From NCBI GenBank assembly GCA_943787795.1, contig CALSNU010000002.1, forward strand, positions 758,158 through 822,157: a DNA stretch of 64,000 nt, given 5' to 3'. Made by a program: the position numbers and the translations under genes. The DNA is from an uncultured bacterium (GTDB lineage Bacteria; Planctomycetota; UBA1135; GCA-002686595). This document shows positions 1 to 64,000 of this stretch, piece after piece (position 1 is the first letter of the stretch; every line of letters begins with the position of its first letter). The notes beneath the pieces are model-generated. The model saw nothing but the letters and a program-made list of their open reading frames with translations. It made no database searches and was not told where the DNA came from.

Positions 1-2901
1 GGGTGGTGAACTCGATCTCCGACTCCATCAGCGTGGTGGACCTCGCGTCGGGGTCCGTGGTCCGCACGATCCGGACCGCGGACGAGCCGGCGGACGTGGT
101 GTTCGCGGGCAGCCCCGTGCGGGCCTTCGTCTCCTGCTCCCAGCCGAACCTGGTGCAGGTCTTCGACCCGGACGCGCCCGGCGCGCCCCCTCGCGGAAAT
201 CCCGCTGCGCGCGGAGGAGCCCCGCGCCATGGCCGTGAGCCCCGACGGCTCCACGGTCCACGTGGCCATCTTCGAGTCGGGCAACGGCTCCACGACCCTC
301 GCCGGCGGCGCGGACCCGAACAACGGGACGCCCGAGATCCCCAACGTGGTCTCCGATCCTGCGGGGCCCTACGGGGGGCAGAACCCGCCGCCCAACGACG
401 GCACGTCCTTCTCTCCGGCCTTGCGCCCGGGCAACCCGGCGCCGCCGGCGGTCGGGCTGATTGTCAAGCAGGACGCCCAGGGGCGCTGGATGGACGACAA
501 CGGCGGGAACTGGACCGACCTCGTCAGCGGCCCTGACGCGGCGCGCTCCGGCCGTCCCGTGGGCTGGCGTCTCGCCGACCGTGACGTGGCGAACATCGAC
601 GCCCAGTCCCTGGCGGTCACCTACAGCGGCGGGCTCATGAACATCAACATGGCCCTCGCGGTGCACCCGGTGAGCGAGTCGGTGACCGTCGTCGGGACAG
701 ACGGGACGAACGAGGTCCGCTTCGAGCCGAACCTCGACGGGGTCTTCCTGCGGGTGCGCCTCGCGGCGGTTCCCACTTCGGGCTCGACGACGCTGGTGGA
801 CCTCAACCCGCACCTGGACTACTCCACCAGCAGCGTCCCCCAGGCGGAGCGGGACCTCGCCGTCGGGGACCCCCGCGGCATCGCCTGGCGCGCCGACGGC
901 GGGCGGGCGTACATCACCGGGATGGGCTCGAACAACGTCGTGGCGGTCGACGCCACGGGAGCGCGCGTGGGCGCGCCCATGGAGGTGGGGGAGGGGCCGA
1001 CGGGCATCGTCCTCGACGCCGCCGGTCAGCGGGCGTTCGTGGTCAACAAGTTCGACGCGAGCGTCTCGGTGCTCGACCTAGTCCAGGGCCAAGAGACCGC
1101 GCGGGTCCCGTTCCACGATCCCTCGCCCGAGGCGATCAAGGTCGGCCGGCGCCACCTCTACGACACCCACGCCACCTCCGGGCTCGGCCACGTCTCGTGC
1201 GCGTCGTGCCACGTGGACTCGCGCACCGACCGCCTCGCCTGGGACCTGGGCGACCCCACCCTGCCCATGGACCCCGACAACGGGCTGAACCTCGGCATGG
1301 GGATCCCCGGGCTCAACGTCGGCTTCGAGGACTTCCACCCCATGAAGGGGCCGATGACCACGCAGACCCTGCAGGACATCATCGGCAAGGAGCCCCTGCA
1401 CTGGCGCGGGGACAAGGACAGCCTGCACGACTTCGCCCTGGCCTTCGTGCTCCTCCAGGGGGACGACGCGCCGCCGACCCCGACGGACATCGACGAGTTC
1501 GAGGCCTTCCTCGCCACGGTGGCGTTCCCCCCGAACCCATTCCGCGGCCCCGACAACAGCCTGCCCACGGACCTCCCGCTCCCCGAGCACTTCAGCCCCG
1601 GCCGCTTCTCTCCGGCCGGGACGCCCCTGCCGAACGGGGACGCCCAGGCCGCCCTCGGGCTCTACCTGCCGCCGACGCTCCTGGATGCGGGGGCCTTGGC
1701 CTGCGTCACCTGCCACACGCTGCCCACGGGCCTCGGCCCCGACATGCGGCTGCAGGGCTTCACCTACGTCCCGTTCCCGGAGGGCCCCGAGGGGGAGGCG
1801 CACCACGGCCTCGTCTCCGCGGACGGCTCCACGAACGTGAACATGAAGATCTCGCAGCTGCGGAACATGCACGAGAAGGTGGGGCTCGACTTCACGCAGC
1901 CGGAGGCCCTCTCGGGCTTCGGGTTCCTGCACGACGGCAGCATCCCCTCCATCGCCGCCTTCCTCGCCTCCGACACCTTCGACTTCCAGAACGACCAGCA
2001 GCTGGCGGACATGGTCGCGCTGATGATGGCCTTCGCCGGGTCGGACCTGCCGAACGGGTCGGTGAACACCGTCCTGTTCCCTCCGGGCACCGAGAGCCTC
2101 GACACCCACGCCGGGGTCGGGATCCAGCTGACCCTCGAGGACGTCACCAGCGCCTCCCAGGAAGACCTCGACCTCCTGTCGTTGCTGGCCGATGAAGCCG
2201 AGCTGGGTCGGATCGGCCTCGTGGCCCACGGTCTCCTGGGCGGCGTCCGAAGGGGGGCGGCCTACCTGCCGGGCGGCACTGTCCAGACCGACCGCGCCTC
2301 CGAGACGATGACGACCGCGGACCTCCTCGCGCTCGCCACCCCCGCCGCGCCGCTCACCTTCACCGCGGTGCCCGCCGGCACCCAGCGGCGCATCGGCGTG
2401 GACCGGGACGCTGACGGCTTCCTGGACCAGGACGAGCGCGACGCGGGCAGCGATCCCGCGAACCCGAACAGCGTCCCGTCCATCGGCTCGGGCTACTGCG
2501 GCCCCGCTGCGCCGAACGCCTCGGGCGCCCCGGGCCGCATCGCCGCCGTCGGCAGCCCCGTGGCCGCCGACAACGACCTGCGCCTCTCGGCCACGTCGCT
2601 GCCGGCCCAGAGCGCGGGCTATTTCGTCGGCTCCATGACCCAGGCCTTCGTCCCGAACCCCGGCGGCAGCGTGGGCAACCTGTGCATCGCCGGCGACGTC
2701 GCTCGGTTCGCGGCCCAGCTCCGCACCACGGGGACCACGGGCTCGTTCTCCATCGAGGTCGACCTCACCGCCATTCCCACCAATCCCAACCAGCCCGTCC
2801 TCGCCGGTCAGACCTGGAACTTCCAGGCCTGGTTCCGCGACTCCGCCGGCGGCCAGGCCACCTCGAACTTCACCGACGGGATCTCGATCCCGTTCCAGTG
2901 A
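1..2901 (+). CDS. YVTN-type beta-propeller + di-heme c-type cytochrome protein with conserved C-terminal domain (5' truncated; apparent frameshift at ~186-190)
   Basis: Propeller repeats (VVNSISDSISVVDL, VGEGPTGIVL, VVNKFDASVSVLDL); CASCH 1198-1212 and CVTCH 1702-1716; DxDxDG-type Ca loop (DRDADGFLD); ORF 3.. and ORF 229.. join cleanly if one C is removed from the C5 run at 186-190. Confidence 0.8.
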
Positions 2902-3108
2902 GCCCCCGTGGGAGGCGCTCGGCCGCGGCGGGTGGCCGGACGCCCTTGGCCCCTGTGGTGACGATCCCGACCACCGGAAGGGTCCCTGGGACGCCCAAGG
3001 GGGCGCCTGCGTCATCGAGCCCGGCCGTGTTCGGCGGGCGTCGAATCCAGCGGCGCCGCGCCGCGATTCGCTGAACGAGGAGCGCGGGCAGGCCCCGCGA
3101 CCCGTTCC

Positions 3109-3990
3109 ATGCCGAGGTTGCACGAGAGGATCTTCGAGGCGCTGCGCGCCCGATGGGAGTCGCCGAGGACCCGCCGCGCCATCAGCTGGGCCCTGACGGG
3201 GTCGTTCTTCGTGTCGATCGTCTGCATCGAGCTCGCCCGGCAGGGGTGGATGCCAACCGCCCTCGGCCAGCCTCTCCCGACCAACCACCTGGCGGCGATC
3301 TCCTGGGTCTTCACCCTGCTGCTGATCGTGGAGGTGCTGGACCTGATCTTCTCCCTGGCGGAGTCCATCGCGAACGCCCTGGGCAAGCAGCTGGAGATCT
3401 TCTCCCTGATCCTGGTCCGCAAGACCTTCGACGAGCTCGCGCGCCTGCCCGAGCCCATCGATATCGGCGGCGCCACCGAGGTCCTGCTCGAGATGGGCGC
3501 CCTCGCGGTCAGCGCCTTGATCGTCTTCGTCGCGCTGACCCTCTACTACCGTCTCCAGCGCCACCGCCCCATCTCCACGGACGCGGCCGACGTGGCCCAC
3601 TTCGTCTCCCTGAAGAAGGCCGTCTGCCTCGGACTCCTCCTGGCCTTCGTGGTCACCGGCGCCCTCTTCGGCCTCAGCTCCCTCACCGTCGACGCCCCCG
3701 ACCAGGCCCTGTCCCTGGACTTCTTCGTCGTCTTCTTCACCGTCCTGGTCTTCTCGGACGTCCTCCTGGTCCTCGCCTCCCTCACCGTCACCCGCGCGTA
3801 CCGCGTCGTCTTCCGCAACTTCACCTTCGCGGTCGTCACGGTCTTCCTCCGTATCGCCCTCGTCGCTGACCCCTACCCCAAGTCGATTCTCGGCGCCGCC
3901 ACCGCCCTCTTCGCCCTCGCCGCCGCCTGGGCCTTCGACTTCAGCCGGCCGGATCCAGCCCAGTCCGAAGACGAGCGGCGGTCGGGGTAG
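3109..3990 (+). CDS. Hypothetical integral membrane protein (~7-8 TM)
   Basis: 293-aa ORF with multiple long hydrophobic segments and strong GC3 codon bias. Confidence 0.75.
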   Translation: MPRLHERIFEALRARWESPRTRRAISWALTGSFFVSIVCIELARQGWMPTALGQPLPTNHLAAISWVFTLLLIVEVLDLIFSLAESIANALGKQLEIFSLILVRKTFDELARLPEPIDIGGATEVLLEMGALAVSALIVFVALTLYYRLQRHRPISTDAADVAHFVSLKKAVCLGLLLAFVVTGALFGLSSLTVDAPDQALSLDFFVVFFTVLVFSDVLLVLASLTVTRAYRVVFRNFTFAVVTVFLRIALVADPYPKSILGAATALFALAAAWAFDFSRPDPAQSEDERRSG

Positions 3991-4017
3991 CTGCAGCTGG
4001 ACGGAGCCCCTGCGCGC

Positions 4018-7000
4018 TCAGTGGAAGTCCCTCGACCCGCCCTGCATTCCGGCGGCGAGGTCGTCGAGGCTCTCGAAGCGGTCGACGATGAGGTGGACGA
4101 CCTCGCCCGCGCGGTCGATGCGGCCCTCGACGAGGAGGAGGACGCCGTGGCGGGCGGTGGCGCGGTGGCGCTCGTAGGTCCTGGGGTGGACGACGAGGTT
4201 GGAGGTGCCGGTCTCGTCCTCGAGGGTGATGAAGATGATCCCCTGGGCGGTGGCGGGGCGCTGGCGGACGAGGACCATGCCGGCGACGGCGACGCAGGCG
4301 TCCTGGGGGCAGCGGGTGGGGTCGAGGAGGGCGGCGGCGGTGAGGGCGCCGCGGCGGTCGAGGGCGGGGCGCAGGAAGGAGACGGGGTGGGCCTTGAGGG
4401 ACAGGCCCTGGGTGGCGTAGTCGCGGACCACCTCGGTGAGGGGGGCGATGGGGGGCAGGGCCTCGGCGCCGGCGCCGCCGTCGGTGTCCACGTGGGCGAA
4501 GAGGCCGGGCTCGGAGAGGTCCTCGTCCCGTAGGGCGCGCACGGCCCAGAGGGCGGCCTTGCGATCGAGCTCGAGGGAGCCGAAGGCGTCGGCGGAGGCC
4601 AGGGGACGCAGGCGGGAGGCGCGCAGGCCGGAGCGGCGCTGGAGCTCGTCCACCGAGCGGAAGGGGCGGCCCAGGCGCTCGCGGGCTGTGGCGATGGCGT
4701 CGGCGGCGGGCCGGCGCAGGCCCTTCACGAGGCGCATGCCCAGGCGCAGGGCCGCGCCCTCCATGGAGCAGTCCCACTGGCTGTGGTTCACGTCGACCGG
4801 GCGCACCTCGACCCCGTGGCGCTCGGCGTCCTGGACGAGCTGGGCGGGGGCGTAGAAGCCCATGGGCTGGCTGTTGATCAGCGCGCCGCAGAAGGCGCCG
4901 GGGTGGTAGAGCTTGAGCCACGAGGACACGTAGACCAGCAGCGCGAAGCTCGCGGCGTGGGACTCGGGGAAGCCGTACTCGCTGAAGCCCTCCAGCTGGC
5001 GGAAGATGCGCTGGGCGAAGGCCTCGTCGTAGCCGTTGTCGAGCATGCCCTCCACCAGCTGCTCGCCGTAGCGCTGCATCAGGTCGCTCTTGCGCTTCCA
5101 CGCGGCCATGGCCCGCCGCAGCTTGTCTGCCTCGCCGGGCGTGAAGCCGGCGGCCACCACCGCCAGCGCCATGGCTTGCTCCTGGAAGAGCGGCACGCCG
5201 AGGGTCTTCTCGAGCACCCGCCGCACCTCCGGGCTCGGGTAGGTGACCGCCTCGGTCCCGTCCCGCCGCCGCAAGTAGGGGTGCACCATGTCCCCCTGGA
5301 TCGGCCCCGGCCGCACGATCGCCACCTCGACCACCAGGTCGTAGAACTCCACCGGCTTCAGCCGCGGCAGCATCGACATCTGCGCCCGCGACTCGATCTG
5401 GAAGACGCCCATGGTGTCGGCGCGGCAGATCATCTCGTACACCGCCGGGTCCTCGGGCGGGATGGTGTGCATGGTGAAGCCGCCGGCCTCGGGCACCTCG
5501 AAGCCGCGCTCCTCCCCGCTCTCGTCCACCAGCTCGAAGGTCTTGCGGATGGCAGTGAGCATCCCGAGGCCCAGGAGGTCCACCTTGAGGATCCCCAGCG
5601 CGTCGATGTCGTCCTTGTCCCACTCGATCACCGTGCGGTCCGCCATGGACGCGTTCTCGATGGGGACCATCTCGGTCAGGAGGTCCTCGGTGATCACGAA
5701 GCCGCCCACGTGCTGGGAGAGGTGGCGGGGGAAGCCGAGGATCTCCTTGGTCAGCGCCACGAAGCGGCGGGTGGCGGGCGCCTGGGGGTCGAGGCCGTGG
5801 GCGGCGAGGCCCACGCTGCCGTTCTCCTCGGCGGCGGCGCCGACGCCGTCGGTCCACCAGTCGATGTCCTTGGCGAGGGCGTCCACCAGCTCCGGCGAGA
5901 AGCCGAGCGCCTTGCCAACGTCCCGCACGGCGCTGCGGCCGCGGTAGCTGATGACCTCGGCGGTCAGCGCGGCGCGGTCCCGGCCGTAGCGCCGGTACAC
6001 GTACTGCAGCACCTCCTCGCGCCGCTCGTGCTCGAAGTCGATGTCGATGTCGGGCGGTTCGCCGCGCTCCTTGGAGAGGAAGCGCTCGAACAGCAGGTCG
6101 ATACGGTCGGGGTCCACCGCCGTCACCCCGAGGCAGTAGCACACCGCCGAGTTCGCCGCCGCGCCGCGCCCCTGGCACATGATCTCCCGCGACCGGGCGA
6201 AGCGCACGATGTCGTGCACCGTGAGGAAGTACGGCGCGTAGTCGAGCTCCTCGATCAGCTGGAACTCGTGCTCGATGCGCGCCCGGGTCTCGGGCGGCAC
6301 GCCGTGCGGGTAGCGCTCCGCCGCCCCGAGCCAGGTCTCGTCCACCAGGGTCTCCAGGGCCGTCCGCCCGTCCGTGCGCACCTCCGAGGGGTAGTGGTAG
6401 CGCAGCTCCGAGAGGGAGAAGCGCGCCGCCTCCTGGGCCAGCTCCGCCGCGCGCGCCGTGAGGTCGTCGTGGCCGCGGAACAGGGCCGTCATCTCGGCCG
6501 GCGTCTTCAGGCGCCGCTCGGCGTTGGGGAACAGGTCGGCGCCCACGGTGTCCACGGGCCGGCCCACGCGGATGGCGGTGAGCACGTCCTGCAGCGCCCG
6601 CCGCCGCCGCTCGTGGTAGTGCACGTCGTTGAGGGCGACCAGCGGCGCGTCCACCCGCGCCCCGAGGCGCGCGGTGCGCTCACGCTCGGCCCGGTCGTCG
6701 GGCCCGTACAGGGCGCAGGCCCCGAGGAACAGGCGGTCCGGGTTCATGGCGCCGCGCAGCCGGGACACGGCGCGCTCGTGCTGCGTCCAGGTCGGCTGCG
6801 CCACCGCGAGCTCCGGCGGGAGCACCACGGCGAGCAGGCCCTCCTGGTGCTCGAGCAGGTCGTCGAGCTCCAGGTGGCACGACCCCTTCTCCGCCCGCCG
6901 CTTGCCGCGGGTGAGCAGCCGCGAGAGCCGCCCGTAGCCCGCGCGGTCCCGGGGGAACGCGAGCACCTCGGGGGCGCCCCCCTCCTCGAGGTCGAAGCTG

Positions 7001-7314
7001 AGCCGCGCGCCCACCGCGAGCCCGATGCCGCACTCCTCCGCCGCCACGTGGGCGCGCACCACGCCGGCGAGGGAGTTGCGGTCCGCGATGGCGGCGGCCC
7101 GGTGGCCGAGGGCGGCGGCGGTGTGCACCAGCTCCTCGGGGTGGCTCGCGCCCCGCAGGAAGCTGAAGTTCGACGCCACCGCGAGCTCGGCGTACGGCGT
7201 CCCGTCCGCGGTGTCCGCCGCGTCCCCCGGGCACGCCTCCCCGCCGGGCCCGGCGAGGGCGCCGGGCGCCTTGGCCGGGTGGGGGACGAGCTTGGTGGAG
7301 GGGATCTCGGGCAC
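4018..7314 (-). CDS. dnaE2: Error-prone DNA polymerase III alpha subunit DnaE2 (ImuC)
   Basis: YAEL..SNFSFLRGASHPEEL PHP start, GRGAAANS, PDIDIDFEHERREEV, HLSQHVGG, GFPESHAASF, NSQPMGFY, and the C-terminal SRDFH typical of DnaE2. Confidence 0.97.
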   Translation of the reverse strand: MPEIPSTKLVPHPAKAPGALAGPGGEACPGDAADTADGTPYAELAVASNFSFLRGASHPEELVHTAAALGHRAAAIADRNSLAGVVRAHVAAEECGIGLAVGARLSFDLEEGGAPEVLAFPRDRAGYGRLSRLLTRGKRRAEKGSCHLELDDLLEHQEGLLAVVLPPELAVAQPTWTQHERAVSRLRGAMNPDRLFLGACALYGPDDRAERERTARLGARVDAPLVALNDVHYHERRRRALQDVLTAIRVGRPVDTVGADLFPNAERRLKTPAEMTALFRGHDDLTARAAELAQEAARFSLSELRYHYPSEVRTDGRTALETLVDETWLGAAERYPHGVPPETRARIEHEFQLIEELDYAPYFLTVHDIVRFARSREIMCQGRGAAANSAVCYCLGVTAVDPDRIDLLFERFLSKERGEPPDIDIDFEHERREEVLQYVYRRYGRDRAALTAEVISYRGRSAVRDVGKALGFSPELVDALAKDIDWWTDGVGAAAEENGSVGLAAHGLDPQAPATRRFVALTKEILGFPRHLSQHVGGFVITEDLLTEMVPIENASMADRTVIEWDKDDIDALGILKVDLLGLGMLTAIRKTFELVDESGEERGFEVPEAGGFTMHTIPPEDPAVYEMICRADTMGVFQIESRAQMSMLPRLKPVEFYDLVVEVAIVRPGPIQGDMVHPYLRRRDGTEAVTYPSPEVRRVLEKTLGVPLFQEQAMALAVVAAGFTPGEADKLRRAMAAWKRKSDLMQRYGEQLVEGMLDNGYDEAFAQRIFRQLEGFSEYGFPESHAASFALLVYVSSWLKLYHPGAFCGALINSQPMGFYAPAQLVQDAERHGVEVRPVDVNHSQWDCSMEGAALRLGMRLVKGLRRPAADAIATARERLGRPFRSVDELQRRSGLRASRLRPLASADAFGSLELDRKAALWAVRALRDEDLSEPGLFAHVDTDGGAGAEALPPIAPLTEVVRDYATQGLSLKAHPVSFLRPALDRRGALTAAALLDPTRCPQDACVAVAGMVLVRQRPATAQGIIFITLEDETGTSNLVVHPRTYERHRATARHGVLLLVEGRIDRAGEVVHLIVDRFESLDDLAAGMQGGSRDFH

Positions 7315-7322
7315 GCTTAGAT

Positions 7323-7339
7323 GGTAGGTTTTTGTTAGG
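7323..7339 (-). promoter_or_regulatory. Putative DNA-damage operator CCTAACAAAAACCTACC overlapping a -10-like TACCAT
   Basis: 16/17 identical to the site upstream of imuA (53949-53965); both end 8 nt before the start codon. Confidence 0.7.
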
Positions 7340-7451
7340 ATTCATGGTGAGGGCGAGCGGCCTTGTCGCGGTTACCGGGGGTCGAAGGGCCTGTAGTCTT
7401 GGCACCGAGACCGTAGATCCACCCCCGCCCGACGCGGCGGCCTGCCGAACC

Positions 7452-8654
7452 ATGCGCCTGCCCCAAGCTCTCGCCACCCTCCTCGTCCTCGCCCTCCCGG
7501 CTGCAGCCCAGGTCACCTGGACCGTCGGCGGCCCGAACGGTCAGTTCGCCACGATCCAGGAGGCGCTCGCGGTGGCGGGTCCGGACGACCTGGTGGACGT
7601 GCAGCCCGGCACCTACCCGGGGTTCACCATGTCGAGCCCGGCCCGGGTGATGGGTCGGAACGGAGTCCAGGTGAACGGCCTGAGCCGGATCGTCGGCCTC
7701 CCGCCCGGGAGCACCGCGCTGATCGCGGACCTCACCGTGGACGCGTTTCAGGCGATCGACTGTGAGGGTTCAACGTTGGTCGACGGGATCGTCACCCGAT
7801 CCTTCGAGGCCCGCGGTTGCAGCGACCTTCGAGTTCGGAAGCTTGAGGCCACGGCGAACTGGATCACCTCCACCCCGGCGGCCGTGGTGATCGACGACTC
7901 GCGGGTCCAGCTCGAGGCCTCGACGATCCTGGGTGAGTCGAGCTCCTCCGCCGACGGTGGCCCCGGGCTCATCGCCACCGGCGGGTCGTTCCTGCACCTC
8001 ATGGGCAGCCGAGTGGAAGGGGGCATGGGCGGGGCCGAGTTCGACCTCTTCACCATGTACGCCCCTGACGGCGGGGACGGCATGACGCTGGAGGGAGCCT
8101 CTGCGGTCCGCATCGTCCGCTCCGAGGTGATCGGAGGCGGCGGTGGATGGCACAACTACGCCGGCGGAGGTTTCAACTGCTACGACGGCTTCCACGGTCC
8201 CGGGCTCCGCCAGTGCGGCGGGCACTCGCAGACGTGGGAAAGCGAGATCCGCGACGGCTACTGGAATGGGAGCTTCACGTCCCCGGGGCCGCCCTTCGTC
8301 ATGAGCTGCGGTGCCACCCTCACGAGCGCGACGGACCTCCCGGGGCTGACGCTCACCGGCCCGCTCACCGCGGGCTCCAACTTCGACCTCGCCGCGTCCG
8401 CCGGGGTCGGCACCAGCCTGCGCCTGGTCTTCGGACGCAGGACCGACCTCGACGTGACCCTCGGCACCCAGATCCCTCGCCTCGTGGAGCCCCTGAGGAT
8501 CGCGTCCCTGGGGTCGGTCCCGGCCACCGGCGAGGCCCACGTCCAGGGCACAGTCCCGACCTGGCCCCGAGGCACCCAGTTCTTCCTGCAGGTCTCGCGC
8601 ACCGGCGCCACGGGGACCGACTTCTCGAACTCCACGCTCTTCCTGGTGAGGTAG
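7452..8654 (+). CDS. Secreted protein, probable right-handed beta-helix (pectin-lyase-like) fold with C-terminal beta-sandwich
   Basis: Signal peptide MRLPQALATLLVLALPAAAQ; FATIQEAL...V.PGTY start typical of beta-helix proteins; Gly-rich GGxG repeats. Confidence 0.65.
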   Translation: MRLPQALATLLVLALPAAAQVTWTVGGPNGQFATIQEALAVAGPDDLVDVQPGTYPGFTMSSPARVMGRNGVQVNGLSRIVGLPPGSTALIADLTVDAFQAIDCEGSTLVDGIVTRSFEARGCSDLRVRKLEATANWITSTPAAVVIDDSRVQLEASTILGESSSSADGGPGLIATGGSFLHLMGSRVEGGMGGAEFDLFTMYAPDGGDGMTLEGASAVRIVRSEVIGGGGGWHNYAGGGFNCYDGFHGPGLRQCGGHSQTWESEIRDGYWNGSFTSPGPPFVMSCGATLTSATDLPGLTLTGPLTAGSNFDLAASAGVGTSLRLVFGRRTDLDVTLGTQIPRLVEPLRIASLGSVPATGEAHVQGTVPTWPRGTQFFLQVSRTGATGTDFSNSTLFLVR

Positions 8655-8891
8655 AGGAGCACGGGGCCGCCGGTTGGGCTCGGCCACCGCAGCCGCGGTG
8701 TGTGGGCCCGGGAACCGTTTGGAGGGGGAGAGAGTGCGTTCGAGGGCGCGCCGCGAGGATTCCTCGGGCGAATTGGTGGATTCGTGTCCGCTGGGAGGGA
8801 CGGGGGTCAGTTCGGGGGTGGAGAGGCCACGAGGCCCCAACCACCAACCCAACCCACAACAACGAACCCCCCTCAATCAGACCCCAGTCCC

Positions 8892-9617
8892 ATGCAACTC
8901 CACACCTTCTCCGCCCTCGCCCTGTCCGCCATCGCCGCCGTCTCCGCCACCACCGAGCCCAGCTCGGCCCCGGTCGTGGACGACCTCTTCCCCGCCGCCT
9001 CCGGCGCCATGGAGATCGCCCTCGACTCCGAGGGGAACGGCCCCTCCTACCTCGAGCTGATCTCCGACTACGCCGCGCTCACGGGCCAGTACGTCACCTT
9101 CTCGAAGGCGACCCGCGAGCTCCTCGCCGGCACCGACGTGCAGCTCGACCGCTCCATGACGATCGCCGCCGAGGGTGTCCAGCACACCACCGAGGTGTTC
9201 CTCGCCCAGGCTGGCCTCAACCTCGCCATCGAGAGCGTGGACGGCCCCCAGATCCTCCGGGTCCGCAACGTCGAGACCGAGGGCCGCGAGCTCCGGTCCG
9301 CGACCAGGAACCTGAACGTCGACGGGGCCGAGATGGCCCGGAAGCACCCGGCGATGCTCTTCAGCATGGTCATCCCGATGCCCACCACCGACGCTCGCCT
9401 GCTGTCCAACAGCGTCCGCTCCATGATCACGGACCCGAACACGACGCAGCTCCTCCCCGCGGGGAACAGCTCGGGGATGATCATCGTCGGCCACGGCGAC
9501 TGGGTCTACGAGACCTCCCAGTGGCTCCTCAACGTCGAGGAGCAGAGCAAGCTCAAGGCCGCCCGGGAGCAGGAAGCCGCCAAGCAGCAGGAGGCCGGTG
9601 AAGCCGCCGCCAAGTGA
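8892..9617 (+). CDS. Secreted protein resembling the N-terminal (N0/N1) domains of a secretin, without the secretin barrel
   Basis: Signal peptide; LELISDYAALTGQYV (N0-like) and DARLLSNSVRSMI...GNSSGMIIVG...LLNVE (NolW/N1-like) patterns; only 241 aa. Confidence 0.5.
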   Translation: MQLHTFSALALSAIAAVSATTEPSSAPVVDDLFPAASGAMEIALDSEGNGPSYLELISDYAALTGQYVTFSKATRELLAGTDVQLDRSMTIAAEGVQHTTEVFLAQAGLNLAIESVDGPQILRVRNVETEGRELRSATRNLNVDGAEMARKHPAMLFSMVIPMPTTDARLLSNSVRSMITDPNTTQLLPAGNSSGMIIVGHGDWVYETSQWLLNVEEQSKLKAAREQEAAKQQEAGEAAAK

Positions 9618-9652
9618 TCGGCGCCACCTTCACGAACCTCCGACCCACCCCG

Positions 9653-9686
9653 CCAGGCGCGCCGTCCTCCGTGATGGCGCGCCTGG
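9653..9686 (+). terminator. GC-rich hairpin downstream of 8892..9617
   Basis: CCAGGCGCGCCGTC-6nt-GATGGCGCGCCTGG inverted repeat; no U tract. Confidence 0.4.
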
Positions 9687-9800
9687 ACCTGTTGGGGGGG
9701 GGTGGGCCACGGCGGACCAGCCTCCGTGATTCCAGGGCGAGGCGCGGCGTGTTGTGCGATAGTCCGACGGGGAGCCGCCTCCTCCACTGAGGCGCTGTTC

Positions 9801-10997
9801 ATGACCAGAAGCCGTCCCACAATCACGACCGAGGCCGCCGCCGGTGTGGCCGCCGCGCTCCTGGCGTGCGGCGTTGCGTGGGCAGGGTCCGTGGATGAAG
9901 GTGAGGGCCTCTTGGGGCGCGTGCTCCGCAGCGGAAGCCGGAACCTCCTGGGCACGGGCGTCGAGCGCAGCGCCAGCGTGCGGCTGGGGGATGTGGATGG
10001 GGACGGGGACCTGGACGCGGTGGTGGCCAACGGGCGGCACTGGCCGGCGCAGAACCTGGTGCATCTGAACCAGGGAGGGGGGCGCTTCAACGTGATCCGG
10101 CCCCTGGGGGTGGACCGGGCGACCTCCTACGCCACCGAGCTAGTGGACCTGGACGGGGACGGGGACCTGGACATCGCGGTGGGGAATGACGTGGCGCCGA
10201 ACCTGGTCTTCCTCAACGACGGGGAGGGTCGCTTTGAGCGGTCCGGGGGCTTCGGGGCGCCCACGAGCCTGCGGAGCGTGACGGCGGCGGACGTGGACGG
10301 GGACGGCGATGCGGACCTGATCCTGTGCGTGCGGAAGCGGCCCAATGAGATTCACCTCAACGACGGGTCCGGGCGCTTCACCGAGCAGCGCACCTTCGGG
10401 GCGCCGGGGGACTCGACCATCGACGTGGCGGCAGCGGACCTCGACGGAGACGGGGACCTGGATCTGGTGCTCGCGAACCGCGACGGGCAGGCGAACGCCG
10501 TGCTGCTCGGGGACGGCAAGGGCGGCTTCGAGGAGCGGCGCGAGTTCGGCTCGGGGAGCGACGAGACCCGCGCGGTGGCGGCGGCGGACCTGGACGGCGA
10601 CGGGCACGTGGACTGGGTCGCGGGCAACATCGGCCAGCGGGACGTCCTGTACTTCGGCGACGGCCAGGGGGGCGTGCGCGAGGCGGTGCCCTTCGGGCCC
10701 GAGGACGGCCGGACCTATGCCCTGGCCCTCGCGGACCTCGACCGCGACGGCGTGCTCGACGTGGTCGCGGGCCGCGCGGGACAGCCGGACGCGGCCTACT
10801 TCCGGGGTGCGCCGTCCGAGCCACTGCGGGAGCTGGTCTTCGGCGAGCCGGAGGACGTCACCTACGGCCTCGACGTCGGCGACGTCAACGGCGACGGCTA
10901 CCCCGACGTGGCGGTCGCCGTGTCGGACGGGCCCAACCGGATCTACCTCAACCTGCCCGAGAAGCCCGAGCGCCGCCGCGAGCGCAGTCCCCGATGA
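9801..10997 (+). CDS. FG-GAP/VCBS repeat beta-propeller protein
   Basis: Seven D-x-D-G-D-G-x-x-D repeats each followed by N..G.G.F. Confidence 0.9.
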   Translation: MTRSRPTITTEAAAGVAAALLACGVAWAGSVDEGEGLLGRVLRSGSRNLLGTGVERSASVRLGDVDGDGDLDAVVANGRHWPAQNLVHLNQGGGRFNVIRPLGVDRATSYATELVDLDGDGDLDIAVGNDVAPNLVFLNDGEGRFERSGGFGAPTSLRSVTAADVDGDGDADLILCVRKRPNEIHLNDGSGRFTEQRTFGAPGDSTIDVAAADLDGDGDLDLVLANRDGQANAVLLGDGKGGFEERREFGSGSDETRAVAAADLDGDGHVDWVAGNIGQRDVLYFGDGQGGVREAVPFGPEDGRTYALALADLDRDGVLDVVAGRAGQPDAAYFRGAPSEPLRELVFGEPEDVTYGLDVGDVNGDGYPDVAVAVSDGPNRIYLNLPEKPERRRERSPR

Positions 10998-12367
10998 GCG
11001 TGACCTCCCATCTCCTGAGCCTCCTCGCGCTGGCCGCGCCCCTCGCCACGCCTTCGCCTGCCCAGGACGCCCACTGGCCCGCCTTTCGGGGGCCGGGGGG
11101 GAGCGGCGTCTGTGACGATGCTCCGCTCCCCGTGAGCTGGGATGCGGACCCCGAGTCCGAGACCGCGAGCGGCGTCCTGTGGCGCGCCGAGGTGCCCGGG
11201 CTCGGCCACTCGAGCCCCATCGTCTGGGGCGACCGGGTGTACGTCTGCACGGCGGTGCCCGAGGGCGGCGTGGCGGAGCTGATGCTGGGCAAGGGCGGCC
11301 AGCCCACGGCGGCCAACGACGAGCGGCCCCACCAGTGGCTGATCCTCTGCTTCCACAAGGGGACGGGCGAGGAGCTCTGGCGGCGGGTCGTGCACGAGGG
11401 GATCCCGCGGGCCACGCGCCACGAGAAGGCGACCCAGGCGAACTCGACCCTGGCCTGCGACGGCGAGCGGCTGGTGGCCTGCCTGGGCTCCGAGGGGCTG
11501 CACTGCTTCGACCTCGAGGGCGAGCGGCTGTGGCGCAAGGACCTCGGCGTGGTGGACATCTCCAAGTACGGCATCGGCTGGGGCTACGCGAGCTCGCCGG
11601 CGCTGCACGGGGACCGCGTGGTCGTGGCCTGCGACGACCCCAAGCGGCCGTTCGTGGCGGCCTTCAACCTCTCCGACGGCGAGGAGGTCTGGCGCGTGGA
11701 CCGCGCGGGGATCTGCGAGCGCAGCTGGGGCACGCCCTTCGTCCACGCCTCCGAGGGCCGGATCCAGGTGGTGGTGAACGGCTGGCCGGTGGTGGCCTCC
11801 TACGACCTCGAGGACGGCGCGGAGCTCTGGCGCATCGAGGGCGGGGGCGACAACCCGATCCCGACCCCCTTCGCCGCCGACGGCCACATCGTCGTCGCCA
11901 GCGCCCACGGCCCCATGTCGCCCATCTACATGGTGCGCCCCGGCGCCGAGGGCAACATCACGCCGAGCAAGCGCGAGCCCTCCAACGAAGGCCTGCTTTG
12001 GAGCACCACCCGCGGGGGCTCTTACATGTCCACGCCCGTGGTCTACCGGGGCGTCGTCTTCCTGGGCAGCTCCAGCATGGCCAGCGCCTTCGACGCCCGC
12101 ACGGGCGAGCGCCTCTTCAAGGAGCGCCTGGGCCCGAACACCGCGATCATCGCCTCCCCCGTCGCCGGCGACGGCAAGGTCTACCTCACCTCCGAGGAGG
12201 GCAACGTCCACGTCCTCGAGGCCGGCGCTGAGTTCAAGGTCCTTGCGACCTGTCCCCTGGGCGAGCCCTGCTTCGCGACCCCGGCGATCTCGGAGGGGAC
12301 CCTGTTCTTCCGGACCACCGGGAGCCTGATCGCCATCGGTGCGCAGCCGACGGCGAAGGGTGACTGA
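10994..12367 (+). CDS. PQQ-binding-like beta-propeller protein
   Basis: Signal peptide; WPAFRGP, GHSSPIVWGD, ASSP, TGEELW repeats; ATGA overlap with the upstream gene. Confidence 0.9.
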   Translation: MSVTSHLLSLLALAAPLATPSPAQDAHWPAFRGPGGSGVCDDAPLPVSWDADPESETASGVLWRAEVPGLGHSSPIVWGDRVYVCTAVPEGGVAELMLGKGGQPTAANDERPHQWLILCFHKGTGEELWRRVVHEGIPRATRHEKATQANSTLACDGERLVACLGSEGLHCFDLEGERLWRKDLGVVDISKYGIGWGYASSPALHGDRVVVACDDPKRPFVAAFNLSDGEEVWRVDRAGICERSWGTPFVHASEGRIQVVVNGWPVVASYDLEDGAELWRIEGGGDNPIPTPFAADGHIVVASAHGPMSPIYMVRPGAEGNITPSKREPSNEGLLWSTTRGGSYMSTPVVYRGVVFLGSSSMASAFDARTGERLFKERLGPNTAIIASPVAGDGKVYLTSEEGNVHVLEAGAEFKVLATCPLGEPCFATPAISEGTLFFRTTGSLIAIGAQPTAKGD

Positions 12368-12539
12368 GGAGCGCCGATTCCGTCCTCAGCCCTCCGGCGC
12401 GAGCCGGTGTAGGCGGGGGCAGCCCCTCGGATCGGCCTTCGGTCGTCGTGCCGCATGGCGGCGATCGATAAGCCACGCTTTGCGCGTGGCCATGGAGCAT
12501 TGCCTCGCCCTCTGATCCGCCAGCCCTAGGGTCAAGGGG

Positions 12540-13070
12540 ATGGAGGACACGCTCACCACCAAGGCCTCGAGGCCACGCCTCGCCCTGATCGCGGTCGCGC
12601 TCATGTCGACCTTGTTCGCGGGTTGCGCTTCGATGTCGTTCCCGCGGGATTACTTCGACGGGAAGTCGTTCCGCGAGACGGTTCGAGAGGGCAACCCCGA
12701 GATCGCCACGCTCCCTGATGGCCACCACGTGCTCTACCGGATGTGGGAGGGGGATCAGCACCCGACCGATCATCCCGTCAAGTTTGGTGAGGGCCGGATC
12801 GAGGACGGCGAGTGCGAGGGGCCTTGGGTCTTCTACCACCCCTTCATACCCCGGGGGACCCGCTCGGCGGCAAAGGGCACCATGGTGAAGGGCCAGTTTC
12901 ACGGGGACACGACCTTCCACTGGCCCAACGGCCGCCTCAGGTTCCGATGCCACCTCGTTCACGGGAAGGCCGACGGGCGCGTCGAGTTCTACTGGGCCAA
13001 CGGCACGACCCTGGCCGCCGTCTCCGAGTGGAAGATGGGTCGGTTGGTGAGCGCGCGCAAATTGCAGTAG
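12540..13070 (+). CDS. Lipoprotein with MORN-variant (YwqK-like) repeats
   Basis: Lipobox LFAGC; G..HG..TFHWPNG and GKADG...YWANG repeats. Confidence 0.6.
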   Translation: MEDTLTTKASRPRLALIAVALMSTLFAGCASMSFPRDYFDGKSFRETVREGNPEIATLPDGHHVLYRMWEGDQHPTDHPVKFGEGRIEDGECEGPWVFYHPFIPRGTRSAAKGTMVKGQFHGDTTFHWPNGRLRFRCHLVHGKADGRVEFYWANGTTLAAVSEWKMGRLVSARKLQ

Positions 13071-13212
13071 CCGCCGGAGAGCGGCGCCGATCACCGGACC
13101 AAGTGGGCGACCGCTACGTCTATCCGGTCCACCACCGCGGTGGCGATATCGTGGGTGTCAAAGCGGTCGAGCGCTGACCGGAATCAGCTCGACCTGGAGG
13201 CGACCTCTCCGA

Positions 13213-14637
13213 TCAGTCCCCCGGCGCGAGCTCGACGCACACGAGCTCGTCCTGGCTGCGCATGAGGATGCGGGTGCCGGAGACGGCGGGGGGGGCCCAG
13301 AGCTGGCCGTCGCGGGCGCGGATCTCGAAGGGGTCGAAGCGGCCGAGCTCCTCGTAGGCCTTGGGGGTCGCGCGGGCGGCGACGAGGGTGCCCTTGTAGC
13401 CGTCCTGGATGAGGAAGGCGTCGGCAACCTGGACCATGCCGCCGCGGCCGAAGTTGGGGTCGTCGCCGGTGCGCCAGAGCTCCTCGCCCTCCAGGCTGAA
13501 GCAGACCAGGCCGCCCTCGGAGCGTCGGCGTCGGCTGCCGTTCCAGTTCTCGTTCGCGAGGACGAAGATGTGCCCGTCGTGGAGGATGGGCTGGTGGGTC
13601 TGGGACCCGCGCGTGGACCGGAAGGCCTCGTCGACGCGCTCGACGTCCCACGGCTCGCCCTCGTCCTCCTGGACCCAGAGCGGATTCAGCAGCACGGAGC
13701 CAGCGCGGTAGCCGCCGGTCATGAAGACCTGGTTGCGGTCCTCACCCACGAGGACCGGCTGGGGGACCGGGAGCCCGCACAGGGTCAGGTCGTGGCGCCA
13801 GAGCGTCTTCCCGGTGGCGGGGTCCAGGGACCAGAGGATGGACGGCGCGGGCTGGTCGCGGCCCGAGGCGGTTTCCTTGCAGGCGTTGAGCAGGAGCTGC
13901 CACCGACCCATGAGGCGCACGAGCGTGGGGGAGGAGTGGGTGTAGCCCAGGTGCTCCGAGCGCCAGCGCACCTCGCCGGTCGCGCGGTCGAGGGCCACGA
14001 GCCCGACGTCCTTGCTCAGGGGCGCCGCGAACACGAGGTCCTCGAAGACCACGGGGTGCACGCACCAGCCGAACATGGGCTTGCGCCCGCCGAGGGTCTC
14101 CGCCACGTCGACCTTCCAGATGAGCTCGCGCTTGGTCCGGTCGAAGCAGGCCACCGGCCCGAAGCCGCTGGTCGTGTAGACGCGATCCCCGACCACCGTC
14201 GGCACCGTGCGCGAGCCGTCGTAGTTGAGCCGGCCCTCCTGGGGGTAGCCGGCCGACCACAGCTCCTCGCCGGAGTCGAGGTCGAAGACCCGCAGCACGT
14301 CGCGCTCGCCGCGCTCGTGGTCGAACAGGAACACCTCGCCGCCCGCGATCGCTGCGCCCCCGTACCCGCCGCCGGCGGGCTGTCGCCAGAGGACCTTCGG
14401 GCCGGCCTCGGGCCAGGAGAAGGTCTCCTCGGGCCAGGGCGCCACGGCCGTGCCCTCGGGGCCCAGGTAGCGCGGCCAGTCGCTGGCCGCGGGAGCCTCG
14501 GTCGCGGGAGCCTCGGTCGCCGCGTCGGTGGACGGCGCGGTGGACGGCGCGGTGGACGGCACGGTGGACGGCACGGCGGGGTCGGGGACGGACTGGGCGG
14601 CCGCGAGGAGCGCGGCGCAGAGGAGGATGCTGTTCAT
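13213..14637 (-). CDS. PQQ-binding-like beta-propeller protein
   Basis: Start MNSILLCAALLAAAQ; DWPRYLGP, SGEELW, TGEVRW, WAPPAVSG; Pro/Ser/Thr linker encoded by tandem repeats. Confidence 0.88.
   Translation of the reverse strand: MNSILLCAALLAAAQSVPDPAVPSTVPSTAPSTAPSTDAATEAPATEAPAASDWPRYLGPEGTAVAPWPEETFSWPEAGPKVLWRQPAGGGYGGAAIAGGEVFLFDHERGERDVLRVFDLDSGEELWSAGYPQEGRLNYDGSRTVPTVVGDRVYTTSGFGPVACFDRTKRELIWKVDVAETLGGRKPMFGWCVHPVVFEDLVFAAPLSKDVGLVALDRATGEVRWRSEHLGYTHSSPTLVRLMGRWQLLLNACKETASGRDQPAPSILWSLDPATGKTLWRHDLTLCGLPVPQPVLVGEDRNQVFMTGGYRAGSVLLNPLWVQEDEGEPWDVERVDEAFRSTRGSQTHQPILHDGHIFVLANENWNGSRRRRSEGGLVCFSLEGEELWRTGDDPNFGRGGMVQVADAFLIQDGYKGTLVAARATPKAYEELGRFDPFEIRARDGQLWAPPAVSGTRILMRSQDELVCVELAPGD
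14488..14575. repeat. In-frame tandem repeats (15-bp x~2, 12-bp x4) encoding ATEAP / PST(A/V)
   Basis: CGCGGGAGCCTCGGT and GTGGACGGC(A/G)CG units. Confidence 0.8.
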
Positions 14638-14788
14638 GGGGGCGTGGGGCTGCGGCGCCCGAGGATACGCCGCCCCCTCCCCTGGAGGTGTCAGGCCCGT
14701 CCCTGGCGGTGTCAGGGATACGTCACGGGCCCGTGGTTGTCCCCGGGCGGGTATCGCCCTCGGCCCCGTGCCCTCGCGGGGCGGCCCC

Positions 14789-17036
14789 TCAGCGCTCGAA
14801 CCGGAGCACGACGCCCTCCGCGTCGCTCGCCACGAATTCGAGGACGGCGGGCTCGAGGACGGCGGGGTCCGGCGCGGCCTCGCTCCCGCTCCCCGGCTCC
14901 GCGGCCGGCGCGCTGGGCGGGTTGGGGAACTTGGCCACCAGGTCGACCTCGCCCTGCTCGGACGAGGTCGAGGCGGAAGGCCCCGGCCTCGTCCGTCCGC
15001 GCGGCCATCAGGGCGTTGTCCTTCCGCTGCGGGGCGCCGCTGCGGTAGGCGAGGACCTGGGCGCCGGCGACGGGGGCGCCGCCCGAGTCCTCGACCCGGC
15101 CGGTGAGCGACACCAGCTCTTGCAGGACGAGCTCCACGTCGGAGTCGCCGGCGCGGGCCCGGGCGGTGGGGCTGGCGCCGAGGCGCGCGTCGGGGTGGTA
15201 CCAGTTGTAGGAGGCGACGATGGTGAAGAGCTCCACCTCGCCCATGGCCTCGGTGACGCCGACGAGCTCGAAGCGGCCGCCCGCGCCGGAGCGGGCCCGG
15301 ATCCTCGGCGTGTCGGGGCCGCCCGCGACCTGGACGAAGACCCCCGTGGCGGGTGAGCGGTCCGGGGTGAGGACGACGCCGGTGATGGGGGTCCCGAGCT
15401 CCAGGCGGAGCGTCACGCCGTCCACCTGCTGGCCCTCCGAGAGCTCCACGGTCTGCTCGTCGTTCGCGCTGGGCTGGCCCTGGACGGCGGCCGTCACCTT
15501 CATGGTGCCCCCGGGCACGTCGTCGAAGTGGAAGCGGCCGTCGGCGTCGGTGCGGGACTCGCGCACCGTGGTGACCCAGGTGTTCTTGATGCCCTCGCCG
15601 TCTGGCCGGAAGCGCCCGAGGTCGTCGTTGGCGCCGCGGAGCTTCACGGAGTGCTCGGGGATGGGCACGCCCGACGCGGTGGTCAGGGTCCCCTCGATGC
15701 GGCCGCCGGGGTGGAGCACGAGGTCCCCGACGTCGACCCGCTCGCGGTCCGCCTCGTCCGCGGGGAAGTCGTAGACGCGCGTGCCGTGGCCGCCCTTCTT
15801 CAGGAAGAGCTGGTGGTCCACCAGGGGGTGCAGGGACGTGAGCGCGAAGCGCCCGTCGGCGCCCGTGAGGACCGAGACCCAGTCCGTCCTGGAGACGCTC
15901 TCGGCCTTCTTCGTGCCGGAGCCGGCCACGTAGACGCCCTCGAGCGGGTTGCCCTCGGGGTCGACCACCCGGCCCGTCGCGACGCGGCCCGCGCGCAGCA
16001 CGAAGTCGACGCGGGTGTCGGCGGAGAGCTCGGCGAACGGGAGCTTCGCTCGCTCGCCGCCGTACCCCTCCGCGCGCGCTCGCAGGTCCGAGAGGTCCCG
16101 GCGCCGGACGCCGCCCACGCCCACGAGCTCGTACTCGCCCTCGAGGTTCGTGGTCCCGGAGCGCTTGAAGGACCCGCCGAGCCCGACCTCGGCGCCCGGG
16201 ATCGGGGTCCCGCTGGGGTCCTTCACGACGCCGTGGATGCGCACCCCGGGGTCCAGGGCCAGGTCCACCCGGGTCCGCACGCCGGCCCGTAGCTCGACCC
16301 GCTGGTCCGGAGGCACCGCGGCGTCCACGGGCGTGACCTGCAGGGTGACCAGGCCGGGGGGGAGGTCCTCGAAGAGGAACTCCCCGGCGAGGCCGGTGCG
16401 CGCGCGGCACAGCTCGAGCCGGCGGTCACCCCGGCCGAGGATCAGGGCGCCCTCCACCGGGGCGCCGTCCGTCGCGCGGGTCAGCGTGCCCTCGAGGATC
16501 GCCGCCTCCGCGAGCTGCAGTACCAGGTCCTCCCCCGCGAAGACGTGAGACCGGCGCGCCAGGGCGTGCCCCGCCGCGCGGGCCTCGAGGTCCAGGGGGA
16601 CGGCGGTCGGGGCGGCCAGCTCGAAGCGCCCCGCCGCGTCGGTCGCGCCCTCCGCCACCTCCTCGCGCGCCTCCCGCTCGTTCATGTCGGGGATGCGGAA
16701 CTCGGAGTGGACCCGGCGCGTGACGAACACCTTTGCGCCGGGGAGCGGCGCGCCGGAGGTCGCGCTCAGCACGATCCCCGACAGAAGGCCGTCGTGCGAG
16801 GGCGGCGCGGCCGACGCCTCGGTCGCCTCCGTTTCGTTGGCAACGCCTGCCGCGACCCGAGCCTCGTCCACCCCGAGCTCTGGCAGGTCCGTCTCACCGA
16901 GGTCCGCCGCCTCGGTCACGGCCGAGGCGCCGGACAGCAGCGGACCGTCAGGGGCCTCCGACCCTTGGAGGGCGAACCAGCCGAGCGCGGCGACGAGCGC
17001 CGCCGCGAGGGCGAGGGGGGCCTTGCGAGCGAACAT
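14789..17036 (-). CDS. Carboxypeptidase-regulatory-like (prealbumin-fold) repeat protein; apparent frameshift near 14960
   Basis: N-terminal anchor; repeated G.V.D..G.P..GA.V...TD..G.F units. After AFRLDL the sensible continuation (EQGEVDLVAK...GVVLRFER*) is in another frame, ending at 14789. Confidence 0.8.
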
Positions 17037-17125
17037 GGGCTCAGTGTTCCACGGGCGAGGCCCGGAGTCGGGCGTCGTGTCGTGGGCCTACCGTGATTTG
17101 TCGTAAGCGGACCTCTTGGGGCCAC

Positions 17126-19108
17126 TCAGCGGTCGCTGACGGTGACGCCGATCTCGGCTGCGGAGGCCCAGGGGCCGCCCTTGTTCTCGGAGAGGACGCG
17201 GACGCGCACGTAGCGGGCGGGGACGGGGGCGGGGAGGTCGAGGCGCTGGCCCTTGCGCAGGCGCTTGAAGGTGGTGGCGGCCGCGGGCGTCTCGGGGAAG
17301 CGCTCGGGGTCGGTGGAGAGGTAGAGCTCGGTCTCGGCGAAGGCGCCGTTCCAGCCTCCGTCCTGTCGGGCGAGGTAGCGCAGGCCGGTGACGGCGCGCA
17401 CGGCGCCCAGGTCGATCACGAGCTCGTGGGGGTGCCTCTCAAGCACGTCGGAGAAGCGCGTGTGCCAGATGGTGCTGGGGTCCCCGTCGATAGCGCGGGC
17501 GGCGAGCTTGCCGTTGGCCTCGTTCTGGCTGCTGAAGGAGACGACGGTCATGTCGGCGGCGGGCAGCAGGTCCTTGCCCTTGAGCTGGTTGGGCTTGCCC
17601 TTGGGCCTCCTCGGCGCGGGGCGGTCGGGGGACGTGCCCCACTTGGCGTCGCGGTCCTTCTCGTGGCGGGCGCGGGCGGGGTCGTGGTAGGTGCCGGGCC
17701 GGGCGGGGGTGAACTCACGGGCGGCGATGGCGGCCATGGCGGCGATCCGCTCGGGATGCTCGGCGGCGAGGTCGCGCTCCTCGCTCACGTCGCTGGCGAG
17801 GTCGTAGAGGGTCCAGGTCCCGGTGCCGCCCGCGAGCACCTGGTCCCAGCCGCCCCCGCCCTTGCGGGAGAGCAGGCCCTTCCAGTCGCCCATGCGCACC
17901 GCCAGCTGGCTGCCGAACTCCCAGTAGAGGAAGTCGTGCTCCGGCTGGTCGCCGGAGGCCAGCAGCGTCGGCGCGATGGACATGCCGTCGATGCCCTCGG
18001 GGGAGGTCGCGCCGGTGAGCGCGGCGATGGTGGGGAGCACGTCGGGCTGGTAGAAGACCAGGTCGCTCACCGTCCCGGCGGGGATGTGGCCCGGCCAGCG
18101 GGCCATGGAGGGGATGCGCAGGCCGCCCTCGAAGAGGTTGCCCTTGCCGCCCCGGAACTCCACGCCCGTGCGCGGGTCCACGTTGGGGCCGAAGAAGCCC
18201 CGCGGGTGGTCGGGGGAGCGGAAGCGGTCCTGGCCGCCGTTGTCCCCGGTGAAGAAGACCACGGTGTTGTCGTCGAGGCCGAGCTCGTCGAGGAGCTCGA
18301 GCACCTGGCCGAGGTTGCGGTCCACGAGGCTCACCATGGCCGCGTAGTTCTTCACGTCCTGCTTCACGTCGTCCCGCTGCATCCACTCGTCGTCCTCGTA
18401 GAGCGCCCACACCGGGTCGTCCTCGGGGATGTCGTACATGCCGTGGGGCGGCGTGATGGGCAGGTAGCAGAAGAAGGGCTCGTCCTCGTGCTCGCGGATG
18501 AAGTCGAGGCTGGCGTCCATGATCTCGTAGTGCGAGTAGGTCTCGCCGCTGCGGCCGCCGACGTTGCCTGCCAGCGGCACCTCCTCGCTGTTCCGCACCA
18601 GGTACGGCGGATAGAAGGAGTGGGCGTGGACCTGGTCGTAGTACCCGAAGAACGTGTCGAAGCCGTGCTCCTCCGGGACGCCCGTGGAGTCGCGCCCGCC
18701 GCAGCCCCACTTGCCGAAGCCGCCGGTGGCGTAGCCCTGCTCCTTGAGCATGGAGGCGATGGTCGGCTCGCCTTCTCGGAGCGGTGTGCCGCCGTCATTG
18801 GCGCGCACCGAGGCGTGGCCCGCATGCAGCCCCGTCATCAGGTTGCAGCGCAGGGGGGCGCAGACGGGTGAGCCCGCATAGGCGCGGGTGAAGCGCATGC
18901 CTTCGGTGGCGAACCGGTCGATGTTGGGCGTCCGGATGTAGGGATTGCCCATGTGCCCCAGCTCGAAGTAAGCGAGCTCGTCGCTCAACACATAGACGAT
19001 GTTCGGGCGCGTCTCGCCCTCCCCGGCAGTCTCTGCTCGGTGGGCCTCGGAGGAGGCGGAGCAGGCGAGGATGAGCAGGGAGGCGAGGAGCAGGGGGCGT
19101 TGGTGCAT
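17126..19108 (-). CDS. Arylsulfatase with C-terminal discoidin (F5/8 type C) domain
   Basis: RPNIV, TPNIDR, CAPLR (CxPxR) + LMTG, GKWG, GDNG, GGKG; C-terminal AIDGDPSTIWHT...IDLG...AEI; lipobox-like LILAC. Confidence 0.93.
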   Translation of the reverse strand: MHQRPLLLASLLILACSASSEAHRAETAGEGETRPNIVYVLSDELAYFELGHMGNPYIRTPNIDRFATEGMRFTRAYAGSPVCAPLRCNLMTGLHAGHASVRANDGGTPLREGEPTIASMLKEQGYATGGFGKWGCGGRDSTGVPEEHGFDTFFGYYDQVHAHSFYPPYLVRNSEEVPLAGNVGGRSGETYSHYEIMDASLDFIREHEDEPFFCYLPITPPHGMYDIPEDDPVWALYEDDEWMQRDDVKQDVKNYAAMVSLVDRNLGQVLELLDELGLDDNTVVFFTGDNGGQDRFRSPDHPRGFFGPNVDPRTGVEFRGGKGNLFEGGLRIPSMARWPGHIPAGTVSDLVFYQPDVLPTIAALTGATSPEGIDGMSIAPTLLASGDQPEHDFLYWEFGSQLAVRMGDWKGLLSRKGGGGWDQVLAGGTGTWTLYDLASDVSEERDLAAEHPERIAAMAAIAAREFTPARPGTYHDPARARHEKDRDAKWGTSPDRPAPRRPKGKPNQLKGKDLLPAADMTVVSFSSQNEANGKLAARAIDGDPSTIWHTRFSDVLERHPHELVIDLGAVRAVTGLRYLARQDGGWNGAFAETELYLSTDPERFPETPAAATTFKRLRKGQRLDLPAPVPARYVRVRVLSENKGGPWASAAEIGVTVSDR

Positions 19109-19334
19109 GCTTCTGGTCTAGCACAGTGAAGCGCGGCCTGCTCGTCAGTCGATAGACTGCGCCCTAGCATTCGCCGCAATCGCGCCCGATCGGGTGAGGC
19201 CGCTGTATCCGGGGACTCCCATCGACGGATTGAAGCGCCCGGCGACCCACCTCACGTGAAGCCCGTAGCCGCCTCGGCCCCGGCTGCGAATTATCAACCT
19301 CGGCTCCTCGGTCTCGGTTCCCCTACCCCTGCCC

Positions 19335-20954
19335 ATGCTCTCCCTCCTCCTGCTCGCCGCTGCTACTGCCCCGCTCCAGGGCCATGATCCCTTCCGCGAC
19401 GTGGTCCGCGCGCAGCACGCGCTCTTCACGGTGGGCGTCTCGAGCCAGAGTGAGGTGAGGCCTGCCGGAGACCTTGACGGGGACGGACTCCAGGAGCTGG
19501 TGGTGGAGCTGGAGCAGGTCCTGCTCGTCCGGCACGGCGGGGACGGGGCGCCCGTGCGAGCCCTCGTGGAGCTGGGGCACCCGGGCGCCTGGGACGTGGG
19601 GCCGGACGTGGACGGCGACGGCGCGGCGGAGGTCGTGATCGTCTCACCCTCGGGGGAAGGCGTGGCGGTGGCCGTGCTCGGCGCGGAGGACGGCGCGCGG
19701 CGCTGGGCGACGGCGACCCTCAAGATCGCGCCCACGCTGGTGGTCTGGACGGGGGACCTGGATGGTGACGGCGTCGCGGACGTCGCCATGGGAGACCCCG
19801 CAGGAAACTTCGTGAAGACGCTCTCCGGCGCGACGGGCAAGCGCCTGTGGCGCTCGAAGGTCTCAGGCGGCATGGCCCGCCTTCAGGCCGCCAGGGATCG
19901 CGACGGGGACGGCGTGGACGACCTGCTCGTGGACCGCGGGCGCCGCAACCTCGGCGCCACTTGGCTCTCCGGGAAGACAGGCCAGCCCATGGCCGAGGCC
20001 GGTTCCCCGCGCGGCACCTGGACCTTCGCCGGGGACCTGGACGGCGACGGGGAGCGAGACGGCGTGCTGCAGCTCGGCGGGAGCATCGGCGTTCAGACCG
20101 AGGTTCACCTCAGCGGTCGCGAGGAGCCGGTCGTGTGCACGGGTCCCGACTACCTGCCGGATGACGTCGCCGCGCGGATGGTGGGGGACGTGGACGGCGA
20201 CGGCGTGGCCGATCTCGCCCAAGGCGACTGCAACTTCAACTTCCTGGGGAACGCGCAGCTCAAGAACAACGGTGGGGGCGAGGTGATCGAGCTCGAGGCC
20301 CTGACCCTCGCGGCTGCGCTCGCCCTCGAGTCCAGGCCCTGTTCCGTCTCCATGGTCGAATCGGGCTGCGTGTGGGTCTTCTCCGGCGCGACGGGCGGGG
20401 TGATCATGGGCATCTACGGGGAGCCGGGGACGTCCACGGGGCTCGGTCGAGACGTCTTCAGGGTCGGGGACCAGGACGGGGACGGCCGGGCGGACGTGGG
20501 GCTCTTGATCGGCGAGCAGCTGCACGTCTTCGGCACCCGCCGCAGGTTCTCTGCGGACGTCTTCGAGTGGTTGCCGGGCCACTGGCTGGGGGAGATGACG
20601 TGGGAGGGGACCGCGATGACCATCGAGGAGGTCTGGCTCCCGGAGGCCGCGGGCGCGCTCCACGCGGTGGCGCGCACCTACATCCCCGGCGAGCGCGAGG
20701 TCGGCAGCTTTGAGTTCCTTCGGATCGAGCGCGACGGGGACGCCGTCGTCCTCCAGGCCCAGCCGTCCGGCGAGCCCCCGACCCCCTTCCAGGCCGTGGA
20801 GCAGTCCGCTGGTTCGGTGCTCTTCCGACGGGAGGGGACGGGCCTGCCCTCTTGGATCCGCTACACGCGCGTCGGCGACGAGCTCCGCGCGGAGCTGGGC
20901 GAGACGGATCAGCCGCCGATGCTCTCCTTGCGCTGGAGGCTCAAGGGCCAGTAG
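19335..20954 (+). CDS. FG-GAP repeat protein fused to a C-terminal DUF6265-like domain
   Basis: Multiple GD.DGDG..D repeats; C-terminal WLPGHW...IEEVW...FEFLRIE...QPSG. Confidence 0.7.
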   Translation: MLSLLLLAAATAPLQGHDPFRDVVRAQHALFTVGVSSQSEVRPAGDLDGDGLQELVVELEQVLLVRHGGDGAPVRALVELGHPGAWDVGPDVDGDGAAEVVIVSPSGEGVAVAVLGAEDGARRWATATLKIAPTLVVWTGDLDGDGVADVAMGDPAGNFVKTLSGATGKRLWRSKVSGGMARLQAARDRDGDGVDDLLVDRGRRNLGATWLSGKTGQPMAEAGSPRGTWTFAGDLDGDGERDGVLQLGGSIGVQTEVHLSGREEPVVCTGPDYLPDDVAARMVGDVDGDGVADLAQGDCNFNFLGNAQLKNNGGGEVIELEALTLAAALALESRPCSVSMVESGCVWVFSGATGGVIMGIYGEPGTSTGLGRDVFRVGDQDGDGRADVGLLIGEQLHVFGTRRRFSADVFEWLPGHWLGEMTWEGTAMTIEEVWLPEAAGALHAVARTYIPGEREVGSFEFLRIERDGDAVVLQAQPSGEPPTPFQAVEQSAGSVLFRREGTGLPSWIRYTRVGDELRAELGETDQPPMLSLRWRLKGQ

Positions 20955-21025
20955 TTCAAGCGTGAGCCGTGGAGCTCGACATCGGGTGATCCGGATGGCG
21001 ACGCCGCGGCCTTAGACTGCCTGGG

Positions 21026-21592
21026 ATGGTCGACCCCACGCCCCACGACGCGTTCCTTCGCACGCTGCTGCGGCTTATCCTCGCCGCGGCGATCCTCACG
21101 GCGCCCCTGTTTCTCTTTGGCGAGGGCTTCGAGGCCGAGTACGTCGGGCGGGTGGCCCTCTCCAACGGCGCCTGCGCGCTCCTCTGTCTCGGGCTGCTGG
21201 CGCTCGTTCGGCGCGGCAAGGGGGCGCTCGCCGGGTCGCTCCTCGTCTGGGGCCTCGCGCTCCTGGTGGGATCGCTGGCCTGGGGCAACGGCGAGCCCGC
21301 CCACGTGAACGTGATCAACTTCGTGCTGGTGACGCTGCTCGCCAGCGTGGTGGGAAGCCGGCGGGAGGTCCTCCTGCTCGGCGCGCTGTCCGCGATCGAG
21401 ATGGCGGTCATCGCGTGGCAGCGGCCCCTCATGCCGCCGGGCAAGGACCTGGCCGAGGCGCGCTTTGAGTCCCTGGTTCAGATCCTCCCGACCTTCCTCG
21501 TGGTGGCGGTGATCCTCTGGCTGAGGGCGGGGCAGGAGAGGGGGGGAGCCGGCGGCGAGCGCCCTGGCAGGGCCAGCCCGCGGAGTCTCTGA
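21026..21592 (+). CDS. Hypothetical membrane protein
   Basis: 188 aa, about 6 hydrophobic segments. Confidence 0.65.
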   Translation: MVDPTPHDAFLRTLLRLILAAAILTAPLFLFGEGFEAEYVGRVALSNGACALLCLGLLALVRRGKGALAGSLLVWGLALLVGSLAWGNGEPAHVNVINFVLVTLLASVVGSRREVLLLGALSAIEMAVIAWQRPLMPPGKDLAEARFESLVQILPTFLVVAVILWLRAGQERGGAGGERPGRASPRSL

Positions 21593-21718
21593 ATTACGGG
21601 TCTCTGAGTTCCGGGTTCCTGACGCTCGGGTTCCGCGGGTTCGGCAGAGGGTTCCGGCCCCGGGAAATGCACCGGATCGTGCCCCGCGCCGCGGCGCGTA
21701 GAGGCCGCTGGATTATTC

Positions 21719-22756
21719 TTGGCCGCGCCCTGCTCACTCGCTCTTCGCTCGATGGCCATGCCGATGATCTGCTCCACTGCCCCAGGCAAGCCCCGCTCCC
21801 TGCGGGGACTCCTGTCCCGTAACTCATTCAGCGGGGGTCTCTTGCTCCTCGCCAGCTGTGCCGCGCCGCCCCAGGCGAGCGTCACCCGCCCGGTCTCGGA
21901 CCTGCCGGACCTGAGCGGGCTCGAGGTCGCGGGCACGGACCTGTTCATCGCGGTCCACGACGCCAAGGATGAGCCCGACGAGGTCGACCGACCCCGGGTC
22001 AGCCTGCTGATGTCGCCGCAGGACCCGAGGGGGATCCTCTGGAGGCCCATGCGGATGGACTGGCCGACCCGGCCGAGCCACGACCTGGAGAGCGTCGCGC
22101 GCATCGGGGCCGGGGACCGCTATCTCCTCTGCGAGAGCGGCAACGACGATCCGCTCCGGGCCCCGCGCATCTTCCGTGTGCTCCTCTCGGGGAACGAGAT
22201 CGAGATCGAGACCGAGGTGGACTGGCCAGCTCCGATCTCCAATGTGGAGGCCACCGCGGTGACGAGCGTGCAGGACCAGCTGTACTTCATCTACGCCGAG
22301 CGGGCGGACAATCAGGCCTCGACTCAGCTCAACTGGGCGCCCTTCAACCCGGGCACCATGCACTTCGGCGCGTTCCAATCGGTGACCCTGGACAGTCTTG
22401 ATCCCGAGAAGATGGCCCGGGGTGTCGTCGGGCTCGACGTGGATCCTGGCGGCCGAATCTACACGGTCGCCTCGTTCGATCCCGAGGCCGTCGGCCTGCC
22501 CGGCGATCCGGACTTCGGGCCCTTCAGGAGCTCGGTCTGGCGCGTGGGGCAGATCCGTCCGGCCCAGGGGGCGGCCACGATCGAGCTTGATCCACAGCCC
22601 ACCCGGATCGCCACCATCGACGGCTTCAAGTGCGAGTCGGTGACCCTCGGCTCCGAGAGCCCGCAGCCCACCGTCTACATCGGCTTCGACGACGAGAACT
22701 ACGCGGGCACGCTGCGCCCCCTGCTCCCAGCCGATGGAGGCCAAGGGGCGAACTGA
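21719..22756 (+). CDS. Putative lipoprotein with beta-propeller (phytase/esterase-like); true start probably downstream
   Basis: LLLLASC lipobox; DLSGL, DLES, NVEA, KCES, DDEN acidic propeller motifs. Confidence 0.55.
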   Translation: MAAPCSLALRSMAMPMICSTAPGKPRSLRGLLSRNSFSGGLLLLASCAAPPQASVTRPVSDLPDLSGLEVAGTDLFIAVHDAKDEPDEVDRPRVSLLMSPQDPRGILWRPMRMDWPTRPSHDLESVARIGAGDRYLLCESGNDDPLRAPRIFRVLLSGNEIEIETEVDWPAPISNVEATAVTSVQDQLYFIYAERADNQASTQLNWAPFNPGTMHFGAFQSVTLDSLDPEKMARGVVGLDVDPGGRIYTVASFDPEAVGLPGDPDFGPFRSSVWRVGQIRPAQGAATIELDPQPTRIATIDGFKCESVTLGSESPQPTVYIGFDDENYAGTLRPLLPADGGQGAN

Positions 22757-22822
22757 GCCCGAAGGCCCGCCACGTCAGGGGCCGCGGCCGCGGCTGAGTT
22801 CGCGGCAGCGGCCCGTGGTCGT

Positions 22823-23440
22823 TCAGTGCTCCTCGCCGTCCTTCGCCGCCGGCGTGGGGACTCCGTAGCGGAGCTCGAGCGCCTGGGCGCCATCGGGGCC
22901 GGGTGTGAGCACGTGGACCCGGTCGTAGGCGTCGTGGGGGAGGTGCCCCTCGGGGACCCGCGTGTTCATGGACGTCTCGGTGAGGTCCCGGAGCGTGACC
23001 CCCAGCCGCGCGGCGATGGCCGGGATCGTGTTCGAGTGACCCGCGACGACGATCACGTCCGTCCCCTTGGCTCCCACGAGCCGGGCGATCAGGCCGTCCA
23101 TGTCCCGGGCGGGGAGGGTCTCGCTGGTGAGGTCGAGCTGCTTCGCCAGCGGTGCCAGCGTGTCCCGCGTCCGCTTGTATTCGCTGTGGATGAGCACCGT
23201 GACGCCCGCAGCCGCGAACATCCGCGCGAAGGCCTCGGCTCGCTCACGGCCGGCCTCCGAGAGGTCCGGGTCGCGCGGGTCGTTCTTGGCCTTCTCCGTG
23301 TGTCGGACGAGGATCACCCTGGCCTTCAGCCGCGGCGCCGCGGACGCGGGGTCTGGCTCTTGGCCCCCGGCGAAGGCAGGGAGCGAGGTCAGCGGGAGGG
23401 CGGCGGTGGCGGCGAGGAACTGGCGTCGAGAGGTGCTCAT
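22823..23440 (-). CDS. Tat-exported histidine phosphatase (phosphoglycerate mutase/SixA superfamily)
   Basis: SRRQFL twin-arginine signal; LVRHTEK, S...RTRDT, VAGHSNT. Confidence 0.85.
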   Translation of the reverse strand: MSTSRRQFLAATAALPLTSLPAFAGGQEPDPASAAPRLKARVILVRHTEKAKNDPRDPDLSEAGRERAEAFARMFAAAGVTVLIHSEYKRTRDTLAPLAKQLDLTSETLPARDMDGLIARLVGAKGTDVIVVAGHSNTIPAIAARLGVTLRDLTETSMNTRVPEGHLPHDAYDRVHVLTPGPDGAQALELRYGVPTPAAKDGEEH

Positions 23441-23528
23441 GGCCCCCACGCTAGGGGGGACCAGCTCGCTGCGCACCCCCTCAGCCCCCGTTCGCCGCAG
23501 CCCCCGTTCGCCGCAGCTCCCTTCGGCC

Positions 23529-23888
23529 TCAGCCGCCGTTCGCGTCGGTGAAGCGGGCGCAGGTCAGGGCGCCGTGGCTGTCGTGCCAGGCGAGGTCGCC
23601 TCCGGTGAACCACAGGGCCTGGGGAGACTGGTGCTCGACGTCGAGGGCGGAGGTGAGGCCGCGGGCGAGGGGGCGCTCGGCGATCACGTCGATCCAGGCG
23701 ATGCGGACGGGGTCGGCGTCGTCCACGTCCTTCAGCCACTGCTTGAACTCGAACTCCGCGCGGGTGCTCGTGGGGCAGATGGGGGACTTCTTGAACACGA
23801 CCACGTGGGCCTCGGCGGAGGCCTCACGCAGAGCGGAGAGGGCCGCCTCGGGGTCGGCGGGCAGGGAGAGTTCGCGAGGCTGGGTCAT
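23529..23888 (-). CDS. YtxJ/DUF2847-family monothiol thioredoxin-like protein
   Basis: VFKKSPICPTS and V.HQSPQ...W..SH motifs. Confidence 0.8.
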   Translation of the reverse strand: MTQPRELSLPADPEAALSALREASAEAHVVVFKKSPICPTSTRAEFEFKQWLKDVDDADPVRIAWIDVIAERPLARGLTSALDVEHQSPQALWFTGGDLAWHDSHGALTCARFTDANGG

Positions 23889-23900
23889 GGGAGGAGGGGG

Positions 23901-24581
23901 CTAGCTCCGCTTCTTGCGGGCCGTGGTCTTGCGGGCGGGCTTCTTCTTGGCCGATGACGCGGTGGCTTTCGAGGTGCGGGTCGCGGCTTTCTTGGTCGCC
24001 GACTTCTTGCTGACGGCAGCCTTCCTCGGGGCGGCCTTCTTCCGCGTCACCTTCTTGGCGGCCGCCTTGCGAGCGGGCGTCTTCTTCGCCGCGGGCTTCT
24101 TGCTCGAGGGCTTCTTCTTGCGGGCCGTCGCGCTGACCACGTTGGCCTCGTAGTGCTTGATGAACTTCGCGGCGGTCATGCGCTTGACGGCGGCGCCGAG
24201 GGACGTGAGGCACACGTCCTCGAGCTTCTTGAACCGCACGCAGGACTTGCCCATGTCGAGCTTCTTGCCGGACTTCGCCCACTGCTTCTCGAAGCGCGCG
24301 GCCTCCGCCTCGTCGCCGTAGATGCAGAAGAGGTAGACCGCCATGTGGTTCTTCTGGCTGGCGATGCTCATGAAGGGCAGCGGCTGGTCCGGGCTGCAGT
24401 GGTAGCCGTCGGGATAGACCGAGTGCGGGATGAAGTAGCCGATCATCCCGTACTGGATGCCCTCCTTGACCTTGGGGTCGAGGTTGGCCTTGATGACCTT
24501 GCGGAGGGCCTGCAGGGCCTTCTTGCGTTCGGGCTCCAGGGCGGCGAGGTACTGGGTCACGGTGGCAGGCTTTTGGCTCAT
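23901..24581 (-). CDS. DUF1801-domain protein with Lys/Ala-rich histone-H1-like tail
   Basis: TVTQYLAAL...GMIGY.IP...YP.GYH...LP...ASQKN...LDMGKSCVRFKK; ~75-aa tail of KKPAAKK-type repeats. Confidence 0.85.
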   Translation of the reverse strand: MSQKPATVTQYLAALEPERKKALQALRKVIKANLDPKVKEGIQYGMIGYFIPHSVYPDGYHCSPDQPLPFMSIASQKNHMAVYLFCIYGDEAEAARFEKQWAKSGKKLDMGKSCVRFKKLEDVCLTSLGAAVKRMTAAKFIKHYEANVVSATARKKKPSSKKPAAKKTPARKAAAKKVTRKKAAPRKAAVSKKSATKKAATRTSKATASSAKKKPARKTTARKKRS

Positions 24582-24698
24582 GGGACCAGGGTACGTGCTC
24601 GCTGAATGAAGGGAAGGGCTCCGGTCGGGCGCTCGCGGCGCGCATGATGCTGGGCATGCAGAGCACGCCCTCTGAACGAGCATTCCAGGAGAGTTCCC

Positions 24699-26147
24699 GT
24701 GCAGCGTGAAGAGATCGAGCCGGCCCTGAGGGCGGCGCTCGAGGCCTCCCTCGCGTTCCAGGAGGGCCTCGACACGGCGCGGGTGGGCGCTTGCGCGGGG
24801 CCCCCGCCGCTGGTGCCCCTGCCGGACTCGGGGGTGGGCGCTGCCAGCGCCCTCGCCGAGCTCGTGCGTCGAGCTGAGGGCCGCGCGGCCGCCAGCGCGG
24901 GGCCGCGCTACTTTCACTACGTCGTCGGTGGGGTCACCGGGGCCAGCCTGGCCGCGGACTGGTTTGCGTCGGCCCTTGATCAGGTGGCCTCCTCGTCCAC
25001 AGGTTCGCCCCTGGCGGTGGACGTGGAGGAGGCGGCCACTCGCTGGCTGGCGGAGCTCTTCGACCTGGATCCCGAGGCCTGGACCGGGGTCTGCACCACG
25101 GGGGCCACGACGGCGAGCCTGGTGGGGCTCGGCGCCGCGCGGCAGTGGTGGGGGGAGCGGCTCGGCGTCGACGTGGCCGAGGAGGGGATCGCGGGGCTCC
25201 CCCGGCCCGTGGTGCTCACCAGCGGCTTCGTGCACGCCAGCGTGATCAAGTGCCTCGCCATGCTCGGGATCGGGCGGGCGTGCTGCGAGCGGCTCTCCGT
25301 GGACAACCGCGGGACCCTCGACGTCGAGGCGCTCGAGCGCCGGCTCGCGTCCATGGGGGACGAGCCGGCCATCGTCGTCGCTACCGCAGGAGAGGTGAAC
25401 TCGGGGCGCTTCGACCCCCTGGGCGCCGTGGCAGACCGATGCGAGCAATACGGCGCGTGGCTCCACGTGGACGCCGCCTTCGGGCTCTTCGCCCGCGTCG
25501 CGCCCGGCGTGGCGGACCTCGCGGACGGGATCGAGCGGGCCGACTCCATCGCGGCGGACGCCCACAAGTGGCTCAATGTGCCCTACGACAGCGGCTTCGC
25601 CCTGGTGCGCCAGCGGTCGCTCCTGGCCAAGACGTTCCGCATGGTGGCCGCCTACCTGCCACCGAGCGCCGGTGATGGAGCGCCGCCGAGGGTGCCGGCC
25701 AACCTGGGGCCGGAGTGCAGTCGCCGCGCGCGGGCCCTGCCCATCTTCGCGGCGCTGCTGAGCGAGGGGCGGGCGGGGATCCGGGCCATGGTGGAGGGGC
25801 ACGTTCTTCTCGCGGACCAGCTGCGGGGTCTTGTGGCGGCCGCTCCGGACCTCGAGCTGGTCGACGAGACCCGGCTCAACGTCGTCCCCTTTCGCTTCGC
25901 CCCGCGGGGCGTTCGGCGGCGCGATCTGGACCCGCTCAACCGCGCCCTCGGGCAGCGAGTCCTTGAGGACGGCCGGGTCTTTGTGGGGACGACGCGCTAC
26001 CGCAGCGTGGTCTGCATGAGGCCCGCGATCGCCAACTGGCGAACGCGTCCTGAGGACGTGGAGCGGCTCGTCAGCGTGGTGCGGGAGCTGGGCGCCGAGC
26101 TGCTCGAGGGGGACGAGGTCGTGCCTAGGAGTTCTCGGCGAGGGTGA
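24699..26147 (+). CDS. PLP-dependent group II (aromatic amino acid-type) decarboxylase
   Basis: PRYFHYV, HASVIK, TAGEVNSG.FD, WLHVDAAFG, DAHKWLNVPY. Confidence 0.9.
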   Translation: MQREEIEPALRAALEASLAFQEGLDTARVGACAGPPPLVPLPDSGVGAASALAELVRRAEGRAAASAGPRYFHYVVGGVTGASLAADWFASALDQVASSSTGSPLAVDVEEAATRWLAELFDLDPEAWTGVCTTGATTASLVGLGAARQWWGERLGVDVAEEGIAGLPRPVVLTSGFVHASVIKCLAMLGIGRACCERLSVDNRGTLDVEALERRLASMGDEPAIVVATAGEVNSGRFDPLGAVADRCEQYGAWLHVDAAFGLFARVAPGVADLADGIERADSIAADAHKWLNVPYDSGFALVRQRSLLAKTFRMVAAYLPPSAGDGAPPRVPANLGPECSRRARALPIFAALLSEGRAGIRAMVEGHVLLADQLRGLVAAAPDLELVDETRLNVVPFRFAPRGVRRRDLDPLNRALGQRVLEDGRVFVGTTRYRSVVCMRPAIANWRTRPEDVERLVSVVRELGAELLEGDEVVPRSSRRG

Positions 26148-26874
26148 ACCCCTCGGGGACCACCAGGCGGAAGTGGGCGTCGATGCTCCTGTGGAAGGGG
26201 TCACGGGCCGCCCGCAGGATCTCGAACTCGAGCACGTCCTCGCCCTCACCGGTCACGCGCACGCGAACCGGGACGTCCCTGCCGTCTGCGAACGTCAGCT
26301 CCAGTCGCTGGAGCCCAACGATCTTGACCCCGGGCGCGGGCGCCATGGAAATATTCGTCTGCCGCGGGTCCTCGGGGGAGGTCTCCACGGCGGTGATCTC
26401 CATGGCCCTCGCCAGGCTGTCCAAGTCGAGCATCAGGGAGGCGACACCGACGATCGCTCGCCCATTGCGGTCGTAGCGCCAGCGGCTCGCGTGCTTGCGG
26501 TTGACGGTCAGCACGAGGCGTTCGGTCGGAGTCTCCAGGACCTGCCGGGCCCTGGAGCCCCCGGGGCGGTAGAGCAGAGTTGCGGGGCTGCGACGCACGG
26601 AGAGGGGCCCCTCGGAGACGTGCTTGGCCCCCGAGGAGGAGATGATCTCCTGGCGGACGCAGAGGGTCTCCAGCACCTCGACTTCGGCCAACGCCTCGGA
26701 CCTGGGGCCCATGACCGCGAGCGCGGCGGCGACGATGGCGGGGTCGCCACCAAAGGTCACGGGTTCGGTGACCCGGTCGGCGCTGGCGCACCCTCCCGTG
26801 ACGAGGGTGGTGACGAGGATCGCGGCGGGCAGCAGCGATTGGAACAGGGCCTTGGTGGGGCTGAGGTGGAGCAT
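26125..26874 (-). CDS. Lipoprotein with LolA-like fold
   Basis: Lipobox VTGGC; QE......SEG.L..RR.P.TLL, L.P, GD...FE pattern reminiscent of LolA. Confidence 0.5.
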   Translation of the reverse strand: MLHLSPTKALFQSLLPAAILVTTLVTGGCASADRVTEPVTFGGDPAIVAAALAVMGPRSEALAEVEVLETLCVRQEIISSSGAKHVSEGPLSVRRSPATLLYRPGGSRARQVLETPTERLVLTVNRKHASRWRYDRNGRAIVGVASLMLDLDSLARAMEITAVETSPEDPRQTNISMAPAPGVKIVGLQRLELTFADGRDVPVRVRVTGEGEDVLEFEILRAARDPFHRSIDAHFRLVVPEGFTLAENS

Positions 26875-26995
26875 GGGGGTCCAGGCGGGGGAGGGCGGGG
26901 TGCAGATCCTACGGAGCCAGGCGGCGTGTGGGGTCGGCCCCACGGGGGATGGCGGTCTCGGATGGCTCGCCGAGGAGCGGATAAGCTGGTCAGCG

Positions 26996-27721
26996 ATGCA
27001 CCCAGCCGCTCCACGCTCCTCGCCGCGCCTCCCGGCTGGCCTCTTCGCGTTCGTCGCGATGGTCACGGCCTCCTGCGCAGGCCCCGACGCCCATTCGCCG
27101 GCAGCCTGGGAGCCCTACCTTCCCAGGCGTGCTTCGGCCGCCCGGGACCATGTCCAGGGCACCGTGGGGATCACCCAGTTCTCGCCGGGGACGACGATCT
27201 CGGCCCCGGGGACGAACGTGGTCAACGACGGCAGCCAGACGTTCCCGATGCTGGGCGGGAGCTTCCAGCACTCGATGACGGACGGAGACGTCCGCCTGGG
27301 GCTGGAGGGCGGGATCTCGGGTAGCTGGCAGTCCACCCGCACCGTCCTGGCCCTTGGGAACGGGGCGATCGTGACCCAGCGCGACAACGAGGTGCTGCTG
27401 CTCGATGGGTTCGTCGGTGCCTACGCCACGATCCCGCTCGAGGGCGGGTGGCGTGTCTACGGCGGGGCGGGCCCCTTGCTCCAGTACGCCAGCGTCAAGA
27501 CGCTCAGCGTGGATCAACCTGCGGGTTCGGAGCGCGACTCGGTGGATGGCGTCGGCGGCGGCTGGTACGCCCGAGCAGGCGTCGAGCTCGAGCTGGGTGG
27601 GCCGGTGCTGCTGGGTCTTGGTGTGCGCTGGGTCGACTCCTACGCCTACCTCGGCCCTGACTTCAACGACCTCATCGTCGAGGGCATACAGTTCGGACTC
27701 ACGCTCTCGCAGTCGTACTGA
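26996..27721 (+). CDS. Outer-membrane beta-barrel protein with lipobox-like signal
   Basis: TASC; alternating amphipathic strands (VYGGAGP, GWYARAGVE, LGLGVRW); ends in an aromatic residue (LSQSY). Confidence 0.7.
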   Translation: MHPAAPRSSPRLPAGLFAFVAMVTASCAGPDAHSPAAWEPYLPRRASAARDHVQGTVGITQFSPGTTISAPGTNVVNDGSQTFPMLGGSFQHSMTDGDVRLGLEGGISGSWQSTRTVLALGNGAIVTQRDNEVLLLDGFVGAYATIPLEGGWRVYGGAGPLLQYASVKTLSVDQPAGSERDSVDGVGGGWYARAGVELELGGPVLLGLGVRWVDSYAYLGPDFNDLIVEGIQFGLTLSQSY

Positions 27722-27773
27722 AGAGCCCGCTAGACTTCCCGCTCACCTCGTCCCCTCACGCGCCCCTGCCTCC

Positions 27774-28121
27774 ATGAAGCTCCAGCTGCTCGCCGTCGCG
27801 TTCCTCGCGGTTCTCTCCATTGGACCGGGTTGCGTCACCGTGGATGCCGACACCAACGAGGTCATCCCCAGGGGTGATCAGCGCTACAAGTTCGCGACGG
27901 TGAAGGAGTACGCCAAGGACCTGAAGCTGGGCATGACCAAGCTCCAGGTGCTGTCCACGGTGGGCTCCCCCGCGGAGAAGGGCGAGCGGGGCGATGTCTG
28001 GGTGTATCTCCCGGAGCGCTCGGCGATCCTGATCCCCTCCAAGGCTCTCAAGCTCCACTTCGAGGACAACGCGCTGACCGAATTCGGCTTCCACGCCATC
28101 GTCCTCGGCGCTCAGCTCTAG
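27774..28121 (+). CDS. SmpA/BamE-like lipoprotein
   Basis: Signal ending GPGC; LKLGMTKLQV...GSP....W.Y...L.LHF motif. Confidence 0.7.
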   Translation: MKLQLLAVAFLAVLSIGPGCVTVDADTNEVIPRGDQRYKFATVKEYAKDLKLGMTKLQVLSTVGSPAEKGERGDVWVYLPERSAILIPSKALKLHFEDNALTEFGFHAIVLGAQL

Positions 28122-28169
28122 GCCGGTGAGAGCGTCCCCTGGGCGGTGATTCGGCCTACACTGGGCGAG

Positions 28170-29300
28170 ATGATCTCCCTCGCCCTCGCTCTGCTTGCGC
28201 CTGCTCTGACCCAGGTGGACTCGCCCGCCCCCGTGGCTCCGAAGCAGGCCCCGAATCAGGCACTGAAGGCGCCCCCCGGCACGGTGTGGGTCGAGCCCGG
28301 TGTCTTCACGATGGGGTGGGACGGCGAGGACGGCCGGCTGGATGAGCGCCCGGCGCACAAGGTTCGGGTCGACGGCTTCTGGATGGACTTGACCGAGGTC
28401 ACCAACGCGCAGTTCGCGCGCTTCGTGGAGGCCACGGGCTACAAGACCACCGCGGAGGTCGTGCCGAGCTGGGAGGACCTCGCCGCCCAGCTGCCGCCGG
28501 GCACTCCCGAGCCGCCGCCGGGCACGCTCGTGGCGGGCTCGCTGATCTTCACCAAGACCCGCGGGCGGGTCGACCTGCGAGACTACTCACAGTGGTGGGC
28601 GTGGACCCCGGGCGCGGACTGGCGTCACCCCAAGGGGCCGGGGAGCTCCATCGATGGATTGGGGGCCTATCCGGTGGTCCACGTGTCGTGGTACGACGCA
28701 ACGGCCTACGCCGCGTGGGCCGGCAAGCGGCTGCCCACGGAGGCCGAGTGGGAGCGTGCGGCGCGCGCTGGCGCTGACGGAGCGCGCTACATGTGGGGCG
28801 CAGAGCTGGTCCCTGAGGGGGTCCACCAGGCCAACATCTGGCAGGGTCAGTTTCCCTTCGAGAACAAGCTCGCCGATGGCTTCGAGGTGGCCGCCCCGGT
28901 CGGGAGCTACCCGCCGAACCCACTGGGGCTCTTCGACATGAGCGGCAACGTCTGGGAGTGGACCTCGGATCAGTTTCAGCCAGACCTCTACGAGCAGCGA
29001 GTGGGCGCCGGCGAGCCGGGCGCCGTGATCGAGAACCCCACCGGGCCCAAGCGCGCAGCTGACCCTCGGAACCCTTACTCCCGGGATTCCTACGTCCAGA
29101 AGGGGGGGTCCTTCCTCTGCCACGCGGACTACTGCTCGAGCTACCGCCCGAGCGCCCGCATGGCCACGCCGCCCGACAGCGGGATGAACCACCTGGGCTT
29201 CCGGTGCGTCACGACTCCCCTCCTCTGGGCGGAACACCTTGAGCGTGCCCGTGCCCATGGCAGCGCATCGTCAGAGCCGCCGAAGAAGGGCGCGGACTGA
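28170..29300 (+). CDS. Formylglycine-generating enzyme (SUMF1/FGE) family protein
   Basis: F.MG, EVTNAQF, PVVHVSW.DA, RLPTEAEWE, DMSGNVWEW, KGGSFLCHADYCSSYR (both catalytic-type Cys), GFRC. Confidence 0.93.
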   Translation: MISLALALLAPALTQVDSPAPVAPKQAPNQALKAPPGTVWVEPGVFTMGWDGEDGRLDERPAHKVRVDGFWMDLTEVTNAQFARFVEATGYKTTAEVVPSWEDLAAQLPPGTPEPPPGTLVAGSLIFTKTRGRVDLRDYSQWWAWTPGADWRHPKGPGSSIDGLGAYPVVHVSWYDATAYAAWAGKRLPTEAEWERAARAGADGARYMWGAELVPEGVHQANIWQGQFPFENKLADGFEVAAPVGSYPPNPLGLFDMSGNVWEWTSDQFQPDLYEQRVGAGEPGAVIENPTGPKRAADPRNPYSRDSYVQKGGSFLCHADYCSSYRPSARMATPPDSGMNHLGFRCVTTPLLWAEHLERARAHGSASSEPPKKGAD

Positions 29301-29340
29301 CCGTGCGAGCGTCCCCGGACGACCGAGGGGCTCGTCGGGG

Positions 29341-30054
29341 TCAGGCTGCCGGTTCTTCGACCGTGCGGTTGCTGATCCAGAGGGCCACGAGCCCGCCGAT
29401 GAGGATGGCCACGTAGAGCTGCCCGACGACGGCCTCGGCGGCGCACAGGAACTGGGCCCCGGGGGTGACCGGGATCACGTCGCCGTAGCCCAGCGTCGTG
29501 ATGGTCACAAAGCTGAAGTAGACAAAGGGCGTATGCAAGCAGCTCGCGGCGGCGCTGGACCTGTCGATGAGGGCCACGCCACCCTCCTGGTAGGAGCCAG
29601 GTGAGACGCACTCGGTGACGATGTGAAGCTCCGCGAACATGAGCGCCATGAGGAGGTACACGTTGATCCCGCCCAGGAGCGTATCGCTCGATGGTGAGCG
29701 CTCTCGGGTCAGCGTGCGCATCAGGGTGACCGCGAGTACGCCGAGGTAGATCGCGCTGAGCGCGGACTTCAGCAGGGCCTTGTCGAGCGCCTCGTCCAGG
29801 ATCCACGTCGCGAACCACTGGGCGCAGAGGTTGAAGAGGACGAGGACCCCCGCCAGCGCGAGGATCTTGCGCCCCTCGTTCGCGTTATTCGCGACCCAGA
29901 GGCCGGCGACGAGGATTCCGGTGAAGCCGACCCGAAGCGTGGGGATGCCCAGCGACGAGCTGCCCATGATGGGGATCAGGACGATGAACAGCACCAGCGC
30001 GATGAGCAGGGTGCCGAACGGCGCCTGCCGGCTGCGGTGGTCGGCGTTAATCAT
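29341..30054 (-). CDS. Potassium channel family protein (Ion_trans_2)
   Basis: YFSFVTITTLGYGD selectivity filter; EAVVGQLY; ATGA overlap with the upstream gene. Confidence 0.9.
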   Translation of the reverse strand: MINADHRSRQAPFGTLLIALVLFIVLIPIMGSSSLGIPTLRVGFTGILVAGLWVANNANEGRKILALAGVLVLFNLCAQWFATWILDEALDKALLKSALSAIYLGVLAVTLMRTLTRERSPSSDTLLGGINVYLLMALMFAELHIVTECVSPGSYQEGGVALIDRSSAAASCLHTPFVYFSFVTITTLGYGDVIPVTPGAQFLCAAEAVVGQLYVAILIGGLVALWISNRTVEEPAA

Positions 30055-30758
30055 GCGTCGCGCCCGTCGCCTGCGGCGGCGGACCCTGCAGCGGCGGACC
30101 CTGCGGCGGCGGACCCTGCGGCGGCGGACCCTGCGGCGGCGGAACCTGCGGCGGCAGACACTGCGGCGGCAGACCCTGCGGCGGCAGACCCTGCGGCGGC
30201 AGACCCTGCGGCGGTGACGGGCCTCCTCGGGAAGCGCTCGAGGATCGCGCTGACCACGGCACTCGCTGCCTTGGCCGGATCTTCGCGCAGCTTCTTGGTG
30301 ACGGTCCGGGCGGTCTTGCCGTGCCACACAGGCGCGTCACGCGCGGGATCGAAGAAGTCGATGCAGAGGGTGCCCTCGGTGTAGCGTCGGACGTCGGTCT
30401 GCTGGTAGTACGGCCCGCCCCACTCGTACATTCCTCGGCCGTAGAAGCTCGGATACTCGGTCTCCACGACGCGGTCGCGCGCGCCAAGGGTGAAGGAGAC
30501 CACGAGGTCCGGCGCCTGCCCCTCTGGGCTCGCGCGGTAGCCCCGCGCGATGAGGTCCTCAGCGGCGGCGCGTTCGAGGTGCCCCGCGAGCATGGGGTTC
30601 ATCCCCTCCGGTCCCGCGGCGACGGAGGAGGGCTTGAGGAAGGTGAATGTCTCGTAGGCCTCGAAGTCCACCGACGGGTCAAGGTCGGTATAGACGGGGG
30701 GGGCGACGCAGCTGGCGGTGAGCGCAAGCGAGAGGAGCAGCAAGGAGCGGTTGAGCAT
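30051..30758 (-). CDS. DUF4136 lipoprotein with (AAAGS)n tail
   Basis: Lipobox TASC; D...DF..Y.TF, YTEGTL.ID.FD....VW.G, FP. Confidence 0.88.
   Translation of the reverse strand: MLNRSLLLLSLALTASCVAPPVYTDLDPSVDFEAYETFTFLKPSSVAAGPEGMNPMLAGHLERAAAEDLIARGYRASPEGQAPDLVVSFTLGARDRVVETEYPSFYGRGMYEWGGPYYQQTDVRRYTEGTLCIDFFDPARDAPVWHGKTARTVTKKLREDPAKAASAVVSAILERFPRRPVTAAGSAAAGSAAAGSAAAVSAAAGSAAAGSAAAGSAAAGSAAAGSAAAGDGRDA
30071..30214. repeat. 15-bp minisatellite, ~9.6 copies (CTGCGGCGGC(G/A)GACC)
   Basis: Counted directly; in frame at the 3' end of the DUF4136 gene. Confidence 0.95.
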
Positions 30759-30841
30759 GGCGGACTGACCTTACCCACCTGGGGCGCGAGCGTGAGCCCA
30801 TTCACCCCCAGGTTCACCAGAGGCGCAGGTCCAGGGCTACG

Positions 30842-32407
30842 ATGGAATTGATGAAGAGCTGTCATGCCCTCAACGTCCTGCTGCTTGCGACGCTCCCCTC
30901 CTGCGTCTATCCCCGGCTGGACGGCGCCGCGACCCCAAGCTTCGCCTTCGACGGCCCGGTGGAGTCGAAGATCGGCGCCAAGATCAGCGAGATCCTGGAT
31001 CGCCACCCTGGGGAGACGGGGCTGTATCTGCTCGGGGACGGGCTGGACGCCTTCGCTTCCCGCGCCGCGATGATCAAGCGCGCGGAGCACGCCGTCGACG
31101 TGCAGTACTACATCTTCCACGACGACATCACGGGATCGATCCTGCTCAAGCTGCTGCTTGAGGCGGCGGACCGCGGCGTACGGGTGCGGCTCCTGATCGA
31201 CGACCTGGGGTCAGATGGCATCGATGATCGGCTCGCCGCGGCGAACGTGCATGAGCACCTCGAGGTGCGGCTCTTCAACCCGCGGGCGCGGGGGCCTTGG
31301 AACTGGATGGCGAAGACCCTGGACCTCATGGGCCGGCCCTTCCGGATCAACCATCGGATGCACAACAAGATGCTCACCGTCGACGGGCTCGCGGGGATCG
31401 TCGGCGGGCGGAACGTGGGGGATGAGTACTTCGACGCCGCGGAGGACGTCAACTTCGGTGACCTCGACGTGCTCGCATTCGGCCCGGTGCTCTCGGAGCT
31501 CGGGGAGTCCTTCGACGAATACTGGAACTCCGAGTTCACTGAGCAGCTCAACGGGTGGAGCTCCTTCAAGAGGGACGCGGCCGACCTCGACGCCCTGCGG
31601 TCTGCGCTCCTGGACGTCGCGGCAGAGAACCGAGACTCGTCGTACGCGCGGAGGCTGGACGGGGCGGACTTCATCAAGGAGGCGGCCGACGATGAGCTCC
31701 CGCTGACCTGGGCGGTGACCCACGCTCACAGCGATCGGCCCAGGAAGATCGTCGCGAGCGGGGACGATCTCGCCGAGCTGCTGCTGATCGAGCGCCTGCG
31801 GAGTGACATCCCCACCGTGCAGGAGGAGCTCCTGATCGTCTCCCCCTACTTCATCCCTGGAAAGGCGGGGACGCGCGCCCTCGTGGCTGACGCGGCCCGT
31901 GGCGTGGAGGTCCGGATCCTCACCAACTCGCTGGCCTCGACGGACGTGGGAGCGGTGCACGCCGGCTATCGCAAGTACCGCCGCAAGCTCGTGGAGGGCG
32001 GGGTCCAGGTCTACGAGGTCCAGCCCAGCAGCGACTTCACCGACGCCCTCTACGACGAGGGCCTGTTCGGCTCGAAGAACGCGAGCCTGCACGCCAAGAC
32101 CTTCATCTCGGACCGCCGGTACCTGTTCGTGGGCTCCATGAACCTCGACCCGCGCTCGGTCCAGCTCAACACGGAGCTGGGCTTCGTGATCGACAGCCCG
32201 GAGCTCGCGGAGACGCTGATCAGCGGGATCGAAGAGGTGATGGCGCCGGAGGGGAGCTGGCGAGTGACGGTGGACGATGAGGGACTTCTGTGGACGGGGA
32301 TCGAGGGAGATGAGCCCGTGTCCCACCGCAAGGAGCCCCGGACCACCTTGTGGCAGCGGTTCAAGTGCGGTCTCGTCGGGTGGCTTCCCATCGAAGGGCA
32401 ACTCTGA
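30842..32407 (+). CDS. Phospholipase D family protein (ClsC/YmdC-like cardiolipin synthase)
   Basis: Two HKD motifs (RMHNKMLTVD, SLHAKTFISD); GGRNVGDEYF; GSMNLDPRS..LNTE. Confidence 0.92.
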   Translation: MELMKSCHALNVLLLATLPSCVYPRLDGAATPSFAFDGPVESKIGAKISEILDRHPGETGLYLLGDGLDAFASRAAMIKRAEHAVDVQYYIFHDDITGSILLKLLLEAADRGVRVRLLIDDLGSDGIDDRLAAANVHEHLEVRLFNPRARGPWNWMAKTLDLMGRPFRINHRMHNKMLTVDGLAGIVGGRNVGDEYFDAAEDVNFGDLDVLAFGPVLSELGESFDEYWNSEFTEQLNGWSSFKRDAADLDALRSALLDVAAENRDSSYARRLDGADFIKEAADDELPLTWAVTHAHSDRPRKIVASGDDLAELLLIERLRSDIPTVQEELLIVSPYFIPGKAGTRALVADAARGVEVRILTNSLASTDVGAVHAGYRKYRRKLVEGGVQVYEVQPSSDFTDALYDEGLFGSKNASLHAKTFISDRRYLFVGSMNLDPRSVQLNTELGFVIDSPELAETLISGIEEVMAPEGSWRVTVDDEGLLWTGIEGDEPVSHRKEPRTTLWQRFKCGLVGWLPIEGQL

Positions 32408-32524
32408 AGGGCAACTCTGATTGGCGGCCCTGAGAGGGAACTCTGCGGGGCATCTATGGGGGGCAACCCTGCGGGGCAGGGCGGGACTGCGCGTCGGGGT
32501 CGGGCGCACCTACGCCGCTCGCGC

Positions 32525-33001
32525 CTAGAGGCTGAGGCCGATGCCGACGGTGCCCACGACGCCGTCTACCTGAGCGGCATCAACGAACAGCCCGCTCGTG
32601 GAGCGCTCCTCGTACATCACGCGGAAGTTCATGAAGAGGTGGTCGTTGAGGTGCAGGAGCGCGCCGCCGCCCGCGCTCCACCCGCTGACGTCATCGAAGA
32701 GGTCCAAGCCGATCAGCTGGTTCGCCTCGACGAACGGTCGGAGCTTCCAGATCTCGAGGAACCGCCGCCGGAGGCCGAGGGTGGCCTCGGTGGAGTCCAA
32801 GGTGCCGATCTCCCGCTCGTCCATGCCGACCAGGATGTCCACGATCGGAGTGTTGAGGGCGAGGTGGCCGCCGTAGCCACCGAGGTCCTCATCAGCGTCC
32901 TCCAGCGCGAGCGCGCGCGCCTCGAAAGAGAGCACGCCCTCGGACATGGATTGGCAGGAGGCGAAGAGGGCGGCGGTGAGGGCGAGGAGGAGGGGCTTCA
33001 T
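32525..33001 (-). CDS. Small outer-membrane beta-barrel protein with lipobox (paralog A)
   Basis: FASC; amphipathic strands; ends VGIGLSL. Confidence 0.7.
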   Translation of the reverse strand: MKPLLLALTAALFASCQSMSEGVLSFEARALALEDADEDLGGYGGHLALNTPIVDILVGMDEREIGTLDSTEATLGLRRRFLEIWKLRPFVEANQLIGLDLFDDVSGWSAGGGALLHLNDHLFMNFRVMYEERSTSGLFVDAAQVDGVVGTVGIGLSL

Positions 33002-33176
33002 GACGGGGATGGCTGAGGGATGAGACCCGCAGGGCGGTCGGTGGAGGGAGAGCCTCCAGTGGCATCGTGGGGGAGCGTATCGGTCGCCCCCCCTCCGAGT
33101 CGGCGGGCTGATCTGTCGGATGGACCCTTGGAGACTTCGATCCTGGGTCGGCGGTCAGGGACCCCGCATCGAAAGG

Positions 33177-33215
33177 GTGCGCCCTGGTCTCCCCTCGGGG
33201 GCGACCAGGGCGCAC
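33177..33215. terminator. Strong hairpin between the tandem paralogs
   Basis: GTGCGCCCTGGTC...GACCAGGGCGCAC inverted repeat. Confidence 0.5.
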
Positions 33216-33261
33216 GCGGACTCAGCGGAGGTCGGGGCGGGTGTCCCTTCCGCAGCAAGTC

Positions 33262-33792
33262 TCAGAGGCTGAAGCCGATGCCGACCGTGCCGGTGACGCC
33301 GTCCACGGTGGCGGACGTCGTCGGGAGATCGATCGACGTCGACTCGTACATGAGGCGGAAGTTCAGGAACAAAGAGTCGGTGAGGTTGAGGAGTGCGCCT
33401 CCGCCGGCCGCCCAGCCGTCGTAGGTCTCCTCCTCGACGCCGTTGTCGAGGTTGAAGCCGTGGCGGTAGTCCGCCTCCACGTAGGGGTGCAGCTTCCAGA
33501 TCTCGAGGAAGCGACGGCGGACGCCAAGGACCAGCTCCGCAGAGTCTTCTCTGCCGAACTCGCGGTCATCAACGCCGACGAGGAAGTCCACCACGGGCGT
33601 CTTCAGCGCGGCGTGGATGCCGTAGCCGGAGAGTTCAATGTTCTCTTCATCGAATGCAGAGCCGCTCTCGACCTCGTCGATGTCGGCGTCGTCGATGACG
33701 ACAGCGCGAGCCTCGAAGGCGAGGGTGCCCTCGGACATGGACTGGCAAGAGGCGAGGAGGAGTGCGGGAAGGGCGAAGATAGCGAGCTTCAT
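33262..33792 (-). CDS. Small outer-membrane beta-barrel protein with lipobox (paralog B)
   Basis: LASC; shares ASCQSMSEG, RRRFLEIWKL, LFxNFRxMYE and VDGV.GTVGIG with 32525..33001. Confidence 0.72.
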   Translation of the reverse strand: MKLAIFALPALLLASCQSMSEGTLAFEARAVVIDDADIDEVESGSAFDEENIELSGYGIHAALKTPVVDFLVGVDDREFGREDSAELVLGVRRRFLEIWKLHPYVEADYRHGFNLDNGVEEETYDGWAAGGGALLNLTDSLFLNFRLMYESTSIDLPTTSATVDGVTGTVGIGFSL

Positions 33793-33853
33793 GTTGTGGG
33801 GGGGGATAGAGATAGAGAGTGGAACAGGGGAGGGTGTGGAGCTCAAGAAACCA

Positions 33854-35704
33854 CTAGGTGGTCTCGGCGCTCCCCAGCGGCGGGGCGATGGCCCCCTCGC
33901 TGAAGAGGTGGACGTCGCGCTGCGGGAACGGGATCTGGATCCCCTCCTCGTCAAAGCGGCGCTTGACGGTCTCGGTGACATCCCAGAAGACGTCCCAATA
34001 GTCGGTGGTCTTGACCCAGGGCCTCGTGATGAGGTTGACCGAGGAGTCGCCGAGCTCATGCACGCGGACGTTGGGCTCGGGGTCGTCGAGGACCTTGTCG
34101 TGGGCATTCAGTATCTCGATCAGGACCTCCCGGGCGCGGGCGAAGTCGCAGCCGTAGCCGATGCCGAAGACCATGTCGACGCGGCGGGTCTGGTTGGCGG
34201 TGACGTTGGTGATCACGTCCCCCCAGACCATGCCGTTCGGCACGTGGATGGTCCGGTTGTCCATGGTGCGGATGGTGGTCGTCATGAGTGTCATGCCCAT
34301 CACACGGCCGAAGGCCCCGGCGGTGTCGACGATGTCCTCCACGTCAAACGGGCGGAAGACCATGATCATCAGGCCGCTGGCGAGGTTGCCGAGGGTGCCT
34401 TGAAGCGCGAGGCCAAGCACGAGGCCAGCGGCGCCGATGGCGGCGACCATCGGCGCCATGTTGACGCCCAGGACCGAGAGCGCCACGAGGAGGCCGATCA
34501 GGACCAGGCCCTTCTCCACCGTCGAGATGACGAACTGTCGGAGCAGCGCGGAGGACCCTCCGACGCGGTTCATGGCCCGCTTTGTGATCTTGCCGGCGAT
34601 CCTGGAGAGCACGAACGCGACCAGGATCGTCGCTAGCGCTCGGAGCAGCCGGAGGCCGATGGCGACGCCGCCGTCCGGGCTGCTGAGCCAGGCGGTGAAG
34701 CTGGTGATCGCCGCGTTCACGCCGGTGATGGGCGGGGTGGCGACCACAGAGCTCACGTAGGCCTTCGAGGAGGCCCCGTCCCCGCCCTTCTTCTCCAGCG
34801 CGGAGATCACGATGTTCACTCGCTCGATGAGCCGGCCGCGTTGGCCGCGGAGCAGGACCGCCTGCTCGTTGAAGCGGGCCTGGCCGTCGTCGGAGCTCTG
34901 GAGACCTGCGATCTCCTTGGCCGAGATCTCGGCGCAGGTGGCCTCCAGGAGTGCCAACCAGACGTCCAGCTCCTCCTGAACGAGCTCGAGGTTCATCGGC
35001 CGCAGGCGGGCCTTGAGGACCTCCTTCTCCAGTGCGATGGCGCTCGAGCGAGTCAGGGTGCCCGCCTCGGTCGTGGATATCTTCGCCGTGGCCTCGCGGG
35101 CTGCATTGAGGCGGATCCGAGTCGCCTCCACGTCTGCACCTGCCTTGGAGAGCGAATTGACGAGGTCGTCAGCCGCTGAGATCAGCGTCTGGACGTCCGC
35201 GCGGACCTCGGACTCGCGCTCGCGCTCCGGGCTGCTTGCCGGCGTGGCCTCGATGCTCTCGAGCTCGGTCAACTCGGTCTCGATCATCGAGACATAGCTG
35301 TCGAGGAACCCCTGCACCACGGCGATCGGCTGCGCCTCGAGCTCCCCGGAGAGCTTGCCCGCGCGCTCCACCGCTTCGGCCAAGGTGGCGGGCGGTGACG
35401 GCGCGACCTCCTTCTCGGGCTCCTCGGGGGCAGCCAGCTCCTGTTCGTCCGCAATCTCGGGCTCGGCCCGGTCTCCCTGAGCCGGGTCTCCCTGAGCCGG
35501 GTCTCCCTGAGCCGGGTCTCCCTGAGCCGGGTCTCCCTGGGTCGAGTCTTCCTGGGTCAGGGTCTCCGTGTTGGGACCCTCCGCGCTCGCAGCGACCGCT
35601 CCACTCGCAGTCTCCTGCGCCGCAGACGGGATGGCGAGGCTCAGGAAGACGAAGGGGAGCAGCAGGCGCATGGAGATCGCAGCGCGGAAGAAGGGGATCT
35701 TCAT
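33854..35704 (-). CDS. MscS-family mechanosensitive channel with long periplasmic helical N-terminus
   Basis: GLALQGTLGNLASG, RPF...D, VPNG.VW...I.N, RRVDMVFGIGY, DSSVN, IPFPQRDVH. Confidence 0.9.
   Translation of the reverse strand: MKIPFFRAAISMRLLLPFVFLSLAIPSAAQETASGAVAASAEGPNTETLTQEDSTQGDPAQGDPAQGDPAQGDPAQGDRAEPEIADEQELAAPEEPEKEVAPSPPATLAEAVERAGKLSGELEAQPIAVVQGFLDSYVSMIETELTELESIEATPASSPERERESEVRADVQTLISAADDLVNSLSKAGADVEATRIRLNAAREATAKISTTEAGTLTRSSAIALEKEVLKARLRPMNLELVQEELDVWLALLEATCAEISAKEIAGLQSSDDGQARFNEQAVLLRGQRGRLIERVNIVISALEKKGGDGASSKAYVSSVVATPPITGVNAAITSFTAWLSSPDGGVAIGLRLLRALATILVAFVLSRIAGKITKRAMNRVGGSSALLRQFVISTVEKGLVLIGLLVALSVLGVNMAPMVAAIGAAGLVLGLALQGTLGNLASGLMIMVFRPFDVEDIVDTAGAFGRVMGMTLMTTTIRTMDNRTIHVPNGMVWGDVITNVTANQTRRVDMVFGIGYGCDFARAREVLIEILNAHDKVLDDPEPNVRVHELGDSSVNLITRPWVKTTDYWDVFWDVTETVKRRFDEEGIQIPFPQRDVHLFSEGAIAPPLGSAETT
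35471..35539. repeat. 15-bp perfect tandem repeat x4.6 (encodes QGDPA)
   Basis: GTCTCCCTGAGCCGG units. Confidence 0.92.
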
Positions 35705-35929
35705 GGGGCGCGAGACTAGTCCAGCCGCTCTGAAGCGTGAACCCTCTGAGTGCAGATCCTGCATCGTCGGGTGAGTCCCGCAGGGGACGCCGCGCGGCGG
35801 TGTCGATCCCCCGAGAAGCCCTCGGGTAGACCACAGGTCGGCAGCCCTACGGGCCTTCCCGTATGCTCGCCCCCCGACCGAGCGCAGCTGCCCGCTCCGC
35901 ACCATCTTTCCCGCGCCGGTTTGACCGCC

Positions 35930-36952
35930 ATGCATCACTCAGCCCGCCCGCTCCTCGCCGTCCTCTCACTGGGCGTTGCACTCTCCGCTGCGGCCTGCAA
36001 GCCCAGCCAGTCAGGGGAAGTCCGTATCGCCTACGTCTCCAACGGTGTGGATCCCTTCTGGGATGTGGCTGCTGCGGGAGCTCGAGCCGCGGAGGCCGAA
36101 TTCGGGGTGGACGTCGAGGTGGTCTTTCCGTCCCCGGCGACGGCAGAGGTCCAGCAACAGAAGGTCCAGGATCTGTTGGTGCGAGGCATCGACGCCGTGG
36201 CCATCAGCCCGGTGGATGCGGAGAACATGACGCCGTTCCTGGACACGCTGACCGAACGCGTTCACCTCATCACTCAGGACTCCGACGCTCCCAAGTCCAA
36301 GCGCCGGTGCTTCATCGGCGTGGACAACTACGAGGCCGGTCGGGCCTGCGGCGAGCTGCTCGTGGAGGCGCTCCCGGACGGCGGCGAGGTGGCGATCTTC
36401 GTCGGTCGTCTGGAGCAAGACAACGCCCGCCTTCGGCGCCAGGGCGTGATCGACGCGTTGCTGGGGCGCACACCGGACGCCACCCGTAGCGACGCGGTGG
36501 ACGCGGCGCTCGCGGGCAACGGCTTCACGATCGTCGCCACGCGGACCGACGACTTTGACGCCGCGCGGGCCAAGTCCAACGTCGAGGACACCCTCGTCAA
36601 GTACCCCGAGCTCGCCGGCGTGGCGGGCCTCTTCGCTTACAACGCGCCGGCGTGCGTCGAGGCGCTCAAGGGCGCCGGGCGGCTCGGCGAGGTGGCGATC
36701 GCCTCCTTCGACGAGCAGGACGCGACGCTGGACGGGATCGAGGCCGGGCACGTGCTCGGCACGGTGAGCCAGAACCCGTTCCAGTACGGCTACGAGTCGG
36801 TTCGGATCCTGAAGGCCCTGTGCGAGGGTGACGAGTCCGTTCTGCCCGAGGGCGGGACCCTCTCGACGCCCCCCACCGTCGTCAAGAAGGACAACCTTGA
36901 GGTCTTCCGCGCCAAGCTGAAGGCGGACATCGCCGCAGGCTCAGGCAAGTGA
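35930..36952 (+). CDS. Sugar ABC transporter substrate-binding lipoprotein
   Basis: AAAC lipobox; DPFW, DAVAISPVD, DSDAP, IGVDNY.AG, QNPFQYGY. Confidence 0.92.
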   Translation: MHHSARPLLAVLSLGVALSAAACKPSQSGEVRIAYVSNGVDPFWDVAAAGARAAEAEFGVDVEVVFPSPATAEVQQQKVQDLLVRGIDAVAISPVDAENMTPFLDTLTERVHLITQDSDAPKSKRRCFIGVDNYEAGRACGELLVEALPDGGEVAIFVGRLEQDNARLRRQGVIDALLGRTPDATRSDAVDAALAGNGFTIVATRTDDFDAARAKSNVEDTLVKYPELAGVAGLFAYNAPACVEALKGAGRLGEVAIASFDEQDATLDGIEAGHVLGTVSQNPFQYGYESVRILKALCEGDESVLPEGGTLSTPPTVVKKDNLEVFRAKLKADIAAGSGK

Positions 36953-38472
36953 CGACGCGCCTCTCTGCCAGGGGCGTGGTCCGCCGCTTCCCCGGGGTGC
37001 TCGCCCTCGGTGGCGTCGACCTCGACGCCGGGCCGGGCGAGGTGGTGGCGCTCGTGGGAGAGAACGGGGCGGGGAAGAGCACCCTGCTCAAGTGCCTGGC
37101 CGGGCTGGAGCGGCCGGACGGAGGGTCGATGACGTACGAGGGCGGCGTCTGGGCGCCGCGCTCCACGGCCGAGGCCGCCAGCGGCGGCGTGGCCCTGGTA
37201 CATCAGGAGCTCTGCCTCGCGGAGAACCTCTCCGCAGCGGAGAACATCGGTCTCGGCCGTGAGCCGCGCCGCGGGTGGATGCCGCTCGTGGATCGCCAGG
37301 CGCTGCGGGAGCGCGCGGCCCACGCCCTCGAGCGAGTCGGCGCGACCTTCGGCCCGGACGTGAAGGTGGAGCGCCTCGCGGCGGGCCAGCGGCAGCTGGT
37401 GGAGATCGCCAAGGGGATCGACCAGGACGCGCGCGTGTTGATCCTCGACGAGCCGACCTCCAGCCTGACCTCGAAGGAGACTGCGCGACTGTTCGAGCTG
37501 GTCCACCAGCTCAGGGCGGACGACATCACGGTGCTCTACGTCTCCCATCGGCTGACCGAGATCCTGGAGCTGGCGGATCGTGCCTTCGTGCTGCGGGACG
37601 GCCAGAACGCGGGGCACCTCACCCGGGACGAGCTGACCCGCGAGGCCATGGTCCGGATGATGGTCGGGCGAGACCTCGCGCCGCCCGCGGCGCGCCCCGA
37701 GGCCGGCCGGGCCTCCAGCGCGCCCGTCCTCGAGCTCCGCGAGCTGGTGACCGACGCCTTCCCTGCCGCCGCGGTCGACCTCACCGTCCGCCCCGGCGAG
37801 CTGGTGGGGCTCGCGGGGCTGGTGGGCGCCGGCCGCACCGAGCTGCTGGAGACCGTGTTTGGCCTGCGGGCGTCCGTCTCCGGGGAGGTCCGGGTCAGCG
37901 GCCAGCCCGAGCGCTTCAGGGGGCCCCGCGACGCCGCGGCGGCGGGCCTCGCGCTCGTCCCCGAGGATCGCAAGCTTCAGGGCCTGCTGCTCGAGGAGGG
38001 GGTGCGGGTGAATACCGCCCTCGCGACCCTCGATCGCCGCCGCCGCCGGGGGCTGGTGGACGGGGCTGCCGAGCGCGCGGTGGCCGCGGCGCAGGTGGAG
38101 CGGCTGGGTGTTCGGACGGCCGGGATCGAGCAGGTGGTGCAGACCCTCTCGGGGGGCAACCAGCAGAAGGTGGTCGTGGGCCGCTGGCTCGCAGCCGAGC
38201 CCTCGATCCTGCTCATGGATGAGCCGACCCGCGGCGTGGATGTGGGCGCCCGCGAGGAGCTCTATCTGCTCCTCGAGCGCCTCGCGGCCGACGGCTTGGC
38301 GGTGCTCTTCGCGTCGAGTGATATGGAGGAGCTCCTGCGCCTCGCCGATCGCGTGGTCGTGCTGCACGACGGGCAGGTCACTGGAACACTGGATCGAAGC
38401 GTGGCCACCGAGGAGGCGGTCATGGAGCTCGCCACCGGCGGCTCACGGGGATACGGAGTGACGACGACATGA
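36949..38472 (+). CDS. Sugar ABC transporter ATP-binding protein (RbsA/MglA type)
   Basis: GENGAGKST, ILDEPT, PEDRK, LSGGNQQK, DEPTRGVDVGA. Confidence 0.96.
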   Translation: MTTRLSARGVVRRFPGVLALGGVDLDAGPGEVVALVGENGAGKSTLLKCLAGLERPDGGSMTYEGGVWAPRSTAEAASGGVALVHQELCLAENLSAAENIGLGREPRRGWMPLVDRQALRERAAHALERVGATFGPDVKVERLAAGQRQLVEIAKGIDQDARVLILDEPTSSLTSKETARLFELVHQLRADDITVLYVSHRLTEILELADRAFVLRDGQNAGHLTRDELTREAMVRMMVGRDLAPPAARPEAGRASSAPVLELRELVTDAFPAAAVDLTVRPGELVGLAGLVGAGRTELLETVFGLRASVSGEVRVSGQPERFRGPRDAAAAGLALVPEDRKLQGLLLEEGVRVNTALATLDRRRRRGLVDGAAERAVAAAQVERLGVRTAGIEQVVQTLSGGNQQKVVVGRWLAAEPSILLMDEPTRGVDVGAREELYLLLERLAADGLAVLFASSDMEELLRLADRVVVLHDGQVTGTLDRSVATEEAVMELATGGSRGYGVTTT

Positions 38473-39521
38473 CGGATTCAACCGGCGCCCGCGAGGTGCA
38501 AGTGGACGGGAGCTCGCGGCTGGCGGGTTGGGGCAAGGTGCTCGGGATCTTCGGGCTCCTGGTGGCGATTGTCGTCACGACCGGCGCCATGAACCCGCGC
38601 TTCTTCGGGGCCGAGAACCTCGAGAACGTCCTCCAGCGCACCGCGCTCTTCGGGATCATCGGCATCGGCGCGGCGTTCCCGATTGTCACGGCGGGGATCG
38701 ACCTCTCCATCGGCTCGGTCATTGCACTGGTGGCGACGTCGCTGCCGCTGCTGCTGGACGCGGGCGTCCCGGCGGGGGCGGCGGTGGTGGCCGTGCTCCT
38801 CCTCGCGGCGGGGCTGGGGGTCATTCACGGCCTCCTCATCACGCGCATGGGCCTCCAGCCCTTCGTGGTCACCCTCTGCGGCTTGCTGGTCTACCGCGGC
38901 GTGGCGCGGTACATCGTCGACGACCAGACCATGGGGTTTGGCTCCGACCATGACGGGCTCCGCTCGCTGGCGACCGGTCGCCCCTTCTCCATCGGCGCCC
39001 TCGACGTCCCGGCGCCGGCGCTGGTGCTGGTGGCCGTGGCGGTCCTCGCGGCAGTCTTCCTCGGGCGCAGCGTCTGGGGCCGCTGGATGCTGGCGCTGGG
39101 CCGGAACGCCACCGCTGCCCGCTACGCCGGCGTCCCCGTGGAGCGGGTCACCATCCTCGCCTACGTCATCTGCTCGCTGCTGGCCGGAGTGGGGGGCGTG
39201 CTGTTCGCCCTCGACGTGAACTCCGTTCAGCCAGCCAGCATGGGCAACTTCTACGAGCTCTACGCCATCGCAGCGGCCGTGCTGGGGGGGTGCAGCCTCC
39301 GAGGTGGAGAAGGGTCCATCCTCGGGGTGGTCCTCGGTGCGGCCGTGATGCGGTTGCTGTACAACTCGATCGTGCTGCTTGGCATCCCGAGCCAGCTTGA
39401 GTTCGCCATCGTCGGCGGGGTGCTCCTCCTGGGGGCGGTCGCGGATGAGGTGGTCCGGCGGCTCGCAGAGGCGCGCCGGGCGCGCGAGCGCGCCCGCGCG
39501 AGGACTGAAAGAACGACCTGA
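38469..39521 (+). CDS. Sugar ABC transporter permease (RbsC type)
   Basis: GIDLSIGS, PFVVTL, YELYAIAAAVLGG.SL.GG.G. Confidence 0.95.
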   Translation: MTDSTGAREVQVDGSSRLAGWGKVLGIFGLLVAIVVTTGAMNPRFFGAENLENVLQRTALFGIIGIGAAFPIVTAGIDLSIGSVIALVATSLPLLLDAGVPAGAAVVAVLLLAAGLGVIHGLLITRMGLQPFVVTLCGLLVYRGVARYIVDDQTMGFGSDHDGLRSLATGRPFSIGALDVPAPALVLVAVAVLAAVFLGRSVWGRWMLALGRNATAARYAGVPVERVTILAYVICSLLAGVGGVLFALDVNSVQPASMGNFYELYAIAAAVLGGCSLRGGEGSILGVVLGAAVMRLLYNSIVLLGIPSQLEFAIVGGVLLLGAVADEVVRRLAEARRARERARARTERTT

Positions 39522-40693
39522 TGGAAACCATGACTCGAACCGTGCTTCAAATCCCTCTCCTGCTGCTCCTCCTCGTGGCTCTGGTCGCATGCCGCGCGAC
39601 CGGGACCGGGGACCCCGCCGCCTCGCCGGTCGACGTCCGCCCCTTCGGTGCGACGGCCGACGGCACCGAGGCGAACCTCTTTGTGCTGCGCAATGGCCGC
39701 GGGACCGAGGCGCACCTCACGGACTTCGGGGCGACGCTCGTGGCCATGAACGTCGCCGACCGTGACGGGGAGCGAGCTGATGTGGTGCTCGGGTTCGACG
39801 ACGTCTCTGGCTACGAGAGTGACGCCAACCAGTACTTCGGGTCCACCGTGGGGCGCGTGGCGAACCGGGTCGCCGGCGGCCGGTTCACGCTCGAGGGCCG
39901 CACGTACCAGCTGGCCACGAACAACGACCCCAACCACCTCCACGGCGGAGACCGGGGGTACAGCCACCTCATGTGGCGCGCCGAGCCGCACCCTGGACTC
40001 GCCTCGGTGACCTTCAGGCTCACCTCCGAGGACGGCGACGAGGGCTACCCAGGGCGCGTGGATGCGACGGTGACCTATACCCTGACCGAAGCCGACGAGC
40101 TCATCGTCGAGTATCGCGCCACCGCGGACCAGCCGACGCCGCTCAACCTCACGCACCACAGCTACTTCAACCTCGCGGGGGCGGGCAGCGCGTCGGTCCT
40201 GGGTCACGAGCTGCAGGTCAACGCGGACCGCTACACCCCCGCGGACGACACGCTGATCCCCACGGGCGCGGTCGAGTCGGTGGCGGGCACGCCCCTGGAC
40301 TTCCGGACCCCCGAGCTCATCGGCGCGCGGATCGAGGAGCTGAGTGACACCTCGGCCCTGGGCTACGACCACAACTACGCGGTGCGCTCCAGCGCGCTCG
40401 AGGGCGGCCCGGAGGAGGTCATGGCTGCCGGGCCGGTGGCGGTGCTCTCCGACCCCGCTAGCGGGCGGACCCTGGAGCTCTTCACCGACCAGCCAGGCCT
40501 GCAGTTTTACTCGGGCAACTTTCTGAATGGCGCCACCGGCAAGGGCGGCGAGGTCTACGCGCATCGCTCGGGCTGCTGCCTGGAGACCCAGGGGTACCCC
40601 AACGCCATCAACGAGCCGGGCTTCCCCTCGGTGCTCCTCATGCCCGGCGAGGAATACCGCCAGTTCACCGTCCACCGCTTCCTCGCCAACTGA
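39521..40693 (+). CDS. galM: Aldose 1-epimerase (galactose mutarotase) with lipoprotein-like signal
   Basis: GRVANR, HLHGG, GYPG, NLTHHSYFNL, GYDHN, QFYSGN, CLETQ; LVAC lipobox. Confidence 0.92.
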   Translation: METMTRTVLQIPLLLLLLVALVACRATGTGDPAASPVDVRPFGATADGTEANLFVLRNGRGTEAHLTDFGATLVAMNVADRDGERADVVLGFDDVSGYESDANQYFGSTVGRVANRVAGGRFTLEGRTYQLATNNDPNHLHGGDRGYSHLMWRAEPHPGLASVTFRLTSEDGDEGYPGRVDATVTYTLTEADELIVEYRATADQPTPLNLTHHSYFNLAGAGSASVLGHELQVNADRYTPADDTLIPTGAVESVAGTPLDFRTPELIGARIEELSDTSALGYDHNYAVRSSALEGGPEEVMAAGPVAVLSDPASGRTLELFTDQPGLQFYSGNFLNGATGKGGEVYAHRSGCCLETQGYPNAINEPGFPSVLLMPGEEYRQFTVHRFLAN

Positions 40694-40713
40694 CCGCACC
40701 CAAGGACTCGCTC

Positions 40714-41466
40714 ATGTTTGACCTCAAAGGACGTGTCGCCCTCGTGACGGGCTCCACAACCGGCCTCGGCAAGGCCATGGCCTTCCACCTCGGACGGGCG
40801 GGCGCCAAGGTGGCCATCAACTTCGCGAACAACGAGCTCCGGGCGGCCAAGACGCTCGAGGAGTTCCGCGAGGAGGGGCTGGAGGGCGCGCTCTTCAAGG
40901 CGAGTGTGGTCGACGCCGAGAGCGTCGACGGGATGGTCAAGGACATCGAGGCGGAGCTGGGACCCGTGGACATCGTGGTGTTCAACGCCACCCCGGACCA
41001 GCCGCAGATGCCCATCGAGGACTACGACTGGGCCTTCCATCAGTCGATGCTCGACTTCTTCGTCAAGAGCCCCTACCTGGTGACTCGCGCCGTCCTGCCG
41101 GGCATGAAGGCGCGCGGGCACGGGCGCATCATCAACATCGGCTCCGAGGTCTTTGACCGCGGTGTGCCGAACTTCAGCCCGTACGTGGCGGCCAAGGGGG
41201 CGCAGCGGGGTTGGACCCGCTCCATGTCCCAGGAGCTCGCGCCCTTTGGGATCACCGTCAACATGGTCTCACCGGGGTGGGTCCCCGTGGAGCGCCACGA
41301 GAACGACCCACAGGAGATGAAGGACGGCTATCGAGCCCTCATCCCCATGAATCGCTGGGGCAAGCCGGAGGACATCGCCGGCGCGGCCGTCTACTTCGCG
41401 AGCGATGAGGCCGGGTTCGTCACCGGTCAGACCCTGGTGGTCAACGGTGGGATGACGGTCAGCTGA
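40714..41466 (+). CDS. SDR family NAD(P)-dependent oxidoreductase
   Basis: TGSTTGLG, IINIGS, YVAAK, VNMVSPGW, FVTGQTLVVNGG. Confidence 0.93.
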   Translation: MFDLKGRVALVTGSTTGLGKAMAFHLGRAGAKVAINFANNELRAAKTLEEFREEGLEGALFKASVVDAESVDGMVKDIEAELGPVDIVVFNATPDQPQMPIEDYDWAFHQSMLDFFVKSPYLVTRAVLPGMKARGHGRIINIGSEVFDRGVPNFSPYVAAKGAQRGWTRSMSQELAPFGITVNMVSPGWVPVERHENDPQEMKDGYRALIPMNRWGKPEDIAGAAVYFASDEAGFVTGQTLVVNGGMTVS

Positions 41467-41496
41467 TCCGCCTTTGGCCTGCGGGTCCCTCTCCTG

Positions 41497-43476
41497 ATGC
41501 CTCATACGTTCCTCACGGACATCGTGCTGCTCCTCGCAGCGTCGATCCCGATCGTCATCCTGCTCCGGCGCGTTCAGCTGCCGACGGTAGCTGGATTTGT
41601 CGTGGCGGGCGCCCTGTTTGGGCCGCATGCCCTGAGCTGGATCCGCTCGGTCGAGGAGGTGGAGGCGTTGGCCGAGATCGGGGTCGCGCTGCTGCTCTTC
41701 ACCGTCGGGCTGGAGTTCTCGCTCCCCAGGCTCTTGCTCCTCAAGCGGGCTCTCCTGGTCGGCGGCTTCGGTCAGGTCTTGCTGACCCTCCTGGTCGTCG
41801 GGCTGGGCGGGGTCGCCCTCGGTCGCGACGTGTCTGGCTCGGTGCTCTTCGCCTTCCTTGTCGTCCTCTCCAGCACGGCGGTGGTGCTGAAGACGCTGAC
41901 CGACGAGCGCCAGGTGGACACGCCCCACGGCCAGCTCGCCGTGGCGATCCTGCTCTTCCAGGACCTCGCGATCATCCCCTTGCTCCTCTTCGTTCCCCTG
42001 CTCGGCGGCGGCGGCGGAGGCGACCTCTCGGAGTTCGGGGTCGCGGGGGCCAAGGCCGTGATGGCGGTCGGCATCGTCCTCCTGGCCGCGCGCTACGGCT
42101 TCTCGCGCATGGCCCCGGTGGTCGTGCGGGCCGGCGGTCGCGAGCTCTTCACGCTCTTCACTGTGCTGGTGGCCCTGGGGGCCGCGTGGCTCACCGAGAG
42201 CCTCGACCTGCCCCTGGCCTTGGGGGCCTTCATCGCCGGCCTGGTCGTCTCTGAGTCGGAGTACAACCACCAAGTCGTCGACGAGATCCTGCCCTTCCGG
42301 GACGTGTTCAGCGCGCTCTTCTTCGTCTCCATCGGGATGCTCTTCGACGCCTCGATCGTCATCGAGGAGCCGGTGGAGACCCTCTCGCTGTTCCTCGCCG
42401 TCGCTGCGACGAAGGCGGCGGTGGTCTTCGGAGTCGGCTTCTATCTGACCCGCTCGCGGCGCACCGCGATGATCGTCGCGGCGGCCCTCTTCCAGGTCGG
42501 GGAGTTCGCCTTCGTCGTGGCGAGTCAGGCGAGGGAGCTCGGGGTGCTGGGCGGGGCAGACGAGCAGCGCTTCCTGGCCGTGGCCGTCCTCTCCATGGTC
42601 GTCACCCCGGTGGTGATGCGCCTCGCCTGGAGGCGCGGTGCGGCGGGCCGGCCCTCGACCGCCATGGGGGGCGCCCAGGGGGGGCTCGAGGACGCGCCGA
42701 AGGTCCTGATCGCGGGTTATGGGCTCACGGGAGAGCACCTCGCGCGGGTGCTCGCCGCCACCGGGATCGACCATCGCGTGCTCGACACCGACCCCCACCG
42801 GGTCAAGCGCGAGCGCGCCGCGGGGGTGCCGATTGTGCTGGCGGACGCGAGCCGCGCCGATGCCCTGGCCCAGGCGGGGATCGCCGGGACCAAGGTCTTC
42901 GTGGTGGCCATCAACGACGCCGGGGCGACCCGGCGGGCGGTGGCGCTCGCGCGACAGCTCTCGCCGTCCGTCCAGGTCATCGTCCGGACCCGCTTCCTCA
43001 GCGATACGGAGGAGCTCCTGCGCCTCGGCGCGAACCAGGTGGTCCCCGAGGAGTTCGAGACGTCGGTGGAGATCTTCGGCCGCGTCCTGCGAGAGCTCCA
43101 CGTCCCACGTGGGACGATCGCGGTGCAGACCGAGCTCGTTCGTCGAGAGGGCTACCAGCTGCTGCGTGGGCCGGTGGCCGAGGAGCGTCACCTGGCGGTG
43201 GTGGGGGAGATCCTCGCGAGCACGGCCGTGGACACGCTCTTCGTCGGCGCGGACTGCGCGGGCTGCGGCCGGTCCCTGGGGGAGATGGGGTTCCGGGTCC
43301 GGACCGGCGCGACGGTGCTCTCGGTCGTCCGCGGCGGCGACGAAATCCACGGGCCCGGCGCCGAGCTCGTGCTGGAGCCGGGGGACCTCCTGGTCGTCCG
43401 CGGGGAGCACCGCGAGCTGGACCTCGCCCGGGACCTGATCGCGGGGACGCTCGACGTCGAGGAAGCAGACCGCTGA
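41497..43476 (+). CDS. Kef-type (CPA2) cation:proton antiporter with TrkA-N and TrkA-C domains
   Basis: LAEIGVALLLFTVGLE, LSSTA, FQDL, LGAFIAG, PFRD, QVGEF; AGYG RCK domain; GANQVVPEEFE. Confidence 0.93.
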   Translation: MPHTFLTDIVLLLAASIPIVILLRRVQLPTVAGFVVAGALFGPHALSWIRSVEEVEALAEIGVALLLFTVGLEFSLPRLLLLKRALLVGGFGQVLLTLLVVGLGGVALGRDVSGSVLFAFLVVLSSTAVVLKTLTDERQVDTPHGQLAVAILLFQDLAIIPLLLFVPLLGGGGGGDLSEFGVAGAKAVMAVGIVLLAARYGFSRMAPVVVRAGGRELFTLFTVLVALGAAWLTESLDLPLALGAFIAGLVVSESEYNHQVVDEILPFRDVFSALFFVSIGMLFDASIVIEEPVETLSLFLAVAATKAAVVFGVGFYLTRSRRTAMIVAAALFQVGEFAFVVASQARELGVLGGADEQRFLAVAVLSMVVTPVVMRLAWRRGAAGRPSTAMGGAQGGLEDAPKVLIAGYGLTGEHLARVLAATGIDHRVLDTDPHRVKRERAAGVPIVLADASRADALAQAGIAGTKVFVVAINDAGATRRAVALARQLSPSVQVIVRTRFLSDTEELLRLGANQVVPEEFETSVEIFGRVLRELHVPRGTIAVQTELVRREGYQLLRGPVAEERHLAVVGEILASTAVDTLFVGADCAGCGRSLGEMGFRVRTGATVLSVVRGGDEIHGPGAELVLEPGDLLVVRGEHRELDLARDLIAGTLDVEEADR

Positions 43477-43548
43477 GGGGCCGACCGGGCAGCGCGGTCC
43501 CTGCTAGAGTCTCGACTCGGCGTGGCGCCTTCGAGCCAGCCGCCAGCG

Positions 43549-46500
43549 ATGGACCCTCACCCCGATCAGCCCGCCGCGAGACCAGGCATCGCCGCTCCGA
43601 CCCCGGTCGGCGGAGACCCGTCGAGAGAGGCCGCGGAGGTGGAGTCCGCCGCAGTAAAGGCCGCGGCAGCGGAATCGGCGGCAGTGGAATCGGCGGCAGC
43701 GGAATCCGCGGCGGCGGAGCGCGAGCGCGTCATGGGCCTGTTCCAGGTGTTGCGGGACTCGATCCAGATCGCCCTGGAGTCGGGCGTGCCCGAGACCGCA
43801 TCCGCCCGGTACGACCTGGCCCGGTCCAGCCACGCGGAGTTGCTCGAGGTGGGCCTCCCGCCGGAGATCGAGGCGCAGCTGAAGGCCTTCATGGTCGACC
43901 TCGAGGCGCGCTTCCCCACCGCGTGGCGCATCAACGCCGCCGCGAGCCTGATCGAGCGCGCGAGCGCGGCGCGGCGGGCGGGGGTGCAGCGGGCGCGCCT
44001 CGAGGAGGCCCGCACCCTGCTGGTCGATGCCCAGGGCGTCGAGGGAGTGGACCAGGACGTCATCGGGCGGCACCTCCGCGCGCTCGAGGAAGACCTTGGG
44101 CGCCTCGACGCGGATGACGGCGGCGTGATCGAGCTCGCGACTCCCGAGTCGCGGGAGGGCACCTCGCAGGCAGCGGCCCAGGCGGGGACAGCCCCCGGGG
44201 AAGCAGCCCTCGGGGACGACTTGGAGGCCGCGCTCCGTGGGGCGGCGGAGGAGCGCGAGGAGACGGGCGCCGCGCCGCGGGTGGAGATCTGCCTCGAGCT
44301 GCTCCCGCGGGTCCACCTGGCGATGCTCCGCGGCCATCGGGCGCCCGTACACGCGCTGAAGGTCCGCAACGTGTCCGCCACGGGCCTCCCCGCCTCCAGG
44401 GTGATGCTGACCGCGACGCCGGCGTTCTTCCCGGACGCGGTCATCGAGCTCCCGCCGCTCGCGCCGGGAGGGGAGCTGGAGCTCGGCGCCGACCAGCTGG
44501 AAGGTCCCCTGCGCTACGACCCGGCGCTCCTGGCCCGGCTGACCGAGCGCGCAGAGGGCTCGGTCGTCGCGCGCGCCCTGTCGGGCGAGGGGCACGAGCT
44601 CGGCTACGCGCGGGCCGCCTGGGAGCTTCACCCGGCGGACTCCTGGCCGGGCATCTCGGCCCTCCCGGAGGTGCTCGCGGCCTTCGTCCTGCCCAACGCG
44701 CCCTTCGTGACGTGGCTGCTGTCAGCGGCGGCCCAAAGGCTCGAGCGGGCGGGCCACGAGCCGGCGCTCAGCGGCTATCAGTCCCGCGATCCGATCCATG
44801 CGCTGCACATGGTCGAGGCCATCTACGGGGCCCTGCTGGACGCACAGATCAGCTACGCCAACCACCCGGCCAGCTTCGAGAGTGACGGGCAGCGCGTGCG
44901 CTTTCCCGCCGCCATCGAACAGGCGCGACTGGCCACCTGCCTGGACGTCTCGCTGCTGGCCGCAGCGGCCATGGAGCAGGTGGGCCTCCACCCCATCGTC
45001 ATCGTCATCCGCGGTCACGCCTTCGTGGGCGCCTGGCTGGTGGAGCGCACCTTCTCGAACCCCCTGGTGGAGGAGCCGCTGCGCCTCTCGAAGCGGGTCG
45101 AGCTGGCCGAGATCTGCGTCTTTGACCCCACGGGAGCCTGCCACCGGCCCTCCCCTGACTTCGCGGGTGCCCGCGAGGTGGCGGAGCGTGAGCTGCTGGA
45201 TCGGACGGCGTTCCGCTTCGCGGTGGACGTGGCGAGGGCCCGCCGCGGGGGCATGCTGCCGCTCCCCACCTTCGCCGCCGATGGCTCGGGAGCGCCCAGC
45301 GCTGGCGTCGCACCCAGCGCGGCCATGCCGACAGCCTCGGCCCGAGACCTGGAGGCTGACCTCAAGGCGTACCTGGAGGCGGACCGGCTGCGCCGAGAGG
45401 CGGAGGAGACACCTGAGACGCGGCTGGATCGCTGGCTCCGTCAGCTCCTCGACCTGACCATGCGGAACCGGCTCTTGAACTCCTCCAGCGGGAGCAAGCG
45501 GGTCATCCCGCTGCTCGGGAGCAAGCTCGACGCCGTGGAGGATCGCCTGGCGGCGGGCCGCACGTTCGCCGTCCTCGAGCGCCCGTCGGAGCTGCCTGGC
45601 AAGGGAGCGCCGGATGAGGAGGCCATCCGCGGCCTGGATGCCCTGCTGACAGCGGGCGTCGAGGAGGGGCAGCTCCGGTCCTCTCTGGACGCCGCGGAGC
45701 TTGAGGTCCGCCTGACGAACGTGTACAGGGAGGCCCGCACGGCGCGCGAGGAGGGCGGGGTCAACAGCCTCTACCTTGCGGTCGGCTTCCTCTCCTATCG
45801 AGAGACTCGCCAGGCCACCCGTGTGCGTCGCGCGCCGCTCCTGCTCGTCCCGCTCGAGATCAAGCGCAAGTCGGGGCGCGCCGGCTACTCGCTGGTGAAG
45901 GGAGGGGATGAGACACGCATCAACGTGACCCTGCTGGAGTACCTGCGCCGGGACCACGACGTGAACATCGCCGGCCTCGACCCGTTGCCCGAGGACGAGA
46001 ACGGCGTCGACGTCGCGCTCGTGCTCCGGCTCATCAAGGACGCCATCAAGGACGAGGACGGATGGGAGGTCACCGAGGAGGGCCAGGTGGGGCTCTACTC
46101 GTTCTCGAAGTACCTGCTCTGGCGCGACCTGCGGGATCGCTCCGATGTCCTGCGGGAGAACGCCCTGGTGGCACACCTCCTGGACCGGCCCCGCGAGCCG
46201 TTCGAGGAGGCGGGTGCTGCGCTCTCGCCGGGCGAGCTGGACGCGGAGATCGGAGCGGACGAGGTCTTCGCGCCGCTCTCCTACGACTCGACCCAGCTCA
46301 GCGCGATCCTCGCCGCGGCTCGTGGGCGGACGATGGTCCTCGAGGGCCCTCCGGGAACGGGCAAGTCGCAGACCATCACCAACCTGATCGCACACGTCAT
46401 CGCCCAGGGGCAGCGAGTCCTGTTCGTCTCGGAGAAGATGGCCGCGCTGGACGTGGTGCACCGACGGCTCCGCGGCCTGGGGCTCGGGCCCGCGTGCCTC

Positions 46501-49500
46501 GAGCTGCACTCGAACAAGGCCAACAAGAAGGGCGTCCTGGAGCAGTTCAAGGAGTCCCTCGAAGAGGGGCGGGTTCGTGGCGCGCGACGTCGGCGCTGGG
46601 AGGAGGTCGCCGAAGAGGTCGATGCCGCGCGGGGCCGGCTCAACCGCCACGTGGACGCGCTGCACCGCGAGCGCCGCTCCGGGGAGTCGATCCACGGGGT
46701 CATCGCCGAGCATCGCTCGGCCTCCCGCACGGCGGACGCGACCCTGAAGCTAGACCTGGGCGACCCCACCGCCGTGAGCGCAGAGGAGCTCGACCGCTGG
46801 CGCCGCGCCCTCGGGGACCTGGACCCGGTGGCCCGCGAGCAGCTGGTGTCGCCGGAGCATCCCCTCCTGCTGGTGGGGCGGAGGGAGTACTCGCCGATCA
46901 TCGAGGATGAGACCCTGGCCGACCTCAAGGCGTTCGACGGGGCGGCGTCCGAGTTCCTGGCCGCGGCCGACGGTGTCCTCGAGCTCCTCGGGCAGGCCTC
47001 CCCCGCCACGCGCGCGGGGTGGGACCTGCTGCTCGACGTGGCCGGGGCGCTGGAGGGCGCCCCGGAGCTGGGCGGCGCCGCGGCAGGCACGTTGGAGGAT
47101 GGGCCGCATCTCGCTGGAGCAGCCGAGCGCCTGAAGGCCGCGACGGACCTGGCGGCGCTGGAGGCAGGCTTCGATGCCCGTTATCGCGCCGCGCCCCGCT
47201 CGCTCGACCTCGACGGGCTGGAGCGGGCGCGACGGGACACCCTTGCCAGCGGCCTGTTCGGACTGCTGACTCGCTGGCGGGGGCGTCGGACGTTGCGCGA
47301 CGCGTTCCGCGGCATCGCCCGTGAGCCAGACTCGATCGGGAGCGAGGACGCGGTCAGGGGGCTCGACGAGGTCCAGCGGGCCCTGGAGCTCGAGGGCGAC
47401 GTCGGGAGCTGCGGAGACCTCGAGCGCGCGGTCCTTGGCTCCGGCTGGGGTGGCGAGGCGCCTGACCTCGCGGCCTGTGCGGATCACCTCGATCGCGTTC
47501 AGCGGCTCGTGGAGGCCCTCGCCGCGTTCGCCCCTGACGCGGGCTCGAGCCAGCGGTCCGCGGGCGACGCGTTGTTGGCCTCCTGGGGCCAGGGGCTGAC
47601 GGACCCCGAGGGTCCGCTCGCGGTCGGCGTACGGGAGCTCAGGCCGGCGCTGCTCGAACTCGAGGCTCGCAAGGTGGCGGCCGAGGAAGCTGCGCAGCCG
47701 CTCCCGGGCGCGCCTGTCGGATGGACCCGGGACGAGGTCGCGGGCCTGCAGGCGCTGACCCTGCGCTGGACCGACCGCTGGGGTGAGCTGCGCGGTTGGA
47801 CTCGCTGGCAGGTCCTGCGCGCCGCGGCGGTCGAGGCTGGCCGCGGCGATGTGGTCGCCGCGCTCGAGGAGGGCCGGGTCCGCGGTGGTCGCGCGCGCGG
47901 CGCCTTTGATGAGGCCTATTCTCAGGCCTGGGCGCTGCACGAGATCTCCGCCGACGAAGCGCTCAAGGCCTTCGACGGCACCGATCAGCTCCGGGCCGTG
48001 GAGCGCTTCGAGAGCCTGGATGAGGAGCGCCTCGAGGCGGCGCGAGAGGAGGTCCGCCAGCGAGTCGGGGCCAAGCGCCCCCAGCCCTCGACCCTGCGCG
48101 AAAAGAACCGTGGCACGGCGCTGGGTGTCCTTCAGCGGGAGATCACCAAGAAGACCCGCCACATGGCCATTCGACGCCTGCTGGCCGAGCTCGGTGAGCT
48201 GGCGATGGAGCTCAAGCCGTGCTTCCTCATGAGCCCGATGTCGGTGGCTCAATACCTCGAGGCGGACCTCCCGCGCTTTGACCTGGTGGTCTTCGACGAG
48301 GCCTCTCAGATCCCCGTTTGGGACGGCATCGGCGCGATCGCGCGGGGCAATCAGGCCGTCATCGTCGGCGATCCCAAGCAGCTCCCGCCGACGAGCTTCT
48401 TCAGCCGCAGCGAGGACGAGGCCGTGGAGGAGGACGAGATCCAGGACCTCGAGAGCATCCTCGAGGAGTGCATCGGGGCCCAGGTGCCCACCCAGCGCCT
48501 GGCCTGGCACTACCGCAGCCGCCACGAGAGCCTCATCGCGTTCAGCAACGAGCGCTACTACGACGGCGGACTCCTCACGTTCCCGTCGAACTCCTCGGAG
48601 GGGCTCGGGGTCTCCTCGCGCTACGTCGAGGACGGCGTGTATGACAAGGGGCGTACGAGGACCAACGCGGTCGAGGCCAGGGAGGTCGTGTCGGAGGTCG
48701 TCCGCCGCCTCAAGGATCCCGCGCAGGGGTCACGCTCCATCGGCGTCGTGACGTTCAGTCAGGCGCAGCAGACCCTGGTCATGGACCTGTTCGATGGCGC
48801 GGTCCGCGAGCATCCGGAGCTGGAGCGCTTCTTTGATGAGGGCGCCGAGGAGCCGGTGTTCGTGAAGAACCTGGAGAACGTCCAGGGCGACGAGCGGGAC
48901 GTGATCGTGTTCTCCGTGGGCTACGGTCCGGACGAGCGCGGCAACGTGTCCATGAACTTCGGGCCGCTGAACAAGGACGGCGGAGAGCGACGGCTGAATG
49001 TGGCGGTCACCCGCGCACGTGAGGAGGTCCTGGTGTTCACGTCCCTGCGGCCCGATCAGATCGATCTCGCCCGGACGAGCGCGCGGGCTGTCCGCGACCT
49101 GCAGGCGTTCCTGCGCCACGCGGAGCGGGGCACGCTGAGCGTCAGCGCGACGAGCCCTGCGTCCGCGGGGTCCTCCGATGGCCTGGTGGAGCACCTCGCG
49201 GCGCGCCTCGAGGAGCGGGGGTGGGAGGTGTCCACCGGGGTGGGGGCCTCGAGCGTCCGGGTCGATGTCGCCGTCGTGCACCCCGCACGTCCCGGACGAT
49301 TCCTGGCGGGGATCGAGACCGACGGCGAGAACTACGCGCGTTCGGCCACGGCGCGGGACCGGGACCGGCTGCGCCCCATGGTGCTCACCGGCCTGGGCTG
49401 GGATCTCCTGCGGGTCTGGACCGTGGACTGGTGGCGGGACCCGGACGCCGAGGTGGAGCGCCTCGATGCATGTCTCCGGGAGCGGCTGGCCGCGGACCCG

Positions 49501-49536
49501 GGGCCAGGGACGGCGATCCGTCCGATCGAGACCTAG
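43549..49536 (+). CDS. DUF4011 - SF1 helicase - Vsr/REase-like nuclease protein (Hhe-type anti-phage defence) with N-terminal transglutaminase-like domain
   Basis: W.RQLLDLTMRNRLL (DUF4011, ~45420); GPPGTGKSQTI (46345-46368); DEASQ, GDPKQLPP, HYRS, VQGDERD, RRLNVAVTRAR; C-terminal RVDVAV...GIETDG...RDRDR...GW...RVW. Confidence 0.88.
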   Translation: MDPHPDQPAARPGIAAPTPVGGDPSREAAEVESAAVKAAAAESAAVESAAAESAAAERERVMGLFQVLRDSIQIALESGVPETASARYDLARSSHAELLEVGLPPEIEAQLKAFMVDLEARFPTAWRINAAASLIERASAARRAGVQRARLEEARTLLVDAQGVEGVDQDVIGRHLRALEEDLGRLDADDGGVIELATPESREGTSQAAAQAGTAPGEAALGDDLEAALRGAAEEREETGAAPRVEICLELLPRVHLAMLRGHRAPVHALKVRNVSATGLPASRVMLTATPAFFPDAVIELPPLAPGGELELGADQLEGPLRYDPALLARLTERAEGSVVARALSGEGHELGYARAAWELHPADSWPGISALPEVLAAFVLPNAPFVTWLLSAAAQRLERAGHEPALSGYQSRDPIHALHMVEAIYGALLDAQISYANHPASFESDGQRVRFPAAIEQARLATCLDVSLLAAAAMEQVGLHPIVIVIRGHAFVGAWLVERTFSNPLVEEPLRLSKRVELAEICVFDPTGACHRPSPDFAGAREVAERELLDRTAFRFAVDVARARRGGMLPLPTFAADGSGAPSAGVAPSAAMPTASARDLEADLKAYLEADRLRREAEETPETRLDRWLRQLLDLTMRNRLLNSSSGSKRVIPLLGSKLDAVEDRLAAGRTFAVLERPSELPGKGAPDEEAIRGLDALLTAGVEEGQLRSSLDAAELEVRLTNVYREARTAREEGGVNSLYLAVGFLSYRETRQATRVRRAPLLLVPLEIKRKSGRAGYSLVKGGDETRINVTLLEYLRRDHDVNIAGLDPLPEDENGVDVALVLRLIKDAIKDEDGWEVTEEGQVGLYSFSKYLLWRDLRDRSDVLRENALVAHLLDRPREPFEEAGAALSPGELDAEIGADEVFAPLSYDSTQLSAILAAARGRTMVLEGPPGTGKSQTITNLIAHVIAQGQRVLFVSEKMAALDVVHRRLRGLGLGPACLELHSNKANKKGVLEQFKESLEEGRVRGARRRRWEEVAEEVDAARGRLNRHVDALHRERRSGESIHGVIAEHRSASRTADATLKLDLGDPTAVSAEELDRWRRALGDLDPVAREQLVSPEHPLLLVGRREYSPIIEDETLADLKAFDGAASEFLAAADGVLELLGQASPATRAGWDLLLDVAGALEGAPELGGAAAGTLEDGPHLAGAAERLKAATDLAALEAGFDARYRAAPRSLDLDGLERARRDTLASGLFGLLTRWRGRRTLRDAFRGIAREPDSIGSEDAVRGLDEVQRALELEGDVGSCGDLERAVLGSGWGGEAPDLAACADHLDRVQRLVEALAAFAPDAGSSQRSAGDALLASWGQGLTDPEGPLAVGVRELRPALLELEARKVAAEEAAQPLPGAPVGWTRDEVAGLQALTLRWTDRWGELRGWTRWQVLRAAAVEAGRGDVVAALEEGRVRGGRARGAFDEAYSQAWALHEISADEALKAFDGTDQLRAVERFESLDEERLEAAREEVRQRVGAKRPQPSTLREKNRGTALGVLQREITKKTRHMAIRRLLAELGELAMELKPCFLMSPMSVAQYLEADLPRFDLVVFDEASQIPVWDGIGAIARGNQAVIVGDPKQLPPTSFFSRSEDEAVEEDEIQDLESILEECIGAQVPTQRLAWHYRSRHESLIAFSNERYYDGGLLTFPSNSSEGLGVSSRYVEDGVYDKGRTRTNAVEAREVVSEVVRRLKDPAQGSRSIGVVTFSQAQQTLVMDLFDGAVREHPELERFFDEGAEEPVFVKNLENVQGDERDVIVFSVGYGPDERGNVSMNFGPLNKDGGERRLNVAVTRAREEVLVFTSLRPDQIDLARTSARAVRDLQAFLRHAERGTLSVSATSPASAGSSDGLVEHLAARLEERGWEVSTGVGASSVRVDVAVVHPARPGRFLAGIETDGENYARSATARDRDRLRPMVLTGLGWDLLRVWTVDWWRDPDAEVERLDACLRERLAADPGPGTAIRPIET

Positions 49537-49737
49537 GGATCCCGCCGACACTCACGGGCCTTGTCGAGAGGTCGGGACGTCGATCGAGCGGCGGACGCCG
49601 GCGGAGGAGCGGCGCTCGGCGCCCCATCAGGGCGGCGCAAGGTGGCGTCGCGCTGGCCGGCCTGGCTGTCTGGGGCTCAGGCTGTCTGGGGCTCAGGCCG
49701 GCGGCGGCTCAGACGGTCGAGGGCTCGGGGGGTCGGC

Positions 49738-50247
49738 TCAGGGGCTCGGGGACTTTGAGAATGAGAACACCTCGGGGCGGGCGAGCTCGAGGTACCTCTC
49801 CAGGGGCATCACGATGGAGCAGGTGAGCGAGCCCGCGTTGAAGGCGATGCGGTCGTGCTCCAGGAACGCCTCGTCGAGGCAGTTGGGCAGCGTGAGGATG
49901 GGCGGCCCGAAGGGCGGGACGCAGCCGGGGACGAGGCCGGTCAGGTCCAGGAGCTCCTCGCGGCTGGCGAAGCGGGCGCGGCTCTCGCTGAAGTGCCGGC
50001 GGACGCGGTTGGAGTTGAGCTGTCGCGCGGCGGAGAGCACGCAGACCCGGAAGGTGTCCCCGACCTTGAGCACAATGGACTTCCCGCCCACGTCGAGGAC
50101 CTCTCCGCGGGCCGCCGCGGACGCCTTGCTCGTGCGCGTGGGGCCGTGCTCGATGTAGCGGTAGGCGACGCCGGCGTCGTCGAGGAGGGTCCGGATACGG
50201 GCCGTGGTGTCCGTGGGGCCGATGCAGGGCTGGGATTCGTCGGTCAT
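49738..50247 (-). CDS. YbaK/ProX aminoacyl-tRNA editing domain protein
   Basis: GKSIVL, RFAS.EEL...TGL.PGCVPPFG, IAFNAG...SI. Confidence 0.88.
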   Translation of the reverse strand: MTDESQPCIGPTDTTARIRTLLDDAGVAYRYIEHGPTRTSKASAAARGEVLDVGGKSIVLKVGDTFRVCVLSAARQLNSNRVRRHFSESRARFASREELLDLTGLVPGCVPPFGPPILTLPNCLDEAFLEHDRIAFNAGSLTCSIVMPLERYLELARPEVFSFSKSPSP

Positions 50248-50380
50248 GGGTGCGCTCCTTCGGCGAGCGGTGGGTCCGGGGCTTGGATCCCAGGTTGGCG
50301 CGGTATCCTCGCCAGCGCGGCCCAGACCACCCGGATCCCGGCCACGCCTCGCACCTCAACTTGCCACAAGCCTGACCGCA

Positions 50381-51274
50381 ATGCGCTCCGCACTTCACCG
50401 CTGCCTCGTCGTCCCGCTCCTGATCACTGCCTCCTGCTCGACCTTCGAGCTCGAGGACTCCTTCATCGTGACGGAGGAGCTCGCCCTGAACGGCCCCGTC
50501 ACGCTGGAGGTGGGCTGTGATGTGGGGTCCATCGAGGTGGGGGAGGATCCCTCGCTCGAGGGCATCGAGGTGCGCGGGACGGTGCGGCTCACGGGTCGCG
50601 ACGAGGAGGGCGCGCTGGCGCGCTTCGAGCAGCTGGGAGCCTCGATCCAGCGCGGCGCCGACGGCTACGTCGTGACGCCGACGTTCGAGGGCGGCCGGCA
50701 GAAGTCAGAGCGCATCAACCTGAGGGTCAGGGTTCCGGACCTCGGCCGGGTGCGTCTCAAGACGAACAACGGCTCGCTGGTGGCGTCGGACGCGAGCGAT
50801 GGCGTGGAGGCGGACTCCTCGAACGGGACGATCGAGCTCATCGACTGCCGGGGGGACGTTCGGCTCTCCACGGGAAACGGTCCCATCTCGTTGACGGGCG
50901 GCTCTGGCGCCGTACGGGCCAGTACGGGGAACGGTTTGGTCCGGGTCACGGACTTCAATGGACTGCTGGACCTGGAGACCTCGAATGGCGGCGTCGATGT
51001 GTCGTTGTCCGACGACGCGAAGGGCGCCGTCCAGCTACGGTCCAGCAACGGCTCGATCAACCTGAGCGTCGCTGATGGCTGGTCCGGGGTGATCGAGGCG
51101 TCGACCGGTAACGGTCAGGTGCGGTTCCGTGATCAGGACGGCATGCGCCAGAAGGGCAAGGCGTCGATTCTCGCCGTGGGCGCTGGCGGAGCTCGCTCTG
51201 TCGCGCGCACGGGCAACGGCTCGATCGAGGTCGAGGTTCGCCCGCCGGGACTCCCCCGCGGTCCCCGGCTGTAG
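50381..51274 (+). CDS. DUF4097-family beta-strand repeat lipoprotein
   Basis: TASC lipobox; repeated T.NG.I/V motifs (TNNG, SSNG, TGNG). Confidence 0.85.
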   Translation: MRSALHRCLVVPLLITASCSTFELEDSFIVTEELALNGPVTLEVGCDVGSIEVGEDPSLEGIEVRGTVRLTGRDEEGALARFEQLGASIQRGADGYVVTPTFEGGRQKSERINLRVRVPDLGRVRLKTNNGSLVASDASDGVEADSSNGTIELIDCRGDVRLSTGNGPISLTGGSGAVRASTGNGLVRVTDFNGLLDLETSNGGVDVSLSDDAKGAVQLRSSNGSINLSVADGWSGVIEASTGNGQVRFRDQDGMRQKGKASILAVGAGGARSVARTGNGSIEVEVRPPGLPRGPRL

Positions 51275-51302
51275 GGGCTCGCGGGGGATCAGCGTCGCGA
51301 GC

Positions 51303-52889
51303 TCAGGTCCACTCCCCCTGGATGAAGGCGCGCCCGTGTTTGGGCTCGCGGAAGGCCCACAGGGAGCGTCCGCAGCTGGTCTCCAGCCGGTAGTAGTCGC
51401 GCACGGTGTGAGGTGACCCGTCGGGCCAGGCGGGGCTGTCGTCCCACCAGGGTCGCGCGAGCCGCTCGGGGCCCCGCGCCCGGCGAATGCGATAGGCGAT
51501 CCCGCGCCAACGCAGGCGACCAGGGAGCTCCTCCGTCTCGCCGGGGTTCTCGAAGGTGGCGGGCTCCGGCGGGGAGAAGAGCAGAGAGGGGCGGGGCATG
51601 TGGCGGGGCTTGCTGGCTCCCCTGGCCCGGTGCTCCTGGGGGCGGATCCATGAGTAGGATCGCTCGGGGAGGAGCGAGGGCTCGGCGCGGGCGGCCAGCA
51701 CGTTCTCCGGCCCGAGGCGAGCGGCGAGGACGTCCACGAGCTCGCCCACGTGCCGGTCGAGGGGTTGAGTCGCGGGGGTGCTGGCCGCCTCCGGAGGCTC
51801 CCAGGCTCCGACCTGTTGGGCAGGGAGGCGCCCGGTCCGGACCGCGACGAAGCGGATCCGCTCGATGCCGAAGCCGAGGTGCACGGACTCGACGCCGGGC
51901 CGGAGCATGGTCCAGAGGTGCCGCGGGTCAGCGCTGGGCCGGGAGAGGGAGATCGGCAGTCGTCGCGGCGGTAGGTCGGACGGCTCGAGCACGAGGGTTG
52001 CCTCCAGGACGCCTTGGCGCGCCCGTTGGAGCTCGCCACAGAGTTCGCCCACGAGTTCCTCGGCGACCAGGCTGATGGTCTCGGCTTGTCGGACCGGGCC
52101 CTCGAACACGCGCTCGGCCTGGGGAGGGCTCTCGAAGGCGAGGGGCGTGACCGATTCGAACGCGCGGCCGAGGGCCTGGTCGAGGCGCATGGCGACGTCG
52201 CCCCCGAACCGCGCCGCCACGCGGTCACGGTCGAGCCTCAGGAGTTCCTGGACCGACTCCACGCCGAGCTCGGCGAGGGCCTCGCAGGTGGCCCCGGGGA
52301 GCCGAAGCGCGGCGATGGGCAGCGGACCCAGGGCCAGGGCCTCATCGCCGCCGGGGACGATCTGGCGGGGCGTGCGTCCGAACCGCGCGATGGCGGACGC
52401 AGCGCCGACGGTGTCGGCCACCGCCAGGCGTGAGCCGATCTCCAGCCGGTGCATGGCACGCAGGACGGCACGGCAGAGCTCCTCTTCGTCGCCGAAGAGG
52501 CGCTCTGTGCCAGCGACGTCCACGAACAGGCCGTCGGGGGGCTCGAGGGCGACGAGCGGTGAGAAGCGGGCCATGAGCCACTGCCCGAGGGCGTGGAGCG
52601 CGCGCAGGTCGCGCTCCTCCGAGAGCTCCTCGACCCAGGGGTCCCCGTGGCGTGCGCGGACCTGGGGGTCGATCAGCGCCTGGGCCTCGGCGAGGGAGAG
52701 CCCGAGGCGTACACCGCGCCGGGCCGCCTCGTTGCAGCGGGCGGCCACGAGGGACCGGCCGTTGCTCGAGCGGGCGAGCAGGATACAGGAGGTCTTGGGA
52801 GCCCCGGGGCGCCGGGCCGCGCGGCGACGGCGGCGCTGGGCCAGATCAATGGACAGGGAACGCAGGTGGATGGCGAGTACGCGCCTCAT
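51303..52889 (-). CDS. imuB: ImuB, catalytically inactive Y-family polymerase homologue
   Basis: A...GV..G..LAEAQAL, PDGLFVDVAG..RLFG.E, ADT.GAA, LP..ALRL; C-terminal GPER....WW...RDYY....W..R; lacks the Y-family catalytic acidic motif. Confidence 0.9.
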   Translation of the reverse strand: MRRVLAIHLRSLSIDLAQRRRRRAARRPGAPKTSCILLARSSNGRSLVAARCNEAARRGVRLGLSLAEAQALIDPQVRARHGDPWVEELSEERDLRALHALGQWLMARFSPLVALEPPDGLFVDVAGTERLFGDEEELCRAVLRAMHRLEIGSRLAVADTVGAASAIARFGRTPRQIVPGGDEALALGPLPIAALRLPGATCEALAELGVESVQELLRLDRDRVAARFGGDVAMRLDQALGRAFESVTPLAFESPPQAERVFEGPVRQAETISLVAEELVGELCGELQRARQGVLEATLVLEPSDLPPRRLPISLSRPSADPRHLWTMLRPGVESVHLGFGIERIRFVAVRTGRLPAQQVGAWEPPEAASTPATQPLDRHVGELVDVLAARLGPENVLAARAEPSLLPERSYSWIRPQEHRARGASKPRHMPRPSLLFSPPEPATFENPGETEELPGRLRWRGIAYRIRRARGPERLARPWWDDSPAWPDGSPHTVRDYYRLETSCGRSLWAFREPKHGRAFIQGEWT

Positions 52890-52986
52890 GGGCCTTGCTC
52901 GGTCTTCAGGTGTCAGGCCCTCCTCATGGGCAGTTCTCCCTCGTTCGATTCACGCCCCTCCGTGTCGGGGGCGGTGCGGGCGGCCG

Positions 52987-53940
52987 CTAGCCGGCGCCTC
53001 GCCTCCGCTCGTGTGCGGTTCGGAGGGCGAGGATCTGGCTCCGGTGGAGCTGCTGGGCTCCCTTGGCGCGCAGGAGGGTCGCGCTCCAGGCCGGGCCGTC
53101 GCCGGCGCTCTCCCGCCGGCTGATCCGCCAGCGGGTGGTGGCGGCCGAGACCTCGCGTTCCTCTCCCGGTGGCCGCGCGAGTAGCACGAGGGCCTCGGAA
53201 GATGTGGCCGCGAGCTGGAGCCTGCGAGTGGCCGCCATCCCGAGCCCCGAGCCATCGGCGATCACGGCGGTGACGCCGGGGCACCGCAGGGCCGTGTCGA
53301 TGGTCCAGAGGCGCAGGCTGGCGTCCTTGGGGGCGGCGAAGATGGACCGCTCGATGAGTCCCACTTCTGTGGGGGCTCGGTCGTGAGGTTCTGCGTGAGG
53401 TTCAGCGCGAGGTTCAGCGCCGGGTTCTGCGCCGGACTTGGCGCCGGCCTCCTCTCCGGAGCCTTCAGAGAGGGCGTCGTCCCCGGGCTCCAGGTGGACC
53501 TCGAACTCTCCGGCGGAGCGCTCCGCGTCGGGCGCCTGCTGCCCTTCGACCACAGCGGGTCGTCGCGCGACGGCGCCCGGGTAAGGCCAGACCCGACGTC
53601 CGATCCAGACGACCGAGGCGGGGGCGCTGCGGGCGGCGGCGTCGGAGGCGGCTCGGCGGGCGAGGTGCGTGAGGAGGAGCAGGGGAGGGCTCCACTCCCG
53701 CGTGCTGCGGTCCGCGAGAGCGGGGTCTGCACCGCCGACGCCAAACCACTCGTGGACGCACCCGCGGACGAGGCCGGCGGCGCCGCTTGTGGAGCCCGTG
53801 ACACGGTCGATCGAGGGCCAGCCGCTGGAGACCGCGCGGGAAGGCCGCCCGAAGACCTCGGGGTCAGGCTCCGGAGCGCTGGTCAGAGGTCCGGTTCGCA
53901 GCTGCTCGAGCAGCGCCTCGATGCCTTGGGGCGATCGCAT
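52987..53940 (-). CDS. imuA: ImuA-like RecA-fold mutagenesis protein
   Basis: SGWPSIDR..G...GLVRGCVHEW, VVWIG, LW.IDTALRC..V.AVIAD, ATRRLQLAA, SAATTRW; directly upstream of imuB. Confidence 0.85.
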   Translation of the reverse strand: MRSPQGIEALLEQLRTGPLTSAPEPDPEVFGRPSRAVSSGWPSIDRVTGSTSGAAGLVRGCVHEWFGVGGADPALADRSTREWSPPLLLLTHLARRAASDAAARSAPASVVWIGRRVWPYPGAVARRPAVVEGQQAPDAERSAGEFEVHLEPGDDALSEGSGEEAGAKSGAEPGAEPRAEPHAEPHDRAPTEVGLIERSIFAAPKDASLRLWTIDTALRCPGVTAVIADGSGLGMAATRRLQLAATSSEALVLLARPPGEEREVSAATTRWRISRRESAGDGPAWSATLLRAKGAQQLHRSQILALRTAHERRRGAG

Positions 53941-53948
53941 GGCGCGAG

Positions 53949-53965
53949 GGTAGGGTTTTGTTAGG
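53949..53965 (-). promoter_or_regulatory. Putative DNA-damage operator CCTAACAAAACCCTACC overlapping a -10-like TACCCT
   Basis: 16/17 match to the dnaE2 upstream site, with the same 8-nt spacing to the start codon. Confidence 0.7.
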
Positions 53966-53972
53966 TTGCTGC

Positions 53973-54566
53973 CTAGCCCTCTTCGCCCACCTCTGCGTCG
54001 GTCTTGGGTCGCCTCCCGCTGCTCGAGACGCGGCACGCCACGCGCACCGGGCGGAGGGCGAGGAGCACGATGACCGCGGTGAACAGCGCCCCGGGGAGGG
54101 CCACGATGCCCAGCAGCTCCAGGGTGACCTCGGCTGCCCTGGGGTGGTCGGGGTTGATCGAGCCGAACAGCCCGACGTAGAGGCGAGCGAGGTCCGCGAG
54201 CCCGAGAATCGCGCCCCCGGCCGCGGCCCACCAACCCCAGGGCTGACGGGTCAGGAGCCCGATGGCGCCGAGGGCCGCGGTGCCCGCAGCTAGATAGGTC
54301 AGGAGGAACGGGTGCAGCGAGCCCGTCAGGGGAGAGCGAACCGCGAGCACGCCGAACTCGCGGTTCACCTCGTTGACGCTCCAGACGGTCAGGAGCGGAC
54401 CCAGCGCCGCGGCGACCAGCGCCAGCACGGCGGCTGCGTTGGTCGCCGCGGTCCGCTGGACCCGCCGGGCGTCCCGGAGCGCCTGGGCGCGCTCCGAGCG
54501 AGGTTGACCTCGTCGAGGAGTCAACGGCCTGGGCTCAGCTGGGGTCCACCTGGTGCATGTGGACAT
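53973..54566 (-). CDS. Hypothetical 4-TM membrane protein (true start uncertain, probably downstream of 54535)
   Basis: Four hydrophobic segments; GLLTRQPWGWW pattern. Confidence 0.55.
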   Translation of the reverse strand: MSTCTRWTPAEPRPLTPRRGQPRSERAQALRDARRVQRTAATNAAAVLALVAAALGPLLTVWSVNEVNREFGVLAVRSPLTGSLHPFLLTYLAAGTAALGAIGLLTRQPWGWWAAAGGAILGLADLARLYVGLFGSINPDHPRAAEVTLELLGIVALPGALFTAVIVLLALRPVRVACRVSSSGRRPKTDAEVGEEG

Positions 54567-55611
54567 CCTGCTGCGGGAAGGGGAAGGAGATCCCCTCCTT
54601 GTCGAAGCGCAGCTTCATCTGGCGGCGCAGCTCGCAGACGGTCCCGAAGTACTGGCTGGTGGGGACCCAGGCCCGCACGTTGAAGTTCACCGAGGAGTCC
54701 GCGAGCTCCATCAGCATCACCTGCGCTCCGGGGTCGCTCTTGACGTGCTCCATGCTGTTCACGACGTCCAGCATCACGGCCTCGGCCTTCTCGATGTCGT
54801 CGTCGTAGGCGATGCCGAAGATCTGATCGATGCGGCGTGTCTCGTTGGCGGTGATGTTTCGGATCGTGCTGCCCCAGATGGACCCGTTCGGGATCGTCAG
54901 GCGCTGGTTGTCCGGGGTGAGGAGGGTCGTGGAGACCAGGGTCATGGCCTCGACCGAGCCGGTCTCGCCGGTCACGGTGACCACGTCACCGATGTCATAG
55001 GGGCGGTAGAGCAGGAGCATCACGCCCGCGGCGAAGTTGCCCAGGGTGTCTTGGAGCGCAAAGCCGACCACGAAGCCCATCACGCCGACGCCGGCGAGGA
55101 GCGGCGCGACGTTCACGCCGATGGTCTGCAGGGCGATGATGAGGCCGACGAAGAAGATCACCTTGGTGACCGTGTTCTCCACGAAGTTCTTGAAGAGCTC
55201 GCTCGCGTTGAGTTTTGAGCGCTCGAGGCCTCCCCGTGTCAGGCGGCCGAGCCACCGCCCGATGATCTTCGAGACGAAGAGGATCAGGAAGAAGAGGAGC
55301 AGGTTGCCGATGAGGCGGGGTCCGTCTTCGACGACCCACTCCTTCAGGACGACGTCGGGCTCCTCCTTCAGGCGCTTGAAGAGAGAGTCCATCTGGTCAC
55401 CGATGCCCTCCTCTTTATTCTCTCCTGCCTCGGAATCCTCTCCGGCAGCGGCGGAGTCCTCGGGAGAGGACTGAGCGAAGCTGGTGATTGGCTGGGGGTT
55501 GGGGGCGCCTGCCAGGGCGGGCGAGCCGAGCGAGAAGAGGAGGCTGAGGCCGAGGGCGAGGGCCCCGAGAGCTCTCCACATGTGGGCTTGAATGGTCATG
55601 GCGGAGACCAT
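54535..55611 (-). CDS. MscS-family small-conductance mechanosensitive channel
   Basis: GFALQDTLGNFAAG, RPYDIGD, IPNG.IW, RRID..FGIAY, LADSSVN, FPFPQ.DVH; AGAGGA RBS upstream. Confidence 0.92.
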   Translation of the reverse strand: MVSAMTIQAHMWRALGALALGLSLLFSLGSPALAGAPNPQPITSFAQSSPEDSAAAGEDSEAGENKEEGIGDQMDSLFKRLKEEPDVVLKEWVVEDGPRLIGNLLLFFLILFVSKIIGRWLGRLTRGGLERSKLNASELFKNFVENTVTKVIFFVGLIIALQTIGVNVAPLLAGVGVMGFVVGFALQDTLGNFAAGVMLLLYRPYDIGDVVTVTGETGSVEAMTLVSTTLLTPDNQRLTIPNGSIWGSTIRNITANETRRIDQIFGIAYDDDIEKAEAVMLDVVNSMEHVKSDPGAQVMLMELADSSVNFNVRAWVPTSQYFGTVCELRRQMKLRFDKEGISFPFPQQDVHMHQVDPS

Positions 55612-56152
55612 GAGGTCTATTCCTCTGGTTGGCAATGTCGTCCTGCCCCGAAGGAGGTCCGGGGGATTTCCAACTGGTGTCGGGCATTGAAAACTCCTCC
55701 ACCGGGGGCCTTCGGGCCGACTTCGTCTCGGGGCGATTTCTCTGCCCAAGGGTCAGCGGCGTGCGGGAGCTGACTCGACCTGGGCGGGGAGAAACCAGCC
55801 GCCCGAGGTGACGTCGCCGGTCAAGGGACGCTCAAGCCCTTGACGATTCGACGGGCCGATTCGCCGGGACCTCGGGGACGACGGCGAGAGCGGCAACGCG
55901 AGTCGCGAGCCGTCGCAGAACCCCTGTTTGGAGAGGGATTGGGCGGCTTCGGAGCCCACGCGAGGGAGAGGTCGATGCTGCCGCTGAGGCGTCGAAGGAC
56001 GGCGCATCTTGCTTCACAAAGGGGCTCATGCCTTCGCCTCGACTTCAAGAGCAATGAGCATGCGATTGACCCGCGGACCGCCCAATCCTCGCGCCGCCAC
56101 CCACGCACAGGGCGGCGGTGAATCACAACGAACTCCAAGAGGCATTCTCGAC

Positions 56153-58687
56153 ATGAAGACCCCGCACCTCGCATCTCTCCTCGTGGCCGCGCTCGCGCCA
56201 CAGGCCATCGCTCAGGACTCCTCCCCCGCCCCCTGGGACGGGTTCCTCGAGGGTATCCAGGACTCCTTCGTCGCCCGCCGCGCCGGCACTGTTGACGGCA
56301 CCGACCCCGGCGGCTTCTACCGGATCGGCAACTACCCCATCCTGGAAAACCTCGCCGCGGGGGAGTCGATCGATGAGGAGACGGTCTGCGAGATCGTCGC
56401 CGCGTCCGAGGACGGTATGACGCTGATCTACTCGGACAGCGAGATGGAGCGCCTCGGCTTCGTCGACATCACGGACCCCGCCGATCCTCACGGCATGGGC
56501 TTCGTCCAGCTCCCCGGGGAGCCGACCGCGGTCTCGGTCTCCGGTGACTACGCGCTCTGCGCGATCAACACGAGCGCCAACTTCGTCGACACCTCCGGGG
56601 ATCTCCTCGTCGTCGACATCGCCTCCCAGACCATCGTTCGCACCATGCCGCTCGGCGGCCAGCCGGACAGCGTGGCGGTCAGCCCCGACGGGCAGTTCTG
56701 CGCCATCGCCATCGAGAACGAGCGAGATGAGGACGACCCCGCGACCGGCGGAGCGCCCCCGCAGCTGCCCGCTGGCTACCTCGTCATCATCGACCTGATC
56801 GGGCACGACCCGAACAACTGGACGCTCCGGACGGTCGACATGACCGGGATCGCGGACCTCTACCCCGAGGACCCCGAGCCCGAGTTCGTCGACATCAGCG
56901 CCCTGAACATCTGCGCCGTGACCCTGCAGGAGAACAACCACATCGTGCTGGTGGAGCTCCACTCGGGCGCGGTCGTGTGGGACTTCTCGTGCGGGACGGT
57001 GGACCTCGTCGACATCGACACCAACGAGAACGGTCTCATCGAGCAGAACACCTCCCTGAGCGCCGTGCCGCGTGAGCCGGACGCCATCACCTGGATCTCG
57101 CCCTTCACCCTCGCGACGGCGGACGAGGGCGACCTCAACGGCGGGAGCCGCGGCTTCACCGTCTGGTCCATCTTCGGTCGGACCGAGATCGAGACCGGTA
57201 ACTTCCTCGAGCACATGACCGCGGCCCTCGGCCATTACCCCGAGGAGCGCTCGGAGAACAAGGGCAACGAGCCCGAGGGCGTCGAGTACGCATCCTACGG
57301 CGGCTTCGACTTTCTCTTCGTCGGTTCGGAGCGCGCTGGCTTGGTGTCGGCCTACCTCCTCGATCGCTCGAGCGCCTCGGGGCTCGGCCTCGGGATGGAA
57401 CTCTGGGACGTGATGCCCGCTGGCGTGGGTCCGGAGGGCCTGCTGGCCATCCCGTCCCGTGACCTCTTCATCGTCGCCAACGAGAAGGACGACCGCGGGG
57501 ACAAGCTCCGTTCGTCGCTCATGATCTACGAGTACGGCTTCGCGGACGCTGACTCGGCCCTCTATCCGCAGTTCGGTGACGCGACCTGGGACCCGACGAC
57601 CGGCGGCGCACCGCTGGCCTCCATCGGGGCTCTCTCTGGCATGACCGCGTCGCCCTTCGCCCCTGGCGGAGATGAGGCGGTCTTCGGTGTGCACGACAGC
57701 TTCTACGGCCGCTCGAGCGTCTACTTCGGTGGGCCCTTCATCCAGAACAACGTCTCCGTCGCCTACGGCCTCGGCGGCGTCTGGCCGATCGAGGACACCT
57801 ACGGCCGACTCGAGAACGCGCTGCAGCGCGTGAAGTTCGCGCTGCCGAACACGCCCGAGTTCCAGATCGGCGACATCATCAATGCAGACGGAACGGTGAA
57901 CCTCGACCTCGAGGGCATCGGCGCGACCGTCGACGGCAGCGGTGATCCGGTCTTCTACGTCGTGTCCGAGGGGACCGGCAACCTCTCCGGCGGCGTGAGC
58001 GATCCCAACGATCGGCCCTTCGAGCGCCCGAACGTCATCCTCGAGCTGAAGATCGCGTCGACGCCCCTCGGCGGCGGCGGCGGTCCGATCAACGCCACGC
58101 TGGAGATCACCCGGGTGATCAGCCTCCCCTTCGCGCTGCTCGCGGAGCAGCTCCGCTTCGGTCTCGAGGGCGTGTGCGTCGGCAACGACGGAGCCCTCTA
58201 CGTCTGCTTCCAGCGGGCGTGGCAGGGCTTCGGTGACCCCGCTGACCGCGCACGGATCGGCCGGTTCGACCTCTCGACGGGCCAGTGGGGCTTCGCCTAC
58301 TACCCCCTCGAGGCGCCCGCGTCCGCGAACGGCGGCTGGGTGGGCCTCTCCGAGATTGCCAACGTCGGAGACGGCCGCCTCGCGGTCATCGAGCGTGACA
58401 ACCAGGGCAACGTGGACGCCGCGATCAAGCGAATCTACTCCTTCGACCCCGCCTCGGTGACCTTCACGGCTGACCCGTCGGTGACGCCGCACACGCTGGC
58501 GAAGACCATGGAGTTCGACGTGCTCACCTCTGGCCTCTTCGAGGCCGTCAGCGTGCCCCCGCTCGAGAAGCTCGAGAGCATGGTCATCGCGCCGAACGGC
58601 GACGTCTGGATCGCCAACGACAACGATGGTGTGGACGACAACAGCGGTGAGACCTGTGTCTTCCCGATCTACGGGCTCTTCGACTGA
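56153..58687 (+). CDS. Secreted alkaline-phosphatase/phytase-like tandem beta-propeller (choice-of-anchor-I-like + esterase-like phytase domain)
   Basis: Signal peptide; GQPDSVA, AIENE, DPEPE, LQENN, REPD, TADEGD, RSENKGNEPEG, GPEG; C-terminal LDLEG, IERDN, EKLE, NDNDG. Confidence 0.82.
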   Translation: MKTPHLASLLVAALAPQAIAQDSSPAPWDGFLEGIQDSFVARRAGTVDGTDPGGFYRIGNYPILENLAAGESIDEETVCEIVAASEDGMTLIYSDSEMERLGFVDITDPADPHGMGFVQLPGEPTAVSVSGDYALCAINTSANFVDTSGDLLVVDIASQTIVRTMPLGGQPDSVAVSPDGQFCAIAIENERDEDDPATGGAPPQLPAGYLVIIDLIGHDPNNWTLRTVDMTGIADLYPEDPEPEFVDISALNICAVTLQENNHIVLVELHSGAVVWDFSCGTVDLVDIDTNENGLIEQNTSLSAVPREPDAITWISPFTLATADEGDLNGGSRGFTVWSIFGRTEIETGNFLEHMTAALGHYPEERSENKGNEPEGVEYASYGGFDFLFVGSERAGLVSAYLLDRSSASGLGLGMELWDVMPAGVGPEGLLAIPSRDLFIVANEKDDRGDKLRSSLMIYEYGFADADSALYPQFGDATWDPTTGGAPLASIGALSGMTASPFAPGGDEAVFGVHDSFYGRSSVYFGGPFIQNNVSVAYGLGGVWPIEDTYGRLENALQRVKFALPNTPEFQIGDIINADGTVNLDLEGIGATVDGSGDPVFYVVSEGTGNLSGGVSDPNDRPFERPNVILELKIASTPLGGGGGPINATLEITRVISLPFALLAEQLRFGLEGVCVGNDGALYVCFQRAWQGFGDPADRARIGRFDLSTGQWGFAYYPLEAPASANGGWVGLSEIANVGDGRLAVIERDNQGNVDAAIKRIYSFDPASVTFTADPSVTPHTLAKTMEFDVLTSGLFEAVSVPPLEKLESMVIAPNGDVWIANDNDGVDDNSGETCVFPIYGLFD

Positions 58688-58713
58688 GCTGCCCCCCGCC
58701 CAGGGATAGGAAG

Positions 58714-58742
58714 GGGACCCTCCGGCTGTAGTGGAGGGTCCC
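58714..58742 (+). terminator. Hairpin downstream of the phosphatase-like gene
   Basis: GGGACCCTCC-9nt-GGAGGGTCCC perfect 10-bp stem. Confidence 0.5.
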
Positions 58743-58953
58743 GAGTGCTTTGCGCCGCGCCCGCTTCCGTAGGAGGGGGCGCGGCGCCCCCATGTGGCTC
58801 CGATGGAGACTCGGGGTGCGACGACATGGGGGCATGGCCCCCGGGAGCACTCCCAGGGCGTTGGAGCGCCTTGGAGGGGGTTGCAGGGCTGAGATGCTGA
58901 GGGACAATAGGGGAGGTGCCGGAGGACCCAAGAGACCCGGCGCCCCACGTTCC

Positions 58954-61125
58954 ATGATTCGATCGCTTCCCATCATCGTCGGTCTCGCCCTCGCGGCGCC
59001 CGCGAACCCAGCCCTGGGCCAGAACGCGCGCGCGGTCCCCATGGCGCGCACGCGGGCTGCGACGCCTGCGGGCCCTTCGACCTTCGTCCAGCAGCTGTTC
59101 GTGGTCTCCAACTGGCACGCGGAGCTGCGGGTGGTGCTCACCGAGCAGATCGGGACCGGCGCGGACCTCTACCTCCGCAAGGGCGCACCTCCGACGCTCA
59201 CCGACTGGGACGCGCGTTCCCGGACGAGCGGCACCTCGAACGAGGTCATCGTCCTCGACGCCGGCTCGGTCCCCGCCCTTGAGTCGGGTATCTGGTACGT
59301 CGGCGTTCACAGGCCTGCGGGCACGGTCTACGACCTGGGCATCGAGCGCGGGTCCAAGGCCTCATCGCGGCCGGGCATGGGAGCGATGCCCTACGCCGAG
59401 GGGACCACCTTCCGCGTCTGGGCGCCGGACGCCGACGCGGTGCACGTCGCAGGACCGTTCAACGCGTGGTCACCCAGCTCAGCGCCGCTCACGGCGGAGG
59501 GGGACGGGAACTGGTCGCTGGACGTCCGGGGACTCGGGCCCGGGGACCGCTACAAGTACGTGGTCGACACGGGAACACAGCTCAACTGGCGCGCCGACCC
59601 GCGCTCGCGGGAGGTCACGAACAGCGTCGGGGACAGCGTGATCGTGGATCCCGATGCCTTCGCGTGGACCGGGCAGTTCTTCACGCCTCAGTGGAATGAC
59701 ACCGTGCACTACGAGCTGCACATCGGGACGTTCAACGATCTGCCCGGCGGAGCGCCGGGGTCGTTTGGCTCCGCGCTGCAGCGCCTCGACCACCTCCAGA
59801 GCCTCGGCGTGAACATGATCGCGCTCATGCCCATCAACGAGTTCCCCGGGGAGTTCTCCTGGGGCTACAACCCGGCGCACCCCTTCGCGCCCGAGACCGC
59901 CTACGGGGACGTCGAGGACGTGAAGCGCTTCGTCCAGGCGGCCCACGACCGGGGGATCGGGGTGACCCTCGACGTGCTCTACAACCACCTGGGGCCCAAC
60001 GACATCCCGCACTGGCAGTTCGACGGATCGTTCCCGGGTCGAAGCGGCGGCAACTATTTCTACGACGACTTCAACGCCCAGACGCCCTGGGGCAACACGC
60101 GCCCCGACTATGGCCGCGGCGAGGTCCGTCAGTACATCCGCGACAACGCGCTGATGTGGCTCGAGGAGTTCCGCATGGACGGGCTCCGCTTCGACGCGAC
60201 GGCGTACATCCGCGAGGGCCCGGGCGGGGACCTGCCGGACGGCTGGTCCCTGATGCAGTGGATCAACAACGAGATCGACGCGGTGCAGCCCTGGAAGCTC
60301 ATCATCGCCGAGGACATGCGGCTCAACGAGTGGGTCACCAAGACCACCGGCGCGGGCGGGGCGGGCTTCGACTCCCAGTGGGACGCTGGCTTCGTCCACC
60401 CGATCCGGGCGGCCGTCATCACCCCGAACGACGCGGACCGTGATATGTGGTCCGTGCGCGACGTGCTCTACGCCCGCTACAACTCGGACGCCTTCGAGCG
60501 GGTCGTCTACACCGAGTCCCACGACGAAGTGGCGAACGGACGCTCGCGGGTCCCCGAGGAGATCTGGCCGGGCAACGCCTCGAGCTGGTATTCGAAGAAG
60601 CGCTCCACGCTCGGCGCGGCGATCGTGATGACGGCGCCGGGGATCCCCATGCTCTTTCAGGGCCAGGAGCTCCTGGAGGACGGGTTCTTCACCGACACCG
60701 ATCCGATCGATTGGTCGAGGGCGGTGACCTTCGGCGGGATCCGCGACCTGTACCGCGACCTGATCTCCATGCGCCGCAACCTCGGCGGCTTCTCCCAGGG
60801 CCTGCGCGGTCAGCACATCAACGTCCACCACGTGAACAACGGCGCCAAGGCCATCGCCTATCACCGCTGGGACGCTGGCGGCCCAGGCGATGACGTGATC
60901 GTCTTCGCTAACTTCGGGGTGTCGAGCTACCCGAGCTATCGGGTGGGTGTTCCGAGGCCCGGCTGGTGGCACCTGCGCTTCAACAGCGACGCCTCGATCT
61001 ACGACCCCGCGTTCGGCAATCATCCCTCCGGTGGAGTTCAGGCCGAGCCCATTCCCTACGACGGGATGCCCTACAGCCTGAACCTCTCGGTGGGGCCCTA
61101 CACGGCGTTGGTCTTCTCGCAGTGA
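58954..61125 (+). CDS. Secreted GH13 alpha-amylase/branching-enzyme-like protein with PPC-like and CBM48 domains
   Basis: Signal peptide; GADLYLR.G..PT...WD.R (PPC-like); TFRVWAP; YELHIG, WGYNP, DVLYNH, DGLRFDA, IAED, ESHDE catalytic regions. Confidence 0.9.
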   Translation: MIRSLPIIVGLALAAPANPALGQNARAVPMARTRAATPAGPSTFVQQLFVVSNWHAELRVVLTEQIGTGADLYLRKGAPPTLTDWDARSRTSGTSNEVIVLDAGSVPALESGIWYVGVHRPAGTVYDLGIERGSKASSRPGMGAMPYAEGTTFRVWAPDADAVHVAGPFNAWSPSSAPLTAEGDGNWSLDVRGLGPGDRYKYVVDTGTQLNWRADPRSREVTNSVGDSVIVDPDAFAWTGQFFTPQWNDTVHYELHIGTFNDLPGGAPGSFGSALQRLDHLQSLGVNMIALMPINEFPGEFSWGYNPAHPFAPETAYGDVEDVKRFVQAAHDRGIGVTLDVLYNHLGPNDIPHWQFDGSFPGRSGGNYFYDDFNAQTPWGNTRPDYGRGEVRQYIRDNALMWLEEFRMDGLRFDATAYIREGPGGDLPDGWSLMQWINNEIDAVQPWKLIIAEDMRLNEWVTKTTGAGGAGFDSQWDAGFVHPIRAAVITPNDADRDMWSVRDVLYARYNSDAFERVVYTESHDEVANGRSRVPEEIWPGNASSWYSKKRSTLGAAIVMTAPGIPMLFQGQELLEDGFFTDTDPIDWSRAVTFGGIRDLYRDLISMRRNLGGFSQGLRGQHINVHHVNNGAKAIAYHRWDAGGPGDDVIVFANFGVSSYPSYRVGVPRPGWWHLRFNSDASIYDPAFGNHPSGGVQAEPIPYDGMPYSLNLSVGPYTALVFSQ

Positions 61126-61198
61126 TGCTGCCCCCGTGCCGGGGCCTCCCGCGCTCAAGCGGCCCGCCTGGCCGGGATCCCTCTCTTCCTCCCCTCCC

Positions 61199-62398
61199 AT
61201 GTTCAAGCCCCTCCCCGTCGCCCTCGCGCTCCTCAGCGCCCTGGGGCTCCTGTCGCCCGCGAGCTCGCAGGTGACCGTGATCTCCTCGGAGACCTTCGAG
61301 TACCCCGCGCCGGGGCCCTTCTTCCAGCAGACCGGCGGCCTGGGCTGGGAGAACCCCTGGTGGGTGAGCGGCGCGGCGAACGATGACCTCGCGGTCTTCG
61401 ACGGAACCGCGACGCCTCCGTTCGCGTTGAGCGACAACGTCGGGGGGTACGCGGGCCAGGTGAACCCCTTCGGCGAGGCCTACCGCAAGCCCGATACGCT
61501 GCCCCACCCCGACGTGGCGGCGGGGGGCCTGTTCGGCATCGACGACACGACGATCTGGTTCTCCTTCAGCCTGGCCAGCTTCTCGGGTCAGCCGGTGGAG
61601 CACTTTGGCGGCTTCGCGCTGATCGAGCAGGGGACGGGTGAGCAGCTCTTCATCGGCTCGCCGTGGAACACGAACGAGTGGGGGATCGATGACGAGGGGC
61701 CGGCGGGGCCGGGCCCCGTGACCATCGCCGGCACGGACGACGCGGTCCCGGCGCGGTTGGTCGCGCGCCTCGACTTTCTGCCCGGGATGGAGCGCCTGCG
61801 GCTCTACGTCGACCCGGCGACGGACTATCCCACCGGGACGGCGGACCTGGACGAGATGATCCACGACATGTTCTTCAACGAGATCCGAATCTCGTCGGGG
61901 GGGAACAACGATGACCGCTTCTACTTCGATCACCTCGTGATCTCGAAGGGCGACCCCGCCGCGGGGGTGGGGACGAGCTACTGCGGGCCGGGCGCGGCAA
62001 ACTCCACCGGAGGGTCAGGTTCGATCATCGGGCTTGGCTCCCCGTCGGTGAGCGCGAACCAGCTCTCGCTCGAGGCCGCTGGCCTGCCGGCGATGTCCTT
62101 CGGGTTCTTCCTCACCAGCCAGTCCCAGGCGCTCGTGACGATGCCAGGTGGGTCCCAGGGTGATCTATGCCTCGGCGGCGCCATCGGGCGCTTCGTCGGC
62201 CCCGGGCAGATCCTCAACTCCGGTGCGGCGGGGAGCTTCACGCTCCCCGTGGACCTGACCCAGATCCCACAGCCCACCGGGCTCGTGGCGGGCGCGGTCG
62301 GCGAGGTCTGGAACTTTCAGGCCTGGCATCGTGATTCCGTTGGGGGCAGCGCCACCTCCAACTTCACGGACGGCGTGGAGATCACCCTGACGCTCTGA
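61199..62398 (+). CDS. Secreted hypothetical protein with the conserved two-Cys C-terminal domain
   Basis: Signal peptide; lectin-like beta-rich N-domain (ETFEY...GW..PW); C-terminal domain homologous to that of 229..2901. Confidence 0.8.
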   Translation: MFKPLPVALALLSALGLLSPASSQVTVISSETFEYPAPGPFFQQTGGLGWENPWWVSGAANDDLAVFDGTATPPFALSDNVGGYAGQVNPFGEAYRKPDTLPHPDVAAGGLFGIDDTTIWFSFSLASFSGQPVEHFGGFALIEQGTGEQLFIGSPWNTNEWGIDDEGPAGPGPVTIAGTDDAVPARLVARLDFLPGMERLRLYVDPATDYPTGTADLDEMIHDMFFNEIRISSGGNNDDRFYFDHLVISKGDPAAGVGTSYCGPGAANSTGGSGSIIGLGSPSVSANQLSLEAAGLPAMSFGFFLTSQSQALVTMPGGSQGDLCLGGAIGRFVGPGQILNSGAAGSFTLPVDLTQIPQPTGLVAGAVGEVWNFQAWHRDSVGGSATSNFTDGVEITLTL

Positions 62399-62550
62399 TC
62401 CCCGAGGGGCGGCGGAGTCACGGCGCTAGAGCCGGCGCGCTCAAGTCGTGGCGCCGGCGGCCCCTCCTCTCGGCCGCCGGTGGAGCCCCATTGGGATGGT
62501 TCGGGCGATGGGGGTTGCGGCGCGGGTGCAAAGCGCCATCCTCTGGCCCG

Positions 62551-63333
62551 ATGCGAAGCAGGACCAAGAGAGACCGCTGGCGAGAGAACCAGGACATGGA
62601 GCGGGTCCACGAGCCGGACCTCGCCGAGGTCGCGGCCGGAGCGAGCTACCTGCGCGGTGAGTGGTGCGAGCAGGTCTTCGCACAGGACGCGCCTCTGACG
62701 CTCGAGCTCGGCTGTGGGCAGGGCATGTTCGCGGCCGAGCTCGCGCGCCGCTTCCCCTCCACCAACGTCGTCGGCGTGGACCTCAAGGGGCACCGCTTCT
62801 GGCGCGGCGCCAAGGCCGTTCACGTGGGAGGGCTGCTCAACGCAGCGTTCTTGCGCGCCCGCATCCAGTGGCTGGATCACTTCTTCGGGCCCGGGGAAGT
62901 GGGCGAGGTCTGGCTGACGTTCTCCGACCCGCAGAACGGCGACAAGCGCGGGACCAAGCGGCTCACCTCACCGCACTACCTGCGGCTGTATCAGAGCATG
63001 CTGCGGGAGGATGGGGTCGTGCACGTGAAGACGGACAGCCCCGAGTTCTTCGCGAACACGCTCCGGGATGGGCCCCTAGCAGGGATGGTCGTGGAGGACA
63101 GCTGCGACGATGTGCACGGTGCGGAACCCGAGAGGTTTGACCCGGTGCTCACCGACCTGCTCGCCTTCAAGACCGCTTACGAGGAGCGCTGGATTCAGGA
63201 GGGGCGCTCTGTGCACTACGTGAGGCTGCGACGGCAGGCCGCGGTCGACGACGAGCAGCTCGCCAGGGCGAAGCGAATGCTCCAGGGGCCGCCGGGCGGG
63301 GCGCGGCCGCGCTTCACGCGGCCGGCCAGGTAG
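62551..63333 (+). CDS. trmB: tRNA (guanine-N7)-methyltransferase
   Basis: LELGCGQG, GVDLKG.R, EVWLTFSDPQ, KRLT, VKTD, KTAYE.RW. Confidence 0.9.
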   Translation: MRSRTKRDRWRENQDMERVHEPDLAEVAAGASYLRGEWCEQVFAQDAPLTLELGCGQGMFAAELARRFPSTNVVGVDLKGHRFWRGAKAVHVGGLLNAAFLRARIQWLDHFFGPGEVGEVWLTFSDPQNGDKRGTKRLTSPHYLRLYQSMLREDGVVHVKTDSPEFFANTLRDGPLAGMVVEDSCDDVHGAEPERFDPVLTDLLAFKTAYEERWIQEGRSVHYVRLRRQAAVDDEQLARAKRMLQGPPGGARPRFTRPAR

Positions 63334-63802
63334 CGGGCGCCGGAGCCCTGCCGTCGCTCGTGGCCGGTCCGCGAGGCCGGCGGGGGAAGGCGGCGGGCGC
63401 AGAGAGCGGGCAATCTCGGCGGGCAAACCCGCCGGGCAAACTCGGCGGGCGAGGACCTGGCGAGATGCGTTGGATCTGTATCCGGCGTGTGGGCTGTGCG
63501 TAAGGCCTCGGGCTCCTCGCGAGGAGGCGCGAATAAACGCGTGGATTCCTACGTACAGGGGGGCCCGCCATCCGAAGCAAGGCGTGGCCAACGGCGGCCT
63601 CCATTCACGCGGCGTTCGGCGGCCAGCCTCCGTGGTGCATAGACACCGCGATGGCCCCTCGCGTGGCCCGGCCACGCTGCATTCGCGTCTCTCCCAGGAG
63701 GGCGCACGCGGCCTTCCGCCGCAGCCGTGCGACCAAGTTCACCCTCGGGGTCGTCCGTTTGACCGGGCCCCGTAATGCCCGACCTCCCGCGACCTCGAGA
63801 CC

Positions 63803-64000
63803 ATGCGACCGTACCTCATCTCCTTCCTGGCTCTGGCCTCGATCATGACCCCCGCTGCGACTGTTGCGACTGCTGCGGCCGCCGCGCCGGGCGGTGACGG
63901 ACTTGAGGTATCGATGCGAGGGAAGTCCTTCGGGATGGATGAGCTCACCGCAGAGCTCCCCGCTGGCCAGGCCACCGGGGTCATGGACCAGCTCGACCTC
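63803..64000 (+). CDS. Secreted hypothetical protein, 3' truncated
   Basis: Open frame MRPYLISFLALASIMTPAATVATAAAAAPGG... runs to the window end. Confidence 0.6.
   Translation, partial: MRPYLISFLALASIMTPAATVATAAAAAPGGDGLEVSMRGKSFGMDELTAELPAGQATGVMDQLDL

Follow-up and report, generated by a model that had tools for sequence, protein, structure and literature searches.

The window, by which we mean the whole 64,000-nucleotide stretch of DNA that was analyzed, contains the two parts of a split mutasome cassette. The features relevant here, all on the minus strand, are the following:

4018..7314, minus strand: dnaE2, error-prone DNA polymerase III alpha, 1098 aa (NF004225, 1405 bits against a cut-off of 939; also recognized by Pfam)
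7321..7326, minus strand: -10-like hexamer TAnnnT of dnaE2, overlapping half-site 2 of the operator, 6 nt before the GTG; predicted leaderless promoter
7323..7339, minus strand: predicted LexA operator of dnaE2, two 6-nt half-sites with an 11-bp period, 22.3 bits
51303..52889, minus strand: imuB-like gene, 528 aa (IMS/IMS_C match), after the imuA-like gene
52987..53940, minus strand: imuA-like gene, 317 aa (NF033429, E = 6.5e-11, under the 150-bit cut-off), preceding imuB
53947..53952, minus strand: -10-like hexamer TAnnnT of imuA, overlapping half-site 2 of the operator, 6 nt before the ATG; predicted leaderless promoter
53949..53965, minus strand: predicted LexA operator of imuA-imuB, 22.0 bits, outside the training set of the matrix

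The 17-mers at 7323-7339 and 53949-53965 differ by a single base, and both end 8 nt upstream of a start codon, the GTG at 7314 for dnaE2 and the ATG at 53940 for imuA. The original prediction described this near-identical pair with its common offset and read it as the 15-nt pattern CCTA-N7-CCTA (7325-7339 and 53951-53965, both minus strand). Inspection of the sequence agreed with that description, and the pattern occurs twice in the window against 0.15 times expected by chance, a count that none of 100 shuffles reached. As also noted there, it lies before no other gene of the window, its only matches being these two sites. The imuA-imuB genes, which extend to 53940, and dnaE2 are about 44 kb apart, each with a separate operator and -10-like hexamer; the region upstream of the imuB-like gene holds no box of its own (best score 8.1 bits). 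A separate site for dnaE2 was also seen in the same-genus loci examined, and in one relative (G018) dnaE2 comes after an imuB-like gene. Beside the dnaE2 box, a 400-aa open reading frame on the plus strand (7452-8654) begins 112 nt away; its start resembles a signal peptide, and Pfam gives no match for it. Near imuB lies a large plus-strand gene (43522-49536) that combines DUF4011, AAA_11-12 helicase and MTES_1575 nuclease domains, and no box was found upstream of it among the genome matches of at least 13 bits. Automatic gene calling missed the imuA start as well as the open reading frame that precedes lexA.

The motif was learned de novo by EM from sequences of relatives, namely 36 regions that lie upstream of recA, dnaE2 or radical-SAM genes; this genome and all lexA regions were excluded. 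The output was cC(T/G)AAC, an A-rich 5-nt spacer and cC(G/T)A(A/C)C, with a logLR of 278 compared to 68 for shuffled input. The true motif is hence a direct repeat, CCKAMC-N5-CCKAMC (K = G or T, M = A or C), with an 11-bp period. CCTA-N7-CCTA had to be given up as the consensus, since the repeat is wider and its third base can be G or T; the shorter pattern fails to pick up the recA site and two of the lexA sites, and it lets in a GC-rich palindromic site at C5:10888. A palindromic reading was likewise rejected, as nowhere in the genome do two 6-nt half-sites stand in inverted orientation at spacer 5.

Eight of the nine best matrix matches in the genome lie before dnaE2, imuA, a radical-SAM gene, recA, lexA (three sites) and mrfA, and those of imuA, lexA and mrfA were recovered though absent from the training set. 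The dnaE2 site scores best in the genome (22.3 bits), followed by imuA (22.0), recA (19.2), the three lexA sites (16-19) and mrfA (15.0). Six sites reach at least 17 bits, compared to a maximum of 16.5 in the reversed genome. Below about 17 bits the matrix performs no better than the control (22 real versus 24 reversed matches at 13 bits or more), and the mrfA site ties with one unrelated site; because of this failure against the control, the mrfA site and one lexA site (16.3 bits) rest on conservation and not on score. An extension of the regulon to the other genome matches of 13-15 bits was abandoned, these being indistinguishable from the reversed control. The exact sequence CCTAMC-N5-CCTAMC occurs five times in the genome, and all five copies precede DNA-damage genes: dnaE2, imuA, the lexA region, the TIGR03916 radical-SAM gene (with the site reversed) and a helicase with the MrfA zinc-binding domain. 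G at the third base is also used, in the recA site and in forms of the lexA region.

We also counted exact patterns, an approach that was dropped as evidence because other spacers and reversed patterns yield similar numbers. In the 4.7-Mb genome CCTA-Nx-CCTA is found 7 times at N7 versus 28 times at N8 and 22 times at N11, and the 12-letter form has 5 matches at its own spacer versus 0-4 at others. Across 40 relatives, reversed-pattern controls often match the forward counts and no consistent enrichment was detected. The evidence for the motif is therefore the position of its matches, not over-representation by count. The check proposed with the original prediction covered, among others, recA, lexA, uvr and ssb genes, and its outcome is divided: recA and lexA have sites, and uvrA, uvrB, ssb, recN and dinB of this genome have none (at most 7.0 bits in 600 nt upstream), which indicates a small regulon. 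SOS regulon content is described as varying between bacteria in the available text of PMC9578287. The uvrA gene of this genome (C6:272549-278515) is a single 1988-aa open reading frame with two full UvrA matches, a fused double UvrA, and a second UvrA-like double open reading frame is located at C2:93308-98071.

The genome, which is 85% complete, encodes a single LexA (C1:1124737-1125345) and a single RecA. LexA matches TIGR00498 with 186 bits (cut-off 111) and consists of a PF01726 helix-turn-helix and a PF00717 S24 domain. Its Ala-Gly, Ser and Lys motifs are found at residues 90, 123 and 162, and we take their catalytic roles to be those of E. coli LexA. The second S24 match of the genome looks by eye like a signal peptidase. 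The closest titled relatives of this LexA are mostly from Planctomycetota, with Saltatorellus ferox Poly30 at 76% identity. The three lexA boxes, candidate sites of autoregulation, are 1.2-1.35 kb upstream of lexA, with an unannotated open reading frame in between; this 260-aa frame in the gap C1:1125346-1126700 has no Pfam or NCBIfam match and a poor coding score, and it is possibly an SOS gene or a leader. The distance between boxes and lexA is about 0.85 to 1.3 kb across the genus and less than 600 nt in several other genera. The boxes also face a divergent gene at C1:1126915. At C3:310657-314935 a MrfA-type helicase gene (PF09369) is followed by a 385-aa open reading frame, and the box lies directly before the start codon, making this unit a candidate member of the SOS regulon. 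MrfA is linked to mitomycin repair.

As the original prediction would have it, the box is kept in the orthologous promoters of lexA, dnaE2, recA, the radical-SAM gene, mrfA and imuA. The relatives compared range from members of the genus to members of the order. Of 17 same-genus lexA loci, 16 have two to five upstream sites, in both orientations. At a threshold of 12 bits, a site precedes 15 of 17 dnaE2 orthologues and 14 of 14 TIGR03916 radical-SAM genes (reversed in all 14), and stands before recA in 21 of 30 relatives (5 of the 21 reversed), counts that overlap in part with the EM training set. The dnaE2 gene of G025, with only 99 nt upstream, and the fragment L185 were excluded from the table of relatives' sites. 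For mrfA, 19 of 30 regions across the order score at least 13 bits and six more score 12.1-12.9, with 0 in the controls. Among imuA upstream regions 15 of 18 reach 13 bits; nine of the 18 had been chosen knowing a match, and six of the other nine score at least 15. A search with NF033429 returned mostly recA, and the imuA rows were taken from its weaker matches.

The distribution of the box was then compared with the type of LexA in a phylum sample of 110 genomes, from which 90 lexA loci and the recA and dnaE2 regions were taken. Left out of these 90 were the weakest LexA matches and part of the second copies; a few of the genomes typed as "other" or "none" may therefore hide a box-type LexA. 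Loci with less than 500 nt upstream and loci of the genome's own order were excluded from the phylum counts. The LexAs were classified by a recognition-helix rule, K/R-V/I-T-x-x-x-H, written after a first set of lexA upstream results had been seen, and kin are not independent in the resulting counts. Outside the order, a site of at least 13 bits is present upstream of lexA in 24 of 45 loci with this helix type versus 0 of 41 others (reversed controls 0 and 3, respectively), or by family in 16 of 25 versus 0 of 24. The recA box follows the same division, with 10 of 32 in genomes with K/R-V/I-T-x-x-x-H LexAs versus 1 of 26 in genomes with other types and 0 of 9 in genomes without a recovered LexA. 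When EM was run on the 45 lexA upstream regions of this helix type alone it returned the same repeat, and on the 41 others an unrelated word, both runs without a shuffle control. No site of at least 13 bits was found within about 1 kb in 21 of the 45 lexA loci of this type, or at 22 of the 32 recA promoters in the corresponding genomes. A quick LexA tree, from which 12 near-identical same-genus rows were left out, gathers 36 of 38 box-bearing rows in a single group of 66 rows (SH-aLRT 96); G067 and one Ca. Uhrbacteria locus fall outside it. In a smaller tree, also quick, the box LexA type is still one side of a branch, with a support of only 77. The f13 group, whose LexA clusters with a Planctomycetales record, has no site of at least 13 bits at lexA (0 of 6), at recA (0 of 4) or at its sole dnaE2 cassette. 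The box is thus widespread in Planctomycetota but not phylum-wide. The repeat had been proposed to be the operator of a lineage-specific SOS regulator. It behaves as such an operator, with sites before lexA, recA, imuA, dnaE2, the radical-SAM gene and mrfA, but it is not confined to a narrow lineage, as the box is present in 16 of the 25 sampled Planctomycetota families with this LexA type.

Many planctomycete dnaE2 cassettes hold a second lexA, without a box (loci L353-L384). They resemble the lexA2-imuA-imuB-dnaE2 cassettes that are known elsewhere. In genomes with the box-type LexA, the box was found in 8 of 13 dnaE2 upstream stretches without a second lexA (two of the misses are cut by contig ends) versus 1 of 12 with one, as counted by hand at a threshold of 12.5, which reversed controls exceeded in 4 of 40 stretches. 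Family f51 (G087, G106, G122 and G137) has imuB-dnaE2 cassettes and two recA copies in each genome, with no LexA at E of 1e-7 or below and no box; this family possibly uses another damage regulator.

The co-occurrence with one type of recognition helix makes LexA, with good confidence, the predicted binder of the repeat, and the window sites and their kin are, on the strength of sequence comparison, most probably operators of the genome's single LexA. That the repeat is bound by a different regulator (a repressor outside the S24 family, or an activator that responds to damage), inherited together with this LexA type and also controlling lexA, seems improbable to us. Such a regulator would account for the many K/R-V/I-T-x-x-x-H lexA genes that have no strong site within 1 kb, and for the recA site that is kept in 2 of 5 relatives in which LexA was not detected, strong in G024 (84% complete) and weak in G030. 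The statement that genomes without LexA lack the box holds in only 3 of these 5 and was not used as support. Against such a regulator, the motif tracks the LexA helix type over 49 family groups and drops out where the cassette brings a second lexA; furthermore, the repeat recurs before lexA in a distant phylum (Patescibacteria, see below), and its overlap with the -10 and start region would suit a repressor better than an activator.

The overlap had been noted in the original prediction, which placed a -10-like hexamer in the second half-site, and it proved to be a constant feature: half-site 2 begins a TAnnnT hexamer in 15 of 15 imuA and 15 of 15 dnaE2 sites. The start codon follows the hexamer after 6-7 nt in all 15 imuA promoters and after 4-10 nt in 14 of 15 dnaE2 promoters, from which we infer that both promoters would be leaderless. 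The spelling of the half-sites follows the hexamer as well, since TAnnnT is completed by 13 of 14 forward half-sites spelled TACC versus 2 of 16 spelled TAAC. The earlier caveat that TACC may simply reflect the -10 element is therefore largely correct, for the spelling; it does not extend to the repeat itself, which occurs in both orientations, and this freedom of orientation means that the box is not a pure promoter element. Spelling a half-site TACC or TAAC is likely a compromise by which it can double as the -10 hexamer. These same data bear on the alternative that the whole motif belongs to the core promoter, with a -10 box and a second word upstream of it that a damage-specific sigma factor would recognize. 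The fixed distance of 6-7 nt between the completed hexamer and the start codon at imuA and most dnaE2 promoters, and the association of TACC with the hexamer (13 of 14), are what such an element would produce. However, the repeat is reversed at 14 of 14 radical-SAM promoters (where the coding strand again shows TAnnnT in 14 of 14), as well as at 5 promoters of recA and two of the lexA sites; the hexamer is in half-site 1 at mrfA and in half-site 2 at imuA and dnaE2; and the recA sites of the genus have no TAnnnT inside the box. We consider a sigma factor element very unlikely. That the matched pair is a promoter fragment duplicated when the cassette split, with no common regulator, would agree with the 16/17 identity, the same offset and the single imuA-imuB-dnaE2 cassette of other Planctomycetota, but it is largely refuted by the conserved motif at four unrelated loci (recA, lexA, radical-SAM and mrfA) and by flanks that do not match between the two window sites, and is hardly credible, even if the dnaE2 copy itself may have arisen by duplication, which would not account for the regulon.

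The box is real and very probably functional. In the proposed LexA mechanism, a LexA dimer would bind both half-sites, which are spaced by roughly one turn of the helix, and would cover the -10 and the start site of mostly leaderless promoters, so blocking RNA polymerase. The error-prone polymerase genes would be kept off until damage triggers LexA self-cleavage; RecA filaments on single-stranded DNA would provoke cleavage at the Ala-Gly site, and the loss of LexA would release dnaE2, imuA-imuB, recA, the radical-SAM gene, mrfA and the lexA unit. With about 44 kb between them, imuA-imuB and dnaE2 would each need an operator of their own, which would explain the matched pair. Binding, cleavage and damage induction are predicted here from established LexA biology (PMC9578287, PMC8565304). 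The arrangement offers no new mechanism and is a known kind of switch. What it provides for much of Planctomycetota is a predicted SOS operator and regulon (lexA, recA, imuA-imuB, dnaE2, the TIGR03916 radical-SAM gene and mrfA), together with the LexA type that likely reads the box; other planctomycete LexA types do not use it.

The box belongs to a known class, the direct-repeat SOS boxes, here in Planctomycetota and with a T-tolerant spelling shaped by the -10 overlap. The earlier statement that it matches no familiar LexA box was not borne out: the recA site and one lexA site read GAAC-N7-GAAC, the reverse complement of GTTC-N7-GTTC, which the consulted sections of three papers give as the alphaproteobacterial LexA box, for example in Caulobacter crescentus (PMC9578287 Table 1, PMC8565304, PMC3323433). 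Both boxes are direct repeats with an 11-bp period and have core targets in common (lexA, recA and imuA-imuB-dnaE2). Unlike the alphaproteobacterial half-sites, those of the planctomycetes are preceded by CC, the G is as often T, and TACC appears at the -10 overlaps; GAAC in both half-sites is confined to the recA and one lexA site and is not seen in the window sites or those of the radical-SAM gene and mrfA. The recognition helices differ as well, and the planctomycete LexAs form a separate group in trees with a single alphaproteobacterial-type row. An alphaproteobacterial-type recA site (L433) scores 7.1 bits with the planctomycete matrix. No Planctomycetota LexA box was found in the literature searched, which left out the 2016 Verrucomicrobia and 2017 Patescibacteria studies that may mention one.

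A closer resemblance was found in Patescibacteria. A locus titled Ca. Uhrbacteria has a 21.7-bit site before lexA, and a nearly identical motif emerged de novo (logLR 185 versus 60) when 30 regions upstream of lexA, taken from the class that holds this Ca. Uhrbacteria locus, were analyzed. With the planctomycete matrix 11 of the 30 regions score at least 13 bits, up to 21.7, and the controls 0. In both groups the sites are 11-bp-period repeats, CGAAC with an A-rich spacer in Patescibacteria, and the T-x-x-x-H of the recognition helix is shared. The patescibacterial sites are nearly all of the G form, in contrast to the free use of T in planctomycetes, a comparison made with our de novo motif and not with a published logo, and the helix starts with SS-P-A-T instead of K/R-V/I-T. 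The patescibacterial LexA box was reportedly described as a direct repeat and tested experimentally by Sanchez-Osuna et al. in 2017. The LexA box of Acidobacterium capsulatum, which is said to resemble that of Alphaproteobacteria (attributed to Mazon et al., 2006), is of the direct-repeat class too. The acidobacterial LexAs lie on the same side of the smaller LexA tree as the planctomycete proteins, and acidobacterial lexA and recA upstream regions score at most 11.6 bits with the planctomycete matrix. Studies of Patescibacteria and Acidobacterium are cited for direct-repeat LexA motifs in the portion of PMC7739468 available to us. The Balneolaeota LexA box presented there (PMC7739468) is also a direct repeat, found by the same comparative logic, with an AT-rich, unrelated sequence. 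For Bacteroidetes, the accessible part of PMC8565304 reports the non-canonical SOS motifs CTAA-N5-TTAG and GGA-N5-TCC. That regulon is similar to the planctomycete one (imuA-imuB-dnaE2, radical-SAM/UDG-linked genes and recA), and the word CTAA occurs in the motifs of both groups; the Bacteroidetes motifs are, as described there, palindromes bound by non-canonical S24 repressors, in contrast to the direct repeat and canonical LexA of planctomycetes.

These results bear on how a dimeric, normally palindrome-binding repressor came to recognize direct repeats, and whether this happened once or repeatedly. Several independent origins are argued for in the available text of PMC7739468. A single origin is a tentative alternative that we regard as possible though doubtful: one LexA lineage would read the 11-bp-period (C)GAAC/TAAC repeat in many Planctomycetota, Patescibacteria, probably Gemmatimonadota, Acidobacteriota and Alphaproteobacteria, and in the present genus the operator would have fused with a leaderless -10 that dictates its spelling. 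A Gemmatimonadales record (L434) has a 13.1-bit reversed direct-repeat site upstream of recA and a T-V-H-E-H LexA helix, which suggests that Gemmatimonadota use a related box. In the smaller quick LexA tree, which supports a single origin weakly, these groups fall on one side (SH-aLRT 90), with the alphaproteobacterial type represented by a single row, and the same side also holds one Bdellovibrionota and one gammaproteobacterial row.
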